A stretch of 63,954 nucleotides of DNA, the filler included, from Craspedostauros australis (Eukaryota), in assembly GCA_030167865.1 (NCBI GenBank). It is 10 parts of 10 records of this genome, joined end to end, with 100 filler letters (N's around TTAATTAATTAA, not from the genome) between each part and the next. Parts side by side here need not be neighbours in the genome. Positions count along the whole stretch, not along the records: positions 3,656 to 33,752 come from JALAGF010006180.1; 9 more parts are not named here. One strand, given 5' to 3'. Positions 1 through 63,954 of the stretch are shown here, one piece after another; within the stretch, counting starts at the first letter, position 1; the number at the start of each line of letters is the position of its first letter. A program made the position numbers and the translations under genes. The notes below the pieces were generated by a model, which saw only the letters and a program-made list of their open reading frames with translations, was not told where the DNA came from and made no database searches.

Positions 1-10
1 GGGGCCCTTT

Positions 11-878
11 TGTTGGGTTGCTGTCAGAAAAGGGCGTAGGGTTTGCGTAGCTCCAGTACCAGGGGAAAGTTTCCCTCCATCAAGTTGGAAGCTGGGCGAA
101 GGTCATCTTGCGTGTACTCCCACGTGGAACTGTACNGTCGATCCAGCAGTCTTGTATCGGCATCAAGTTTTTGGTGGGGAGGGGTTCCGGTGACCCAGTC
201 ATGGGGACCCTTTTTCCATGGGTCCTGGACTTCAAAGAGTTTCTTCGAAGACTTGTGCGTGCTCCAAACGTGGTTATGTCCGAAACGTGGTTCAGACGGA
301 TTCGTGGGAAAACGAGTCATGTGTTCCAGGAAATCCTTCCTTAGCCTAACTGCTAGTTTAGCTCTATTAGGAGTAAAGCATCGTTTCAGCACATACCAGG
401 ACAGACTAATCAGAAAACGAATCAGGTGAATAAAGCGTTGTGCTAATAACGATTGCCATGATACTTCAATCATAAGATTCCTACCTTCTGTTCTGATTCC
501 GAACCAGCTGTCAGTTCGAATGGCATGGAATTCTGAGTCAACGTCAGTCGTCGTCGTTCTATGGATGTGCTGATTCCATATTCCATTGATGATGCTGTAG
601 GAGTATCAGGTTGGTGTCATTTGAGGTTTAGTTGGGAACATACCGATCCAGTATCGATATCATAGGTTTCTGGATGAGTGGGCAGATCGAACATCTGATA
701 CTCTCAGATTTCCTGTCTCACGCCTGTCCGACGTTGGGCACAAAAGTGGCGTGCATAATTTTGGTTCGTGATTCACACAACCGTTGATGGCCAATGATGC
801 AAATGTCAATGCAGCTCAGCGCGCGCGGGGTGAGAGAACAATGGGTGAGCGATGCACATACACATATACATCCCAACA
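11..878 (-). mobile_element. LTR of an LTR retrotransposon (probably copia/CoDi-type)
   Basis: 7-bp inverted termini TGTTGGG (11-17) and CCCAACA (872-878). Block 379-447 is nearly identical to 38694-38763 and 536-640 is similar to 38386-38490, both upstream of a CoDi gag. 830-878 resembles the copia LTR end at 50345-50417. Flanks CCTTT/ACGGG are not a TSD, so the element probably continues outside the window. Confidence 0.7.
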
Positions 879-880
879 AC

Positions 881-1900
881 GGGATCTAATTCTACTGATG
901 CTGATATCCTGCAGTACTGAAACATACGCATTATTCTGATCAGCGTCCTGAGCAGATGTGCATAGAAAATGTCAATCATATTCAATGTAGCACCTTGGTG
1001 AGTCCAAACGCACTCCATGGAGGGCAGTCATGGAGTTGGAAGCTGCACACCCACTAGCAAGGCGCATCAACATGCCCTCAGGTGAACCTCATGTCACGAC
1101 GCTGCTGAGCGCTGCTTGATGTCAGCATCAGTAGAATTAGATCTCTTCCAAATGGACCAAGGACTTCAAACTCCACGTCCATAGCCATTGAAGTCTACTT
1201 GGAGTGTTCAGCAGTTGCATGTCTCAAGACGGCCAACCAAAGGCATAGATGTGTGGAATACTGCACAAGGTGATGCCTACCGTAGAGATGCGTCCCAGGA
1301 AGTACTGCGTGACAACAGCATCTGTAAGTCTGGATCCCATACAGATGGACCTTGCAATTCCACCACCATTTGCATACTCTGTAGATTGAATGCGGAGTGA
1401 CTGAAGTATTTGTGTGGAGTATAATTGATGTTGTCTATGCACATATGCGCAGAACACTGTACAACGTGAGGCGTATCGTTCAGCACCACGTGATATGAGC
1501 ATCCATGAAATTGGATCCCTTCCTGACGGATCTAGGGGCTTCCAACTCCATGCCCGTATTCTGTGATGTATGGTTGGAGTGGTTGTAGTGTTGGATCAGA
1601 ATACGATGGACAGTTCCTATGCGCAAATATCCAAATCACTGCCCAGTGCGACACGTACTGGTTAGTACTGTGTGATATCAGCATCTGTAGAATTAGATCC
1701 CTTCCAAATGGAGCTAAGACTTCAAACTCCATGACTGTACTCTTCGGAGCGTGTTTGGAGCTACGCAGTTGATCATATCTCTCAAAACAGCCTGCCAAAT
1801 GCATAGATATGCAAAATGCAGTACAGAGTCAAGCGTGCCGCACAGTATGATGAGGTTCATAGATTTGGATATCAGGATTCCTTCCAGACGGATCCAGATA
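881..1900. repeat. Degenerate ~185-bp-period repeat with one inverted copy
   Basis: Motif GATATCAGCATC(A/T)GTAGAATTAGATCCC-like recurs near 1118, 1311, 1492, 1674 and 1868, and inverted at 881-907. 1123-1215 and 1680-1770 align over about 90 bp. Confidence 0.6.
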
Positions 1901-2688
1901 CTTGGAAACCACCCCCATACCCATTGAAGCACTTTCACTATGACGATGTTGGTAGAATTGCAGATGTTGGATCTTTCATATGAAGGTTTGGTCAAAACCC
2001 TGCATACCGCGCAGAGTCGCCGTGCGGTATCATGTGATTTGATCGCGTACAATGTGCAACAACTTCTAGATGGATCCAGTCACTCGCAAGCTGGCAGTAT
2101 AACCATTGGAATGATCTCAATGTTCTGATCTTGTTTAGATGGAATATGTTTATACTTTTCAATGAAGACTTGGTCAGAATACGATTCACAACGCACAGAA
2201 TTGGAGCAAACAGGTGAATGATGCACATATCTACAACTATAGTAGGCATTCATTCCTTTCATTAGATGATNNNNNNNNNNNNNNNNNNNNNNNNNNNNNN
2301 NNNNNNNNNNNNNNNNNNNNTCTACAACTATAGTAGGCATTCATTCCTTTCATTAGATGATGTATGTTCATATGTACTGGTTAATGTTACCAGTATGACA
2401 AACATGTATGATGTGGCTTGTACTTTTCCTGTGTGATACAGGGGGTCTACATTTATATTCTGGCCTTGGAGGTCGATGTGAAATCTCTGTGTCCACGAGA
2501 TGTCGCTCACACGTTTTGTGCAACTGAGTGCTGTGAAAATCGACTGGCTGGCGGAATTCGGGACTTCGAAAGGGCTGGTTCGTGGATTTCCTCGTGAACC
2601 AACGGAATAACACGACTCACAGCTTCGCACAAAATTGGTTGGTGGCGTTTCGACGAAAGTACGCACGCGCCAATGATGGTCGCAACCA

Positions 2689-2862
2689 TTCGATGAAAGT
2701 AACACGGGTTCGATGAAAGTAATGTCGCTTCGATGAAAGTAATGTCACTTCGATGAAAGTAACACCACTTCGATGAAAGTAATGTCACTTCGATGAAAGT
2801 AATGTCACTTCGATGAAAGTAATGTCACTTCGATGAAAGTAACAGGACTTCGATGAAAGTAA
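2689..2862. repeat. 20-bp tandem array, 9 copies (TTCGATGAAAGTAA + 6 variable nt); probably transposon subterminal repeats
   Basis: CGATGAAAGT every 20 bp from 2691 to 2851. Lies immediately downstream of a transposase-like ORF. Confidence 0.9.
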
Positions 2863-2889
2863 CAATACTGCTCGTAACATCTATAACGT

Positions 2890-3555
2890 CTAGTTCACGT
2901 CGTGACACACGGGCTGGGTCTCCCCGTCCGACTCATTGGGGTTTTGACGTGGTTGTGAACGGGACCGGACTGCTTGGAGTCTTGCGCATGTGGTCTCCGC
3001 GAACTTTCGGCGAAATTCCCGTGTCTTGCAGATGATGGCATGTCCCAATCTGCTCAGATCCAACAGAAGTGTTGTTGTCCCCTTGATGTTGTCAGCTTGT
3101 AGCACTTTGAAAATATCGCCTTCGGTGGCAATCTTTGCATCCCTGGCACTATCCACAAACAACCTGAGTTGACGCGAGACGAAACCGAAGTGTCCGTCCA
3201 AAGCACTCTTGCCAGCTTGTGCCTCAGTGTACAGCCATTGGATGATTTGGAGTCGTGGTTTGGGAGGGCNNNNNNNNNNNNNNNNNNNNNNNNNNGCCTT
3301 CGTGGATGATGCAGCCTTCGCGTCATGATAAGATGACTGTTCTGTGTTGATTTTGGGGGCAGGCGGAGATTTAGCCTTGTCCTTGTGCTTGCCCTTGTTC
3401 TTGGCTGTCGTCTTCCGCTTCTTCTTCTTCTCTGGCATCTTGTATTCAACTTCAACCTCTCCTTGGTTCAGTCCATGCATGTACCTCATCAGTGCTGGAC
3501 TTGCAAAGCAACTGGCATTGTCACTCTGGAATACAACCTCTTTGACCCCCTTGTG
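2890..3555 (-). mobile_element. DNA transposase-like fragment (DDE type, possibly Sola-like), gapped and truncated
   Basis: WLYTEAQAGKSALDGHFG resembles the GKxxxDxHF motif of eukaryotic DDE transposases. Basic NLS-like tract. Followed by a subterminal-type array. Confidence 0.45.
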
Positions 3556-3599
3556 NNNNNNNNNNNNNNNNNNNNNNNNNNNNNNNNNNNNNNNNNNNN

Positions 3600-3611
3600 T
3601 TAATTAATTAA
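3600..3611. other. Artificial scaffold-joining linker TTAATTAATTAA (stops in six frames); also at 33797, 42144, 43978, 47503, 50909, 58760, 61014, 62312
   Basis: Identical 12-mer embedded in N runs at nine positions. Confidence 0.97.
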
Positions 3612-3655
3612 NNNNNNNNNNNNNNNNNNNNNNNNNNNNNNNNNNNNNNNNNNNN

Positions 3656-4002
3656 CTCTTTCTGTCGTCCAATCGGCTGCGAACAGCGACATGTGGGTGA
3701 GGGAGAAAAGGTGCCCTATTTAGGGCACGTTTTGAAAAGATGCCCTATTCAGGGCACGTTTTGAAAAGGTGCCCTATATAAGGCACGTTTTGAAAAGATG
3801 CCCTAATTTAAGGCACGTTTTGAAAAGGTGCCCTATTTTAGGGCATCTTTTGACATCGCACAGATACGAGTCGCGAGTGGCGACGACAATGTCTGAAGGA
3901 CATGGCAATCAAGACTAATAAAATCTCATTCACGACTAACAGTGTTCGTAAGTCCGTTAAAATGCACCCGAACCACCATGTCCGGCAGTTTACCGGAAGC
4001 CC
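3656..4002. mobile_element. Right end of a PIF/Harbinger-like element (same family as MITE 39251-39642)
   Basis: 3706-4002 is colinear with 39416-39642 and ends in TIR TTTACCGGAAGCCC, followed by CTG (CWG target site). Confidence 0.8.
3706..3852. repeat. Five tandem 29-30-bp palindromic units (AAAAGRTGCCCTA-N2-3-AGGGCACGTTTTG) inside the transposon end
   Basis: Directly visible. Three degenerate copies at 39416-39501 in the related MITE. Confidence 0.9.
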
Positions 4003-4309
4003 CTGGGAAGAGGACGTGCGCGACGCCGACGACCGCTACGATCTGGACTCCATCACGGCCTTCTCGCAGTACCATTCCGTGCAAGGACCGCCCACGCCGT
4101 GCTACAACAGCGACGACGAGCCATCCCTCATGAGCAGCAGCTGCAGCACGTCGAACCACAGCGGCGACAGCAGTCACAGACGCTCCAGCACGTTCACGGG
4201 GCGCTCCGATTTGCCTTACAATCGTGCATCGGGACCGCCCGTTAAGCCAAGGCGCACGTCGCAGGGAAGTCTGGAGTCGGGGTTGCGTCTTATCGATGCG
4301 CAGAAGTAG
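3902..4309 (+). CDS. Ser-rich hypothetical protein; 3' part of a host gene abutting a transposon end (chimeric ORF)
   Basis: Codons after 4003 look host-like (acidic/Ser-rich, PPVKPRRTS). The first ~34 codons lie inside the transposon. Confidence 0.4.
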   Translation: MAIKTNKISFTTNSVRKSVKMHPNHHVRQFTGSPWEEDVRDADDRYDLDSITAFSQYHSVQGPPTPCYNSDDEPSLMSSSCSTSNHSGDSSHRRSSTFTGRSDLPYNRASGPPVKPRRTSQGSLESGLRLIDAQK

Positions 4310-4794
4310 AACTGTGCTCCTTCCAGAAGCTAACGAAACGATTAGACGCACAAGGGGTTTTCAATCAATCCATGACTATTTGTGGGCATTGCGTCTCTCC
4401 CATTGCAACAGCGGTTGCGTGTCTCCTATCGCGGAACCGGCATAAGTCTTTGAAAGCTACGGTGAGACGGAGACTCCGGCTGGGTCGGTCTTTCGCGCCT
4501 CGTTCATGGAGGTGCAGAATATGCCATGGCAGTGTCACGGTGCTGCATGCAAGTCGCTCCTCATCGTGATGACAGCGATGGCTGGTTGCTGCACCGCAAC
4601 TTCAAGCCACAGTGGACAGAAAGAGAAGACAAGTGGATGTACTTATCGTTACACACTCAACGGGTATGCTTCAGAGTGGAGTATGTGGTTAACATGATGA
4701 TATACTACAGTTCAATACAATATGAATGCGACTCTCTCTCTCTGTCTATCGACTCCGAAGCAATGCAAGTGCCCGTGACGGCATCTCTATACTC

Positions 4795-5601
4795 TCAGAT
4801 CACCGTCTTGCGCACCACGGGTCGGATATCAAAATTCCAAGACCAGCTCTCTTTCAACGAGGCTAGATTGATTGGGTGGCTTGTCGACGTCTTGGGGACG
4901 CGGTATTTGTGGACCTGTGGAATGGACCTGCGTTGTGGCTTCTGTGTGGGAGTTGCCATGACAACTGGCGCGGGCGTCTTGATCTTCTTGGGAATGATAA
5001 CAGGCGTTGCGATTGTCTTCTTGGTCACTGTCACGGCTGGAACCGTTGTTTTCTTGGTCACTGTAGAGTCTGGAACCGACGTTTTCTTCTTGGTCACCAC
5101 GACAGCAGAAGCTGTCGCCTTCGTGGTCTCCTGAGTATTGTTGGTCACCACGACAGCGGGAACTGTTGCATCCTCCTCGGTCTCTTCCATCATCTTGACC
5201 GCCACGACGGATGGAACTTCCGTCTCCGCATCCGGCGCGACGTCCGCAAGAAAATCATCGATCGCATCATCTTGCTCCGCCATCACATCGGCCCGCGTCG
5301 GCGGATCCGATCGTTCGATGGAGCGCGAAAGCAACACGCTGCGTGGCAACACGTCGCTTTCCGAGGGATCCCTGCGACGCGGTTTGATGAAACTCGGCGC
5401 GCGACCCATCCCTTCGATGGGTTCCAAGCGCTGTGGCAGCGATCGCTCCAAACGATCGTAGATGGAGATGCGCGTCGGCGATGCCGTGATGACGCGGCGG
5501 ACCTCGTGTGGTTCCAGTTTCTTCATCATCTTGCGGAACTTGGCGTCGTCCATGATCATCTCGGGTTCCGAGACGTCGGTGAAGCAGGATATGCAAGCCA
5601 T
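4795..5601 (-). CDS. Hypothetical protein (268 aa) with ~12-aa TVPAVxVTKK repeats
   Basis: Open frame from ATG at 5601 (ACAACCATGG context), GC3-rich coding-like composition, internal peptide repeats at about 4950-5220. Confidence 0.65.
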   Translation of the reverse strand: MACISCFTDVSEPEMIMDDAKFRKMMKKLEPHEVRRVITASPTRISIYDRLERSLPQRLEPIEGMGRAPSFIKPRRRDPSESDVLPRSVLLSRSIERSDPPTRADVMAEQDDAIDDFLADVAPDAETEVPSVVAVKMMEETEEDATVPAVVVTNNTQETTKATASAVVVTKKKTSVPDSTVTKKTTVPAVTVTKKTIATPVIIPKKIKTPAPVVMATPTQKPQRRSIPQVHKYRVPKTSTSHPINLASLKESWSWNFDIRPVVRKTVI

Positions 5602-6513
5602 GGTTGTTCGATGTGTTCTGTGATGGGAGTTTGGTGACGTTCTTGATTGTTGTGATGCGTTGGGGTGGTTCAGTATGAGTATTCTATGATTATGAGGATG
5701 AGTATGCTTAGGATTGTGACAATGGAGTGCACTATGATTTGTGTGCTGTGAGAATCGAGTCTGGATCTTGATGTGGATTGTGAGGCGTGAAGCGTCGAGC
5801 GTTGGTATGGCGATGTGCAGCCTCCACTCCGCTTCGCTCCGTTTCACGACGATGCGCATTGATACCTCCGCTCCATCTCTCTCCAACTCCCGGTCACTCC
5901 ACCTCCCTTTGTCTCTTTGCCATAGACACAATGAAACTACTGTCAAGGTGCATGTCAGTTGTAAAGATCTCCGACCGAAACGCATGGAGGTTGTACGTAA
6001 ATGTACCAAAAGGCAATTCCCACCAACCGTTACGAAGTTCATCCCAACCGACACGACCATAAAATTTGATAGGGGTGCGCAGTCGCCGTTGTAGGCGCGT
6101 GGACGCATCTTCAAATTTCTCATGTCACCAAATTTTTGTCTTCACAATTTCTTGGCCTAAGTTTTGGAATTGCTAACGGCTTGAATCCGGGAACAAGACG
6201 CGTGAAGCATCACAGAACTGCCCATGGCAACCAACGCATCACGACGATGGCGGGAGAGGAACGGATGGATGCATCGAGCAGACTACTATTGAGTAGAGTA
6301 GCATGTATAATACTATGCTCTACTCAGAGCTCTACACGGATACTCTGCTGTACTCTGTTCTCTATCCAACACACCACTCCTGTGAAAGACTTTACTTTGG
6401 CTCTTTGCAGCCGCATCGTTGCCAACCGTTATAATAACTCGTATCTGACTATATCTCACGTGACATCTGTTACTCCACCAGACCTATCATACAACTCCAC
6501 GCCGCTCCCTTCA

Positions 6514-7473
6514 TCACACCGCACTCACGCCAGCACCGACGGCATCAAGCTTGGCATCGCGATCCAACTTGGCGTCGCGCGTGGCTTTATTCTCATGCCA
6601 CGTGCCCGTGCCTTGGATCTCTCCGTTTCGGAACTCGCCGCAGTATGTCCTGCCGGATTCAAACCGCGCGACGCCAATGCCGTGTGGCCGCGGCCGATCA
6701 TCCGACGATTCGAGGACGGGACCCGTGTACCGCACATCCGTGCCGTCCTTCAATTGGATTGCACGGTTTCGGACTCGGGCCTGTTTGCCTGACTTAACGC
6801 TGCGCGATGATTCCTGCTTCGGCTCTTGTTCCAACCGTCCTTGCAACAAGGCGTTGCGGTTCTCCAATTGCTGGATCTGGACCTGCAGCTGCGTGATTGC
6901 GTCGCGTTGCTTGCTCACGATGCGGGCGTACGGATCGACGCCGTTTTGCGCGGCGCCGTCCTGATTGTTGGCATGCGCGTCGTCGTCGATGAGCGATGGC
7001 AGCTCGACGTCGGACGGCGCAGAAGGGTTCTGGTCCTTGTCTTGCGATGGCTTTTGGTCCTTGTTGTTCTTGGCATCAGCGTCGGAGGAAGATCTGGACG
7101 ACGGCCATTCGGGTGGTTCGAGACCGGTGCGAGTTCTCGGAATAGAGCGGCCCGACGAGTCGGCCTCCTTCGTTTCGTTGTTGCACTCTCCTTCCGGCGC
7201 ACGTCCGTGATACACCTTGTTCGCAGAGCGCATCTTCGAACCGGCCGGTTCCTTCATGGGCGCCTCCGATGGTTGGATCGACACATCGTCGACGCGGAAC
7301 AGCGCGCTGTCGCACCAAGGGTTGTTCTGAGTCCAGTCGGCGAGACACCAGCTCAGCGCGTCGGGGCTTGGTTCGCCTTGCCAGTAGACGTGCGTACGAA
7401 CGGGTTTTGTGCGTGGCCGCACAGCATTAGTTGTGTCCACCATCTTCACTGGGGGGCTTGCATTGACGAACAT
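6514..7473 (-). CDS. Coiled-coil + MORN-repeat protein (319 aa), paralog of 20518-21816
   Basis: Heptad segment QRDAITQLQVQIQQLENRNALLQGRL. MORN-like YTGPV...PHGIGVARFESGRTYCGEFRNGEIQGTGTW. Motifs shared with the paralog. Confidence 0.8.
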   Translation of the reverse strand: MFVNASPPVKMVDTTNAVRPRTKPVRTHVYWQGEPSPDALSWCLADWTQNNPWCDSALFRVDDVSIQPSEAPMKEPAGSKMRSANKVYHGRAPEGECNNETKEADSSGRSIPRTRTGLEPPEWPSSRSSSDADAKNNKDQKPSQDKDQNPSAPSDVELPSLIDDDAHANNQDGAAQNGVDPYARIVSKQRDAITQLQVQIQQLENRNALLQGRLEQEPKQESSRSVKSGKQARVRNRAIQLKDGTDVRYTGPVLESSDDRPRPHGIGVARFESGRTYCGEFRNGEIQGTGTWHENKATRDAKLDRDAKLDAVGAGVSAV

Positions 7474-8357
7474 GTTGAATTTGTGACCGTCCCAAGGAAG
7501 CAGCGTTGCTGTCCTTCACCGTCGTTTGATTTGGTTGTGTTTGCGAGGATCCGTGGTGGATTTATGACACAAGTGTTGGTGTGCGGAGAAGATTAGATCG
7601 TGTAGCACCACATGGCAGAGGTGATGATGTTGTCATCCATGTATCCGGCAGCAAACAACGAGAATAATGTGAGTCGTGATGGGTGTTAAAAGGCCTGGAG
7701 GCGATCAAAAGCGATTGTCTCGAGAGTGGGAAATCATGCAATCCAGCGGCATTCTCGCTTGTTTCGTGAACAATATTCCTTGTTTCTCAACCTCATTTTT
7801 CATTTTTTACGCTGTCCGTTCGTTCTTGCGAAGAACAATTGCTAAGATTGCGCCGTTTTTACGATCATATTCTCCACCGAATTTTACTCGTCCCAACGGC
7901 AGGCAAAAACCAATGATCTCTGTTTCGGCAGGGACAAATTTGGCGACAGGATCGTGTGCAACATGCATCAACCAATGTTTCGTGGTGTCAACGCGGACTG
8001 CGTTGGTAGTCGGCATCGCCAGGCGAGGCCTCCAATGCAACCAACTTGGGACAGGGATTTGCCTGTGATCGCTCTCTTGGTTGCTCTTGGGGTGACCATT
8101 CAGAACATCGCCTCACACCATCGACACCAGCTCCAAGGCAACGTTGTTGCTGCGAGACGGACACAAACAGACAGCCACGCCTATCACGAACAGAGCTAGT
8201 TCATTCTCTCTCCCTCCAAACAATCGCATATCTGGCAAACGTACAAACTGAATTGCTCTAAACTCTTCATTCCATCACCATGCGATACGGTGCCGCGCTG
8301 CGCTATTCCCCTCGCGACATTGCTGCTACAGCATTGTCCCGATCGCTTCCCCCTCAC

Positions 8358-11300
8358 TCATTCCGTGCTCTTCCTCTTCAGCACGATTCCCCTGCTTTCC
8401 TCCTCTTTGTCTTCATCGTCGTCAGTGGTCTCGAACTGATCGCTCAGCTTCCTCACCATCTCTTCCACGATCACTTCGCCCTTCTCGGACCACTCCTGTC
8501 TGTTGCTCATGGCGTAGTTCAAGTACTCGTCACCCGAAACGCCAAACACGCCACATTCCTTCAGCTTCTTCGCAAGCGGGATGATGTACAGATCGAAGAA
8601 CGTCAACTCGCCCTTCGCCCAGAAGTCAGCCGGATTGCTCTGTGCGCGCCCGTTGCGGTAGGCGGCATACAGCTCGTGGAACAGCCGTTCGTTCCACTTG
8701 CGGTAGACGTGCCAGTGCTGCATGGTGTGGGCAACGTCCGAGGCCTGGATGAGATGCTCGATGACGATGGTCGCCTTGCGATTGATGCAATCGCGTGCTG
8801 TGTGAGCTGCTGCTGCTGCTGCTGCATCCTTCGATCTTCTGCCGTGGCTCTCCTTGTGTCCCTTGTGCTCCTTTCCTTCGAAGGCCTTGTTCCATCGTGC
8901 GTTGCGGAGGGCCTTGAGTTCCTTGTCGACGATGTCTGTGGCCATGACAGCATTCACCACCAGCTCGCGGAAGCGGCACAGCTCGGCGTTGGTGGAGAAG
9001 ATGGCGCTTCGGAGGTTCCCAAATCGCGGATCCATCAGCAGATCCCAGGACAGGCTCAGCGAGTTCTGCTCTGCGACGCTCCTGTTCTTGTAGATGGCGG
9101 CCAGCCGTGGATTCTCGCCGATCAGCTGCTGGTTGGAGACGCCCGTGTGATCCGCATCATGGATCAGCGCAGCGAACGCGCATGCGAACTGAGTCAGAGG
9201 ATCGGATGTGATCCCGTACGTGTGATCGTGCAGCGAAGATGCTTCCTTGTGGGATCTACCTGCATCTGCATCTACACCGTCCTTGATGGTCTCACGGATG
9301 GGCGGATGGGTTGAGGCTGCGCCAAGATCGAGATCGGAGGGTGCCACGATGCGTGTCATGAGCTTGATGACGGACATGGTGACGTGGCTTGCGTGCTCGA
9401 AGCTGTGGAATGGGTTCTTCCTGTACAGGCTTGCGACCTCCGTCACATACTGTCGGAGCTCTTCGATGACATCCTGATGGATGTCGACTGGGCCCTGTGC
9501 CTGCTCCTCGTGAGCGACGTTGGCATCAAACTCGGGCAGTTCGATGATCTCCTTCACTTCATCCAGGAATGTCTCACCTTCTCCGTGATCTACATCGATG
9601 TTGGCGCCCACAGGCTGGCTGCGGGTCTCGCCCTGGTTGTGGAACGTCCGCGAGGCATAACGCCTTGCGACGATGCGCTTCAGCAGCTGCATCAAGGTCT
9701 CGACATTCCAGTCGATCAGTCGAGAGGTTCTCGAGTCGAGATGATCGGTATCATCGATCCCGATGGTATCCCCGAGCTCGAAGATGCGGCCACTCGTGTC
9801 TGTTTCGCTACCTGCATCGCCGTCTCCTTTTCCCTTGCCGGGCGAGAGCCAGTACGTCTCCATCTCGCCTTTGCCCTTGGCCCTGACGGTATCGGCTCGT
9901 TTCTGCAACCAGTGAGACTTGCCTGCCTTCGCAACAAGCTCGGCCGTCTGCTTGGAGACTTGGATGCGCCCGCGCATGCTTGTACTCTCGAGTCGCGCCG
10001 TTGTGTTCATGGTGTCCCCGAACAGCTGGAAGCGAGATCGCTCGCCACGCAATACTCCGGCGGTGACTGGCCCGCTGTGGATTCCGATGCGGATGCCCAG
10101 ATCGGCGGTGTCCGGACCAAGAACGACCTCGAGCTGATGGACGATCGTGCTGAAGCTCCAGAGACAGTCCTGTGCGAACCTCGCCATGGAGATGGCATGA
10201 TCTGCTCTTGGTTCAGGCAGTCCCGTCACGGCGACGTAGCAGTCGCCGACCGTCTCCACCTTGAACACACGCCGGCGCTTCGCCAGCTGGTCGAAGGAGC
10301 TGTAGACGGTCTCCAACAAGGTGAACACCTGACTTGGCTCTCGGACGGATGCCCATGCCGTGAAGCCCGTGATGTCACCAAACATGACCGTGGTCTCCAG
10401 GAAGAACTCGGCCAAGGGACGTGACTCGAACTTGATGAAGTCGTTGTCCTCTCCGCGTGGGAATGAAAGGAAGGACTTCATCTCGGATGTCGTCCCTCTG
10501 CGCGAATCCTTTCTGTCCACTCGGCTTTGATCCAGGACCTGATCGCGGAGCTTGCCTGGGAAGAGGGAGGTGACGATGGCATTGGATCGCGCTGCCTGTC
10601 CCACCAGCTTCCAGTTGCGTCTTTGCACGAATAGATCGTACACGAAGAAGATGACGATGACCGAGGCGAAGGTGATGGCGACCACGGCGGCGTAGATGGC
10701 GGGTGTGTTCTTGATGTAATGGTTGGCGAACTCTTCGGAGGGGAAGATGTCCTGTTCATGTTCATGTTCATGTTTGTGTTTGTGTCATATGGTACAAGTA
10801 CAAGTACGAGCGCAGAGCAGAGCAAAAATGACGCAAGAGGCGCAACAGATAGCCGATGTACTCATTAGATTGGGAGAATGAATCAGGGCAAGACAGAGCA
10901 ATGCAAAGGAAGGCACCATCAAACGCAAACAAATCAAACCAACTCCTTTTGATGTTCCCCCTGAGCACGTGTACTTACCAATGCATACATACAGTGTCCT
11001 GGTGTGTCCCGGAAATCCGAATGACTGTGGATGGCCAAATCGACGTGACGTTGCATGTGCGAATATTCACCCTCGTGTAGATCTCCCTCACCAACATACA
11101 CTGCATCGGGGCCAATGATCTCGTATGTGAAAGTCTGGCCGCAGTTGTTCTTCAGCACGGCGAAGATACCAGAGAGACCCTCTGGGAGAAGGAATCGCAT
11201 GGCTGCATCCCATGCGACTGCTGCTGCAACGACGCCCACGATCTTGGATTCGTAGTCACCGGTCGTCTCGTGTATCGGGTTGAAGAAGATGCTGTGTGGA

Positions 11301-12411
11301 AAGTCCTTGTCCGAGTCAAGCAGTTGGCTGTGCATCTGTTGATGCTCTTCTTCCGAGATCGAGAACCCGACGGTTGCGTATCCCCTCACTCGGGTTCCCA
11401 GGGTCTGGTTTTTCAGAGTGAGCAGTGCTCCGAAGACGCTTTCGTAGTCAGGTAGAGATCTGGAATCCCAGTTCATCGCACCGTATGTGAAGTACGGTGG
11501 GGAGAACTCGAAGATGGGCCAGTGATAGTCAAGCTCAACTTGAGGAGTGAATCTGGGAGCTCCAGCCTTGGATATGTAATTGTTGTAGTCACTGGGGTTA
11601 TCGACCAGTCGATCGAGATTGCCGTTTTCAAACATGTGACCTTCGACAACCATGTCACGGTAGTGATCCAAGGCAAAGTCCAGCCATTCCTCTGTCTGAT
11701 TGCGTGTCACTAGTCTGCTGACCACGAAGATTTCGCTTCCCGAGTGCTCTCTTGCCGTCCTGGCATGAGCTTCGAAGTTGTCCACGATGTAGAAAGGCCA
11801 TTTGGCATCCACAGCCTCGGCACCGGATGTAGCAGTGCGGCTGAGCCCGTCCAGTGCTTGCCTGATATCCTCTTGGTTTTTCAGCATAGAGTTTCTAACG
11901 GTGCGTTCGAATTGATCGTACTGGCGGGTGAAGAGAAGAATTGGGTGGCGACACGGAATCGGCAACAGAGAGATGGGGGCATCCGTGAGAGATAACATTC
12001 GACGGTGGCCACGGACAAACCAAGTGAGTGGGCCATCATGCTCGTGGCGCGCACCAGTCACAGCGACAGAGATGCGGAGCAGCAGCTCTGCATGTCAATC
12101 CAAAACATATCTCACAGACCAGATCTATCGCATCGCAATACAAGATGATTATCATCCATTCGAAATCAGCCAATCTGCGAACTTACCGCCTGCTCGAAGT
12201 TGTCATTCTCTTGTCGGCGGAGGAGTGTGTACGTTGTGATGGTGACAGACACACCTGCAATCGCAAGCGCGAGGTACAGAAACACACGCCACGTCCGGAT
12301 TCTGTTCGTCTCCTTTTGGGACAGCTTCTGGATTTCTTTGATTTCATCGCGCCCTTCGTCGCTGCTTTGGTGGGTGCTGCCATCGGTAGATGAAAGTTGA
12401 TCGGACGCCAT
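8358..12411 (-). CDS. Receptor-type guanylate/adenylate cyclase-phosphodiesterase fusion, copy A (3 exons, ~1186 aa)
   Basis: Exons 12411-12187, 11920-10979, 10751-8358 with GTAAGT...CAG phase-0 introns. TM helix, 314-aa extracellular region, second TM. Class III cyclase motifs FGDITGF, KVETVGD, FQLFGDTMNTTARLES. Class I PDE motifs FHSFEH, HDADHTG, ATD, ASD. Confidence 0.93.
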
Positions 12412-14574
12412 GGTCAGATGATGCGATGGGACGTGATGCGGTTCGATGCGATGGAATGGGATGAGTGCAATTCACTTGATGCCAGTGAGGGTTGCAGATG
12501 CTTGTTTTATGTGAATGTCGGAACTTGAAAAGTATGCTGGTAGTCGTAGGTAGTCGTGATGATGTGCCCGATCGCGTATGTTTGAGTGTGATCGGAGATG
12601 TTGTTGTTGGTCGCCGTTGGTATTGTTGTGGTGCCTGTGTGTGTGCCTGATTTCGACAAGGAAGCAGAAGTTTTGTGGGGTGGCCCAATCCTGTGCGGTG
12701 CGTTGGTATTCGGTTGCGGCGCCAGCCGCACGTGGTTGTGAAGGGACCATGTTTGGTTGAAGATTCGTGCTCGTGGAGCACCCAAGGGCGGAACTATCGG
12801 GGGACAACAACAATGGAGACACGGAGGAAGCGCTGTGCCATGGAGCACTCTCTACTAGTATACGAGCTATGAAAGCTTGTGGGTATGCCCCACAATATCG
12901 TTGGTCATCGTCCAGCGCTTCAATGACAACTCAGTTCTCGAGCAAAGGCACATGACGCCCAAGTCACCCGCTCCTTGTGGGGTGCCAGTGGCTGCGACTT
13001 CGTTCGTCAACAACAAGCGATCTTGTTTTCGTCCGAGTTATTGTGAAGGGCGGAGACCAAGAGAGCTTGTGTGGCGCGCATCACTCACCTCATCCGTGTG
13101 CTGACCGCCAGCGCTTTTGTGCTCAGCTCACCGCAGCAGGGAAGCCGGATGACGCGCCACCCGATCGGATGCTGCGGAACGCCATTGGGCGACTTCGCCG
13201 ACATGTTGTTCACGATCGGTCACTCGTTTCTTCGCCATCATGTTTGACAAAAGTAGTTTGAGTTTGTTGTTCCATTGGCCGTGGCTTCTCTTGGTTTGCG
13301 ATGACTGTTCCGCGATTCTCTCTGGGCACAGTAGACGTTTTCGCGAATGTCACGTTGTCCTTTGACAGAAGATGATAGCGCCTGTCTCCTTCACTCTTTG
13401 TGCCAGGATCAGAGATGTTTGTGTTTGTGTGAATCTGGCGTGTTTTGGGTGGGATCTTACCTTTTGCTTCACACCAACATTACACACAATAGAAGTGATG
13501 CTTGAAAGCGAGAGTGTCACTCCTTGTCATTCGTGATACATCAGGGTGTGCCACAAAGGACGCACCGAATAGAGCTCCACAAGCCTCCCTTTCCCTCAGC
13601 GCAAGACCCAAGGGGGTGAATGATTGTCTTGATTTCTCCTTCATGGTTTCCGGGTTGGCGTTTTTGGCGCCAAATGTGGAAAAGGAACCAGTCGCGATCA
13701 ATCAATCGTGACAGCTGAAACTCATGGGCGACTGTGATTGGTCGTCGTATACATGTCTGAATATTGTCCGTTTTGAAAACGGTCATTTCGTTCGTTATTC
13801 TCAAGTTTATTTTGATAGTCATTTAATGCGTCTGTACGCAGGCCGTAGTTGAAGCGGTAGGAGAAGCCGAAGACGAGACGTGCTGGTGAACAAACCAGCC
13901 ATAGCCAGCATTTGTTGATGGTACTGGCACTTCACACCATACCGCGACCACAACCACTTTCGCCTGAACCAAGAATATCCCCACCCCACGAGTACCAAGA
14001 AATGTCCCCACAAAATCCTTCACTCCTGGCTGGGTCCCAAACAGCACAGAGTAGTACAGAGTACTATTCTCCAAAGAATGTGTGCCTGGATAACATTGTG
14101 CGAGTGACAAAGAAGTCAACGCTGCTGTCTGTTGCGTTTCTCAAAGTCATCAAGACAGAGAGGCGACCAGCACACGGGAGTTTCTCGTTTGGGTGAGCTG
14201 TCCGTCCCCAGGACTCTTGGGTTGTGAAGGGTGTCTCAATCGTTGTGCGGGACGGTCTGGTCCTTCGCAATGGCGAAGGGGGGAGAGATGCCGCATTCGT
14301 GGGTGACCTTGGAGTTCACAATCGTTTCTGGCGAAATGTGTCGGCACTGCGCGGCACTTTTGCTGTTACTCTCCATGCTTTTCTGTCAATGTGGCGGCTT
14401 CTGTGTCATCAAACACTACAGGACGTGGACATAATAGTATTCAAATGCAAGTGTTCTAGTGGAATACTATGGCGCGTTGCTGCGCGTCGCCGCGTCTTGC
14501 GACATGGCATGTTGTGTTGCGTTGTCCCCGCTTCACGGCAACCCTGGAACACTCCAACAATGATACGAGTGCAA

Positions 14575-17500
14575 CTATCCTCGCTTCCCCCTCGCCCACC
14601 CCATGCTCTTCCTCTTCAGCATGATTCCCCTGCTTTCCTCCTCTTCGTCTTCATCGTCGTCAGTGGTCTCAAACTGATCGCTCAGCTTCCTCACCATCTC
14701 TTCCACGATCACTTCGCCCTTCTCGGACCACTCCTGTCTGTTGCTCATGGCGTAGTTCAAGTACTCGTCACCCGAAACGCCAAACACGCCACATTCCTTC
14801 AGCTTCTTCGCAAGCGGGATGATGTACAGATCGAAGAACGTCAACTCGCCCTTCGCCCAGAAGTCAGCAGGATTGCTCTGTGCGCGCCCGCTGCGGTAGG
14901 CGGCATACAGCTCGTGGAACAGCCGCTCGTTCCACTTGCGGTAGACGTGCCAGTGCTGCATGGTGTGGGCAACGTCCGAGGCCTGGATGAGATGCTCGAT
15001 CACGATGGTCGCCTTGCGATTGATGCAATCGCGCGCAGTGTGAGCTGCTGTTGCTGTTGCTGCATCCTTCGATCTTCTGCCCTGGCTCTCCTTGTGTCCC
15101 TTGCACTCCCTGTGTCCCTTGTGCTCCTTTCCTTCGAAGGCCTTGTTCCATCGTGCGTTGCGGAGGGCCTTGAGTTCCTTGTCGACGATGTCTGTGGCCA
15201 TGACAGCATTCACCACCAGCTCGCGGAAGCGGCACAGCTCGGCGTTGGTGGAGAAGATGGCGCTTCGGAGGTTCCCAAATCGTGGATCCATCAGCAGATC
15301 CCAGGACAGGCTCAGCGAGTTCTGCTCTGCGACGCTCCTGTTCTTGTAGATGGCGGCCAACCGTGGATTCTCGCCGATCAGCTGCTGGTTGGAGACGCCC
15401 GTGTGATCCACATCGTGGATCAGCGCAGCGAACGCGCATGCGAACTGAGTCAGAGGATCGGATGTGATCCCGTACGTGTGATCGTGCAGCGAAGATGCTT
15501 CCTTGCGAGATCTACCTGCATCTGCATCTACACCGTCCTCGATGGTCTCACGGATGGGTGGATGGGCTGAGGCTGTGCCAAGATCGAGATCGGAAGGTGC
15601 CACGATGCGTGTCATGAGCTTGATGACGGACATGGTGACGTGACTTGCGTGCTCGAAGCTGTGGAATGGGTTCTTCCTGTACAGGCTTGCGACCTCCATC
15701 ACATACTGTCGGAGCTCTTCGATGACATCCTGATGGATGTCGACTGGGCCCTGTGCCTGCTCCTCGTGAGCGACGTTGGCATCAAACTCGGGCAGTTCGA
15801 TGATCTCCTTCACTTCATCCAGGAATGTCTCACCTTCTCCGTGATCTACATCGATGTTGACGCCCACAGGCTGGCTGCGGGTCTCGCCCTGGTTGTGGAA
15901 CGTCCGCGAGGCATAACGCCTTGCGACGATACGCTTCAGCAGCTGCATCAAGGTCTCGACGTTCCAGTCGATCAGTCGAGAGGTTCTCGAGTCGAGATGA
16001 TCGGTATCATCGATCCCGATGGTATCCCCGAGCTCGAAGATGCGGCCACTCGTCTCTGTTTCGCTACCTGCATCGCCGTCTCCTTTTCCCTTGCCGGGAG
16101 AGAGCCAGTACGTCTCTATCTCGCCTTTGCCCTTGGCCCTGACGGTATCGGTTCGTTTCTGCAACCAGTGAGGCTTGCCTGCCTTCGCAACAAGCTCGGC
16201 AGTCTGCTTAGAGACTTGGATGCGTCCGCGCATGCTTGTACTCTCGAGTCGCGCCGTTGTGTTCATGGTGTCCCCGAACAGCTGGAAGCGAGATCGCTCG
16301 CCACGCAATACTCCGGCGGTGACCGGCCCGCTATGGATTCCGATGCGGATGCCCAGATCGGCGGTGTCGGGACCAAGAACGACCTCCAGCTGATGGACGA
16401 CCGTGCTGAAGCTCCAGAGACAGTCCTGTGCGAACCTCGCCATGGAGATGGCATGATCTGCTCTTGGTTCGGGCAGTCCCGTCACAGCGACGTAGCAGTC
16501 GCCGACCGTCTCCACCTTGAACACACGCCGGCGCTTCGCCAGCTGGTCGAAGGAGCTGTAGACGGTCTCCAACAAGGTGAACACCTGGCTTGGCTCTCGG
16601 ACGGATGCCCATGCCGTGAAGCCCGTGATGTCACCAAACATGATCGTGGTCTCCAGGAAGAACTCGGCCAAGGGACGTGACTCGAACTTGATGAAGTCGT
16701 TGTCCTGTCCGCGTGGGAATGAGAGGAAGGACTTCATCTCGGATGTCGTCCCTCTGCGCGAATCCTTTCTGTCCACTCGGCTTTGATCCAGGACCTGATC
16801 GCGGAGCTTGCCTGGGAAGAGGGAGGTGACGATGGCATTGGATCGCGCCGCCTGTCCCACCAGCTTCCAGTTGCGTCTTTGCACGAATAGATCGTAGACG
16901 AAGAAGATGACGATGACCGAGGCGAAGGTGATGGCGACCACGGCGGCGTAGATGGCGGGTGTGTTCTTGATGTAATGGTTGGCAAACTCTTCGGAGGGGA
17001 AGATGTCCTGTTCATGTTCATGTTTGAGCGCGGAGCATTGCGGAGAAGAACGAAGGCGCATTCATAGATGCAATAGACAGTCGATGTAAGTATGAATCAA
17101 GACAACATCAGCTGAGGTTGAGCGGAAGAACAGTGTGCTGTCAGCGTAGCAGAACACCCTTGCCTCATCTCGGACTTGTGATGTTTCCCTGAGCATAAGT
17201 ACTTACCAATGTGTACATACAGTGTCCTGGTGTGTCCCGGAAATCCGAATGACTGTGGATGGCCAAATCAACGTGGCGTTTCATGTGCGAATATTCACCC
17301 TCGTGTAGATCCCCCTCACCAATGTACACTGCATCGGGACCAATGATCTCGTATGTGAATGTCTGGCCGCAGTTGTTTTTCAGCACGGCGAAGATACCAG
17401 AGAGACCCTCTGGGAGAAGGAATCGCATGGCTGCATCCCATGCGACTGCTGTTGCAACGACGCCCACGATCTTGGATTCGTAGTCACCAGTCGTCTCGTG

Positions 17501-18590
17501 TATTGGGCTGAAGAAGAAGCTGTGTGGAAAGTTTTTGTCCGAGTCAAGCAGTTGGCTGTGCATCTGCTGATGCTCTTCTTCCGAGATCGAAATCCCGATG
17601 GTTGCGTAGCCCCTCACTCGGGTTCCCAGGGTCTGGTTCTTGAGCACAAGCAGCATCTCGAAGACGCTTTCGTAGTCAGGCACTGATCTGAAATCCCAGT
17701 TGATCGCGCCGTATGAGAAGTACGGTGGGGAGAACTCGAAGAGAGGCCAGTGATAGTCAAGCTCGACTTGAGGAGTGAATCTGGGAACTCCAGGCTGGGA
17801 TATGTAGTTGTTGTAGTCGCTGACGTTATCGACCAGTCGATCGAGATTGCCGTTTTCAAACACGTGACCTTCGACAACCATGTCACGGTAATGATCTGAG
17901 GCAAAGTCCAGCCACTTTTCTGTCTGGTTGCGTGTTACCAGTCTGGCGATGGAGAAGATTTCGCTTCCCGAATGCTCTCTTGCCGTCCTGGCATGAGATT
18001 CGAAGTTATTCTGGATGTAGAAAGGCCATTTGGCATCCACAGCCTCGGCACCGGACGAAGCAGCACGGCCGAGACCATCCATTGCTTCTCGGATATCCTC
18101 TTGGTTTTTCAGCATGGAATCATTGATGGTGTGGGCGAATTGATCGTACTGGTGGATGAAGAAGAGAGAAGAAATAGACGATTCCACAAGAAAAGGAAGA
18201 GACGAATTATCATTTTGAGGTGAGCTGACGCTTCGAGACGGACGGAATGCATTCCAATCCCCAAAACCGAAAAGATACCGCGGATCACCTCACATCTATT
18301 GCATCGTTCTGTCTAATGCAAGCTAACGATGCTGCATTCGGCATCGATGAATGCTTTGAACTTACCGCCTGCTCGAAGTTGTCGTTCTCTTGTCTACGCA
18401 GGAGAGTGTACGTCGTGATGGCGACGGATACGCCGGCGACTGTGAGCGCGAGACAGAGTAGCAAGCGCCATGTCCGGACTCTGTTGGTCTCCTTCTGGGA
18501 TAGCTTCTGAATCTCTTTGACCTCGTCGCGGCTCTGCTCGCTGTTGTGGCGAGTGCTGCCGTCGGTGGATGAAAGTTGATTGGACGTCAT
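14575..18590 (-). CDS. Receptor-type guanylate/adenylate cyclase-phosphodiesterase fusion, copy B (3 exons, ~1199 aa)
   Basis: Exons 18590-18366, 18148-17207, 17007-14575. Exon 1 and 2 lengths (225, 942 nt) and splice phases are identical to copy A. Same catalytic motifs (HDVDHTG). Confidence 0.93.
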
Positions 18591-19392
18591 GGTTGGATGA
18601 TGCGACGTGGTGGAATGGAATGAATGCAGCAAATCACTTCATATAAGTCGGCGTTGCCGATGTTTGTTTTATGGGCGTTGGGACTGGGAAGTGAAGAAAT
18701 TCGAAAATGGATGTGGGCGGTCAAATGTGGCTGGGGTTGTTGTCGCTGGTAGGTGTGCGGCTATCGTTGATGAGTGAATGTTCGATGGGATCGAGACTGG
18801 GAATTGTGAAATCAAACACATCCTGGGGTGCTGTTGTTGGGATCCTCGTGGGTCTCCTGTGTCCATAGATGCTCGTGCATGTGTACTGTCCCCGCACGCT
18901 CCAAACAAGAGGTGAAGTCGTGAAGGGTATGTTTGCGAAATCGGGTTGCGGACCTCTTTTGTGTGGCGGCTCGTTGGAGACAGAGGTGCATGGCCCTCAT
19001 AATTTGCTGGCATGACCTCGTCTGAATAGAGAGCCCATCCAACTTCAAAGAGAAACGCGTCCATTCGTGAAGGCATATCTACCCCCCATCGCTGCCTTGC
19101 GTACAACGAGGATCACAACTTCGTTTGTCAACGAGGCCCGCCACGCATTGACGCTAAGCGCTTTGGGATGGTTGTTTTTATGCCTTTGGGAGGTGTCGTC
19201 ACGGGCAACTTCGTCTCCGCACGGAATTTCTGAGTGGTCTCACGTGCGTTCTGGTTGTCGATGCTTTTTCGTCTTCCGCTGGCTCGTCCTCGGGAAGCCC
19301 CAAATCAGCGCAATCGACTTCGCCGATGCCAGCCGTTTCTCCACATTTCTGGAGCATCGCTCGTAGATGTTTGGGCGGCATAGTTCTACGTG

Positions 19393-20067
19393 TCAACGTT
19401 CCCCCTCCACTTCCTCCTTCGGTCCCACATTGGACTTGCAGTCTGGTGTTCGCACACATCGAGAAAGTCTGGGCTCGCTTCTTGATGCTGCCCACGTGCC
19501 CAACTCATGTCTGGGATGAGAAGTCTGATGAGTCACCCCACTCTCCAAGCGGAACAAAGAGGACCACACAGGGATGCAAGTTCTTGTTGGATGACTTGCG
19601 CAATTGTGTTCCCGAAGCTCCTCGGTGGACAGAGCAGATGTGGAGAACAGGTTCTGTAGGAATCTCCAAGACAATGGTTGCAGAACGACGCCAAGTCTTG
19701 GTGCCCCATCACAACTCAACCCCAAGGCCCGGCGGTCCACAACTGCGAGCCCTTCCTTGGCCGATGCGATGCAACCGAAGGAGACGCCGCCACCAGAGGA
19801 ATCTCTGGATAAAGTAAAGAGATCTCCATGCAGAGGTTGGAGAACAAGCGCGTCGCCATCTGCCCGTTCTCGTTTCTGCTCGTTCATTCCGCATTCCACG
19901 ATGGTGGATGCGAGCTCATTTTTTGTTGAAGCGACATGTTCGATGCTCAGGGATACTTGAAGTTCGGGTCGGCATCGGACGTTGGTTGCAAATGCTGATG
20001 GTGGATCCAGAGACCACGATCTACGCCATGTCTGGAAAGAGAGCGAGCTGCGAATGGGGGATGTCAT
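19393..20067 (-). CDS. Possible hypothetical protein (224 aa)
   Basis: Open frame with ATG in AGAACATG context; no recognisable motif. Confidence 0.2.
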   Translation of the reverse strand: MTSPIRSSLSFQTWRRSWSLDPPSAFATNVRCRPELQVSLSIEHVASTKNELASTIVECGMNEQKRERADGDALVLQPLHGDLFTLSRDSSGGGVSFGCIASAKEGLAVVDRRALGLSCDGAPRLGVVLQPLSWRFLQNLFSTSALSTEELREHNCASHPTRTCIPVWSSLFRLESGVTHQTSHPRHELGTWAASRSEPRLSRCVRTPDCKSNVGPKEEVEGER

Positions 20068-20517
20068 GTTCTCTTCCTCTGCTTTCTTTGAGGTCCTCGA
20101 TGTTCCTGTTTGCGTGATGTCTGATCAATGCTTGTGCCTGTTCTGTGTGTTTGTTGGCACAAAGGATACGGTTTGTTGCCCGTCTGTTCTCGACCGTATC
20201 GACACTGACAGAATAGTCTGTCTGTCTGTCTGTCTGTCTGATTCAGTGTGTATTCTGTCTGTCTGTCCATTTCAATCTTCTCAATGCAACCTGTTCCAGA
20301 AGGGCTCGTTCACAAATTGGCAGGCAGACAGGAAGAGAGCCAGTCTATCGTCTACTGTATTCTTCTCTCTCAAGAGAGAGACAGGCAGAGAATTGGAAGA
20401 GGGTAGTGTTACTCTCTACTATTGTGTCAAACGTTTTGGAGTATGATTCCTCGAGTTCCTTGCAGTTGAAGGTGGGGATTGCGCACGCGAAGTATGGTTC
20501 TGTCAGGCTCTGCTCCA

Positions 20518-21816
20518 TCACAGCATATCGTAAGCGCCACCATCATACTCATGCCGCTCCCAATCCTCCTCTTTCACCGCCGGTTCCTTGGCATACCACG
20601 TGCCCATGCCGTGTATCTCGCCGTGCCGGAATTCGCCGCAGTAGGTGTCACCCGACATGAAGCGCGCAATGCCCATGCCGTGCGGCAGCGACTGGGTGGG
20701 ATCGTGCTGGGAAGCCACGACGGGTCCGCTGTACTTGGTGTTTTCGTGACCTCGCAAGACGACGATGAGATTGCGCACACGTTTGCGATCGGTCGTGGTG
20801 GAATAATCCAGGGATTTGTCGTCGTTGCAGGGGATCTGCAATCCCGCCAATTGCTGCGGAGCGTGATTCGCATCCAGTAACTCCGAAACGGCATACACGT
20901 CCTCCAACAAAAGATCCTGCCGCGATGCTGGATGGTTGGTCTCGCAAGGCGGATTCTTGTTGTGGTGCCACTGCACGGAAATCTGACTACTCGTGCTGCT
21001 GCTGGTCGAGGCTTGTGACGTCGCTCTGGTTCGGTGGTGCGATGATGGTTGGAGGAGTGTGTCCATATCCTGCTGAGGTTTTCCAAATGGCACATCATCG
21101 CGGTCCTCGTTCTGCATCTGCAGACGTCCCTCAAGGAATGCATTGCGATTCTCCAATCGTTGCACCTGCAGCTGCAAAAACGTGATGGCGTTGCGTTGCA
21201 TTTGAATGACCTGGATATACTGCTGGATCTCGGCAGACAGGAGGTGGTCGTCGTCATCATCATCGCCATCGTCTTCCTTGTCTCTGTTGTTGTGCAGCAC
21301 GCTTTGTGCCACGGACGGATCCTCCGCCACATGATTGCGGCGTTGGCTGTGATTGTGATGACGATACATCCCCCTCGCTTCCAACCGAGCATAGCGGCAC
21401 TCCGGTGGCTCCAACGCATGGGGCGTCCGTTGCATCGCCTTCTGCTCATCGTACCGCTGTCCTTCCGGCGCACGTCCCAGATAGACCTTCTTGACCTGCA
21501 GCGTGGCGCCGACGGGTTCCTTGCTGCGATGCACCGGTGGCATGCTGTCGACGGCAAAGATGGAGCTGGCGGAACAGCCGATGCTTTGCGCCGTTTTTGC
21601 GAACGATGGCGCCATCGTGTTTACGCTGCTTGCGTCCTGTGGATACGGTGATTGCGGATAGTCGTAGTCGTAGTCGTAGTGGTGGTATTGTGATTGCGGC
21701 TGTGAATAGTCATATGACTGCTGATAAGCAGGCGCTCGCGACCTGGAATTGGAACGAGAATGCGTGCGTGAATACGAGCGAGAAAACGGGGATCGCCGTG
21801 CGGATGTGGTCGCCAT
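20518..21816 (-). CDS. Coiled-coil + MORN-repeat protein (~432 aa; frame open to 22071), paralog of 6514-7473
   Basis: KVYLGRAPEG, LEPPE, QRNAITFLQLQVQRLENRNAFLEGRL, RVRN, YSGPV...PHGMGIARFMSGDTYCGEFRHGEIHGMGTW. Start inferred from AACAACATGG context. Confidence 0.8.
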   Translation of the reverse strand: MATTSARRSPFSRSYSRTHSRSNSRSRAPAYQQSYDYSQPQSQYHHYDYDYDYPQSPYPQDASSVNTMAPSFAKTAQSIGCSASSIFAVDSMPPVHRSKEPVGATLQVKKVYLGRAPEGQRYDEQKAMQRTPHALEPPECRYARLEARGMYRHHNHSQRRNHVAEDPSVAQSVLHNNRDKEDDGDDDDDDHLLSAEIQQYIQVIQMQRNAITFLQLQVQRLENRNAFLEGRLQMQNEDRDDVPFGKPQQDMDTLLQPSSHHRTRATSQASTSSSTSSQISVQWHHNKNPPCETNHPASRQDLLLEDVYAVSELLDANHAPQQLAGLQIPCNDDKSLDYSTTTDRKRVRNLIVVLRGHENTKYSGPVVASQHDPTQSLPHGMGIARFMSGDTYCGEFRHGEIHGMGTWYAKEPAVKEEDWERHEYDGGAYDML

Positions 21817-22398
21817 GTTGTTATTCTCGTTATTCTTGTCGTCAGTGTTGGTGGTGGTGGCAATACTACTTCGACGCCTGATCGTGTCTCTCATCTGATG
21901 CCTCCTTGCAACTTCTCTGTTTCTTTCATTCGCCATCCCGACATGTTGTGAGCTTTTCGGCATGCGATGAACCGAAAACGACCATGTTGGAGGTGTCCCA
22001 ACTGTCGCGTGCACGTAAATAGTATCAGCCGAGGCGAGATTTTTATTCTGTGTCGAGTCCCGACGTTCCAATGCGTGACGTTGGAGAATTTTGTCGTCAA
22101 ACAGATCCCACGAAACAGGACAGAAGAAGGCTTATTTTTATCGCGGATGTGGAGTTGAATTGATTGATTTGACTAATTGACTCAATCGACTCAATTCGGG
22201 CATGGCATCTTTCTTTTTTTTGGCGCGAACATCACTTCTCGACCGATCACGAAAACAACAAAACTGATTTGTGCGTGTTTGTTGGTGCGCATGTGTGTGT
22301 GCGTGTTTCTTGTTGCGACAAGTGCCAAGCCAACAACAATAACAGTAACAATAATAACAAGGACGAAAGATCCACACAGCACATCAAATTGATCGAAG

Positions 22399-23481
22399 AT
22401 GAGACGAAGACGGCAAGCGAAGAAGGTCATCACGAATGGTGCTGCCATATCGTTAGCATCGCCATGCGAATGGAACGAGGGGACGCAGAGACAGTCGACG
22501 TTGCGATCATTCTTCTCTGTTGCACCTGCAACAATCAGCGCAAAACGAAAGAGACCAAACGCGCCAGCATACGCTGATGCAGCAAGTGCATCTCTTTTGC
22601 GGTCCACAACGTCATCGGCATTGCAGTGCAGTGCGACGTCTGACGAGCATTGCATGAACTCGAAGCCGCCAGGCGCGACGCTCATTCCTCCATCATTCTC
22701 GCAGGAAGTGCCAAACGATGATTCAGCAGAAGCATCCAATGCAACCACCAACACAAACGACAAGAAGAGGACCAAACCAGCATTCGAACAGCTGTACTTG
22801 GACTTTGGACAATCCAGCTTCGGCCGCAAGATCGAATGCACCATCTGCGGGATGCTCTACGAAGTGGGATTACCAGCGGAAGAACGCATGCACGACGACA
22901 TTTGTCACAATTACAAGCACGGCGTCGCCTGGCCGTTCAAATCTGCCGCCAAGGTCAAGCTGAAAGGCGTCACCGTTGCGACCACGACGGCATCCGCGTA
23001 CGTCGTGCAAGTGCAACCGCAGCGCGTGGTCTCCAACAAGTTCAAGGATACGCTGCAGCTGCTGTTGGACATTGTGCGAGACGACCTGGGTTCGTGCGCC
23101 GACACCACCTACAATGTGAGACAGCACGAGACTCAATTCCCGCATCCGACGCTCTATCTCTACATCCACAAACAACGCGTCATCGGCATGGCCATGATGG
23201 AACGCATCGGCGCGGCCTATCCTGTTCATGACAGCATGCAGCGATCGCGCGTTGCCCAGAAGGCCATCCTCGGCGTGGCCCAGCTATGGACGCATGCTGC
23301 CCATCGACGTCGTGGTGTGGCGCGGTGTCTGCTGGATGCGGCGCGTGCCAACATGGTCTTCGCCATGCCGCGTGTGCCTAAGACGCACATGGCATTCTCC
23401 AGTCCCACGACGGCGGGGTATGAGCTTGCGTGCGCATACTGTGATGCGTCGGTGCTGGTGTACGACAGCGAATGCGCGTGA
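22399..23481 (+). CDS. ECO1: Cohesin N-acetyltransferase Eco1/ESCO
   Basis: PIP box QSTLRSFF. QLYLDFGQ followed by the zinc finger CTICGMLY...H...C/H. C-terminal acetyltransferase GVAQLWT...RRRGVARCLLD...AFSSPTTAG. Confidence 0.92.
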   Translation: MRRRRQAKKVITNGAAISLASPCEWNEGTQRQSTLRSFFSVAPATISAKRKRPNAPAYADAASASLLRSTTSSALQCSATSDEHCMNSKPPGATLIPPSFSQEVPNDDSAEASNATTNTNDKKRTKPAFEQLYLDFGQSSFGRKIECTICGMLYEVGLPAEERMHDDICHNYKHGVAWPFKSAAKVKLKGVTVATTTASAYVVQVQPQRVVSNKFKDTLQLLLDIVRDDLGSCADTTYNVRQHETQFPHPTLYLYIHKQRVIGMAMMERIGAAYPVHDSMQRSRVAQKAILGVAQLWTHAAHRRRGVARCLLDAARANMVFAMPRVPKTHMAFSSPTTAGYELACAYCDASVLVYDSECA

Positions 23482-23854
23482 GTGTGCCGAGTGCCGATGC
23501 TCGTCGTGGCTGTTCGTGCGAGGATGCACGTATGCATGACTCAAACAACAGAACAGTTTCATCATCACAAAACAAACAATCAGACTGTGCTTCCTGTGTG
23601 GTGGCATGTTTTGCAAACACTTCGGGACCATCACGAGAGTCCGCAGACCACGAAAGTCCGACGAACGTTACAATCAGCAGCAACAGCAACAAGAGTCGGT
23701 TTGAATTCGAAATCCAAAGCGAGACAGAAAGATCAGCCCCAAAGGATTTCACCTGTCGGCCACGCCGACGGCAACAGCGGAACGTAATAGCAGAACAGCA
23801 ACAATCATACGCAGCAAAGCTCGCAGTGCAATCGCATACAGACCCAATCGTATC

Positions 23855-24961
23855 ATGTCCGAACACCAACCCAAACCATCACAGGTGGCATCCGCATTCG
23901 GCCACGATGGCAAGGCAGTCAATGGTGTCCATGCCGCGAACACGAGGAAGCGAGCCAACGAGGGCAGTGGCGCTGCCTTTGCAATGCGATCGCCACCAGC
24001 AAAGTGCGTGCGTTCCAAGAGAGTTTGCATGAACATGAACGGTAGCAACACCAACAGCAGGAACAGCAACCAACCACGGGCCAACGACAAGCGTTTAAAC
24101 AGTGACAAGGCGCAACGCGTCAACAACAACACTATTTCCGTCCAAGACGTGTTCGGCGCGCAACAGGAACTTAAACAACGGATGGTTACCAAACCGGACT
24201 ACTCCCCCACCTTCCCCACGCTTGCGACCGGCGAGCAGCCATTGCCAACAGCGTCACTGTCTTCCACATCGGCGGCACCACCTGCGTCATCGTCTGTGCA
24301 ATACCAAGCCATCGAGCACGCGATCTACGGCGACGCGCGCGTCACGGCGGGAGCATCGTACGAACTGACCTGCCACTTGCTCAAGGAGCTGCGCGGCATG
24401 AAGCAAACCCAACACGAGATGCAGGCAACGCAGAACGAGCTCATGATGCACGTGCAGCAGCTCACAGCCAAGACACGCAACGAGGATATCTTCCGCAAGA
24501 ACCGCCGCGCCTTCCGCATGGCCATCAGCGCCACGACGCAGAAAATGCCTTTGGCTCCCATCCTCAAGATGACGTCCGGAAACGGCAATCCGCTGCCCGG
24601 CATGTCCAACCGCTACGCGTACGGCGGCGAACCGGCCTCCGTGGGCACCCTCGTGCCGCAGGAACACTTTCCGCGTCGCGTCTACGATACCAAGCACTGG
24701 AATCACAAGCAGATCAGCTGGCTTGTGACGTGGCTCAACGAAGACTTTGGCATCGTGGCTGGCGATTCCAACGAAATCAAGCGCAAGAAGTTCATCGCAT
24801 ACATTTGCGGCAATCGTATGGAGCATGAGGACGATGAATCCGACGGAGACGACGATAATGGTGGCGGTAGCGGTGGTACCAACAGCACTAGCGGCAATGG
24901 CAGCGACAGGAGAAAGAGCACCGGCAGTCACAAGGACCACACGAAGAAAGCGGGCAGGTAA
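23855..24961 (+). CDS. Hypothetical protein (368 aa), coiled coil plus possible Mug135/DUF1773-like C-terminal domain
   Basis: Long ORF with coding-like composition. Coiled coil LLKELRGMKQTQHEMQATQNELMMHVQQL. FP...LVTWLNEDFGIVAGDS...RKKFIAYI resembles Mug135-like domains (recalled, not searched). Confidence 0.75.
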   Translation: MSEHQPKPSQVASAFGHDGKAVNGVHAANTRKRANEGSGAAFAMRSPPAKCVRSKRVCMNMNGSNTNSRNSNQPRANDKRLNSDKAQRVNNNTISVQDVFGAQQELKQRMVTKPDYSPTFPTLATGEQPLPTASLSSTSAAPPASSSVQYQAIEHAIYGDARVTAGASYELTCHLLKELRGMKQTQHEMQATQNELMMHVQQLTAKTRNEDIFRKNRRAFRMAISATTQKMPLAPILKMTSGNGNPLPGMSNRYAYGGEPASVGTLVPQEHFPRRVYDTKHWNHKQISWLVTWLNEDFGIVAGDSNEIKRKKFIAYICGNRMEHEDDESDGDDDNGGGSGGTNSTSGNGSDRRKSTGSHKDHTKKAGR

Positions 24962-25182
24962 ATTGCAAACACTACGGCTGCGAAGAGCAACAAATGATGG
25001 TGGCGGATGGCGCTGGACGTCCATTGATCGCTCTTGCGAAGGGAGGCAGGTGTGATAGGTGCGATTCCATCAAAGAGCATAAGTCGCGGCAGCGTATTTG
25101 TATGGTACAAGCCAAGAGTCAAATGATTGACATCGAGCACGAATAGTATCTAGAGAGACAGAGAGAATAGTTGCGTCCTACT

Positions 25183-27490
25183 TTACACCAAATTGTTCCA
25201 ACTCTCTGGCCACATGTCATCAGGAACGAAGAGCTTGTGTCGGAATGCTCCTGTCAGATGCCAGTCCTGCGAAAATGCCGTGTCGTACAGAAAGATGGCA
25301 CTCTCTTCGAAACCGGACACCACCACATGCTCGCTCGATCTCGAGCGAAGTTGCACAGTGTATGTGTGTGACGACGACGACGACGACGACGTGCGGTGTC
25401 GTTGTAGCACTGTGCAATGCACACGATGGTCTGTGGGCCGGACAACCGGTAGATACGAGTAGAGCACGTTGTTCATCTGTGAACCTGCCTGTTTTTTGCG
25501 AAATGATTCATAACACATTGTACGCAAATTCGGCGGATACGGGTCCTGCTCCAATTCTTCCTCGGTGAGAAAGTACCGCGGACGCTCGTACTGCGATGAA
25601 TGCACGTAGGATGCAGAATCGAGCGGAGGCTGCCATTGGGCGACGTGCCGATTCCAAGCTGCTTCCCACTCTGGACCATAATCCATAAAGATCTCCTCCC
25701 CTTGGCCAATGTCCCGCGTTGCAACGTAATCGAAGGACAGGCCGATGTTCTCGTTGGCATTGGCAAGAAATTCGACATCCTGCTGCAACCAATCGGGCTT
25801 GTGCGCGATCAATTCTCGATCCGGCCATTGGATGCGCACGTTGATGCTGCTCGGATTTGGATTGTGGTTGATGTAGTTCACGATTCCGCCGTACGGTGTC
25901 AAAAGGACGGTGGAATTGCGATGTCCGAAGCTGTAGTTGGTCACGAGGTCGGGCTTGGTGTGCTCATGCGATTTGGGTTCGCTATTTCGCACGCCATCAT
26001 GGGGCACTTCCAATAGATCCTTGCCTTGTTTCGCGATGTGGATCAGCGGCGCGTAGCCTACGATTGTTCCCTTGGGCAGATCCCTGGTAGCGAATGCACC
26101 ACGACCTGCATGTGGCAAAGTGGAATCATCCGGGTGCATGTGATCCTGGCACTTGCCATACTGTTGCAGCCATTCCAGAGATCGGCGGCCTTTCTTCTCA
26201 ATGAAATGCCGCGATGTGGAACTCTGGCGTTTGCTCTCGTTTGATGCCATTTGCTGCTGCTGGCCTTGTTGCTCCTTGCGCTGTGCTGCCTGACGCTGTT
26301 GGACGACACTCCATTCTTCATGCGGTAACACCGAAAAGGACGCCGAGCGTGGTTGTGGAAAGGACTTCATCAGCCGCCACAAGCGTTCAATGTGGCCATC
26401 GTCCAGCTCCGTTGGATGCCTTGCTCTCATCTGCTGCACCCACTCGTCGTACTGCATCATGAACGCATCCGCATCATCCAGATGCTCATCCAACGTCACG
26501 GCGACATCCGGTATCGTCGGTATCCATCCGTGCCCGTAGGATGCAAACAGCTCGGACCCACTCGCGACGGACTGCGTGGTCCTTGTGATAGCCGAATGGT
26601 ACGGTGAGAAGGCTCCAGCGCCCGGGTCCGATCGCGGTACGTTGGCGGTGCCGTATTGAGTCTCGAAGACTGATTCGATGTTGTTCATGTCCAGCAATGA
26701 ATTGACGGTACAGCCCACGCCGGGTATGAAGACGGACTTCGTTTGGGAGCGGTCCAAGTCATTGTAGCTCTCGATGTTGACCGTCTTTCCTTTCCATATG
26801 TACCGATCCCACAACGATCCATCACGGTTGAATTCAGTGGGATGCTTGGCCCTTCGTCGGAGAAGTGAGGGTTGGTGTGTACACGAATGTTGAGAGCAGT
26901 ATGCATGGGCCCAGTACAGTTCGTAGGATTGGTTACCATAGGCATGGTTGTGAGTGAATGAGGTAATAAGTGAGTGGTTTGTTCGGAATGGCAAAACGGA
27001 ATAAACAGCAAGGCAGGATAGCAACAGGGCAGAGTACGCGTTGTGCACAATGCAATCATCATCAAAGCTTCTGCGCTGTCCAGAGCCACTCTTTGCAAGG
27101 TGGATCGCATTCTGGAATAGCACTATCCATCCCACTGGTCATGAAACCACGAACTCTACTCGTAACGTACCATCCGCGAAATAGCAGAGGGATGGCGATG
27201 TCGGGGAAGTTGATCGTCTCATTCATCCCCAAATCCTTGCCTGTGAAGATGCCCAGGTTCGTGAAGTCTCCCAACGTGGACGGCGCCATATACACCCCGC
27301 ATTCCACCTCCCTCGCGCTGCCTGCCGCCGGCGATGAAGAGCACGTGCCCTCATCGCTGCCGCCGTCGACGCATTCCTGCTGTGCCAAGGCGGGTTTGCT
27401 GCAGGCAATCGCAGCCGCAATCAGCGAAGCCACAGTCCACCAGGTCACCAGCATCACGTCCTTTGCTGAGAAGATTGTGCAGCGCCTCAT
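25183..27490 (-). CDS. Signal-peptide-bearing SET-domain protein (diatom-type), 2 exons, ~662 aa
   Basis: Exons 27490-27171 and 26851-25183. The GTACGT...AAG intron restores frame (GW-AKH). Hydrophobic N-terminus ending ALA-QQ. SET motifs AGRGAFATRDL, NYINHN, ATRDIGQGEEIFMDYG, plus a degenerate N-terminal SET-like copy (LGIFTGKDL, TVNS, ELFASYG). Confidence 0.85.
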
Positions 27491-30469
27491 CCCGTCACCT
27501 CTCCAACATTGTGCGGCAGTTTAAAGGCTTGAATATTGCAGAATACAATCGTGAAGTGGAGCAGCAGAGTCGGCAGCACAAGCACGAGTAGTCTGGTATG
27601 CTGATGGTATCGTATCGTGCGAGAAGGTATCAGGAACAATGGAGGTTCCGTCCGCAAATGGCGAATGCTGTCGCCGTCATTTGTTGCGGTGATCACTGTT
27701 TGTGCGAGAATTTCAACGCGTGTCGTTGACAAGATCTCGTTCTTGCGTCACTCCTTATTCATGTTTATTATATCATCGCCGCAACTCCTATAGAGATTCG
27801 ATCGCATGAATCAAGTTTCATGTTGATTCGATATCTTGTTTCGTTTTGCATTCTATGTTGCGACTGGTCACTAAAATGGCCTCATGAATTGTCATCTCGG
27901 AGTCATCACCCACGAGTGGAGGCAACAAAAAGTGAGAGCATCTGGGTCGGCATCTGCACAACCAACCATCTGGATTTGGCGGGCTGACGAGCAGCCATCT
28001 TGAGTGCGGAATGTCCGTGCCGGGCATCCTCCCCGGCCACAAGCGGCCATCAGGGGGATTTGCAACCCGCAAGGCCTCCTACAACCATGCCGATCGCCGA
28101 TCGGGGGTTCCCAACAAGAGCGACTGACCATGCCGGCTGATTGTTCGGATGGTCTCTGCGAACGCCACTCCGATGGACGGTCCGTCGCAGACAAGTTGCG
28201 GGCAAGGTCGCGGCAGCCCTATCATCATCATACTCGCGCTCGAGTATCATGGAGCAGATTGATCGGTAGCATTTACGAAACAAACCCCATGGTTGGCTTC
28301 GGACGGTTTTGACGTGTTGGCGCCTTTCGGTGGTGAGATCGACGTGAGGGGCAGAAGCAATGAGACACTCGAGCACCACAGATATTGAACAACGACGAAG
28401 TCGATGCTACTCTACCATGCATGCATGCATGCATGCATACATACACTACTTTGCTCCACTCTGCTCCGCTCGATTTGGACCACCGACTTTCACATCTTTC
28501 GCCAGTTGTGGAGCGACTGGTGCACTATCCTCGTCAACGACTACTATACTCCGCAATAGAGTCGCGCAGAGTAGAGCGCTGCAAATGCACAACTACACTA
28601 GTACACTACTAGTACGAGTACAACAGGAATGTCCATCAATACGTGACGACTACACGTGGCGCTTGGCTTCAACGACGTCGAGGTTGCGTTGATCGTGGCT
28701 CTGGACGACTCTGCAGCATTGTATGCCATCGAGAATGTTCCTTGGTCATGGAGAAACGCCACGAAATCCATCACAATCCGAACGGCCTGTCACGCACATC
28801 ATCAAAGCACAGAAAGTCAATCGTCGCTTCCATCATGCAGGTGACGACCGTTGTCATGAACATCTGGTGCGTGGCTGTTGTTCAATCCATCGACCAATCG
28901 CCGGAGCTTTGTTACCCAGCCAGCCCTCCCTGATGGTGCGTCTTCAGATTTATGATCGATCTCCCCAAGGTGCGAACGCAGTCTTGAGTCATTCACTCCA
29001 TCCTCCCTTCCGTCGTTGGTTTGGCGTGGCACGGCCTATGGTATTGTGGCTCGTAGTGTATGTATTATGTTTCTCATCCGACGGTCAAGAGATCTGCTTG
29101 TTCTTCTTCTGCTGGTTTTCATCTGCCGCCTGGCGTGGTGCCGGAGACCATTTCTCACTTCCCTTTTGTGTTCTTTGCAACGTATAGAGCGTTGGCGGTG
29201 CTGCGGTGGCGTGGCGACGCGGTAACATGATCACTTGAAGGCGTCGAACGACGGCAGGTTCTTTCATCTTGGACATGTGTTGGCGCGTTTGGTGATCGAC
29301 AAGAACACCATCAGTTCTTCGTGACTTCGAGTACAACACAGCCCGAACAGCGGCGGCGATCCGCGCAGAAACAGCAAAGCGCCAATACCAGCACATTCGT
29401 CTTTCAACGGACGCTTCGACCATCACGAAACATCACGGACGGTGACTTTGTGAGGCCCCACAGTCATTCCATGGGCGCGATGGGGTTCGTGTTGGACAAC
29501 AGTTCAGTGTCTTTGCCTCTCAAGCGATGATCCGAATAACGGAGGAGGTGTCCAGGACAGCATAAGTGTTGTGCAGACCTGCGCGCGTCGCGTCGCGTGA
29601 AACACTTTTTGCCCACGTCGAACAGTCGCGGAGTCTTGGTTGAGGTGTCAATCCAATAAATCCCAACCCATTTTGCCTCATTCTACAAGACACAAGTCAT
29701 CAGTGCGGCATGCAAACACCTCCGGCGGATTGTCCGCGCCAAACGCAAAGTCCGTCTTCACATTTTGCCGCCCAAGGCACATCACAAAATGAGTTGTGCC
29801 CAAAACTGTCGATCAACACTCTCCTCTCTGGCGGCAGGAGGGAAGGAAGCACACAGCGAAAGCAATCACGCCCTTCACATCCATCACGATCAAACACTTT
29901 CATCGCTCACATGCATTCGCACCGTCTCCGCATCCCATGTCGAATGGCACAACCAAGACCAACCCGATGGCATCTAATCGCTCATCACAAAGTTGGTGAG
30001 ACCCCTTGCTCCATCAAAACGCGAAAATCTGCAGTACGATCCTACCTGCGATCTACGGAGACGAGCATGCTAGCGCAGATTGAGATGGTCGAAGAGGGAG
30101 GCGAGCGAACGCGCACCTGGTGTAGATTCAATACCGTTCGTTACCTTGGGAGAGCAGCATGCGACGGCCATCCGTGAGCATCTCCGGTACAGAACCTGCG
30201 ACAGCTCTACGCTCACTCTCCGGTGGCTCCGCTCCAACCTCATCCCAACTTTCCAACGACCCCGTGGCAATCCATAGTAACTTCGCGATGCTCCCATCGG
30301 ACGCTCGCTGTGAACCATGCAATAGCCGCATGAATCCTCACTTTTGGATTCTCGGCAACATCTTCTGCTCACAATCTCAACTTCTCAGCAAGTAACAACC
30401 AAACCAAACCAAGCCATAATCGCACTCGCAACCAACACACCAAACACCAAATCAAACAACTATCCCACC

Positions 30470-31189
30470 ATGCCACGCTTCACCTCCGTCATCCTCTCCG
30501 TCCTCTCCGCCGCGGCCCTCCTCGCCACCAGCACCACCTCCTTCGCGGACGCTTCCATCGTGGTCAACTGCACCCCAGCAGATGGACCCAATGACAAGTG
30601 CACCGTCAATGACCTCGCCAACCTGCGCGAGAAGATCCTCAAGATGAGCAAGACCTGCGCCAGCGAAGGTTCTGCGCACAAGTTCGACGACACCGACCTC
30701 AGCGGCGAGCCGCACTGGGTGAAGTCTGCGTTCCCCATCGGCACCCGCCGCAGTTTGGCCGACGCCAAGACAGGACTCCGTGGCGGCGACGCCCCCAAGA
30801 CTGAAGCCCTCAAGATCAACCCAGAAGTGGCCGCCCGCTTCGAAGAAGCCATGGGCCCCCAGGGCCAACGCAAGCTCCAGCAGGTGTGTCCAACCTGGGT
30901 GTGGCCGATGTGCCTGACCACCGACCCGAACACGCAGTTCACATGCTGCGCCTACCTTGGCGCCGTGTGCGTCTACTGCGCCGGCTACGAGCCGGGCCGC
31001 CGCATGTTGGGCGGAGAAGAGGAGACCGTGTTCGAGGCGGAAGCGCCAGTCGAATCTATTGTCACGTACATGCCCAACATGGCCGACGCTTGCACACAGC
31101 AGTTCCAGGAAATCATCAAGACCAACACGGACTGCTTGGGACCACCAGAGGAGGCCAAGTGCCACATCATGGACATCATCACCGCCTAA
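30470..31189 (+). CDS. Secreted Cys-rich precursor protein (239 aa) with R/K-x-L processing sites
   Basis: ATG in CCCACCATG context, signal peptide MPRFTSVILSVLSAAALLATSTTSFA, strong C-ending codon bias, RRSL/RKLQ/RRML motifs, 12 Cys. Confidence 0.85.
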   Translation: MPRFTSVILSVLSAAALLATSTTSFADASIVVNCTPADGPNDKCTVNDLANLREKILKMSKTCASEGSAHKFDDTDLSGEPHWVKSAFPIGTRRSLADAKTGLRGGDAPKTEALKINPEVAARFEEAMGPQGQRKLQQVCPTWVWPMCLTTDPNTQFTCCAYLGAVCVYCAGYEPGRRMLGGEEETVFEAEAPVESIVTYMPNMADACTQQFQEIIKTNTDCLGPPEEAKCHIMDIITA

Positions 31190-32410
31190 ACCTCGGGTCG
31201 CTTCTCCGCCCGCGAGCAGATGGATGGGCGGAGCAATGAGTGAATGTGCAAAGTGCAAAACGCATGCACCATGCTTCACGAAAGAGCAGCCAGCCATATC
31301 CCAATACAAATATTGTACACTTCGATAAATATACTACAACTAATAGATCATCTTATTCCAAGCCAGCATTCTTTTGTACGAGTACACTCAAAGTAGAATG
31401 CGTGTACTCTTTCACTACTCTGCGGGGATATGCCCCGCACTCATACCGCTCGTACGGAAACAACAGAAATTGATGAAGGAACAGATCCACATCAATGAAA
31501 CTGTCCATACCGCGATCAGCTATCTGCTGCTACAGGGTTGAATGGCGCTCCTTGGTATCCACGATACATCACCAGTGAGAACGACAGGTGGCAGGGCCGC
31601 AAGGCGCCAGACGCATCGAACGCCATGCAGTGACATGTCATGGCGCATTTCGCAAGATCGTTTGTGCTCGGTCGGCTTCTGACGCAGGTTCCCCTTTGTC
31701 CTCGACAGGATCATGATCGCTTCTCGGATACTTTTGCGCTGAGCGCTCTTCTTCGATTGGCGACGTGCGTTGGCTTGGTTTCCCGCCAGTTCTCGGAGGA
31801 CAGGAGTGGGTTCATTCTCCAATCTTTGCCTTTGTCCTTCCGACCAGCCTCGTCATTCGCTCTGTGATAGCTTGCACGAGGCTGAATCAACCCCAGAAGC
31901 GCAATGAGAGAGAGAGAGAGAGAGAGAATGGTACGTACGTGCGCACAACCGATCGTAGACGCGCAAATAGACGCGTGAGACGAATCTCGACTGTTTTGAG
32001 AACATTGGCGACAATTGTGAATGATCGGAAGCACCCGAGCATCGCCAAATCAACCAAGAATCAAGAGCCACAAAGAATGACAAACGTTCCAAAAGCGCAC
32101 GGCCGTGGGCCCAGGCACTCATGAGGGCTTCACTTGTGCCGCGATTGTATCGTCAGCCTGCGAGCAGAGCTGTTCTTCGCCCGAGAGGCGCAAGCGATTC
32201 GCCTGTTCATTGCTCGGCCCCAATCATCCCCCCATGCGTAGGTCGTACTCGTACTCGTACTCGTGTGTGTGTGTGTGTGTGTGTGTGCTGCGGCACAGGT
32301 TCCGCAGCACCATCCATGATGATCGATTTCGACTGGTTTCCATCCTTCCTGATGTTTGCGCCACAATCTCTCCTCTGTTCTGTTTTGTGACCACGAAATG
32401 GCGAAACCAG

Positions 32411-32490
32411 GGACACCCGGCAAAATGGGTCGAATTAGTCTATCTTGGAGGCTACTGACCCAGCCAATCAAAACTCGTTGTTTTTGCGAT
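32411..32490 (+). mobile_element. Terminus of a Harbinger-like element (TIR GGACACCCGGCAAA after CAG)
   Basis: Identical to 32965-33044 but with a different left flank. Related termini at 39651 and 39779. Confidence 0.7.
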
Positions 32491-32540
32491 NNNNNNNNNN
32501 NNNNNNNNNNNNNNNNNNNNNNNNNNNNNNNNNNNNNNNN

Positions 32541-32964
32541 TGTCACACAGAGATTCCTGAGGCCAACCTCAACACAAAAGATAAAACGATGAAGGGCTTT
32601 ACATTCTTCATGATTGCGCACTACTTTCTGTGGCTTTATCCCAAAAACTCCGGCGTCATTGCGTCTCGGTTCTGTGTGTGTGAGCGATACGCACGAGGAG
32701 AACACATCTGGCGATGGGTGAAAAAAATTGCCGCGCTTCGGACGAAAAAGATCGTGTGGGATTCGTCTCTGGACCACCCCGACTCCTCTGTTTTCGCCAT
32801 CACGGTTGATGGCACTGATTTCCGCACTTGGGAAAAAAAGCACCCGACTCTGCCAATTGATCGCGCGCAGTACTCACACAAGTTTAACCACGGCGCGGTC
32901 AAGTACGAGATCGCGCTTTCTGTCTTCTCTTCCAAATGCGTGTGGATCAGTGGGCCATTTCCTG
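32541..32964 (+). mobile_element. PIF/Harbinger (DDE_Tnp_4-like) transposase fragment, interrupted by an insertion
   Basis: FAITVDGTDF...YSHKFNHGAVKYEIALS...VWISGPFP. Homology ends exactly at the CTG|GGACACCC insertion. Confidence 0.85.
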
Positions 32965-33354
32965 GGACACCCGGCAAAATGGGTCGAATTAGTCTATCTT
33001 GGAGGCTACTGACCCAGCCAATCAAAACTCGTTGTTTTTGCGATGACAAAAGATCCCGCAAGAGGAATGTTCTCGAATCAAATTTTCGTTCTCAGGAACT
33101 CTTTGAAGGTCATAGCTTCCAGTTTTATTTATGGGTATTTCATGGAGAAACTCCGAAAATGACTCTACAATACTGTGTCTTGATTTAATCCCGACCAGTC
33201 GTGCGAAAACCGAACCCTTGATTTAAATAGCCGTCATTCGATTTATTTATCCGTCATTCGATTTAAATATCCGTCATTCGATTTTAATATCCGTCATTCG
33301 ATTTATTTATCCGTCATTCGATTTTAATATCCGTCATTCGATTTATTTATCCGT
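32965..33354 (+). mobile_element. Harbinger-like element inserted in the transposase, with a 20-bp subterminal array at 33220-33354
   Basis: TIR after CTG. About 6.7 copies of ATTTA(A/T)(A/T)TATCCGTCATTCG running into a gap. Confidence 0.7.
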
Positions 33355-33851
33355 NNNNNNNNNNNNNNNNNNNNNNNNNNNNNNNNNNNNNNNNNNNNNN
33401 NNNNNNNNNNNNNNNNNNNNNNNNNNNNNNCGGACTAGTTCGACTAAACGAGGTTCTCGTCACATCGCGATTGATGAAACGGAAACAGACCAACAGACCA
33501 CGAATACAAAGACGGGGCTTGACGAGAGCAACACATGATGCTCCCGCGCTCGTTTCGGATGGCCAAGCCAGGCAAAACCACTCCACAACATCAAGTATCA
33601 ACGTAGTGTAGCGAACGCGATACAAATGCAATACACACCGATGCGCGCATGTGTTGCATCCTACATCGCTTTAGACCAGTGTGATGTCATGCTCATTTCG
33701 TCTGTTCTGCACTCGGTTTTGCGGTATCAGTGAAGGTGTCTCTTTGTTCGAANNNNNNNNNNNNNNNNNNNNNNNNNNNNNNNNNNNNNNNNNNNNTTAA
33801 TTAATTAANNNNNNNNNNNNNNNNNNNNNNNNNNNNNNNNNNNNNNNNNNN

Positions 33852-36800
33852 NGAGCAACATCTTGATTCGTTGGTGGTTCGCAGCATCTGCATCGTTGAC
33901 GCGTTGGATGACTTCGGCCTTGACTCTCTGTCCGTCGCGGTCGTAGAGGAAGGTCTTGCCGATGAGATCCTCTGGTGTGAATCGAGGGATGGAGACTCTT
34001 GCCATGTCCGCCGTTCCAGGATTGGACTCCGCAGAAGCGAAAAGAACGGCGTCTCCGAGGGAATGGACAACTGGTTGCATTCCATCAGGCACTGGGACGT
34101 CGTCGTCAAGCTCCCCATCANNNNNNNNNNNNNNNNNNNNNNNNNNNNNNNNNNNNNNNNNNNNNNNNNNNNNNNNNNNNNNNNNNNNNNNNNNNNNNTG
34201 CTCGTCGGCTGCACGGATCGAGGATCGAGGGAGGAGTTGTTGGGTGTCATCATCCAACACCCAGAAGGTCAGTTCGTCACCCTTGTGGAGACAGGGTCCG
34301 GCCCATCTCCCCTTTCGCTCCTTGGACTGGCTGGGAAATCCAGGCTTCTCCACGCGGTAGTACACCGGTTGCCACCATCGGTAGGCAAGGAACTTGCTCA
34401 CATCGGGACGGTGTCCGTAGGCTGCCTGNNNNNNNNNNNNNNNNNNNNNNNNNNNNNNNNNNNNNNNNNNNNNNNNNNNNNNNNNNNNNNNNNNNNNNNN
34501 NNNNNNNNNNNNNNNNNNNNNNNNNNNNNNNNNNNNNNNNNNNNNNNNNNNNNNNNNNNNNNNNNNNNNNNNNNNNNNNNNNNNNNGTCTTGGATACGCC
34601 TCTCTGCGGCGTTCTGGTGCTGGTGCTCCGGCTCGCTCTGATGGTCAGCGATGGAGTACTGTTGGAGGATGTCTTGCACCTTAAATCCGATCTCGGATTT
34701 CGCGTTGTCGGACATCAGGAGGTCAGGAGCTCCGTGACGCCGGATGAAGTCTTGGAGAGTGGAAGCGACTTGCTTCTCCGATGTCATGGGGAATCCTGCG
34801 GTGAAGCGAGAATCCACGGCCAAGTATACTTGCATCATCGTGCTGCCACCATGGCCTGGCACACCATCGTCGTGTGCAGGTGTGTCAGAGAACAACGTGT
34901 CCATGGCAACNNNNNNNNNNNNNNNNNNNNNNNNNNNNNNNNNNNNNNNNNNNNNNNNNNNNNNNNNNNNNNNNNNNNNNNNNNNNGTGCGGTACCATTG
35001 GGACGTGCACTTGAGAGTGTCTTGGACTCTTCTGGCCGGGATCCATCCGAAGTACGGACGGAGGGCCTCATAGTCGATCGTCGGCTTCGCGCGAGTGATA
35101 GCGCCTTGGCTTGGGGCACCGGTCTCACTGGTGAACACTTCGATGGAGTTCGGTGAGTGGACACCATCGTCTGGGGCACCATCGGAGATCCTGTCCAGCA
35201 AAGTGAACTCGTGATCAAGAGTGGATGGATCCCAGTCTTCGTCGGCAGTGAAGTCCACGTGAGGGTACGTGTCAATCTCCTTGCGTGTGGGAGGCCTCAT
35301 GTCCATGTAGGACAGGCCCNNNNNNNNNNNNNNNNNNNNNNNNNNNNNNNNNNNNNNNNNNNNNNNNNNAACACGGAGTATCGTGCGCGACGAGCACACG
35401 ATGTTGAGAGAGAGAGAGAGAGAGAATACAGAGAGGAGCGAGAGAGCATCTCGTGTACCGACTCATAATCGGAGACTAAATCTACGAAACAGATTGAAGC
35501 ACCGAGAGCATCGGGCGAGAGAACGGCGTACACCGAGAGCATCGGAGTAGCCAACTAATGAAATAGCAAACAGAAGACTATCAACCAACACCATCTTCCA
35601 CGATCGTAGGTTACCGTGCGCGGAACTTGCCAACACGGATGGAGAGAGGGATCACATGCCCATCAGGCACGATGATTGTCTGTCTCCCTCCAGGGAGTTC
35701 GCGAGGACGCTCGTTGACATCGAGACCGAATGCACCGAGTTGATTCGTCGAGTGAATCGTCTTGCCCTTGCCATAGAGGGCGTATTGGTGGAACTTCGCG
35801 ATGATTGGTCCCTCAGTGGACATGACGAGTCCAGCGACCGTTCCGATGTCCAGGTTGACGATTGCGGTGTCTCCAATTCCGCTGATGTCGNNNNNNNNNN
35901 NNNNNNNNNNNNNNNNNNNNNNNNNNNNNNNNNNNNNNNNNNNNNNNNNNNNNNGATCAGGGAACCGGACTTCGCAACATCGGTCTTGTTGAAGCTGTAT
36001 TGCAGGACTGTGGCCTGAACAGCACGGTAGACTTTGCCTTGGATGATGACTTCGTCAGAAGTGTTGGTGTTGGTCGTGGCATTGGCCAGCATGCGCTTGA
36101 TGGCATCGCCGGGGAGGTCGTCAGAACCGGCGCTGCCGGAGGTCGAGGTGGACTTGGCTTGCCCACCANCCCCATTGCCAGTGGNGGATGTCTTGTTGGC
36201 CTGNNTGTTCGATGNNTCCCTGGTGTACTTGGGGTCCCAAGTACCCTTGGANTGCATGTGGGCCTTCTTCTGATCCCATGTCATTTGCTTCCATTCGTTG
36301 TCTGGGATTCGCTTGTTCGTGCTCTTGTTCTTGGATTGGTTGGTCTTGTTCTCGTTGTTGCTTGCGTCCTTGTTTGTGTTGTTGACCCTACGCTTGGCCT
36401 TGTTGCGTGGGACGCGCAGGTCATTGCGCTGTGCGGATCTGCGCACAACACCAAGGAAGGCATCGAAGTCCAGCNNNNNNNNNNNNNNNNNNNNNNNNNN
36501 NNNNNNNNNNNNNNNNNNNNNNNNGCCAGCATGCGCTTGATGGCATCGCCGGGGAGGTCGTCAGAACCGGCGCTGCCGGAGGTCGAGGTGGACTTGGCTT
36601 GCCCACCATCCCCATTGCCAGTGGTGGATGTCTTGTTGGCCTGTGTGTTCGATGCATCCCTGGTGTACTTGGGGTCCCAAGTACCCTTGGACTGCATGTG
36701 GGCCTTCTTCTGATCCCATGTCATTTGCTTCCATTCGTTGTCTGGGATTCNNNNNNNNNNNNNNNNNNNNNNNNNNNNNNNNNNNNNNNNNNNNNNNNNN

Positions 36801-37939
36801 NNNNNNNNNNNNNNNNNNNNNNNNNNNNNNNNNNNNNNNNNNNNNNNNNNNNNNNNNNNNNNNNNNNNNNNNNNNNNNNNNNNNNNNNNNNNNNNNNNNN
36901 NNNNNNNNNNNNNNNNNNNNNNNNNNNNNNNNNNNNNNNNNNNNNNNGCCAACGCCAAGTTGCTCTGGAGAGCATCGGCGTCGTCAAGGGAACGGAAGAG
37001 GTCAGCGTCAGGGGTGATGGCCTCCTTGAGCCACTGGAGCTTCCAGTCCTCAGAGACAGGGGCATCCTGAATCTCTTCGAGGTCGTTGATCTTGCTGAGC
37101 CAGCTGTTTACGAAGGCTTCGCGGCTGCTGTTCCAGGAGTGGTTCAGTTTGAGGTTCCGGATCTCCTCTTGGATCAGCTGAGCCTTGTTGGCTGCAGCCA
37201 CTCCGGTTGCATACTCCTCACGGAGCATGGTATACACTCCATGACCGTTCTCATCATCGGCGTATGCCTGGAGACAGTTGCGGCTCTTCGTGGTCCTGAG
37301 GCAGTGGGTCAGGACGTAGAAGAGGAAGGTGCGCTGTTTGTCGAACAGCTCAGCCTCGTCTTGGGTCGGGAGGTACTCGGGGTCCACGACGTTCTTCACA
37401 CCGTGCGCTGCAGCGGTGGCTCGAAGACGTCGGTCGAAGATCATGAACTGGTCATCGCTCTTCAGGATCGGATAGTCGCTGAGGTTCCGCTTGATGCCCT
37501 TGTCGAAGGCAGCGGCTCCATCAGAGACAGGTTCAGGTGGTGGTGGTGGTGTCACCATGGACGACATGGTGGGTTCGGGTGTCGGCATGGAGGCATCCAT
37601 GTGCTTCTTGAGTTCGGTTCGCATGAAGCTCTGGAGCCTTGCAGCATTCAGGCCAAGCCAGACGGAGTCGCCGTCGCCAGCTTGCACGTCATACCACATT
37701 GGGAGTGCGAGGATCTTGCGAATGTGCAACGCAGTCAATCGGCATGAGTATGGGTCTCCCGAGGTGGGAGTGATGTCGCGATGAAGACCGTCGAGGTCTT
37801 CCTTGGTGAGGAAGGTGAGGTCGTCAACGTTCTCCACCGCTGCGTCGATGATAACGCGGCGATGGTCGGAGTCGTCGGAGATACCCACGGCCTTGAGGAC
37901 GTGGTTCAGTATGGTGATGGGGTCGGTGGGTTCTGTCAT
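33852..37939 (-). mobile_element. Ty1/copia (CoDi-like) retrotransposon gag-protease-integrase, gapped and interrupted by a nested LTR
   Basis: Gag ORF from 37939 (KGIKRNLSDYPILK). Protease region (SLI.., GPIIAKFHQYA, IHSTNQL). Integrase core AMDTLF...HGAPDLLMSDNAKSE...SEPEHQHQNAAERRIQD and downstream FPSQSKERKGRWAG. Confidence 0.9.
35390..35635 (+). mobile_element. 3' end of a copia LTR nested antisense in the CoDi pol
   Basis: Reverse complement of 49617-49878, ending CCAACA. It splits the pol motif IPLSIR|xGLSYMDMRPPT. Confidence 0.85.
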
Positions 37940-38221
37940 CTTGTTCGGTTCGTCACGGAGAAGCGGATACGCTGTGCTCGGTGTGTTCGGGTGCGCTGCC
38001 TTGGAAGGCTCTTGTTGTTGTTCGGTTCCTGCTTCATGTCGTCACGTGATGCAATTGGTTCGGTGCTGATGGGATCAGCTCGGTGGTTTGGAGGTGTTTT
38101 CACTCAGTCAGGTCAGGACGTAGTGCTTGCGACTGTTAATCTGTTATCTCGGTATTGTACACAGCGAAATCACACGAGTCCTTCAAGAGAGATCAAGTCT
38201 TTCAGGACGAGGGTGACAAGC

Positions 38222-39100
38222 TGTTGAGTGAAGACACTGTTTGGGTTGAGTGACTTCTGGTTCTATGTTATCTTCATTGAGTTGTATCTCGTGTTGCTGT
38301 CTTTAAGGTCAGCTCTCGGTCATTGCACCTCTGCGATCTTGTTCTGATGTGGAGATGACCCATGATGTGGCGATGATGTCTTCTGTGTCAACGTCACTCA
38401 TCACCGTTCCATGGCTCTGTCGATTCCACATTCCATTGATGATGCTTGAGGTCGTCAGGTGTGTTGTCATTTCAGGTTTAGTTGGGAAGTATATCAGGTC
38501 GAATTGGACATCACATGTTTGCCGGGTGGTGGCCAGACCGANNNNNNNNNNNNNNNNNNNNNNNNNNNNNNNNNNNNNNNNNNNNNNNNNNCAGGTCGAA
38601 TTGGACATCACATGTTTGCCGGGTGGTGGCCAGACCGAATCTCTGATGTTCCCTAATGTGTCCCTTATGCCGAAATTCATGTGTCTGAGGAAAGCATCGT
38701 TTCAGCACATACCAGGACAGACTAATCAGAAAACGAATCAGGTGAATAAAGCGTTGTGCTAATATATGTGCTGATAGTGAAACTATGCTCACCTGGCTCT
38801 ACTCTTGCACTGTCTTGGATCACTGCCGTTGGAGTGTGCAAGGCTTGTTGCAGTCCAACCAATTGGTTGGATTTGCGGATACTCCAGTGTTCAAAGCGAT
38901 ACGTTTCAGGCGCAATGTATTGGTACCATATGATGCATTGGTGCCAAGCCATTGTTTTTGCATCTCAGGACCAATTCACCTCAGGGTGTGTGTGTCTTGA
39001 GCAATGCTCCAGCTTGACGACTTGGCCAAAGGCATCATTGGATCAAAGATGTGCAGCATTGGCATCAACGCAGAGACATCGCACACATCTCCAGCATGAT
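38222..39100 (-). mobile_element. Probable 5' LTR/UTR of the CoDi element (boundaries approximate)
   Basis: Lies upstream of gag and shares blocks with LTR 11-878. Confidence 0.45.
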
Positions 39101-39250
39101 GCGTGATCTGGCCTCAGCTCTGCCATCCGTAAGCTTCACGTTTCCACACAAGGCGTGCATCCTCCACCCGAACTTGTTCAGATGGGGGAATTGAAGCACC
39201 AGCGATCGCGCTCATCATCTGGACGGTGTTTGCGGAAGGAAGTGTGCCAG

Positions 39251-39642
39251 GGGCTTCCGGTAAAACGGACTATCGGACTAACGAACAGCATCACCATCTG
39301 GTTGACGGACATTCGAAGTCGTGAATGCGAATTCCTTCGTCGTGGTTAGAAAGTCGGAATAGGACATTATGGTTTTATCAGTCCGTGATTGAATTGTCTC
39401 TAGCCTACATCGAACAAAGATGCCCTATTTATGGCACGTTCTGAAAAGATGCTCTATTTAAGGCACGTTTTGAATAGGCGCCCTAAATAGGGCATTTTTT
39501 GACATCGCACAGATACGAGTCGACGACAATGTCTGAAGGACACTGCAACTAAGACTAATAAAATCTCATTCACGACTAATATTGTTCGTAAGCCCGTTAA
39601 AATGAACTCGAACCAGCATGTCCGGCAGTTTACCGGAAGCCC
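39251..39642. mobile_element. Complete non-autonomous PIF/Harbinger-like MITE (392 bp)
   Basis: 14-bp perfect TIR GGGCTTCCGGTAAA / TTTACCGGAAGCCC. 3-bp TSD CAG at 39248-39250 and 39643-39645. Internal palindromic repeats. Confidence 0.88.
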
Positions 39643-39950
39643 CAGGACAGGGACACCCGGCAAATCCAGAAAATTGGTCGCCGTCCGACTAATTCGACCT
39701 CTATTTCGTTGACCTGCGCGAAACACTTCGTTGGGCCTAATTGAAACTGTGACAATGACCATCCATCCTGGTCTCCAGGGACACCCAACAAATTGTCCAT
39801 TTCATGAATTTTTCTCTGTCAACTACTCATTACGGGACTCGATAATGGAGGATTATTGCTGAGAAATTGTTCTTGAATGGAAAAATGGATATTTTTGCTT
39901 CTTTGCATTTGTCATCTGAGATCCGAAATTGTGCCTAAAAATGAGTTGGA

Positions 39951-40090
39951 CAATGGCAGACAATGTCAGACAATGTCAGACAAAATTTGACCGAATTAGA
40001 CAAAGTGAGACAAAAACAGACAGAGTCAGAAAGCGTCAGACAAAGTCAGACAGAAGTAGACAAAATCAGACAAAGCCGGACAAAGTGAGA
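39951..40090. repeat. Degenerate 10-bp tandem repeat (CAAAGTCAGA-like, ~14 copies)
   Basis: AGAC/GAC recurs at 10-bp spacing, downstream of Harbinger-like termini at 39651 and 39779. Confidence 0.75.
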
Positions 40091-41205
40091 CTCAGGTTGA
40101 TGACGGAAATTAGAGTGGGCGATGAATCAGTTGCTCTCTCCAGACTATGNNNNNNNNNNNNNNNNNNNNNNNNNNNNNNNNNNNNNNNNNNNNNNNNNNT
40201 TGCTCTCTCCAGACTATGGACCTGCGACTTCGCTCTGATATGAGTGATATTGTATTACAAATAGCAATTCCCACAGTACAATAACCTCATCGAGATATTT
40301 TTGGAGGGGCAACATGCGAATTTCCCCCCCTCGGAAATTGAAACACAATCGAGTTTCACGTCGCAGTCCCGGCAATAGACCTTCCACATGTCGAAACGAA
40401 ATAAACGCCCAATCATATCTCTTCATGTACAATAGTGTTTCATCATATTTGTCATACTGATGATGGATGCATTGGCATGCTAGCAAAGAAGAAGCCAGAA
40501 TTCTAGTGTGAAGGATACATGGAGCAATAGAGAGTGAAAGCAATGTTGGATATGCCTGCAAACGTCATCTATGATATTTGCGTGCAATTAGCAGCGACTC
40601 CCTTCATAGTCCAGCCAAGGAAGCTTTTCTCATTGCCCATTTCATCCGATGCATCATACATGGTGTGTTCCTGGATTCTCTGAGGATCGGTGTCCTCTGA
40701 TATGACCAGGAACTTGGACCAACACGCATTCTGCATCCTTTGGAGCTCCTGATTGCCATAGCGGACGTCATTGGTGGCCTCCAACCAACTTAATGTAACA
40801 TAGCAATAGTTATGTGTAGACTGCATGAGGAGCTTCTATTGGACAGCAAACTGCTGATCCATCTCCATGATATGGTGATCAAGAAGTCTCTGCCATCGAT
40901 ATTGGCAAGAGAGACTTGAACAAGCCAGGAAGTAGCAGGGACAAAGTGCTTGCGCCTCTGATATTGGACTTCTGGTAGTGGCAAAGTTGCAACAGAAGAG
41001 ATGGCAACGAAAATCTCACAATACGAGGCTATGAAGAGGAGAAAGAGAGATATGCATTGCATGCAACTCAGGACACACCCATTAATGATCCTACCATCAT
41101 TTTTGTCTCAACATGTGATGCGATAACATGCAACAGAGCATCCAGACCAGAGCAGTCTTGAAAGAGCACTACTGTAAAAATCACAAGGGGAAAGCAAAAG
41201 CAAAG

Positions 41206-41275
41206 TACCATGCCAGGAGTCGAACTCGGAACCTCAGTGAGAATTACTGGCGTTCTACCATTGAGCTACAGGCGT
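41206..41275 (-). pseudogene. tRNA-like element (pseudo-tRNA or SINE head)
   Basis: Minus strand reads ACGCCTG TAGCTCAATGGTAGAAC G CCAGT AATTCTC ACTGA GGTT CCGAG TTCGACT CCTGG CATGGTA. A and B boxes intact with a TTTT run downstream, but the acceptor stem is mispaired and the anticodon loop is non-canonical. Confidence 0.75.
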
Positions 41276-41699
41276 TGCAATTGCTGAACCAAACACAAGT
41301 GAAATAAATAGATTGTGGGGGCGTCCGGAGTAATGAGATTTAGCACTATATGTATTTGTGCTGATAAGTCTAAAATAGAATTCTGTTCTACAGAAGAGAA
41401 GCTGATCCAGCCACTTTGGTTGTCTTTCTTCATAGGTCACGAATGAGTCATGAGCACCAATGTGAAATCCGAATGTGATTGCCAGTTGTGACATTAATAC
41501 AGGGGTGTGAATGTGAAATGCGATAACCTTCTGTTGTTGTGATTTGTCAGTGATGGGAGAATTGTTGGGAACATGCACCAGAACTCAAGTTTCAAATAGT
41601 TCTGCTCCTCCTTTCATCTGGTACTGCACAATGGAGGGGAAGTCAGGCAAGAGAAATCATCCTTGAGGATCTTTCTTGTACATTGCCAGTGGAAGAGGA

Positions 41700-42099
41700 A
41701 GAGGTTGCTGCTGTTGAGGCATGGGAGTTGTGCTATTCTCGCCTGGCAGGATTCATTGATGTTGTTTTCAGTCAGTCTGAAGCTAGGCTTTGCAATCATC
41801 GGAAGCAAATGGTGAAGAAGCACAGACACTGATTGATGGAATCCAACACCTTGGTGAACAACGGGCAACTCCACCCACGACAGCAACACAACCACCGGGG
41901 GAGCCTATTTTGTGTCTGTTGCAAAGATGCTTCTCTGCCACGCTATCAAGGATGGAAGCCACACACATTTAACACCGTTCCAACTGCGACAAAGCTGGCC
42001 TGAGTATGCTCCATCTAGTCATACGAAGTTCAAGGAACGCATCTACCAAGAGGCTCGTCATCAGAACTTCATCGTTTATCTTGGGAGGAAGTGTAACAC
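41700..42099 (+). pseudogene. Decayed ORF remnant resembling diatom transposon-associated proteins
   Basis: AKMLL...P.QL.QS.PEY...FKERIYQE-type helical motif. Frame is broken upstream. Confidence 0.35.
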
Positions 42100-42199
42100 N
42101 NNNNNNNNNNNNNNNNNNNNNNNNNNNNNNNNNNNNNNNNNNNTTAATTAATTAANNNNNNNNNNNNNNNNNNNNNNNNNNNNNNNNNNNNNNNNNNNN

Positions 42200-43926
42200 G
42201 TCTCCCTTTGGTCCTCCTGGGATGAGGATCAAGAATGGGCAGAACGGGCAGTCAACACACCACGAGAACAAAGGCCCTTTGGTTAGGCACAGTGGGCACC
42301 ACGCGTTGTCTCTGTCGCGTCGAGACGCGGTCTCGATCAATCCGTCCAAGTAGGAGCGGATGGGGCGCACGTTGTGGATTGGCTCTGGTCGCCTTGCTGA
42401 GGCCGTCGCGTGGAGGTCGATGCCGGGCATCGCGATCTCGTTGCTTTCGGTTTCGTCAGCTTCGCTCTCATCAGACGAGAACAAGTTGTCACTCATCATG
42501 CGATCCGCGTTGACTTGTGGTCCGTAATAACCGTAGTCGTTCGGGCTGCGAATCCCAACCACTTCGACCGATCCATCGTCATTGTTGTTGTTGGTCCCGT
42601 TGTAGAATCCTGCGGCCAGGTTTCCATCGACGACCATGAGAGCCATGTCCTCCATGAGGTTTTCGATGCCGCTCTCCGTGTCGTGGGTGTGTGTTGTCAC
42701 GATTTCGTGGTTGGTGAGAATTTTGGTTTCGCTCACATTTTCGATGTTGCGCGCGATTTTTCCATCCTCTGCGATTTCGTGACACATCATCACATCATCG
42801 ACGGTGACCAGCGCGACGTCGTTCATGCCGTCCATCCCGTCAGTAGCTACATTGGCTGAGTCTGCGTCCTTCATCGCTGCTTTCAACTTGAAGCATTGCA
42901 AGATTTTGTGGCCTGTCTTGCCACAGAACTTGCACTTGCCGTTGAAGCCTCCGGCGCTGAAGTTGCCGTTGTTGCGGTTGCCGTTGCCGCGGTTGCCNTT
43001 CTTCTTGGCGCCACCGCCTTGCTTGCCGTTGCCGCTCTTTGTAGGGGAGCGACAGTCCGCCTTCTTGTGTCCGTAGATGCCACAGTTGCGACAGTTGCCC
43101 TTGAATCCGCCGATCGCGGCCAAGGCCATCTCCTCCTTGCCATGGTTGCCTCCTTCGCGCTTAGAACCATGTTTGGTATGGTGGCGGTCGTAGGTGAGGC
43201 ACACGGCCTCGCGGATGTCTTTAACTGTCATCTTGTCTTCTTTGCCTGCGAACTTGAGCTCTATGAGCTTCACGTCCATCTCGTAGTCTCTCCCGAGAGC
43301 GTTGAGNNNNNNNNNNNNNNNNNNNNNNNNNNNNNNNNNNNNNNNNNNNNNNNNNNNNNNNNNNNNNNNNNNNNNNNNNNNNNNNNNNNGCGGAGCACCT
43401 CCATCTCGGTGAGGAACGAATCAGGGCGCTCGCCCTTCTTCAACCGCATTCCGTTGAGTTGAGCCAACAACTGTGCCTTCACTGGAGCAGTACGTTGCTC
43501 GTAGATGCGCTCGAGCGCCTTCCACGCCTTGCGTGGATCACCATCTTTGTAGGTACCGCTCTTGCATCCCAGCACAGCCATGAAGGCAACATTGCCTTCC
43601 GGAGTTTCATGGTTGATAGCCATGGTCAGTTCTTCAAACGNNNNNNNNNNNNNNNNNNNNNNNNNNNNNNNNNNNNNNNNNNNNNNNNNNNNNNNNNNNN
43701 NNNNNNNNNNNNNNNNNNNNNNNNNNNNNNNNNNNNNNNNNNNNNNNNNNNNNNNNNNNNNNNNNNNNNNNNNNNNNNNNNNNNNNNNNNNNNNNNNNNN
43801 NNNNNNNNNNNNNNNNNNNNNNNNNNNNNNNNGGGTGAGGAACTTAGCGCTCCATGCGTTCCAGTTGGACTTCTTTCCGTCGAACACGATGGGGTAACGA
43901 TCGGACTTGCCAAAGAGGGAGCTCAT
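42200..43926 (-). mobile_element. Ty1/copia gag with two CCHC zinc knuckles (gapped, partial)
   Basis: FDGKKSNWNAWSAKF N-terminus, AWKALERIYE, CRNCGIYGHKKADC, CKFCGKTGHKILQC. Confidence 0.88.
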
Positions 43927-44053
43927 GATGATGNNNNNNNNNNNNNNNNNNNNNNNNNNNNNNNNNNNNNNNNNNNNTTAATTAATTAANNNNNNNNNNN
44001 NNNNNNNNNNNNNNNNNNNNNNNNNNNNNNNNNAACGAGTCTCTCCCAACGAA

Positions 44054-44918
44054 CAAGGACAGGTTCGTGAAAAGCATCTTCGGATGCGATGACGACCAAG
44101 GCAGCCGGACGTCGCAGGGACAGGTGCAGGTGCGATTCCATCGCATCAAGAATGACCCCCAAGCAATCGCAGCCATCCTCACTGCTCTCGAAGGCGATGG
44201 CATCCTTCTCACTGCGAACGCCGCAAGCCTATCCACGAGATGCGGTGCTGTGGGCGGGGCCTGCCGCCAAGGAACTCTTGGTTGCACTCTCGGGAGCNAC
44301 ATCATCACCATCACCCCGGACTCATGTGCAAGCGATAGTTCCTGCGAAGGGGTTTCAAAGGATGCCTTCATCCTTGGCAGCTGTCTCGGACTAAATTCCT
44401 GCAAGAATCTTGGATCTTTTTCCAGCCCTCCCGCCGCCACGGCCGCCATTGGCTACCACATCATTGGGCCAGCCGCATGCACCAGCACAAACAGCTGCGA
44501 GAACCTTGGGCAGAACACCTATGGTAACATCCGGACCCAACACGCAGGATGAAATGGCGGGGACGGCTGCAAAGGCCTTGGAATTCGCGCCGCCCAGTCT
44601 CCCGGTATCGCCACACCTACGCTTGCCAACATCAGCGTGGGGATGAACACTTGTCAGGGACAAAGTGCTTGTCAGAATGTTCACGCTGGCATCACCATCG
44701 ACAGTGGCGCATGCTTGCCACGAGACAGCTGCAACGGTGTTGCAAACTCCAACTCGGCGGTTGATGATCTGGTCATCGCGGCGAACACCTGCGCGGCTCC
44801 AAGCANNNNNCAGGACTGCATGGCAACAGACATATGCAGCGGCTCTCCTGGCCGGACCTACACCATCGAAAGCCCATCCAACGACTGCCCTGGACAAAAT
44901 AACGATGCATGCTCTTGA
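44054..44918 (+). CDS. Cys-repeat (C-x5-C) protein, 5' truncated by a gap, with an in-frame TGA at 44550-44552 (pseudogene or recoded)
   Basis: ORFs 44067-44552 and 44637-44918 are in the same frame, separated only by one TGA. Repeats DSCASDSSC, GSCLGLNSC, AACTSTNSC, AG*NGGDGC, NTCQGQSAC, GACLPRDSC. Confidence 0.7.
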
Positions 44919-45417
44919 AAAATGAAATGGCAGACCCCACTCTCAGGGTGCGAACAGGAGTGGGAGTTCGAACATCACGACATGTCCACATGTACGCCCA
45001 TGATCAGACGGTCGCATCTTCCGCAGCGGCAAGACAGCACAGATGCAGTCCATGTTCAGAACGAATGGCTCAACTCAACTCCATCGTTCCATATGGCACG
45101 ATGATCGAAGAATAAAATACATGTTACAATACAGTCATGGAACAATCGTTTGCATCCTGTGCTGCGCTGCGCCTTGCCAGTTGTGCATTCTTGTACTTCC
45201 ATGTGCTAGTATAGCATGATATGGTACCTTTGCCCATGACTTCAAGGGAGCATATCCGAAGATGAACCACACAACTTTACTGCAGTCTCAACCACTCTGT
45301 CCAGAAGTCCATACGAAGGCACTTGCGTTCTCGTCGTACAGCTCGTCGAGTATTCTAAACTTGTCTTGTTCGAGGCCAGCTCATCGAGGAAACGTTATGT
45401 GCGAACTACAACGAAGA

Positions 45418-45663
45418 CTCGGTGATGCCATACTTGGCTGCCTGGAACGTCTGTGTCTGCAGAAGGGGGCGTCCTGTGTCTTCGTTCTCAGCGCGCAGAC
45501 GACGGAATGGTTCATCGAATGCGGATTCGACGAGGTCGAGGTCAGCTGGCTGTCACCCAGCCATCACAGCGCGTACGATACCAAGCGCAACAACTTGATT
45601 TGCATGAAGAAGATCATCAACGTTCGTCATCTGGGTGGCTCCGAACTGTGGTGGAATAGATAG
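45418..45663 (+). pseudogene. argA: C-terminal fragment of amino-acid N-acetyltransferase (N-acetylglutamate synthase)
   Basis: GDAILGCLERLC...VFVLS.QT.EWF.E.GF.E....L.PS....Y..KR....MKKI matches the ArgA GNAT C-terminus. No upstream kinase-like domain, and several conserved residues are eroded. Confidence 0.75.
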
Positions 45664-46020
45664 ATTTCACAAGAAAGGTACAGCAGGTGCAATGGGCACA
45701 ATGCATAGTCATATGTAATGTATTATAGGAGCTGCACTAGCACATCACAGCATAGCATAGTAAAGCATACGAGCATTGCGTGGTGTGTATTCGTTGCGCT
45801 CTGCTCCACTCTCCTCTGCTCCACCAATACATGACGATCGTGCTAGTGGCAGTGCCGTCGGCAGGGCACGAGCAGAGATGAATGATCAGAGGATGCATCG
45901 TTGGTGCTCCAGTGACGAGTACAGACGCGTGGACTTGATGGCAGTAAAGATCGTGAGGGTTGCACATGTGTGATGAAAAGGAAGTGGAGTACAAGCATGG
46001 TACAGTGTGGTACAGATGTA

Positions 46021-47458
46021 CGAGTGCGGTACCAACAAAGAGGAGCCTTTGCCATTCGATGGGTTTGTGCAACACACACCGATTGTGCTGGCGATCGACG
46101 CAGTTGAGGCCTTGGAGCGTTTTTTGTGTGTGGTTCGGCTGGAATTTTTCCGACCAGAGCGGCACGACACAACGCGATGGCTCCACGACGCACACCATTC
46201 ACGACACAAAAAAACGGCCCGCGTCACACAATTCACACCACTCGTCACAAAACACAAAACACACACCACACACCACACACCACACACCACACACCACACA
46301 CCACACACCACACACCACACACCACACATCACAATCCTCCATGCCATCAAGCAGACGATGCGCACACAGGCACTCCAATCACAGGNNNNNNNNNNNNNNN
46401 NNNNNNNNNNNNNNNNNNNNNNNNNNNNNNNNNNNNNNNNNNNNNNNNNNNNNNNNNNNNNNNNNNNNNNNNNNNNNNNNNNNNNNNNNNNNNNNNNNNN
46501 TTCGATTTGCAGCTACACCTCTGCTGTGTTGGTATCCTCCTCTGCTTTGCTGTGATGCTCGGCCTTGCCAGCCAGGCAGGCCACTTCGAATGTATTCATG
46601 GTGGGTGCTGCTTTGGCCTTGCTGTTGTTGTTGTTGCGAGGCTCAATGACCTTGGCTTTGCTCTTCCTGGGCGTCTTCTTTTTCTCCTTGTCTTTCTTCT
46701 GTTGTTCAGTCTCCTTGTCACATTTGATGGTCTCAATGATTTGCTTNNNNNNNNNNNNNNNNNNNNNNNNNNNNNNNNNNNNNNNNNNNNNNNNNNNNNN
46801 NNNNNNNNNNNNNNNNNNNNNNNNNNNNNNNNNNNNNNNNNNNNNNNNNNNNNNNNNNNNNNNNNATTTGAAGCCAGCTGATTTGCCTTTGTTGCCTGTT
46901 GCAGCTGGTTTCTTGGTGGTTGCGTTGGTTGCCTCATCCTCCTCCAACGCGAAGTCCGTGTGAGACACGGTAACGCCGATCTTGTTGCCGATCTCGTCGA
47001 ATTCAGTGAACGTTTGTTTCCGCACGTTCATGCTCAGTCCCTTGTTCTCCGTCACAAATTTGTCACCTCCTTTCGCAGTACAAATTGCGTAGGCGATCTG
47101 ATGGTGGCGAACATACGCACGCGCCACCTTGTCCAACCCAAATTGCTCCCAACAGGTTTCGCAAGCATTCCACAATGCCTCAGTGGTAAGCAATCGGCTT
47201 CCATGGTGCTCACCTTGATATNCTGACACGTGTTTNGACATNGCTGGGAATATCGCATCGTCTTTCACATTCGTGATGGGAGAATTTGGTGGTTGCAGTC
47301 GTAAGTGCCATCCGCGACTGTCGAACTCCTTGTTGATGAATCTGAGTAGTTCTGTGTCTCTGTGTGGCCCCGCGCCATCCATCTGGTACCGAATCACCAC
47401 GCTCTTGCCCGTTTCGGCCTTGATTTTGCTGGCGAGAGAATCCAGTGCGGGGATTTCT
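46021..47458 (-). mobile_element. Tc1/mariner-like transposon 3' part (DDD-type transposase fragment)
   Basis: YQMDGAGPH...LQPPNSPITNVKDDAIFP matches the second and third catalytic motifs. A possible terminus TA|CGAGTGCGGTACC at 46019-46033 is less certain. Confidence 0.75.
46261..46328. repeat. (ACACACC)n 7-bp microsatellite
   Basis: About 9-10 direct copies. Confidence 0.9.
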
Positions 47459-48545
47459 NNNNNNNNNNNNNNNNNNNNNNNNNNNNNNNNNNNNNNNNNN
47501 NNTTAATTAATTAANNNNNNNNNNNNNNNNNNNNNNNNNNNNNNNNNNNNNNNNNNNNTTGTGATGAATTCATTCGGTTGGAACATGGAAATGTCATCGT
47601 TCGATTCGAGCAGCAAGAAGGTGTTGAGTATTCGTTATTGCGTCATGGCAGTGTCGCAGAAGCGACGCCATTGGGTTTGTCAAGTGGTCACGAGGTTTGC
47701 AATGGGATGTTGCGACCCAACGTTTAACACAGGAGCGGCAGAGAACAAACAAAGAGCGAAGTAAATCAACTTCGTTCGTCGAGCTCAAGTCTTGTTTGCG
47801 GCAAAGGTTGTGTGCGACATCATAGAGCACCACGCTGTGCAGGACCAGAAGAAGGAACAGCCCGCACATTTCCGTGTACTGCGATTGATCGCAATCATCC
47901 CTGTTGCCTTGTGTGCATGCATCCATCCATCAGCTCTCCCCCATGAGTCCCCATCCGCACTTCCACGGTTACCGACACGCGATATCATTCATGTGTGCGT
48001 GCGCACACAGATGTCAAGAGCATCTTGATCGCATACGAAGGCAACTTTTTTCGGAACTCACCCTTTTTGTCGCCCATTGCTGTCATCTTCTCGGCGGTTT
48101 CCAATACACTCTGCATCCTCTTGTGCAAGAACTCCTCTCTGTATTGCGGTACAGATCGTGGTGGTTGCGGGGCATCGAGCAACGTACATCGTTGCAGAAC
48201 ATAGAGGTAGCAGTTGCCATGCATCATATNGTTGACAATATGTCGACGCAAGGTTGCGGAAGGCAGAAGAAGAAAGACGAACGAACATGGGTGAGATGCG
48301 TTTTGATGATGAGACGCTCATGGTTGAAAGACAAGGCTCAAATTTGGGATACGGCAATTCTTCTGTTGCAATACGAAAATTGCTTGCGCTTGCCTTGTTT
48401 CTACTGCGACGAGGCGCTGGCGAAGCTGCACGATGGTGGCCTGCGGGCTTGCCGGCGAGGCAGCGACGGCCGAGCTCTTGGAGACCGTCGACTCGGTCTT
48501 CTTTCCAAACATTCTGCGAAACATTGTGGATGTAGTTGGTTGGAT

Positions 48546-48602
48546 GCTTGCTTGCTTGCTTGTTGCTTGCTTGCTTGTTGCTTGCTTGCTTGTTGCTTGC
48601 TT
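48546..48602. repeat. 15-bp GCTTGCTTGCTTGTT-type tandem repeat
   Basis: Directly visible, about 4 copies. Confidence 0.8.
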
Positions 48603-48909
48603 GGTGTCTGGAGGAGTCACAAAGATGGACGGACAAGAAAGACGATGTAGAAGTTTGAGGCTGTGGATTACGGATTATTGTCGTGTGTGTGTTTTATGAG
48701 CCCGGTGAGTGAGTCGACCTTCACTTTGTTATGATCCGTGTGAGCGAAAAGCGGCGCGGTTCACCCAGAAGGCACTTTGGCCAAGGTCGCACTCCCTACA
48801 TCCAACGAAGAATGCAGTGCGCGATCAAGCAGGGATACGTGGGAAACGGTTAAGATGGGGTTAACATGCGAACACGGGCATCGCCCAACCATGAGAGACT
48901 AGAGAACTC

Positions 48910-49616
48910 TGTGACGGTCCTACACGGTCCAATAACCCTTATAATCTGAATCTTTGGGGTTTACCACCCTCAATACCAATGCATGTGTGTGTTAACTTGG
49001 TTTATCATACACATCCGCTCACGTGAGCCAAGAGCAAGTACGTAGGGACCGCCTGAAGAGGCGATGATAATACTGGGACCCCGCTCTAAGGGTGGACCGC
49101 CATGGGCCAGCACAGCTTGAATCGTGTTGCATCCCCTTTTGACCATGGTGTTCTGGTGCATCGTGGTTGGTGCCAGAGGGATGTAGTCCCATCGTTCGCT
49201 TTGCGTGGTGTGGATGGCAAGACAAGGTGGACGCACCAGCCGCAGGCCACGCGGAACCCCTACTGAGACACGCGCTCATACTGAGTGACAGATCGTGTGC
49301 CTTGTTGCCGCATCCGTGCTTCTCATTGTGGGTCGAAACATCGACACACACGCTGCACTCTCACACACGACGAAACACGCATTGTCCCAGCAGAGATTTC
49401 TGTCACAATTCTGTCCCGTGACCCTTCCACCGTTGAAGACGTACGTAGGACCAGTACAAAACTTCTCACGTAGAACCTGTAGAAACAGTACTAGAACAAA
49501 ATCCTGGACAATGGTGCGCACCGACGCACAAAACCGTTCTGGCACAAGCAACCAGACCACTCGTTCGACATCGACAATGGCACGAGGACGATCAGGAAGA
49601 GGAGGTCGTCAGGCCT
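48910..49616 (+). mobile_element. Putative 5' LTR (48910-49510), PBS-like TGGTGCGCACCG (49512) and gag start (49577, MARGRSGRGGR) of an LTR element, truncated by a nested copia
   Basis: TGTGAC...GGACA termini, TGG one base after the LTR end, and an RG-rich gag-like start cut at 49617. The LTR left boundary is inferred. Confidence 0.55.
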
Positions 49617-50417
49617 TGTTGGCAAGTTCCGCGCACGGTAACCTACGATCGTGGAAGATGGTGTTGGTTGATAGTCGTTCGTTTGCTATTTCATTACTTG
49701 GCTACTCTGATCCTCTCAGTGTACGCCCGTTCTCTTGCCCGATGCTCTTGGTGCTTCAGTCTGTTTCGTAGATTCGGTCTCCGACTATGAGTCGGTACGC
49801 GAGATCCTCTCTCTCGTTCCTCTCTTTACTCTCTCTCTCTCTCAACATCGTGTGCTTGTATTACACGATACTCCGTGTTCGATGTGTACTCCACATTTGA
49901 CACTCCGTTCATTCAGTACTGGTTCCTACTCCATGAGTACTCGCCATTTGAAGTTCACCTTCTGTATCCATGATGCTGATCCTCTTCGGTCATCGNNNNN
50001 NNNNNNNNNNNNNNNNNNNNNNNNNNNNNNNNNNNNNNNNNNNNNNNNNNNNNNNNNNNNNNNNNNNNNNNNNNNNNNNNNNNNNNNNNNNNNNNNNNNN
50101 NNNNNNNNNNNNNNNNNNNNNNNNNNNNNNNNNNNNNNNNNNNNNNNNNNNNNNNNNNNNNNNNNNNNNNNNNNNNNNNNNNNNNNNNNNNNNNNNNNNN
50201 NNNNNNNNNNNNNNNNNNNNNNNNNNNNNNNNNNNNNNNNNNNNNNNNNNNNNNNNNNNNNNNNNNNNNNNNNNNTTTCCGCTGTAATTCTGACGAATCA
50301 CAGCATACTATCGACACGAATGTAGTTGTACCGTCCAAGTGCGTATGAGAGAATAACGGATGAACGATGCACATATACTCGTACATCTCGACGTATACTC
50401 ACATGTACATCTCGACA
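49617..50417 (-). mobile_element. 3' LTR of a Ty1/copia element (gapped)
   Basis: On the minus strand, PPT AGGAAGGG (50425-50418) is followed by TGTCGAG, and the LTR ends CCAACA at 49617. A second copy lies at 35390-35635. Confidence 0.8.
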
Positions 50418-50437
50418 CCCTTCCTGTGTGCATGCGG

Positions 50438-50864
50438 TCATTCGAATGTTCTCGATGTGTCAAGGTACGACTTCTCATGTTCACGTTGTAAGTCGGCCTT
50501 GATGTTCTTGGTGAATTCGTCGCTTGTGTTCTGCTCGGATTTGACAAAAATGATTTCGATGGTTTTGTTGATTACCATGTTCCTCACGTAGTGATGGCGC
50601 ACGTCGATGTGCCGCGATCGTTGGGATGTTGATGGGTTCTTGGCGATGAAGATTGCTCCGATGTTGTTCACGCGGACCTTGATCGGTGTCTTCACTGGGA
50701 CGCCCACACTTTCGAGTAGCTGTACGACGAAGAAGATCTCCTTTGCCACTTCGGAAAGGGCAACATATTCTGCTTCGGACGAGCTGAGTGTGACGGCCTT
50801 CTGTGCCTTGGATCGCCAAAGGATTGGTACCTTGCACAGGTATAGGATGAACCCTCCTATGCTG
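50438..50864 (-). mobile_element. Ty1/copia RNase H domain (pol C-terminus)
   Basis: WRSKAQKAVTLSSSEAEYVALSE...VNNIGAI...RSRHIDVRHHYVR...QNTSDEFTK. The usual DN is NN here. Confidence 0.95.
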
Positions 50865-53800
50865 NNNNNNNNNNNNNNNNNNNNNNNNNNNNNNNNNNNN
50901 NNNNNNNNTTAATTAATTAANNNNNNNNNNNNNNNNNNNNNNNNNNNNNNNNNNNNNNNNNNNNTGTGATGTTGTGATGTTGTGATCTTTTGATTTTATG
51001 ATGTGATGGGAAGGGGAGATGTGACGACAAAAATGGGATGGAGAGACCGAAATTGGGAGGGACGGGCTCGCCGAATCAATTTTNNNNNNNNNNNNNNNNN
51101 NNNNNNNNNNNNNNNNNNNNNNNNNNNNNNNNNNNNNNNNNNNNNNNNNNNNNNNNNNNNNNNNNNNNNNNNNNNNNNNNNNNNNNNNNNNNNNNNNNNN
51201 NNNNNNNNNNNNNNNNNNNNNNNGATATGTTACACGTAAACGTCGACGTCAAAATGGAGAATCCGTGAAATTTTTTTGCTATTTGGATTCACTATAGGCC
51301 CTGGGTCATGAAGGGATATAATATTATGCTGCATAGTATTCGCAAGTGTTGCTGTTGCCGTGAATGTGGATGTGAACGTATAGGGATGCCACAAACAACC
51401 CTGTGCTACTTGACACAACACACATAAGGGAGGAAGCACACAACAGAGCCCAATCGCCTACAACGTGAGGAATCAACGCACCACCGAAGCTGTCACAACA
51501 TCACGACCCACACTGTTGGATACCATCGCAGTCTGATATCGACCAAAAGCGACGGCATCATGTCTGTCCACAGTGAGCACAAGCCATGTACTTGTGTTGT
51601 AAGAGCTATCTAAATATATCTAACCCTAATGGACAACATGCCACATAGCTTGCTAAAATGTCATGTTGTCCAATTCACAATTGGCAGGATGATACTTGAC
51701 CTCGCTGAATGGGGCTGTATGCTTACACATCCACAGCTTCAGTTTCGCACATCTCTTGCTGCTTCACACATTCACAAATACATGTGTCTTGCCCAAGTGC
51801 AGTTTTCAACTGCCATATACCAGATGGATGTGTATGTTTGTACGTATGTGTTGCTCCTCACCATCCGCAGTTCATCTCCATACTATTCACTTTGCGTTGC
51901 CACTTTCCTGCTTCCCCCGTCTTCCTTTCTCCATTGGCTGTGCTGCTGGTGTCCACTCCTTTATTCATTGAATGCTCAACGTACCTATCCCAACTATTGC
52001 AGCATTCACTGCAATCGTTTGCTTGCCAATCATCTCATTGTCACTGCTTTGATGATACAAATGGCCATTGTAGCTTCCCACTCGCGCCTTCTTTGCTTCT
52101 GGGTATCGTTGATGCATTCCACATCTTCCTTTGCTTTCTTCTCAAGAGCCATCACTTCGTATGTCAGGTTGCAATTGTCATCCATAGTCCCTGTTTTGCA
52201 AGAGTGCTCTTCCATTGCCTCAACTTCAGCTTCTGCCATGTCCATTGCTCTCCACATCCTCCAAGATCTCTTCCAACCTTCCAACAAAGGCAGATCCTAC
52301 CAGAAATGGTTCTTCAATGCTGACTTGAAAGTCAGATACTTCGTTGCAATGGCAGTGACATCGATGTAGTCGAACTTACAACTATTGAAACGGAGACGAT
52401 AGTTGGGTAAAAGTTCGTATCTAATGCAATGTTTGACGGATTGTGTCTGTTTCATGTTGCTTCGCTCCGATGTCCTTTTCTCTGTGTTGCACCTTTCGTG
52501 CTCGTTTCTGTGGCTGTTGTTGCTCGCTGCTGTTCATGACTCACTCGAGCCCTCGTGACTGGTTTCGCTCCAACAACAACAGCGAATATCAGATGGTCGT
52601 GGTGGCGCCGTGGCTTGCGGATCAACGGGCAACGCTTCGATGCCGGGCTCTAGCACTTCAGCCAATTGATCGAACGATGGCCTGGTGAGTCCGATGAAGT
52701 TGTAGAACTCCATGAAGTCGCCATGCTCTCAAATCAAAGACCAGAAAGATAGCACTTGATGATGGAAGATGCCGGAGCTGAGGTACCAACCCCTTCGCAC
52801 ACTTGTAGGCATGGTGTCGAGGATGCAGTGTGCCACAGCACACATGAGGAGGTGTTGCTGTGCAGCAAGATGCTCAAGAACGACAAGGATGATGGCAATC
52901 AAGGCAGCCTGGCGCTGNCGATGATGGTGGGAAGATATGATCCGCTGGAGTTCATCAGATGATAAATACAGAGGTACACTAGGTGCATCTAAAGAAGGAG
53001 TTAAATTTCAACAGACAGTTGCGATGCAACGGGTGGGAACGAATAATCAATTTGCAGTAGAGCACATCGGATCAATCTGGTGTGAGCACAAAGTTTCCCT
53101 CTGATGTAGCCGTTGAGAACGAATTTTGGACTACCACGACTCGTCAGAGAGATTATGAAATTATGAACGGTCTCCGAGGAGCGTTCATATTCGCGGACAA
53201 GGAGTTCATAATTATTTCGATTGACGTTATGTCGACGTTGGCCCCCAATTCGACGAGGAGCCAAAAGGTATCTTGTGCCCTAAATGGAGCGATATGATTG
53301 GCCGAGAGGCCCAGATTATGAAATTATGACCCTTACAACCACCTCCAATGGTGCACATTCTCCCACAATAGTCCACGTCAATCAGAATCGCTGATGGCGA
53401 GGAGAGACAGACAGAGAGAGCGAGAGTAGACAATCCGCAAATTGTTTCGATACGTGTTCATTTGCAAGAGAGGCTGGTCCAACTCGTCATCTCCGGGGTT
53501 GTTTCTCCAGCCTTTGTGGAATCTTGAGTTGCTGCACTCCCGGCAGGTGGGTACGCAGAGAGGGAGAGGGAGGGAGAGGGAGAGGTGGAGCTTCATGCCT
53601 TGGTTGGGCGTATGTACGGCAGGAGCGTGGCCGCTGCGCAGAGACTTGGCGACAACTGCGCGTGTGCGCGCCAATCGTGCAATTGCGCTGGGGAGTTACT
53701 CATGATCCACGCCCAGGCCCAACGTATCATCAGATGTGAGTTGGCGATGTGACAAAGCGCCCATCTCGCAACATTGGTTTCCTCTTGACTCGATTGGGAG

Positions 53801-54683
53801 GCAATTCGTTGTCCACTCTCGCTCTGCTCTGCAATTCCGAGTACCTGTACGCATTTCGGCACTTTGCGGTTCTGAATCGACGTAACTTCGTCGGCAGGTA
53901 CAGGCACCCGCCTTCGGCTCACTCCACGCACATTGATGTTTTGCAAACAGAGATCCAGTTCCGGGCCGCTGCGAAGAGGTGTGGCAGAGTATCGCGTGAA
54001 GAACGAATTCCAAAGAGATCTATTTTTGCCACCGACATCCGTTCTTCCGCGAAGTCGGATGGGACTTTCCACGTCTCAGACTCGTGAACGAGCCACATAA
54101 TGCCGGTGTTGATTGACAGTTTCTTTGATGTCGTTGTGACATATCTGTGATATTCCGCACGACAAACCGTTCTTTTGTTCGCCAAGTTCGAACCACCAAC
54201 ACAAAACCAAACACGTCTTTGCATGCACTGTTGTGCTTGGATACGTCCGACGGGATTCATAGTGTGATTGTCACGCTGTGGACCATTGCCCATGCCACCC
54301 GTGCTATTGGTGCGCGCAAAGTTGCTCCGACGGTGTGCACCACCCACACCCGTTTCCAGTCGCTGCGTGCTGCTGTTTGTTCGCAGTTCCTTGTTGGCCA
54401 CGAAATACACCTTGCCTCACCAATGGTTGTTGGGCCAAAGAGGGAGACCACGATCCCCAAAAGGCCCACCTGCGAATGACCACACGTTCCCAAACGCAGG
54501 AGCACAGAAGAGGATCAGACGGCGAAACCGCAAACGACCACACAATCCACCTTACAATACCTCCCACAATACTGAACACAAGAACAACGATAAAACGCAT
54601 AAACAAAGCAAAGCAAAGGCCACAACAACACCATAAACAACAGCAGGAGGAACCATAACAGACAGACACAACCACCACGCACC

Positions 54684-55607
54684 ATGCCGACAGGACATCA
54701 TTCAAGACGATCATCCAGCTGCGATCTGGATTTCACATCGCACAGAATCGCCACGGGAGATCTCAGCGAGCTCGAGTACGACGAACTGTCTTACGAGGAG
54801 ATCGAGATCGAGGATTGGGACGGCGAGGCGGACATTGACGACGACCTCTATTCGTATGAGGAGTTCGAAGAGTACGACGAAGACGACGACGCGGCGACAT
54901 TCGTGACGATCGAGGATGAGGGCGACTTCGGAGCGCTGTACACCATCTACGAAGTCGACAACGAGGATGTCTTCGATGATGATGATGGCGAAGTCTTGTG
55001 CGATGTCCCGCCCACGCCTGGTCGCACTGCGATCAAGGCAGCGGAAAGCAGCAACGATGCCACCGCGGTCATCTCGCCATCAACTGCGCAGCACCGAAGC
55101 CAAGACTCTTCCTCCAAGGCCATCGAGAACATGTCGCCGACTTCGGTCATCCCAACCACATCTAGCTTGGCTCCGCCGCCTGCACCCCAGCTACCACCTT
55201 GCCACGACACGGGCAGCTGTGACGACAGCAACAACGCGACGCCCAAGTCCGCCAACCAGCGCAAGAAGTGCCAAGGTCATAAGAACAGCACCAGCTGCTG
55301 CGATGATAACACCACGACACCGCCAGCGCCACCCCTCTTCACTTCTCGGGATTTCCGATCCCAAGCAACACACCAGCCATCCACAGCAGCAGCCCGTGCG
55401 GTGAGGAGGAGGTCGTTGGACAGCGAGTCCTTCGCCGACGCATCTGTCATGCGAAGGACATACGCAGATGATAGCCCGCATTCCTACCTCCTCATGTGTC
55501 TGCAAGATCAGCGGGGCAGCAGCGCTGCGCGAGGAACCTACCTGCGCAGGGGTTCGCTAGACAGCAACAGAGGCGGCATCAATCGCGTGATGCCTGTTGT
55601 TTGTTGA
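54684..55607 (+). CDS. Acidic, low-complexity hypothetical protein (307 aa)
   Basis: CA-rich 5' leader, GCACCATG context, D/E/Y-rich N-terminus, RRSLDS/RRGSLDS phosphorylation-like motifs. Confidence 0.75.
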   Translation: MPTGHHSRRSSSCDLDFTSHRIATGDLSELEYDELSYEEIEIEDWDGEADIDDDLYSYEEFEEYDEDDDAATFVTIEDEGDFGALYTIYEVDNEDVFDDDDGEVLCDVPPTPGRTAIKAAESSNDATAVISPSTAQHRSQDSSSKAIENMSPTSVIPTTSSLAPPPAPQLPPCHDTGSCDDSNNATPKSANQRKKCQGHKNSTSCCDDNTTTPPAPPLFTSRDFRSQATHQPSTAAARAVRRRSLDSESFADASVMRRTYADDSPHSYLLMCLQDQRGSSAARGTYLRRGSLDSNRGGINRVMPVVC

Positions 55608-58260
55608 GAGGGGGCAATTCACAATGCTCTGATGGAATCCGCTGGGGGATTCCGATTCATGGTCGTAGATGCCAGTCGAAGCGAGGGAAGGGAAAGATCG
55701 GATCATGTGGAATTTAAACATGAGACAAACCAGCAACACTTGCGGGCCAATTTAACCACGCTACTCTAACACGCACAACGCCACAACATCGTAACACTAT
55801 ATCTGACTGCAAAAGCGTACCTCATCCTGACGACGAACGTATGTACGGTATTGTGTGCTATGTCAGCGCTGCTCGTGTGAGTCTGCGTGCATGTTCACAC
55901 CAGCGGAACAGTCGTCTTTCTTGCCGTCCACGCGATCATTCGACCATGCCATCCTATACCACGCTATGCCATGTCATACCATGTGTAGCTGCGCGGCGGT
56001 TCCCAAGATGACAGAAACCCTGAGTCACTCTCCGGCCGCGGCCAGTTGCGTCCACCTCAGTGTATGGTAGGCACACATGCACTCGAGCAGCTCGACCATA
56101 AGTTTATCTTAAGCGGCCTGCGAAAGGTCCAACGCCGGCTTGACGTGGTTGCATTGTTCATTTTAAAGTGCGCTCCTGCTGTTGCACTCCGCACGATAGT
56201 CTCACACTCCAGGGCTCGGATACACCGTGTCCTCTCTCTCTCTATATATAGAGTCTACGCCGGAGATCAACCTGTGGCTATTGGCGATCTCACACAGTTC
56301 AGTCTGGCACTGATCGCACAGTGACTGGCGGAGCGTTTTGGAGAAACATTTCCTAATCAGATTTCATAGTATGCTATAAGAGATACCACAATAACTGTAT
56401 TGAGACAACACCATAGGTACCAAAGACGAAGCTTGTTGAAACAAACATCATCCAACAAAATGGGACGGACTACTGGAGCAAACACCAACTACGAAAACTG
56501 ACGAATCCAACAGACGAAGCAGCCGCAACATGATCACTCTCATGGACGAGAATGGCAGCAGAGCACACAGGAATCCATGCGACTCCGAGAATGTTCTAGT
56601 ACTTGCGGAGATTCGACACCTCGAGCACTCGAATGGTGGAAACGGATAGCCTTCGATGCGAAATCCCCTGATCTGGAGAAAGCCAACGCTTGGACCAGCA
56701 GGCTGCGCAATGGCAGCAATAGGAGTAGTAGCAGAGCCCTCGGTCTCAGCATCAAAAGACCGCAAGCATCAGAGTCAGGGCATCTCGAAGAGTTGGGGCA
56801 GGCGCGACGAGCCAGCGGGGCTGGGCTCCATCAGCACAGCGCACAGTGCATCGGAGTTGGTTGTTGACCTGCCAGAGAGACACAAGGGCAGACCTTTCCA
56901 CAGCTCGAGCTTCTCCGCTCCGCATACAAAGAGCAACAGACCGAAGATGGTATGACATCTTCAAGGAACGAAGGGATGGACGGCGCTGCTGCTAGTGATG
57001 AGGACACACTCTTGCAAACATGAGCCAGCACAGAGCGACACTTCCTCGAGTGGACAAAACGAATTTGAACGTGCAGGAGCACGGGTTGCAGCGAAGAAAC
57101 ACCTCCAAGGGAAGGGGACCCAGCTGGGTGCAAATATGCTCTGCCTGCGCATACAAGTCCCCCAACCCGTTTGTTGATGTGACGAAAGTGAGAAAAACAA
57201 GACAACAACTTGCGAGATGTGAATCGGAAGCTAGGAGCCGCCAATGAAAATCCCTCGAATGGACAGGCGCATGAGCAAGTACTCGCGCATTGTCAATAGC
57301 CCGTTTGATTGATTTATCCGAGCATCACGCTTCATTGGAGTTCAATTATCATTAGCGATACGTACGTGTCGTATTTGAGAAATCTTTCATTTTGGCTGCT
57401 TGTCTTAGTGGCCGGTGCGCCACAGGGTCACAATCGTCATGTTTCGGCAAACCACAAACCAGATGACCGCAGATGTCACACTTCCATAAGTAACTCCGAG
57501 GCGAGAAGCGCCCGAATAGCGAAGCATAGGCGTTCCTTGTGACCGACTCCCCATCCTTCATACTTGTTCGCCTGTACGTCCCCAACTGCGGCGCAGTAAA
57601 TACAAATCTTGTTTATGTTTGACAAGGACACAAAGTTCGAACAACGAAGCGAACGCTAACATACCTACCGTTTCTCATTGACACACAATCCACTCACGCT
57701 GTTGTTAAGTATTCAACGTGGAACGCTTCACATGCGTGACATTGTGAGCAAAGTTCGTTCTGCGCTCGTTGGTCACGTTTCTCACGAGATGAGGAAACTC
57801 ACAAATTGAATTCTGGTGTCGTCTTTGAGAACACAGGACAGACGAACAGAAACGACAACAAACCGAACAATGCGCAGTAAGCAACCTGATGACGGAAGAA
57901 CATTAGCCGCATCCACATGCCCACATGCTCACATGCCCACATACCCACATGCCTCGATGGCAACACGACACATACAGAGGTGTGCAAATACGGAAATGCA
58001 TGAATTGGATCAGCAACGATGCCCATTCGGAAGAAGCCAAGCGATGCCACACTTCCATCCATCGATCCATCCAATCAGCCCAATGTAGTCGATTATAATA
58101 CATTTCAGCAGCTATCAGCATTGAACCAGCTTCGTCGGAGTCCACGCCGCTCATACAACGCTGCGACAGTATCAAAACGACATGTTGCGTGTCAAAATCA
58201 TGACCAACAGCAACTTCTGCCGTGAACTGCAGATATGCACGAGAAACAATCGGCATCATG

Positions 58261-58715
58261 TGTTAGAAACCCTATGATCTTAGCCAAGGCAGAATGCCAG
58301 AGTTTGTGCAGCAACCTGTAGAGGTCGAGCTATTGGTTGATTGTTGTTGCAGTGAGTGAGTGTGTGTGTGTGTGAGGTTGTTTGATTGTTGTCCAAGTTG
58401 GGGTTTTATGATTAGATTTTATCGTATGATTGTTTCCTGCAATTTTTATTACGGTGCTATCGCGGCCCCCGTGTAAATTCCCGCAGTAATCACTTCCGAC
58501 TTTTGGTTTTCCTTTTTGTATCCTCTCCGTAGTATACCGTGTTGATCCGGTGTCGTCCCACGTGATTTTTCGTCTTGTTGGTGTCGCAACGAGTCCAAAC
58601 GTGTTGCACCAAAAGACGGACACTCTTCGAGTTTCTCCGATGTTCTTTTGAGTTTCCGAATTTCTCTCGTCATCGCACACAGAGAACATGACAGGATGTC
58701 CATTGCATTCCAACA
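58261..58715. mobile_element. Probable LTR (455 bp) at scaffold end
   Basis: Inverted termini TGTTAGAA ... TTCCAACA (7/8 match). The assembly breaks exactly at the CA end. Confidence 0.6.
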
Positions 58716-58815
58716 NNNNNNNNNNNNNNNNNNNNNNNNNNNNNNNNNNNNNNNNNNNNTTAATTAATTAANNNNNNNNNNNNNNNNNNNNNNNNNNNNN
58801 NNNNNNNNNNNNNNN

Positions 58816-60969
58816 ATTCGGGTGGTTCGACTTTGTGTGGTACATGAATCTCCAGGGAGCAAACATGAACACAAAACATCTTGGTCGCTACCTCGGTCCA
58901 TCAAAGGCCGTGGGTGAAGCGATGTGCTCGTACATTCTCACATCTTCAGGCGCTGTTGTTTCTAAATCCTCTGTCATTCCTTTATCCGATGTCGACCTCA
59001 ACAGTGAAGTAATGAAGCAGCAACAATCCGACTTCATGTCCAATCTACAAAATAAATGGAAAGATCGAATGGAAGGCATCAAGCCAGGGGACGACGGAGA
59101 CGATGTCGACGACACAGCCGAAGACATTGCATTCCTGGAACAGACTACATCATTGGAACCTTTGATTGAGCCAGCTGACGCCGACGAAGACGCATANGAT
59201 CGATACCTGTCNGCTCGAGTCAAGNTACCTNCGGGTGATGACATCCAATTTGGTACTGTGAAGCGCCGAAANCGCGATGCGAGCGGGAAGCTGATTGGTC
59301 ACTCACATTCAAATCCACTTCTTGACACGTCCATGTATGAGGTTGAATTTGTCGACGGGCACAGTGAAGTGTTCAATGCGAATCAGATCGCAGAAAATAT
59401 TTACGCACGAACAGACGACGACGGATACACGACGCTCCTGATGGAGGACNNNNNNNNNNNNNNNNNNNNNNNNNNNNNNNNNNNNNNNNNNNNNNNNNNG
59501 AGCCAGCTGACGCCGACGAAGACGCATATGATCGATACCTGTCCGCTCGAGTCAAGTTACCTGCGGGTGATGACATCCAATTTGGTACTGTGAAGCGCCG
59601 AAAGCGCGATGCGAGCGGGAAGCTGATTGGTCACTCACATTCAAATCCACTTCTTGACACGTCCATGTATGAGGTTGAATTTGTCGACGGGCACAGTGAA
59701 GTGTTCAATGCGAATCAGATCGCAGAAAATATTTACGCACGAACAGACGACGACGGATACACGACGCTCCTGATGGAGGACATCATTGACCACAAGCGAC
59801 TTCCTACTGCAGCAACCGCTGATGACAAGACAGCTACGAAGACAACAAAGGGATGGAAGCTGTGTGTGTTATGGAAAGACGGATCTACATCATGGATTCA
59901 TTTACGAGATGCCAAAGAAGCTGATCCTGTGAAGACAGCCGAATACGCAACCAACAACCAGCTCACCAATGAGCCTGCCTTCCGATGGTGGGTTCCTTAC
60001 ACAATGAAGCGACGCAACCGCATCCTGATGGCCAACCGCAAACGATACTTCCGACGCAATGAGAAATATGGTCTTGAATTACCGAAGAGCGTCGAGCGAG
60101 CTCTTGCGATTGACGAGGAGACAGGAACCGACTTCTGGCGTAAAGCATTAGAGAAGGAGATGAAGAACGTTCGACCAGCATTCGACATCAAAACAGAAGA
60201 CACGAAGCCACCAGTCGGATACACCTACATTGCATGTCACATGATCTTCGATATCAAAGTCGACCTCACTCGAAAGGCACGACTTGTGGCAGGCGGTCAC
60301 ATGACTGAAGCACCATCCAGCATAACATATGCCAGTGTGGTGACACGCGAAAGCGTTCGAATCGCATTCCTCTTGGCGGCGCTGAACGATCTCGATGTGC
60401 TTGCGGCAGATGTGATGAATGCATACCTCAACGCGCCATGCCGCGAACGTGTCTACACAACATGTGGACCTGAGTTCGGGGCAGACGCAGGGAAGGTAGC
60501 AATAATCTGTCGCGCACTCTACGGGCTCAAGTCAAGCGGCGCTGCCTGGAGGGCGCACCTTGCAGAGACACTGCAAAACTCACTCGGATTCACCTCGTGT
60601 CGTGCAGACAGCGATGTTTGGATGAAGCCAGCAGTTACGAGCGATGGGTCTGAATATTACGAGTACATCCTCGTGTACACTGATGACATTCTGGCGATCT
60701 CCAAAGATCCCAGCGCGATACTCTCACACATTGGTTCTTACTTCTTTCTTAAACCCGCTTCGATCGGTCCACCAATAACATACCTCGGCTCTACAATCGC
60801 TCCGTTCCATCTCACAGCAGAACCGGAGCGGCCAAAGTGGAGCATGGGATCCCAGCGATACGTCCGCGAGGTCACGAAGATGGCGCAGAAATGGCTTGAG
60901 GCCCGTGGCGGTAAATTCCGTACCAGCGCGAAAAGCGTCATACCAAACGGTTACCGTCCAGAGCTTGAC
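58816..60969 (+). mobile_element. CoDi-like Ty1/copia pol: post-integrase region, chromodomain-like segment and reverse transcriptase
   Basis: LGRYLGPS, IIDHK...KGWKLCVLWKDGSTSW, RKARLVAGGH, ADVMNAYLNA, RALYGLKSSG, LVYTDDIL. Confidence 0.95.
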
Positions 60970-61070
60970 NNNNNNNNNNNNNNNNNNNNNNNNNNNNNNN
61001 NNNNNNNNNNNNNTTAATTAATTAANNNNNNNNNNNNNNNNNNNNNNNNNNNNNNNNNNNNNNNNNNNNC

Positions 61071-62267
61071 GCCTTCGAGGCGGTGTGGGGATGCGAGGGC
61101 ATGCTGAATGGAGGAGGAGATCCTCATGCAGCTTGGGTGGCCCTCGGTCGCATCTACGAGCAGCGCACTGCGCCTATGAAGGCAAAGTTGCTGGCGGAGC
61201 TCAATGCGATGCGATTGAAGAAGGGAGAGAATNNNNNNNNNNNNNNNNNNNNNNNNNNNNNNNNNNNNNNNNNNNNNNNNNNNNNNNNNNNNNNNNNNNN
61301 NNNNNNNNNNNNNNNNNNNNNNNNNNNNNNNNNNNNNTGCCGCGAGTACGAGATGGACGTGAAGCTGCTCGAACTCAAGTTCCACGGAAAGGAACGAGAG
61401 ATGACTGTGGGCGACATCCGCAAAGCTGTGAGCCTTACCTACGACCGCCACCATCTCAAATATGGTTATAAGCGCGCAGGCAACAGCAACAACGAGGAGC
61501 TCGCTCTGTTCGGAGCTGGACAGTTCAAGGGAAACTGTCGCAACTGCGGTGCCTACGGGCACAAGAAGGCGGANNNNNNNNNNNNNNNNNNNNNNNNNNN
61601 NNNNNNNNNNNNNNNNNNNNNNNCCGCGAAGCTGTGAGCCTAACCTACGACCGCCACCATCTCAAACATGGTTATAAGCGCGCAGGCAACAGCAGCAACG
61701 AGGAGCTGGCTCTGTTCGGAGCTGGACAGTTCAAGGGAAACTGTCGCAACTGCGGTGCCTACGGGCACAAGAAGGCGGACTGTCGTGCACCAGCCAAGGG
61801 AGGCAACAACAACAAGAAAGGCGGTGGGTCCAAGAAGAAGGGCAACCACGCCGATGCCAAGGGCGGATCCAAGAAAGGCGGATTCGACGGCAAGTGCAAC
61901 TACTGCGGAAAGGCAGGGCACAAGATCATCCAATGCTTCAAGCTGAAGGCAGCAATGAAGGAAGCTGAGAGCGCCAATATGGCGATGGATGGCGACGACG
62001 CGATGGACGATATGGCACTCGTCATCGCAGACGGTGCATTCGTTGAGATCGACGATCTTGATGAAATCGAACTCGAAGATGGACTCGAAGAGGATCTCTT
62101 CGAAATCATGGAGTCGTTTCCTTCAGCCGAGAGAGTCGAATCGCCAATCAACGAAGACATCCGTGACCTCATGAACGACGACTTGCTCGAATCAGACGAG
62201 AGCATCGGGGTCACTGAAGTCGCAATGCCAGGGGTCGATGTCAACAATGCGCCACCAGCGCAAGAAG
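61071..62267 (+). mobile_element. Ty1/copia gag with two zinc knuckles, related to 42200-43926
   Basis: RIYEQRTAP, YEMDVKLLELKF, CRNCGAYGHKKADC, CNYCGKAGHKIIQC. Confidence 0.88.
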
Positions 62268-62387
62268 NNNNNNNNNNNNNNNNNNNNNNNNNNNNNNNNN
62301 NNNNNNNNNNNTTAATTAATTAANNNNNNNNNNNNNNNNNNNNNNNNNNNNNNNNNNNNNNNNNNNNGACGTCGCTCGCGACCTGTT

Positions 62388-63954
62388 CTGGCGAGGTGGT
62401 TGTTGGCACTCCTGTCACCGGGTCGATGTGGTCCTTGATCGCGTGGATTCCATGGGAATGGTATCGGTGCCGGAACTGGTCGTTGATCAGGTACGCCATG
62501 TCGTTTCCAAGGAGGTGGGCATGGATTTGGTGTTTCACCACTTGGAAGGATGCNGCATCACTCGTGAATTTGACGGAGTCCGGGATGGGGCGTCGCTTCG
62601 TTAGCTTGGCCTGGGCGACTGGNGGTTCGCTGCGGGTGGATCCTCGATGTGGTGTATACCCGGGTTCGTGTTGCCCGTGTGGGGTGTTCGGGCCCATGTT
62701 GCGAGGGTCATGTCTTCCGAAACCTCTGTTGGGATCGGTTGGGCGGTACTCATACGCGGGTGGTCGTGGTGGATACCCGGGGTGAGGGGGTCCGACAGGG
62801 GTGAAGGCTCCTTGCGGCATTGGAAAAACTCCGGCTCCATGGGGAAAATGGCCCATGGGGATNNNNNNNNNNNNNNNNNNNNNNNNNNNNNNNNNNNNNN
62901 NNNNNNNNNNNNNNNNNNNNNNNNNNNNNNNNNNNNNNNNNNNNNNNNNNNNNNNNNNNNNNNNNNNNNNNNNNNNNNNNNNNNNNNNNNNNNNNNNNNN
63001 NNNNNNNNNNNNNNNNNNNNNNNNGCTTGTCCCATGGTTCGCGGGTGGGTTGCTGGCAGGGTTTCGGTTCACGGGTTCGTGCCCGTTGTTGCCTCGATAG
63101 TTACTCACGCCATGTGAGGCTGGGGTATCCGCGGTACCGTGGTAGGGATGCGGGTTCCGATCGTGGGGTGGGCGGTTCCCGTCGTTCTCTGGGTAGTTCA
63201 TCCGGGGTGGGTTGGTACCTCCTGGGCCTCCGGCGGTCGTTTCGGGGGCNNNNNNNNNNNNNNNNNNNNNNNNNNNNNNNNNNNNNNNNNNNNNNNNNNN
63301 NNNNNNNNNNNNNNNNNNNNNNNNNNNNNNNNNNNNNNNTTGGGTTGCGGTTGTAATCGCCGATCGTCGCGGGGTCTACGTTGGGGAAGAGTCGGTTCCG
63401 TCCTGTGGGGCCGCGGTTGTCGGTTACGTCTACGGTTTCGTCGTTACCAGGGCGTTGGTCGTAGTCAGTGCCTGGTTCGGTGTCTTCGTTGGGCGGAGTG
63501 GTATCACGGGTGTCGATGATCACTGGTGACGTGTTTTGTGATCCTTGCTTGGCGATGCTGGAGAGTTGGGTTTCGTTCTGGAAGTTGGGTGGGGTACGGT
63601 GCGGNNNNNNNNNNNNNNNNNNNNNNNNNNNNNNNNNNNNNNNNNNNNNNNNNNNNNNNNNNNNNNNNNNNNNNNNNNNNNNNNNNNNNNNNNNNNNNNN
63701 NNNNNNNNNNNNNNNNNNNNNNNNNNNNNNNNNNNNNNNNNNNNNNNNNNNNNNNNNNNNNNNNNNNNNNNNNNNNNNNTGGCGTTTGCCGCATCGTTCG
63801 GAACGGCAGAAGTCTGCCATGGCTTTGGCGGTGGTGTCCGTGTCGGTGAACATCGCGTCAAGGGTAGATTCAAGAGTGGATTCCTCTTCAACTTCGATGG
63901 ATCTGACCCATTCTCCGATGTGGTAGATGAGGAGTCCTGTCTCGTAGTTCCTTG
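62388..63954 (-). mobile_element. Probable gag-like ORF of an LTR retrotransposon (Pro/Gly-rich, gapped)
   Basis: A long Pro-rich frame leads into FQVVKHQIHAHL...YLINDQFRHRY..HG, reminiscent of diatom retroelement gag. The scaffold is heavily gapped like the other repeats. Confidence 0.5.

Follow-up and report, generated by a model that had tools for sequence, protein, structure and literature searches.

A narrow family of putatively secreted, cysteine-rich diatom precursors with three conserved Arg-x-Leu motifs as candidate cleavage sites

A gene located at positions 30470-31189 of the window (the whole 63,954-nucleotide stretch of Craspedostauros australis DNA analyzed here) encodes a 239-amino acid protein that, in our reading of its sequence and that of its relatives, represents a narrow and hitherto undescribed family of secreted diatom precursors cut at three sites of the RXL type; we assign this interpretation a probability of roughly 0.5. 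Three conserved Arg-x-Leu motifs probably mark the cut sites, and one of the pieces delimited by them is a 40-residue peptide with six cysteines. Secretory precursors bounded by RXL or RRxL motifs are already known. What is new is a precursor built from cysteine-scaffolded modules, with a core of the C-C-CC-C-C type placed between two cysteine-bearing flanks. We infer the secretion, cleavage and disulfide pairing of this precursor, the release of its core, and any role that it may have.

The reading frame runs uninterrupted from an ATG to a TAA stop codon over 239 codons and constitutes a complete single-exon coding sequence (protein P0001), to which the two relatives described below (P0002 and P0003) align end to end. 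The ATG at position 30470 is the first in a stop-to-stop frame that opens at position 30326, and it lies in a favourable start context with an A/C-rich leader ahead of it. The strong codon bias noted in the original prediction was reproduced: GC3 amounts to 0.83, against a range of 0.62-0.74 for six further long ORFs from elsewhere in the window, and C occupies 136 of the 239 third codon positions. This third-position bias agrees with the plus frame, and both relatives align to the plus-strand protein from Met1 through the C-terminus. The coding strand of 30470-31189 is the plus strand. An antisense ORF (30452-31297, minus strand; 281 amino acids), longer than the gene that it overlaps, in all likelihood arises as a side effect of the C-rich third positions of the plus-strand gene; it has no Pfam match, and no relatives were found on that strand. 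This overlap, together with a word-index search that yielded no relative, might lead one to view the gene as a chance ORF or a pseudogene in GC-rich DNA. We regard this view as barely tenable: it is refuted by two full-length relatives (E-values of 2e-42 and 1.3e-40) in which all 12 of the 12 cysteines are kept, and it sits poorly with a third-position bias that matches the plus frame and with an antisense ORF devoid of Pfam matches.

An exhaustive phmmer search of 1,835,955,588 proteins returned exactly two matches, P0002 and P0003, both of which are 41-44% identical to the window protein over their full length. P0002 (225 amino acids; E-value 2.0e-42) is a JGI protein. P0003 (242 amino acids; E-value 1.3e-40) is an MMETSP transcriptome sequence whose name begins with 'Craspedostau...'; Craspedostauros is a genus of raphid pennate diatoms. 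Since P0003 is present in the transcriptome of a diatom culture, at least this one member of the family is transcribed. A profile search with the three-sequence alignment (A1) recovered P0002 and P0003 again and nothing else among 8,000 scored candidates. The word-index search with the single protein produced 547 candidates, none with an E-value of 0.01 or below, and a scan of metagenome contigs with A1 gave 339 pattern matches, none of which was confirmed by tblastn. When the protein was compared by tblastn with the window itself, no paralogue was detected; the next-best match had an E-value of 0.15.

No Pfam domain was found in the window protein at E-values up to 10, apart from a sub-threshold match of DUF3927 to the signal peptide, and none was found in P0002 or P0003. 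A sequence profile search of the PDB returned nothing significant (best E-value 0.17), and searches of the ESM Atlas with the whole protein and with residues 137-176 alone returned no usable match. Literature searches revealed no paper that pairs the name 'Craspedostauros australis' with RXL and none that mentions the transcript identifier of P0003; a search for C. australis proteomics and frustule work turned up one unrelated review. Sequence comparison establishes a genuine family of very narrow distribution, with members in three diatom-like organisms so far, and this family appears undescribed in that it has neither a Pfam entry nor a solved relative nor a paper found in these literature searches.

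The window in which the gene resides is eukaryotic, as is evident from its GC/PDE fusions, an ESCO-type acetyltransferase, a SET-domain ORF and a copia-type reverse transcriptase. Two minus-strand ORFs (8358-10481 and 14575-17061) each combine a guanylate/adenylate cyclase domain with a cyclic-nucleotide phosphodiesterase domain; they are arranged in tandem about 6.2 kb apart, and the identity of 96% between them (685 of 711 residues) points to a recent segmental duplication. In Seminavis robusta, the sex-inducing pheromone has been reported to induce a bifunctional GC/PDE more steadily than any other transcript (PMC4726125). The GC/PDE genes of the window lie 13-22 kb from the precursor gene, and no link between them was found. 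The GC/PDE fusions, like the name of P0003, point to a diatom. An ESCO1/2-type acetyltransferase ORF (22399-23481, plus strand) with zinc finger and acetyltransferase domains has two relatives in an index of 5.8 billion proteins, with 54-57% identity across 14-17% of its length, and the lineage of the source genome seems to be poorly represented in this index. A SET-domain gene follows at 25183-26688 (minus strand), and the approximately 2.8 kb upstream of the precursor gene (27600-30400) hold short, unconvincing ORFs on both strands. The precursor gene stands isolated between the SET-domain gene and a masked repeat region. The latter (32400-63954) has a lower G+C content (0.34-0.54), contains dozens of N runs (the window has 3,355 N in total) and carries ORFs for a copia-type reverse transcriptase (59665-61017) and a zinc-knuckle protein (42152-43279). 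The region resembles a partly masked stretch rich in transposons. Neither Rfam nor tRNA scans of the window yielded a match.

The protein begins with a predicted signal peptide (residues 1-26; 30470-30547, plus strand, as are all features that follow). It comprises a basic n-region (R3) and a 12-residue hydrophobic core (VILSVLSAAALL; mean Kyte-Doolittle value 2.66), and the position of the predicted cut, between S-F-A and D27, was deduced from the small residues at −3 and −1. Both features, the hydrophobic core and the small −3/−1 residues, are present in all three proteins, in good agreement with the signal peptide and the secreted type of precursor that had been predicted from the DNA sequence alone, and the 239-residue protein showed no second transmembrane-like stretch beyond the signal peptide. 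An ASAFAP-like Phe following a signal peptide is a feature of plastid targeting in diatoms. We discarded this destination for the window protein, since the relatives do not share the Phe and an acidic region lies downstream of it.

The mature chain (213 residues; 20 Lys plus Arg, 26 Ser plus Thr, pI 4.8) is organized into modules and linkers that alternate with the basic motifs. The N flank (residues 27-92; 30548-30745) contains the invariant cysteines 34, 44 and 63 and a conserved stretch, C-A-x-E-G-S-x-H-x-F-D-D; it is 45-50% identical to the relatives, with 20 of 66 columns invariant. It ends at site 1 (RRSL, residues 93-96; 30746-30757), which reads RRAL and RRNL in the relatives, so that R93, R94 and L96 are invariant. 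A variable spacer follows (linker 1, residues 97-133; 30758-30868), with indels and 22-28% identity; only 2 of its 36 columns are invariant over residues 97-132. Site 2 (RKL, residues 134-136; 30869-30877) corresponds to RRL and RRRL in the relatives (QRKL, MRRL and RRRL across the family); R134 is invariant, and all three proteins have an R-[KR]-L sequence at the corresponding position. The six-cysteine core (QQVC...YEPG, residues 137-176; 30878-30997) has a mass of 4.4 kDa and a pI of 4.05, is free of Lys and Arg, and includes six aromatic residues. Its cysteines (140, 148, 159, 160, 167 and 170) form the pattern C-x7-C-x10-CC-x6-C-x2-C, and all six, in the C-C-CC-C-C order of knottin-type peptides, are invariant in the three proteins. 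The core is 28-48% identical to its counterparts in the relatives, with 10 of 40 columns invariant. Site 3 (RRML, residues 177-180; 30998-31009) reads RRRNL and RRRL in the relatives, with R177 and R178 invariant, and an RRxL motif can be read there in all three proteins. Linker 2 (residues 181-198; 31010-31063) is acidic, with six Asp/Glu and no Lys or Arg; it has indels, 22-35% identity and 1 invariant column out of 18. The C flank (residues 199-239; 31064-31186) carries the invariant cysteines 208, 222 and 231 and is 39-51% identical, with 14 of 41 columns invariant. The elements named in the original prediction, namely the three basic motifs, a Gln-initial six-cysteine peptide followed by G-R-R, and three cysteines in each flank, are thus all present at these positions.

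Conservation statistics for this family derive from three sequences in a small tree and are therefore indicative only. In alignment A1, 57 of the 239 positions are invariant, all 12 cysteines among them. All three proteins retain the three basic R-x-L sites and have no dibasic pair outside them. We counted 3, 3 and 5 dibasic R-x-L motifs in the three sequences, while 20,000 shuffles of each protein gave means of 0.10-0.15 (p ≤ 3.5e-4 each). The site arginines are invariant at five of five positions, compared with 52 of the 234 other positions (Fisher p = 6.7e-4, with n = 3 sequences). Furthermore, the sites coincide with the transitions between conserved modules and linkers rich in indels: identity is 39-51% in the flanks versus 22-35% in the linkers. 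Outside the cysteines, invariant residues are found at 4 of 34 core positions, as opposed to 17 of 63 in the N flank and 11 of 38 in the C flank (28 of 101 for both flanks together). It had been proposed at the outset that relatives would preserve the flanks and the cleavage sites around a varying core, and this is what the three proteins display: the sites are kept in 3 of 3, the flanks are conserved, and the core retains its six cysteines but little else.

The location of these conserved sites at the exact borders between modules and linkers supports the proposed cutting by a diatom protease of the RXL type, with a preference resembling that of S1P for RRxL. RRxL occurs at sites 1 and 3 in all three proteins; at site 2, directly in front of the core, it occurs in only one of them, and site 2 for this reason fits the looser RXL rule and not the strict P4-Arg rule of S1P. 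The same features bear on a different interpretation, according to which the protein is an uncleaved, single-chain secreted or cell-surface protein with six disulfides, whose Arg-rich motifs are conserved surface loops with a role in binding or structure, or of which a single site is used, e.g., for the removal of a pro-domain. A fold tying all parts of the chain together is conceivable, given an odd number of cysteines in each flank (3 + 3) and six in the core. Against this, none of the three proteins has a dibasic pair anywhere but at the three border sites, which are followed by acidic or variable spacers, a layout that is typical of processed precursors. Conservation is also nearly absent from the indel-bearing linkers (2 of 36 and 1 of 18 invariant columns). 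We consider an uncut protein unlikely.

Structure prediction bears on this question as well. Two AF2 models had mean pLDDT values of 43.7 and 41.9, and only the flanks reached values of 54-79. Both models show a strand-helix ... helix-strand succession. One of them has a strand (residues 28-35) and a helix (46-64) with a pLDDT of 61-67 in the N flank, a helix (194-217) and a strand (230-238) with a pLDDT of 62-79 in the C flank, and a pLDDT of 22-39 in linker 1; the core has a pLDDT of 34-40 in both models. Trimmed of low-confidence parts, the flanks superpose as one alpha/beta unit of about 86 residues on generic folds (Z ≤ 6.0). In a VIA-align comparison with 48,161 chains, the best score (Z = 6.0, for SPFH, 4-OT and MIF, which are generic two-layer alpha/beta folds) stayed below the noise level of 7-8, and no fold was assigned. 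When the N flank (27-92) was paired with the C flank (199-239) in a complex prediction, without controls and without alignment A1, the score was 0.02. The models hint that the flanks form one domain into which the middle part is inserted, a placement shared by both models that would also suit an uncut chain. Since the core is left unmodeled in these poor models, disulfides between core and flanks are possible, and bonds of this kind, if present, would hold all pieces in one molecule after cutting.

Taken as a cleaved precursor, the protein might be processed as follows. The signal peptide would bring the precursor into the endoplasmic reticulum, where its 12 cysteines could form six disulfides. 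Within the secretory pathway, an endoprotease of the diatom RXL type, with a preference similar to that of S1P/SBT6.1 (RRxL), would then cut after the Leu residues of RRSL, RKL and RRML, and the basic tails may afterwards be trimmed in a silaffin-like manner. The predicted products are an N piece of 66 residues (pI 5.1, three cysteines), the variable spacer, the hydrophobic, acidic core of 40 residues with six cysteines, and an acidic C piece of 59 residues with three cysteines. The odd cysteine counts of the flanks argue for pairing either between the two flanks or between flank and core. Given these odd counts, the N and C pieces are likely to remain connected through disulfides as a small alpha/beta unit, and the core would then be a separate module with three disulfides. 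The products would act outside the cell, would not be silaffin-like and would lack C-terminal amidation.

The closest precedents are found in diatoms themselves. The repeat units of Sil1p end in RRIL or RRNL, sequences that are absent from mature silaffins (PMC4557024), and the statement in the original prediction that RXL cleavage occurs in secreted diatom proteins such as silaffin precursors accords with this report. RXL motifs terminate the repeats of other wall proteins too, and RXL has been proposed as a general motif by which a specific diatom endopeptidase recognizes its substrates (PMC4557024). The paper on Silicanin-1 attributes the removal of RXL domains to a 'yet unknown protease' (PMC5525289), and in a 2022 paper RXL is still referred to as a 'potential target site' (PMC9650480). 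The window protein shares with Cylindrotheca fusiformis Sil1p and the silaffins, and with silacidins, cingulins and Sin1, a signal peptide and segments bounded by RRxL or RXL, and it comes from the same group of organisms. In place of the RRIL and RRNL ends of Sil1p, it has RRSL, RKL and RRML, and its relatives have RRAL, RRNL and RRRL. There is no sequence similarity to silaffin, cingulin or silacidin precursors (the phmmer matches are the two relatives, and Pfam matches are absent). The window protein also differs from silaffin-type precursors in that it lacks repeats and a Lys/Ser-rich or NQ-rich composition, and in that its segments are cysteine-scaffolded modules.

These precedents raise the possibility that the protein is a structural component associated with the frustule, the girdle bands or the mucilage, processed at RXL sites like silaffins, cingulins and silacidins, and that it is abundant in the wall instead of giving rise to a diffusible peptide. 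RXL processing is described, in the three papers cited, only for biosilica-associated proteins, of which RXL is regarded as typical (PMC4557024, PMC5525289, PMC9650480). The GC3 of 0.83, as compared with 0.62-0.74 elsewhere in the window, suggests an abundantly expressed gene, P0003 stems from a culture transcriptome, and cysteine-rich modules have been reported in adhesive and surface proteins of diatoms (10.1101/2023.03.06.531300). The composition of the mature chain speaks against such a role: with 20 Lys plus Arg, 26 Ser plus Thr and a pI of 4.8, it shows none of the Lys clusters, Ser-rich, acidic phospho-Ser or NQ-rich sequences of silica-associated proteins and no Pro/Thr/Ser-rich tract, and its densest group of lysines (K55/K58/K61) is not conserved in the relatives. 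Moreover, the search of 1.84 billion proteins, which should include many other diatoms, revealed no relative in these, in contrast to what is seen for core wall proteins, and the eight trail proteins reported in 10.1101/2023.03.06.531300 are of other types. We therefore judge a wall or mucilage component to be improbable.

Outside the diatoms, the plant site-1 protease AtS1P/SBT6.1 cuts RALF23 at INRRIL↓ATRRY, an activity lost when RRIL is replaced by GGIL, and GLV1 at ERRRAL↓G; the motif is given as RxxL/RxLx in a 2026 review (PMC13082318). The precursors of AtRALF23 and GLV1/CLEL6, in which RRxL lies beside a small or disulfide-containing mature peptide, resemble the putatively secreted window protein in being precursors of the secreted type and in carrying RRxL, which its family has at sites 1 and 3. 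They have one or two sites compared with three in the window protein, in whose family the site preceding the core reads RRxL in one of three members. Pfam searches placed neither the window protein nor its relatives in the RALF or GLV family.

Animal precursors with cysteine frameworks provide another comparison. Those of the conotoxin and spider-toxin type carry a C-C-CC-C-C framework. The mussel MgCRP-I type can be added to this group, and the window protein is similar to it in the C-C-CC-C-C order of its core and in the coexistence of conserved pre/pro parts with a core that is variable outside its cysteines (4 of 34 invariant positions vs. 28 of 101 in the flanks). The core loops of 7, 10, 0, 6 and 2 residues do not match the consensus loop lengths of knottins, and the window core is distinguished from the animal peptides by its acidic and hydrophobic character and by its position between two cysteine-bearing domains. 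In proinsulin-type precursors, N- and C-terminal cysteine-containing segments surround a middle part with dibasic borders, and the two ends stay linked by disulfides. The cysteine-bearing ends of the window protein could remain linked in the same manner after excision of the middle; the difference is that this middle has its own conserved six-cysteine module, and there is no relation in sequence or fold to proinsulin. A pattern of conserved pre/pro parts and a variable core has also been described in PMC4558851.

Animal precursors also inspired the proposal that the core is released as in a prohormone, capped by pyroglutamate and amidated at its C-terminus through Gly-Arg-Arg. The window protein by itself is suggestive of this, as its core opens with Gln-Gln and the junction with site 3 reads ...YEPG-RR. 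The relatives are not: Gly directly precedes Arg-Arg at the end of the core in the window protein only and in neither of the two relatives, which have PG-F-RRR and PG-T-RRR at this place, and stramenopiles including diatoms are described as completely devoid of PAM in a 2019 review (PMC6529398). Since the Gly is unconserved and this review reports no PAM in diatoms, amidation is not supported, and the corresponding part of the original prediction does not hold. Site 2 is followed by Gln in two of the three proteins and by Ser in the third; the suggested pyroglutamate cap hence finds some backing in the former and is at odds with the latter, which leaves it as a weak proposal. An animal-style, amidated prohormone strikes us as very improbable on these grounds.

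The precursor reading defined at the beginning, i.e., a secreted protein cut at three RXL-type sites, leaves a more specific role for the core to be considered. The core freed at these sites could be the first gene-encoded, convertase-released, disulfide-rich signal of a diatom (serving as a pheromone, in allelopathy or in defence), an idea that we advance as doubtful. For a role confined to mating no support was found, the evidence for expression being the culture transcriptome that contains P0003. The known mating cues of diatoms are treated as small molecules (PMC4726125), and our literature searches found no gene-encoded precursor of a cysteine-rich peptide from a diatom. Were the core such a peptide, it would evolve in the way of venom and defence peptides, with a fixed cysteine scaffold and fast-changing loops, and the N and C flanks would serve as a disulfide-linked chaperone or carrier.

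What the family means for diatom biology hinges on the fate of the precursor. If it is left uncut, it would add one more lineage-restricted secreted protein. If it is cut, a cysteine-scaffolded precursor unrelated to silaffins, with three RRxL/RXL sites, would widen the range of substrates of RXL processing, and the precursor would offer a compact, testable substrate for finding the diatom RXL protease. Should its core act as a peptide signal, this protease would be a general convertase of pro-peptides and not an enzyme specific for silica-associated proteins, and release of the core would open up peptide signalling or peptide defence in organisms that are major marine primary producers.
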